From an uncultured archaeon (GTDB lineage Archaea > Asgardarchaeota > Thorarchaeia > Thorarchaeales > Thorarchaeaceae), in the NCBI GenBank assembly GCA_964648855.1, contig CAZYLT010000044.1:1-8137 (forward strand): DNA of 8,137 bases, written 5' to 3'. A program made the translations under genes and the position numbers. Shown here in pieces: positions 1-8,137 of this stretch (within the stretch, counting starts at the first letter, position 1; every line of letters begins with the position of its first letter). The notes beneath the pieces were generated by a model that did no database searches, was not told the DNA's origin, and worked only from the letters and a program-made list of their open reading frames with translations.

Positions 1-524
1 CCCATGCCGCCTTTGCCCTTGAAGAAGATGCGGTCAACAACAACTGCAGATGCTACTGCATGAAGCCAATCCATGTAATCTCCAACCCGCACAACGAATT
101 GGTCTCTCACAGATATGATTTTCTTATTGAGTTGAAACGCAAATCTGCCTGCACCATCATACGCGTCAAAACCCCATGCCATGAATCCACCCTGGGCCTT
201 GATCACGTCGTCACGGTAGTGAATTTTGAAGTTCTTTCGGAATGCAATCCATGGTCTAGTAAGCTTCGCGACCTTCTCGCCATCAGGATCCTTAAGCCAG
301 AAACTCTTGTCAAAAAATCCTCCTTTGGCTGTCAGCAGCGGGTTTCCATTCAAATCTTCAAAATTAATAGTTGAACGAAGAATGCTAAGCCAAGTCTGTC
401 TTCCGACTGCTAGTTTTTCGTCCGTTCGCTCATCATAAATCTCGTATACGGGTCTCAAAGATACAATCTTTTGTTTGACCCTAAAATCTCTTGTTTCTTT
501 TTCTTCTCCGGTGTCCATCTCCAC
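1..524 (-). CDS. LURP-one-related / scramblase (Tubby C-terminal-like) family protein, 3'-partial (runs off the window start)
   Basis: Not in the ORF track. Manual minus-strand translation from GTG 524 or ATG 518 is open to position 1: MDTGEEKETRDFRVKQKIVSLRPVYEIYDERTDEKLAVGRQTWLSILRSTINFEDLNGNPLLTAKGGFFDKSFWLKDPDGEKVAKLTRPWIAFRKNFKIH...NKKIISVRDQFVVRVGDYMDWLHAVASAVVVDRIFF. The KQKxxS.R..Y.I.D start, repeated beta-hairpin units, KKxxSxRDxF motif and hydrophobic C-terminal helix ending in D fit LOR/scramblase barrels. GGTGG RBS lies upstream. Confidence 0.8.
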   Translation of the reverse strand, partial: MEMDTGEEKETRDFRVKQKIVSLRPVYEIYDERTDEKLAVGRQTWLSILRSTINFEDLNGNPLLTAKGGFFDKSFWLKDPDGEKVAKLTRPWIAFRKNFKIHYRDDVIKAQGGFMAWGFDAYDGAGRFAFQLNKKIISVRDQFVVRVGDYMDWLHAVASAVVVDRIFFKGKGGM

Positions 525-669
525 GTGAATACCACCTGTCTAGAAAATGACACCCCACAATTTAAGGATGTATTGGACATACTCGGAGGAGATGATGGCA
601 TTTCCACCCTTAATATCATCCTTGATACTATGGTTTCTCAGCTATATTAGCGATTAGTTTTCCACCATA

Positions 670-1371
670 TTACCAGTTTGGGATTTTTGATGTAGTTCCT
701 TGGTTGTAGAAATAGATGTCATCCTCCCCGACTTGGAATCCTACACCACCAAGATATGGTTCCCTATCTTCTTTGCGTAATGGTCGACCAAGGATTGACC
801 TCTTGGCACTCATTAGACACAGGTCGTGTGTTATGTGAATGTGAAAAACGCCTCTGGGGTCATCTTTTATTCTTCGGAGGGTGTCCTCCCCCAGTCTTTG
901 AACGTACTCGTCAAAAGGTTCCATATCATCGCCAAATTCTCTATTCGCCCACCAATTCACAAATTCGGTCACGTTATTGCCGTCGGGCTCCAAGTTTTTC
1001 CATACAACATCTTTGGCATTCTGGGGGCCCACTATTGTTGCAAGTGGCTCGAATTCATCTATAGTAGCACCCCTCTCGATTAGGGCTTTACGAATCTCCT
1101 CAGCTGTTTCATAGCATCTCGATACAAAACTAAAGAAAATCCTCGTTGATCTATGACTTGGGATATGCTGTCCGAACTGGAATGACAGCTTCTTGCCTAG
1201 TTCAGTGAGTCCTGCATTTACCATCTCATCATATGTATTCAGTGTCACTCGATGAGAGTGCCTAAGCAGAAGGAGGATAGAATTGTCTGGGGGCACTGAG
1301 TCGGCCCAAGACACCAAATCTCTTGCATTTTCCAGCCAGTCGGCTGTATTCCACTTGTCCATGATGTCCAC
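670..1371 (-). CDS. Histidine phosphatase (phosphoglycerate mutase-like) superfamily protein
   Basis: LLLRHSHR (RHG-like motif), LTELG, S..SRCYETA and distal ITHD catalytic His. GGAGG RBS just upstream of the GTG start. Confidence 0.85.
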   Translation of the reverse strand: MDIMDKWNTADWLENARDLVSWADSVPPDNSILLLLRHSHRVTLNTYDEMVNAGLTELGKKLSFQFGQHIPSHRSTRIFFSFVSRCYETAEEIRKALIERGATIDEFEPLATIVGPQNAKDVVWKNLEPDGNNVTEFVNWWANREFGDDMEPFDEYVQRLGEDTLRRIKDDPRGVFHIHITHDLCLMSAKRSILGRPLRKEDREPYLGGVGFQVGEDDIYFYNQGTTSKIPNW

Positions 1372-1607
1372 ATTACTTCCTCCTATAACGGGATTCCGAC
1401 AATGTCTTGCCCTGCTATTCTAGAGGCCCAACCATCATCCAAATCGACCAGAATGATTAGACAAGTCGGGCTGAGATTGAACCTGATTTAAACCCGTCGT
1501 AAGCGCCCAAGCAATAATTCATGAAGCGCATCCCTCAAATAACAACTTGGAAAATGCCAGCAAAATTTTATTGTCATAAAGGATAAAGTATGTGCAAGTG
1601 AAGAATA

Positions 1608-1913
1608 TTGAACGAGGGCGAGGACCAAGGGCCTGCAGATGAAGAAATACCAATCTGGAAACGAATCGGGAAAATACTATTCGTTGTTGGATTCATCTTG
1701 ATAGTTTCAAACGGAATATTGGCTATTCTTGCCGGTTTTGCCGAAGCATATTCAGGGTCGAAGATTTTGGTTTCGCTATACAACCAATACGCATATCCAA
1801 CTACGATTATTGGCGGGTTTCTGCTCATTTTGGGCATTCTTACCTATCTTTGGGCAGAAGGCTTGCACCATGAGTTTGTGTGGGCACTCAAAACAGGTCC
1901 CTACTACAAATAG
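1608..1913 (+). CDS. Small hypothetical membrane protein (2 predicted TM helices)
   Basis: 101-aa ORF with TTG start, acidic N-terminus and two hydrophobic segments (ILFVVGFILIVSNGILAILAG; IIGGFLLILGILTYLW). Confidence 0.65.
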   Translation: MNEGEDQGPADEEIPIWKRIGKILFVVGFILIVSNGILAILAGFAEAYSGSKILVSLYNQYAYPTTIIGGFLLILGILTYLWAEGLHHEFVWALKTGPYYK

Positions 1914-1993
1914 CACCTGTGCTAACTCTGCAATTCTTGAATCGGAACGATACTAGTAACAGTAGCAATCATCCGACACTGAGGGCGAAACAA

Positions 1994-2368
1994 TTGACTC
2001 AGAGAGATCCTAAGCTGATTGCCCTGCTATTTAATGAACGGATTAATAATCTCGCTCTAGAGGGACTGGTTAATCTGATGACAGATGACCACACCTTCAT
2101 TGACTCTACTCGAGAGGCCCATGTAGGAAAAAAGGAGATGGAAAAGATATGGGCCGAATTCTTCTCAAAATACCCAGACTACAGGAAAATCTTCAGAAAA
2201 GTAGAGAACAGAGGGGACCTTGTTATCATGATTGGGCATTCTGAATGTTCTGTGGACATTCTAGATAGCCCTGCAAACTGGACTGCAGTGATTAGAGGCG
2301 ACAAAGTTGCTGAGTGACGGGTCTATGATGATACTGAAGAAAACCGTAGAGAGCTCCAAATTCTATAG
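1994..2368 (+). pseudogene. SnoaL-like / NTF2-family protein interrupted by an in-frame TGA (2315-2317) near the C-terminus
   Basis: Likely start is TTG 1994 after GAGGG: MTQRDPKLIALLFNERINN...LMTDDHTFIDS...GKKEMEKIWAEFFSKYPDY...GDLVIMIG...WTAVIRGDKVAE*RVYDDTEENRRELQIL* (TAG 2366-2368). The frame continues in family-like fashion past the TGA, where the pattern KVAEWRVY expects Trp. Confidence 0.7.
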
Positions 2369-2534
2369 GCGGACGACAAAGGATCACTTGATTCTCTCTC
2401 CAAGCCTGAAGTAATGCTGAGAAATCAACAAATTCTAGGACAACATAACCTACAGCTCAATGATTGGCGGTTTATTACTTATTGATAAAATTAATAAGAT
2501 AGGGGAGTTAACTATAGCGTATAGGGTGGCAGAA

Positions 2535-2828
2535 TTGGCACTAGTCATGATGTATAGGACCGAAATCAAGCGGGATAAACTAGAAGAGATGGATAAACTC
2601 CGGGGCGCGTTCATGGATATATATGATAAGCATGGTGTGGACGTAATCGGTCACTGGAGGGAGAGCAAAGCCCCTCATGTCAGTTACTACATGGCGCGAT
2701 ATCCGGATGAAGATGATTACACTAAGACTGTATTGAAACTCCACGAGGAGCAGGGGTATCGCGAGTTGACTGCTAGATTGAATGAAATTCGGACTGATTT
2801 TGAAGCTACGCGTCTTACCCCTCTCTAG
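2535..2828 (+). CDS. NIPSNAP-like dimeric alpha/beta-barrel protein
   Basis: Likely start is TTG 2535 after GGGTGG (the ORF track extends to 2460). 'IYDKHGVDVIGHW...YYMARYPD...LTPL' matches the NIPSNAP pattern; about 97 aa. Confidence 0.7.
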   Translation: MALVMMYRTEIKRDKLEEMDKLRGAFMDIYDKHGVDVIGHWRESKAPHVSYYMARYPDEDDYTKTVLKLHEEQGYRELTARLNEIRTDFEATRLTPL

Positions 2829-3035
2829 GTCTTCCCATTATTGAAAGCTGATTTTGTCAAAGACATGAAATCGGAAGGAAGGTATTATCCTAAGATAATC
2901 TATACTGGATAAGAGGAAATTCTATCCTGTCCGAAAGCATCATTTTGGAACCGCAAAGAGAGTCCAGTTGATGAACCGCGAAAAAGAGAAAACTATCTAA
3001 AGACATGCCGCATTACATTTTTTTGGGGAGGATCT

Positions 3036-3707
3036 ATGCAATCAGAAAGATCTGAACATGAATCACAGAAGGAGAAAAGAAATCGTTACATGGTTCTTCT
3101 CACAGCATTGATTGTAGCCTTGTTCTCTCCTGCAATTGTCATCTTGTACAATAGCCCGTACTATAGTTATGTGCAGATACTGGCGATGACCTGGGTATGG
3201 TATGGTTCTGCATTTGGACCGCCAATGCCCATCCCATTAATGTTCATTCTTATCAGTAGCCTGCCCTTTACGTTCATGAGACTGGTCTTTGTTTACATGG
3301 TTAACAGGCACTATTTGGGAAAGACCACTCGACAAAAAACTCTGATTGCAGGAATCATCGCGGAGGCTCAAGCTCCAATAATCTATAGTCTTCCATATAT
3401 TATCATGCTTATTTTGTCTCCCGGAAGTACTTATTTCCCGATGTATGCGATTCCTGTCCCCATATTGATTATAGTCGCTTTTCTTCTAATGAGATTTCGT
3501 CCTCCACCTGAACGGAAATCTTGGGTGGATAACGGCGAAAAGGGCAATTGGTGGAGTGACGAAGAACCGCAACCTTCTCCGGGAAAGGCGCCACAACAGA
3601 CTGCCGTAGATACTAATCGGGTCGAGGAATCAGAGAAGGAGGAAATGCCAGAGAAAGATACCGAAGAAGAACAATCACCTGACGAATGGCTAGAAGAGAG
3701 TTGGTAG
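3036..3707 (+). CDS. Hypothetical multi-pass membrane protein with a disordered acidic C-terminal tail
   Basis: GGAGG RBS before ATG 3036. Four to five hydrophobic segments, followed by about 70 aa rich in E/P ending in DEWLEESW. Confidence 0.75.
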   Translation: MQSERSEHESQKEKRNRYMVLLTALIVALFSPAIVILYNSPYYSYVQILAMTWVWYGSAFGPPMPIPLMFILISSLPFTFMRLVFVYMVNRHYLGKTTRQKTLIAGIIAEAQAPIIYSLPYIIMLILSPGSTYFPMYAIPVPILIIVAFLLMRFRPPPERKSWVDNGEKGNWWSDEEPQPSPGKAPQQTAVDTNRVEESEKEEMPEKDTEEEQSPDEWLEESW

Positions 3708-3765
3708 GAGTACTGGATAGCATTATTTGAGATGCTCTTGTCGAATACACAGGGGCGCAAACACA

Positions 3766-4587
3766 ATGTGCGAACTCATGGCACTGTCCTTTTCGAATCC
3801 GGTACGAGCTAGCATCTCCTTGAATGTTTTTCAAGAGAACGGCATAGAGAATCCTGATGGGTGGGGCGTAGCCTATTACCACGAAGATGCATTGCAGTTA
3901 ATCAAAGAACCCTCGCCCGCCTCGGACAGTATACTCTATGACTTCGTAGAACGGAGCGCTTTTTCGAAGATTTACCTCTCTCATTTGAGACGGTCAACTG
4001 AAGGAATTCGAAGCTATTTCAATACTCATCCTTTCTATAGAGTAGTGAATACGAGGAGCAGACGCTTCGAATACTGTTTCGCCCATAATGGCACAGTAAT
4101 TGATTACCCCAAGTTATCACTGGGCAACTACATCCCTCTTGGCGAAACTGACTCCGAACATGTTTTTTGTCACTTGCTTGATATCCTTTCGAACACGTCT
4201 AACCCATCTTGGAAAAAAACAGAGTATCAAGAACTTGAGCGGCTCTTGCAGAGCATTAACTCACCCGAGAACACACTAAACTGTATATTATCGGATGGAA
4301 CGAATCTATTCTGCTATTCTGACAGATATGATCACAATAGTGGTCTTCGATATTCAGAGTATGACACTGCAATCAAGCTAGAAGATGAGAAAAAGGACTT
4401 TGGAGAAATAAGAGTTCAAACAACCTACACTTCTAAGGAAACGGTTGACATCAAAGGGGTTCTTGTTACTACGCGAGCTATGAGAAAAGGTAACTGGTTC
4501 GAGTTCGAACCCGGTGAGCTTGTCGTATTCAGGGATGGAGAGATTGTTTATGCCTCCACTCGGACATCCAATCGAGAAAGCACTTAA
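3766..4587 (+). CDS. Class II (Ntn-hydrolase) glutamine amidotransferase, YafJ/EgtC/DUG3-like
   Basis: Start is ATG 3766 giving M-C (N-terminal Cys nucleophile): MCELMALS. Motifs NPDGWGVAYY, SHLRRST, NTHPF, FAHNG, GETDSE, LNCILSDG, W....PGEL. Confidence 0.9.
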   Translation: MCELMALSFSNPVRASISLNVFQENGIENPDGWGVAYYHEDALQLIKEPSPASDSILYDFVERSAFSKIYLSHLRRSTEGIRSYFNTHPFYRVVNTRSRRFEYCFAHNGTVIDYPKLSLGNYIPLGETDSEHVFCHLLDILSNTSNPSWKKTEYQELERLLQSINSPENTLNCILSDGTNLFCYSDRYDHNSGLRYSEYDTAIKLEDEKKDFGEIRVQTTYTSKETVDIKGVLVTTRAMRKGNWFEFEPGELVVFRDGEIVYASTRTSNREST

Positions 4588-4659
4588 TCAAGCACTCTTC
4601 ATTAGCAGAGCTATTGACATCTGTGCAGAAATATCTCCTTGAAGCGTAGGTGGATCTTA

Positions 4660-5634
4660 CTACTGGGTAACAATCTTGGTTTCTTTAAGACTTGGAATAC
4701 TCCACTCTTCGAGTGCCATCTGAGACTCAGTATCAATAATATCGCTATTCCTGTAAAGAGCTCGCAAGAATCTGTTGTAATCTTCAATATCCATGGTACG
4801 GACAGTTGCAAACAAACTATAGTCTCCACCAACCCTGTGCAAGTCCCACACCTCCTCGAAGAGACTCACGTATTCTGCAGTCTTTGCTATCCTACCTGGT
4901 TTTGGTTTTATCTTAAGAAAGAACTTGATGGGCAAATCCACATACTTGAAATCAATATCTATCGAGTGCCCCAAAATGACATTTTTCATGGCAAGACGAC
5001 TCATTGCCTTTGAAACCGCCGGTTGACTGATCTCCTTTTCCATTTCTTCTCCAATTCTCCGCTGAGATGGGCTCATGGGTTCTTCAGCTGTTGCCGCCCA
5101 GCGCCTGATAGTACTCAAAAGTGACCAGTCTATGTCTGAGAGCATGTACTCAGGCTGGACGTCACTTTTCACAAGGAACCCGTGAGTCTTATACGTCGCG
5201 AGAACCTGAACTAAGTCATATTTCTGTGCCTCTGTGGCGGCTACTACTTCGTCGATCTTATCGAGAAACTCATTGAAGGATTGTGATTTGCGGAAACGAA
5301 ACAGCGCAAGAAGTGAGAATTCTCCTGATATACCATCAAGTGACTCAAGTTCCTCCATGTTTAGTAATGCACGGCTAAGCGAAACCTCTCTTGGATTGCT
5401 CTTGATGAGTAGAATGCTATTCCTCTCTGCATAGACGTTAGAGGGATTGAAAATGGTCAGATAAGCCCGTATGATTCCTCGTTTCACAAGTTTTCTGATG
5501 GTGCGAGCAATCCAGTTTCTCCCCTTTTCCAGAGTTTCTGCGAGTGAGAGCAAACTGGCTCTTGAATCCTTCACTAACTGTCTGAGGAGTTCTTTCTCAC
5601 TATCCGTAATGAAATGCACTCCTTGTTTCATCAC
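4660..5634 (-). CDS. Lrp/AsnC family transcriptional regulator with two tandem HTH+RAM units
   Basis: First HTH (LVKDSRASLLSLAETL...RKLVKRGIIRAY) plus RAM (GISGEFSLL). Second HTH (SQRRIG...SQPAVSKAMSRL) plus RAM (EVWDLHRVGGDYSLFATV). Start is GTG 5634 or ATG 5631. Confidence 0.85.
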   Translation of the reverse strand: MMKQGVHFITDSEKELLRQLVKDSRASLLSLAETLEKGRNWIARTIRKLVKRGIIRAYLTIFNPSNVYAERNSILLIKSNPREVSLSRALLNMEELESLDGISGEFSLLALFRFRKSQSFNEFLDKIDEVVAATEAQKYDLVQVLATYKTHGFLVKSDVQPEYMLSDIDWSLLSTIRRWAATAEEPMSPSQRRIGEEMEKEISQPAVSKAMSRLAMKNVILGHSIDIDFKYVDLPIKFFLKIKPKPGRIAKTAEYVSLFEEVWDLHRVGGDYSLFATVRTMDIEDYNRFLRALYRNSDIIDTESQMALEEWSIPSLKETKIVTQ

Positions 5635-5707
5635 TCGTGCCTTCTATTCCAATTTCATATGGAGGATTTTAATATGTTGTTCTGTGTTCCCTGCGTATGT
5701 GATTATA
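5635..5707. promoter_or_regulatory. Divergent promoter region between the Lrp gene and ahcY; TATA-like box TTTTAATA at about 5667-5674
   Basis: 73-bp intergenic gap. AT-rich box about 35 nt upstream of the ahcY ATG, with a GTGAT RBS-like element at 5699-5703. Confidence 0.5.
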
Positions 5708-6995
5708 ATGACCGACTACAAGGTAAAAGACATCGGTCTTGCGGAAGAAGGACGCAAGCTGATTGACTATGCTGAACAGCATATGCCAGTTCTCATGCAC
5801 TTGAGGGAAAAATATGCAGATAAGAAACCCTTGAAGGGTATGAGAATCTCTGGATGCTTACATGTGACCAAGGAAACTGCTGTCTTGGTTGAAACTCTTC
5901 GGGCAGTTGGAGCTCAAGTTGCTTGGTCTGGATGCAACCCCCTTTCCACCAACGATAAAGTTGCAGCTGCTCTGGCAGCAAATGATGTACCTATATTTGC
6001 CTGGCATGGACTTGATACTGATGATTACTATTGGTGTATTGAGCAGGCACTAAGCGTTGAACCCACCCTGACATTGGACGACGGAGCGGATCTGATTTTT
6101 ACCATCCATAATAAGCGCAAAGAACTCATTGACGGCCTGTACGGTGGCTCAGAGGAAACTACAACTGGAGTTATCCGAATCAGGGCTATGGCTGCAGATG
6201 GTGCTTTGAGATACCCAATAATGGCTGTAAATGACGCCGATACCAAACATATGTTCGACAACGTATACGGTACGGGTCAGAGTTCCTTTGACGGAGTACT
6301 TCGAGCATCGGCCATTCTTATTGCTGGAAAGACCGTAGTCATTGGTGGATACGGCTACTGCGGTCGTGGTTTGGCCATGAGAGCAAAGGGCTTAGGGGCA
6401 GATGTGATTGTAACAGAGGTGGACCCTGTTCGTGCTTTGCAAGCTCGAATGGATGGATATCGTGTGATGCCAATGAATAAGGCTGCGGAAGAGGGTGACC
6501 TATTCATCACCGCTACTGGCATGAAGGATGTGATCACGGGAGAACACATGAAGGTCATGAAAGATGGAGCTATCATTGGTAACGCCGGGCATTATGATGT
6601 AGAGATCAATAAACCTGACCTTGAGAAACTCAGTACTAGCAAGGATAGAGTTCGCCAAGCATTAGATGAGTTCAAACTGAAAGATGGTCGGAGCATCTTC
6701 CTCCTAGGTGAAGGCCGCTTGGTCAATCTTGTTGCCGCTGAGGGACATCCTAGTGAGAAGTTGGCACTCGTTGCCGCTTCCTAGAAAGGTCATGGACCTG
6801 TCCTTCGCCGGCCAACTGAATGCAATGATGTGGATGAAAGAACATGGTCAGGACTTGGAGCCTGATGTGTACGAATTCCCAGAAGAGCTGGATAGAAAGA
6901 CCGCCTTGATGAAGCTAGAAACTATGGGGATCTCCATCGATAAGTGGACAGAGGAACAAGAGCGGTACGCCCGCGCATATGCGGAAGGCACTTGA
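5708..6995 (+). CDS. ahcY: S-adenosyl-L-homocysteine hydrolase (adenosylhomocysteinase); predicted join(5708..6755,6787..6995), 418 aa after removing a 31-nt BHB intron
   Basis: MTDYKVKDIGLAEEG, HMPVL, GCLHVTKET, GCNPLST, LDDGADL, EETTTG, VNDADTKHMFDNVYGTGQS, GYGYCGRG (NAD binding), GHYDVEI, GRLVNL...GHPSE. The conserved continuation VMDLSFAGQ...PEELD...EEQERY is in another frame. Removing 31 nt joins CCT AGT G|AG GTC ATG. Confidence 0.95.
6756..6786 (+). other. Candidate archaeal bulge-helix-bulge (BHB) mRNA intron, 31 nt: AGAAGTTGGCACTCGTTGCCGCTTCCTAGAA
   Basis: Central 4-bp helix CUAG(6750-6753)/CUAG(6781-6784). 3-nt bulges UGA (6754-6756) and AAA (6785-6787). Intron stem GAAGU-u-GGCA (6757-6766)/UGCC-GCUUC (6772-6780). 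Exon stem AUC(6747-6749)/GGU(6788-6790). Cleavage after the second nt of each bulge removes exactly 6756-6786 and restores the frame. Confidence 0.85.
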
Positions 6996-7042
6996 TTAAG
7001 TAAGAGTGGAAGCTAGAGGTCCTCGTCATTAAGCAATTCGTC

Positions 7043-7065
7043 GAGGAACTCTTTCCTCTTTTTTT
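7043..7065 (+). terminator. Putative ahcY terminator (hairpin plus T7 tract)
   Basis: GAGGAA-ctct-TTCCTC (7043-7058) followed by TTTTTTT (7059-7065), about 50 nt after the ahcY stop. Confidence 0.6.
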
Positions 7066-7080
7066 GCACGTCTCTGCAAA

Positions 7081-7437
7081 TATAGGGATGAATCGCTCAC
7101 TATTGGCGACTTCATATCTGTCCTTGCCGACAAGAAATCATGACCTCTTGCTAAGCGATTTTGTGAAGCATGCAAGTCGCAAGGATTCGAATTACTATAC
7201 ACCCTTATCCACGTTCCTCTTGGACATAAGGAGATTCGAAAGGCTGCACCAGGTCTGTACCGTTCGGATCATGCACCTTTCCGGCAAAATGGGATTCCTA
7301 GTTTGTTGATATCTGACACAGCAAATTTCAGATAAATGTACTATCACACTGAAGCTGATACAATTGACAAAACCGACTTTGAGTTCCTCGAGATGACCTG
7401 CAAGGCTACTGTGTTGACTGCACTTTCAACGCATTAA
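7081..7437 (+). pseudogene. C-terminal remnant of an M28 family (Zn-aminopeptidase-like) peptidase
   Basis: Not in the ORF track. Frame +1 reads ...IGDFISVLADKKS*PLAKRF...AAPGLYRSDHAPFRQNGIPSLLISDTANFR*MYYHTEADTIDKTDFEFLEMTCKATVLTALSTH*. RSDH..F...GIP and YHT..DT.D are M28 signatures. In-frame stops at 7141-7143 and 7333-7335; the N-terminal part is absent. Confidence 0.8.
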
Positions 7438-7578
7438 TGGATGTCAAATTATCCGATTGGATAACTGCCGAACGATTTATTACATAACCATTTTTACTAT
7501 TGTTATCTCGATGAGGTATGCAGGACACGATTTTTGCTATCCTGATGCGATTTTGAGTCCTATCTAGTGGTGATTGAA

Positions 7579-8137
7579 TTGGCAAAGTTTCGATGTACCG
7601 TGTGTAATTGGGTTTATGATGAAGACCATGAAGGAAAGCTATTTGCAGATCTCGCTGCATCCTACACATGTCCAGTTTGTGGTTCTCCGAAGTCTGCTTT
7701 TGTGCCAAAAGGTATACATAAGGGAAACGAGGAAATCGAAACCACTGTCGCGGAAAAGATTGTTGAACAACTTGCAGCACTTGGTGTTGAGCATGTATTT
7801 GGGATTCCTGGAGACAGCAACCTCCCCCTTGTAGACGCGATTCGTGAGAATTCAAAGATTCGATTTGTTCTGACACGTCATGAAGAAACGGCTGCGTTTA
7901 TGGCTGCTGCGCAGGGAAAAGTAGCAGACCGTCTGGGTGTATGTTTGTCCATCGCTGGCCCTGGATCTACCAATCTAATCACTGGGTTAATGGATTCAGC
8001 AACTGATAGAAGTCCGGTCATCGCACTTTTAGGGCAGGTCCCAGAAATATATCTGGGCAGTGAAGCGTTTCAAGAAATCAATCAAATCGAACTTTTCCAG
8101 CCCTTTGCAGAGTATGCTGAAACTGTTGCAAGGTCCA
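7579..8137 (+). CDS. Rubredoxin domain fused to a thiamine-pyrophosphate-dependent enzyme (pyruvate oxidase/acetolactate synthase-like), 3'-partial
   Basis: Not in the ORF track. TTG 7579 after GGTGA: MAKFRCTVCNWVYDEDHEGKLFADLAASYTCPVCGSPKSAF (two CxxC, rubredoxin), then TVAEKIVEQLAALGVEHVFGIPGDSNLPLVDAI...TRHEETAAFMA...AGPGSTNLITGL...SPVIALLGQV...AFQEINQ (TPP N-terminal domain). Open to the window end. Confidence 0.9.
   Translation, partial: MAKFRCTVCNWVYDEDHEGKLFADLAASYTCPVCGSPKSAFVPKGIHKGNEEIETTVAEKIVEQLAALGVEHVFGIPGDSNLPLVDAIRENSKIRFVLTRHEETAAFMAAAQGKVADRLGVCLSIAGPGSTNLITGLMDSATDRSPVIALLGQVPEIYLGSEAFQEINQIELFQPFAEYAETVARS

What the first reader, a model, noticed from the sequence alone, without database searches (positions are those of the whole stretch)
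6747..6790. Canonical bulge-helix-bulge intron interrupting the ahcY mRNA
Seen in sequence: ahcY breaks inside the conserved GHPSE/VMD.SF motif because of 31 extra nt. The junction folds into a strict BHB: exon stem AUC/GGU, 4-bp helix CUAG/CUAG, opposed 3-nt bulges UGA and AAA, and a 9-bp intron hairpin with one bulged U and a 5-nt loop. Established: archaeal tRNA splicing endonuclease (EndA) cuts after the second nt of each bulge and RtcB ligates. Applying that rule gives cuts at 6755|6756 and 6786|6787 and regenerates CCU AGU GAG GUC AUG (P-S-E-V-M) and a 418-aa AhcY. Structure and protein conservation independently give the same boundaries. The established archaeal mRNA BHB intron is in crenarchaeal cbf5; I do not know of one in ahcY. 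Inference: this is a functional spliced gene that pipelines would call a pseudogene or two fragments.
Basis: partly seen in the sequence, partly recalled or inferred. Interest (0 to 1): 0.95.

Follow-up and report, generated by a model that had tools for sequence, protein, structure and literature searches.

The report
tRNA-type intron splitting Asgard ahcY gene
The only S-adenosylhomocysteine hydrolase gene of this Thorarchaeia (Asgard) genome is interrupted by a 31-base insert shaped like an archaeal tRNA intron. Comparison with related genomes indicates it is cut out of the mRNA, which the papers I could search describe for only two other archaeal mRNAs.

Summary
ahcY (start 5708, stop 6993-6995) carries 31 extra bases (6756-6786) inside the GHPSEVMD motif. 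They can be drawn as a bulge-helix-bulge, and removing them at the predicted cuts gives an intact 418-aa protein.

- **Not an artefact:** the same-site insert is in 13 of 83 Thorarchaeia genomes with an ahcY match, in an independent JGI contig with the identical insert, and in three other Asgard families with unrelated insert sequences of 20-191 nt.
- **Structure under selection:** helices are kept by compensatory changes, including one exon-intron pair.
- **Gene still in use:** exon 2 is under the same purifying selection as in uninterrupted genes, and it is the only ahcY in the genome.
- **Machinery present:** the genome encodes two EndA subunits and RtcB.
- **Unstable distribution:** presence is patchy between sister genomes. 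In one near-identical strain pair the presence/absence difference sits in a recombination-like tract.

I found no report of an ahcY or Asgard mRNA BHB intron in the searchable literature. This scan has noted similar mRNA introns on other Asgard DNA. Verdict: a real, almost certainly spliced intron, and a new member of a known kind.

The parts
5708..6755 (+). ahcY exon 1 (349 codons plus the first base of the Glu350 codon), ending in GHPS
   Evidence: Translation. PF05221 AdoHcyase matches. 96% identical to the uninterrupted gene of the same-genus genome G001.
6756..6786 (+). 31-nt BHB intron. It shifts the frame and carries an in-frame TAG at 6782-6784.
   Evidence: An identical insert is in an independent JGI contig. 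Related same-site inserts are in 12 other Thorarchaeia genomes.
6787..6995 (+). ahcY exon 2 (last two bases of Glu350, 68 codons, stop at 6993-6995)
   Evidence: Translation VMDLSFAGQ...AYAEGT*. PF05221 positions 221-291. pN/pS 0.153 among intron-bearing genes.
6750..6753 (+). 5' strand (exon) of the 4-bp central helix, CUAG. It pairs with 6781-6784.
   Evidence: The pair between the exon Pro third position and the intron covaries (C-G in 6 rows, U-A in 6).
6781..6784 (+). 3' strand (intron) of the central helix, CUAG
6754..6756 (+). 5' three-nucleotide bulge UGA. Predicted cut at 6755|6756.
   Evidence: Sequence read. The cut position is the only one that restores the frame.
6785..6787 (+). 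3' three-nucleotide bulge AAA. Predicted cut at 6786|6787.
6757..6780 (+). Inner intron hairpin: 9 bp with one bulged U and a 5-nt loop
   Evidence: Minimum-energy fold. Five of its nine pairs show changes on both sides across relatives.
6747..6749 (+). Exon side of the short outer helix, AUC. It pairs with GGU at 6788-6790.
   Evidence: 97% of cells are paired across 13 sequences. The minimum-energy fold uses a neighbouring alternative.
6727..6746 (+). Upstream arm of a long exon-exon helix that frames the BHB. It pairs with 6800-6819.
   Evidence: Duplex of -20.8 kcal/mol. Intron-bearing genes have a median of -19.3 against -13.6 in uninterrupted genes. It also appears in the fold of 6720-6830.
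6800..6819 (+). Downstream arm of the exon-exon helix

Best explanation
The 31 nt at 6756-6786 are a bulge-helix-bulge (tRNA-type) intron in the pre-mRNA of the genome's only ahcY gene.

**Proposed mechanism.**
1. The transcript folds so that the last nine exon-1 bases, the intron and the first four exon-2 bases form helix-bulge-helix-bulge-helix. A longer exon-exon helix frames this.
2. The splicing endonuclease cuts inside each 3-nt bulge. Two EndA-domain genes are present, which fits the (alpha-beta)2 type.
3. RtcB joins the exons, giving an mRNA for a 418-aa AhcY. Unspliced mRNA would give a 358-aa product lacking the C-terminal 68 residues.

**Shown here:** the sequence geometry, restoration of the frame, covariation, selection on exon 2, the single copy, and the presence of the enzymes.

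**Inferred:** the cleavage and ligation themselves.
For: **Geometry and frame**
- The geometry is present, and only these cuts restore the conserved GHPSEVMD motif and an intact 418-aa ORF.
- All ten full-length intron-bearing Thorarchaeia genes become intact 1254- or 1257-nt ORFs when the predicted intron is removed.
- Three genomes of one genus have inserts of 20, 21 and 22 nt at the site. These cannot all be translated, so they must be removed as RNA.

**Distribution**
- Same-site inserts occur in 13 of 83 Thorarchaeia genomes with an ahcY match, and in three other Asgard families. Their sequences are unrelated but all can be drawn as BHBs.
- The identical insert is in an independent metagenome contig.

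**Covariation**
- 90.9% of cells are paired, against 79.6% in shuffles and at most 47% when partners are slid.
- Six pairs have changes on both sides. One of them links the exon Pro third position to the intron.

**Selection and copy number**
- Exon 2 pN/pS is 0.153 in intron-bearing genes and 0.172 in uninterrupted genes.
- PF05221 finds only one ahcY in the genome.
- Exon-exon complementarity around the site is stronger in intron-bearing genes (median -19.3 against -13.6 kcal/mol; one-sided Mann-Whitney p = 0.0008, rows not independent).

**Machinery and context**
- Two EndA-domain genes and one RtcB gene are present.
- Asgard EndA is reported as the broad-specificity (alpha-beta)2 type with the L1 loop (PMC5829648).
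- ARAGORN marks introns, mostly about 30 nt, in 26 of 42 tRNA calls in this genome.
- A second gene, urocanase, is split in the same way.

**Chance:** 2.3e-5 for the motif at a given site and length.
Against: - No RNA evidence.
- The strict BHB is not the minimum-energy fold (-10.9 against -15.5 kcal/mol), and the fold energy is not better than shuffles.
- Some relatives have imperfect central helices: a G.A mismatch in the 32-nt class, and CGAG/CUAG in G015.
- The genomes compared are related, so the statistical tests across them overstate significance.
Confidence: 0.88

Rival explanations
1. The gene is a pseudogene, broken by a 31-nt insertion and no longer producing functional AhcY.
For: The insert shifts the frame and brings a stop at 6782-6784. 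Gene callers report truncated products.
Against: - It is the only ahcY in a genome that is 94.6% complete.
- Exon 2 is as constrained as in uninterrupted genes (pN/pS 0.153 against 0.172) while synonymous sites are saturated.
- The same break is kept in 13 Thorarchaeia genomes and three other families, with compensatory changes in the insert.
- No further damage is seen in any of the ten full-length intron-bearing Thorarchaeia genes.
Confidence: 0.03
2. There is no RNA splicing. Either the two pieces are made as separate polypeptides that associate, or the ribosome bypasses the 31 nt as in phage T4 gene 60.
For: The exon-2 frame is open back to a GTG at 6708. A hairpin followed by a stop is also a feature of translational bypassing (from my own knowledge).
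Against: - The break lies inside the most conserved motif of the enzyme.
- No conserved start or ribosome-binding context for exon 2 was seen (reading of the sequence, not a formal test).
- For bypass, the take-off codon GAG and the landing codon AAG do not match.
- Neither model explains the exon-intron covariation of the 4-bp helix, the two opposed 3-nt bulges kept in unrelated inserts of 20-191 nt, or the 15-nt micro-exon between two such inserts in one genus.
Confidence: 0.04
3. The insert is an assembly or sequencing artefact of this 8-kb contig.
For: The contig is short, and the genome was assembled from a metagenome.
Against: - The identical 31 nt are in an independent JGI contig of 91.8 kb.
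- Closely related inserts are in NCBI assemblies and in 12 other genomes.
Confidence: 0.01

Closest known systems
cbf5 pre-mRNA BHB intron of Crenarchaeota (Desulfurococcales, Sulfolobales; PMC2738675, PMC10485636)
   Same: - A short BHB-type intron inside the coding sequence of a conserved housekeeping gene.
- The host has the (alpha-beta)2 EndA type.
- Distribution among relatives is patchy, with gains and losses.
   Different: - Different gene (ahcY) and different phylum (Asgard).
- The ahcY site is occupied in four Asgard families by inserts of 20-191 nt.
- Some lineages carry two or three inserts in ahcY.
- cbf5 splicing was shown experimentally. Here it is inferred.
HVO_1309 mRNA of Haloferax volcanii, an EndA substrate (PMC7714728; reviewed in PMC10485636)
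   Same: An archaeal mRNA cut by the tRNA splicing endonuclease at a BHB, with the spliced form seen as the main product.
   Different: - Host is a euryarchaeon with the alpha2 enzyme.
- I did not check where in that mRNA the intron lies.
- No relation to ahcY.
Non-canonical BHB introns of archaeal tRNA genes
   Same: - Same motif, cut rule and enzymes.
- Same size class as the tRNA introns of this genome, about 30 nt.
   Different: - The host RNA is an mRNA.
- Exon-side pairing has to be built from synonymous codon choices (CCU AGU or CCC AGU) and a long exon-exon helix, not from a tRNA body.
HAC1/XBP1 unconventional mRNA splicing in eukaryotes (Ire1 cleavage, then tRNA ligase or RtcB)
   Same: A small intron is removed from an mRNA by a protein endonuclease at paired stem-loops, joined by the tRNA ligation machinery, and removal changes the reading frame (from my own knowledge, plus the PMC8718801 abstract).
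   Different: - The endonuclease is Ire1, not EndA.
- That splicing is stress-regulated.
- There is no BHB geometry.

Membership tests
Archaeal BHB (EndA/RtcB-type) intron in a pre-mRNA | Two 3-nt bulges on opposite strands, separated by a 4-bp helix | tested here: met
   Bulges UGA (6754-6756) and AAA (6785-6787) flank CUAG/CUAG.
Archaeal BHB (EndA/RtcB-type) intron in a pre-mRNA | Flanking helices on both sides (hBHBh') | tested here: met
   Inner 9-bp hairpin. Outer AUC/GGU plus a long exon-exon helix. The outer helix is not unique in the minimum-energy fold.
Archaeal BHB (EndA/RtcB-type) intron in a pre-mRNA | Cuts at the symmetric bulge positions restore the functional product | tested here: met
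   418-aa AhcY with an intact GHPSEVMD motif. The same holds for ten Thorarchaeia genes.
Archaeal BHB (EndA/RtcB-type) intron in a pre-mRNA | Helices maintained by compensatory change across relatives | tested here: met
   Six pairs with changes on both sides. 90.9% of cells paired, against 79.6% in shuffles and at most 47% when slid.
Archaeal BHB (EndA/RtcB-type) intron in a pre-mRNA | Host encodes the splicing endonuclease and RtcB ligase | tested here: met
   PF01974 at C6:63923-64177 and C4:31164-31424. PF01139 at C12:38433-39743.
Archaeal BHB (EndA/RtcB-type) intron in a pre-mRNA | Excision and exon ligation observed in RNA | not testable with these tools
The metagenome pattern scans failed their own positive control.
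Pseudogene | Relaxed selection downstream of the break, or an intact second copy | tested here: not met
   pN/pS 0.153 in exon 2. Single copy.
Group I or group II self-splicing intron | Ribozyme core of hundreds of nucleotides that matches Rfam models | tested here: not met
   The insert is 31 nt, and the window has no Rfam match at gathering score.
Intein | In-frame protein-coding insert | tested here: not met
   31 nt is not a multiple of three, and the insert carries an in-frame stop.

The most novel reading that the evidence does not exclude
The ahcY intron may be a mobile cassette, not a static relic. On this reading, BHB mini-introns move between Asgard genomes at a conserved proto-splice site (CCN AGY G|AG GU) by short-tract recombination over the 3' end of the gene.

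The same spot, within about 10 nt, is also where displaced intron-free copies of the ahcY 3' end begin in several genomes. So the intron may spread with 3'-end replacement events at a recombination or integration hot spot, or may protect the gene against them.

**Evidence**
- The intron differs at only 1-10 of 31 positions between genera whose third codon positions are only 32-45% identical.
- At least 7 changes of state are forced on the gene tree.
- In a strain pair about 97% identical, the presence/absence difference lies in a tract with 19% divergence against a 1.7% background. All 12 changes there are synonymous, and they include an AGT/TCG serine switch.
- Displaced 3'-end copies were found in at least five genomes.
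Probability: 0.2. Interest if true: 0.9.

Novelty: new member of a known kind. Interest (0 to 1): 0.8.

Why it matters
- **Published baseline.** The papers I could search document splicing of archaeal mRNAs by the tRNA machinery for cbf5 and HVO_1309 only. A 2023 review says more targets are likely to remain (PMC10485636).
[quoted passage not shown] The same site is occupied in four Asgard families, and some lineages have two or three introns in the gene.
- **Intron evolution.** This gives a concrete, testable case for how protein-gene introns arise, persist and are lost in the lineage nearest to eukaryotes.
- **Annotation.** Public annotations truncate these genes, so metabolic reconstructions of Asgard genomes may under-call intact genes.

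Tried and rejected
**RNA evidence**
- Pattern scans of metagenome contigs found nothing for either the spliced junction or the unspliced form. A JGI contig does hold the unspliced form, so the positive control failed and these blanks mean nothing.
- No 418-aa protein 100% identical to this organism's exon 1 is in the protein collection. I therefore found no candidate spliced transcript that way.

**Integrase near the displaced 3'-end copies**
- Pfam and PHROGs on 26 neighbouring ORFs found none. The integration idea stays untested.

**Lateral transfer of the whole of exon 2 with the intron**
- Rejected. In the exon-2 DNA tree G000 stays sister to G001, and G023 stays sister to G009.

**Other copies of this intron in the genome**
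- None were found. The best short matches are 12-15 nt and not significant.

**Genome-wide census**
- Combining the BHB motif with an ORF-merging rule gave 182 candidates, mostly false.
- Of five checked by Pfam, one is convincing (urocanase). At least two join separate neighbouring genes, and two had too few domain matches to judge.

**Other rejected points**
- Fold energy as evidence: not better than shuffles.
- G054 was first counted as interrupted. It is only a contig break in an uninterrupted gene.

Full report
**What is in the window.** The window is the whole of contig C44 of a 3.11-Mb, 62-contig genome that is 94.6% complete. The nearest named relatives of its AhcY are MAGs labelled Thorarchaeota or Promethearchaeota, so it is an Asgard archaeon of the class Thorarchaeia. 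ahcY starts at 5708 (MTDYKV, conserved in relatives) and reads through GHPS to 6755. The frame then runs into ten foreign codons and a TAG at 6782-6784. The rest of the protein (VMDLSF...AYAEGT, stop 6993-6995) lies in another frame from 6789. Removing 6756-6786 joins AGU G|AG GUC and gives a 418-aa AhcY. PF05221 finds no other ahcY in the genome.

**The structure.** The minimum-energy fold keeps the central helix, the 5' bulge and the hairpin but uses a neighbouring outer helix. The strict drawing costs 4.6 kcal/mol more, and energy alone is unremarkable. In a longer context, exon 1 (6727-6746) pairs with exon 2 (6800-6819) and frames the motif. A BHB-like motif is common in the genome (12,285 hits). 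Its frequency at one given site and length is 2.3e-5, and only one site and length restore this gene.

**Relatives.** Among 87 genomes of the class, 83 have an ahcY match. Thirteen are interrupted at the same codon: G000, G002, G006, G012, G015, G021, G023, G045, G046, G049, G050, G059 and G079. They fall in nine genera. The inserts are of two main kinds.
- A 31-nt kind has CUAG pairing with exon CCU AG.
- A 32-nt kind has (A/C)UGG pairing with exon CCC AG.
- G050 carries a 59-nt form with a doubled hairpin.

Outside the class, three other families of the phylum have inserts at the same position. Their sequences are unrelated, but each can be drawn as a BHB.
- 34 nt in G036 and G103.
- 191 nt in G210.
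- 20, 22 and 21 nt in G389, G390 and G391.

The 20/21/22-nt series within one genus cannot all be translated through, so the insert must be removed at the RNA level. After removing the predicted intron, all ten full-length intron-bearing Thorarchaeia genes are intact ORFs of 1254 or 1257 nt.

**Covariation.** I counted pairs on 13 aligned sequences.
- 90.9% of cells form standard pairs, against 79.6% in column shuffles and at most 47% when partners are slid.
- Six pairs change on both sides.
- One of these lies in the central helix. It links the third base of the Pro codon in the exon to an intron base (C-G in six rows, U-A in six). The intron therefore co-varies with a synonymous exon site.

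**Selection.** Exon 2 has pN/pS 0.153 among intron-bearing genes and 0.172 among uninterrupted ones, with synonymous sites near saturation. Exon-exon complementarity around the site is stronger in intron-bearing genes, with a median duplex energy of -19.3 against -13.6 kcal/mol. The one-sided Mann-Whitney p is 0.0008, and four of five sister contrasts go the same way, but the rows are related.

**Machinery and context.** The genome has two EndA-domain genes and one RtcB gene. Asgard archaea are reported to have the (alpha-beta)2 EndA with the L1 loop that gives broad specificity (PMC5829648). ARAGORN marks introns in 26 of 42 tRNA calls, mostly of about 30 nt. Urocanase (C24) is split by a 30-nt BHB insert between its N-terminal and Rossmann domains, so ahcY is not the only such gene here. 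Earlier notes of this scan claim others in this genome and in other Asgard genomes. I treat those notes as leads only.

**Annotation.** In a JGI contig that carries the identical 31 nt, the gene caller reports a 358-aa AhcY and a separate 67-aa ORF. Many public entries named adenosylhomocysteinase from Thorarchaeota are 357-382 aa long.

**Dynamics.**
- On the exon-1 tree the intron state needs ten changes, at least seven of them forced by well-supported branches. Sister genomes differ: G000 and G001, G023 and G009, G049 and G022.
- Exon 2 is not transferred wholesale with the intron.
- The intron is far more conserved than synonymous sites. It differs at 1-10 of 31 positions between genera whose third codon positions are only 32-45% identical.
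- A 39-nt patch around the junction is 92% identical between G000 and the intron-bearing G012 and G006, but only 74% identical to its sister G001.
- The clearest case is a pair of syntenic NCBI assemblies about 97% identical over 5 kb, one with the intron and one without. Divergence is 1.7% in exon 1. It is 19% from -48 to +15 around the junction, where all 12 changes are synonymous and include AGT/TCG for serine. It is 6.2% in the rest of exon 2 (Fisher p = 5.6e-8).
- A clean deletion, or loss through a cDNA of the cell's own spliced mRNA, would leave the flanks unchanged. This gain or loss therefore more likely came with a recombination tract over the 3' end of the gene. The alternative, rapid selection on synonymous sites for or against the framing helix, is not excluded.

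**Literature.** Searches for BHB introns in archaeal mRNAs, in ahcY and in Asgard found only cbf5 and HVO_1309 as mRNA substrates. A 2026 preprint on Asgard tRNA introns never uses the word mRNA, and its one use of 'protein-coding' refers to genes neighbouring tRNA genes.

**Verdict.** Direct RNA evidence is missing. The mechanism is of a known kind. What is new is the gene, the phylum, the reuse of one site across four families, and the recombination signature.

Noticed in passing
L121:2973-3170 (G005), L122:2353-2556 (G048), L123:3912-4115 (G085), L115:3995-4198 (G059), L124:1338-1541 and 10192-10395, L125:1474-1677 (G068): Stand-alone, intron-free extra copies of the ahcY 3' end. They begin at the His/Pro/Ser codons, about 8-12 nt upstream of the intron site, and usually lie 0.5-2 kb downstream of ahcY. 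In G085 the extra copy sits next to a flavin reductase gene, which in G005 directly follows ahcY. It therefore looks like a displaced original 3' end. This suggests 3'-end replacement at a recombination or integration hot spot. No integrase was found nearby.
   Followed up: partly
L135:1695-1800 (G391), also L136 (G389) and L138 (G390): In one genus of another Asgard family, ahcY has a second BHB-like insert of about 31 nt. It lies 15 nt upstream of the shared site (GCCGCCGCAG|...|AAGGCCAC), leaving a 15-nt micro-exon between two introns.
   Followed up: partly
L134 (G210:C1:1874886-1878044): In this complete 3.6-Mb Asgard genome, ahcY is in four pieces. The gaps are at about residues 155, 181 and 350, and the last is a 191-nt insert with CCAG/CUGG and a 7-bp inner helix.
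   Followed up: partly
G000:C24:21851-21880 (L147:652-684): A 30-nt BHB-like insert splits urocanase (hutU) between its N-terminal domain and its Rossmann-like domain. This is a second likely mRNA intron in the same genome.
   Followed up: partly
window 6996-7566: About 570 bp after ahcY have no recognisable gene. Similarity to the same-genus genome G001 runs from 4646 and stops at 6999, right at the ahcY stop codon, so synteny breaks at the 3' end of the gene.
   Followed up: partly
window 7567-8136: An ORF running off the end of the contig fuses a rubredoxin domain to the N-terminal TPP-binding domain of a thiamine-pyrophosphate enzyme.
   Followed up: no
window 4660-5634 (-): An Lrp/AsnC-type regulator with two ligand-binding stretches lies divergently upstream of ahcY. 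The same neighbour is kept in the JGI relative (L152).
   Followed up: no
L118:820-902 (G050): A 59-nt version of the ahcY intron carries two hairpins, each with a CAUUCG loop motif. It looks like an internal duplication of the 31/32-nt intron's hairpin.
   Followed up: no
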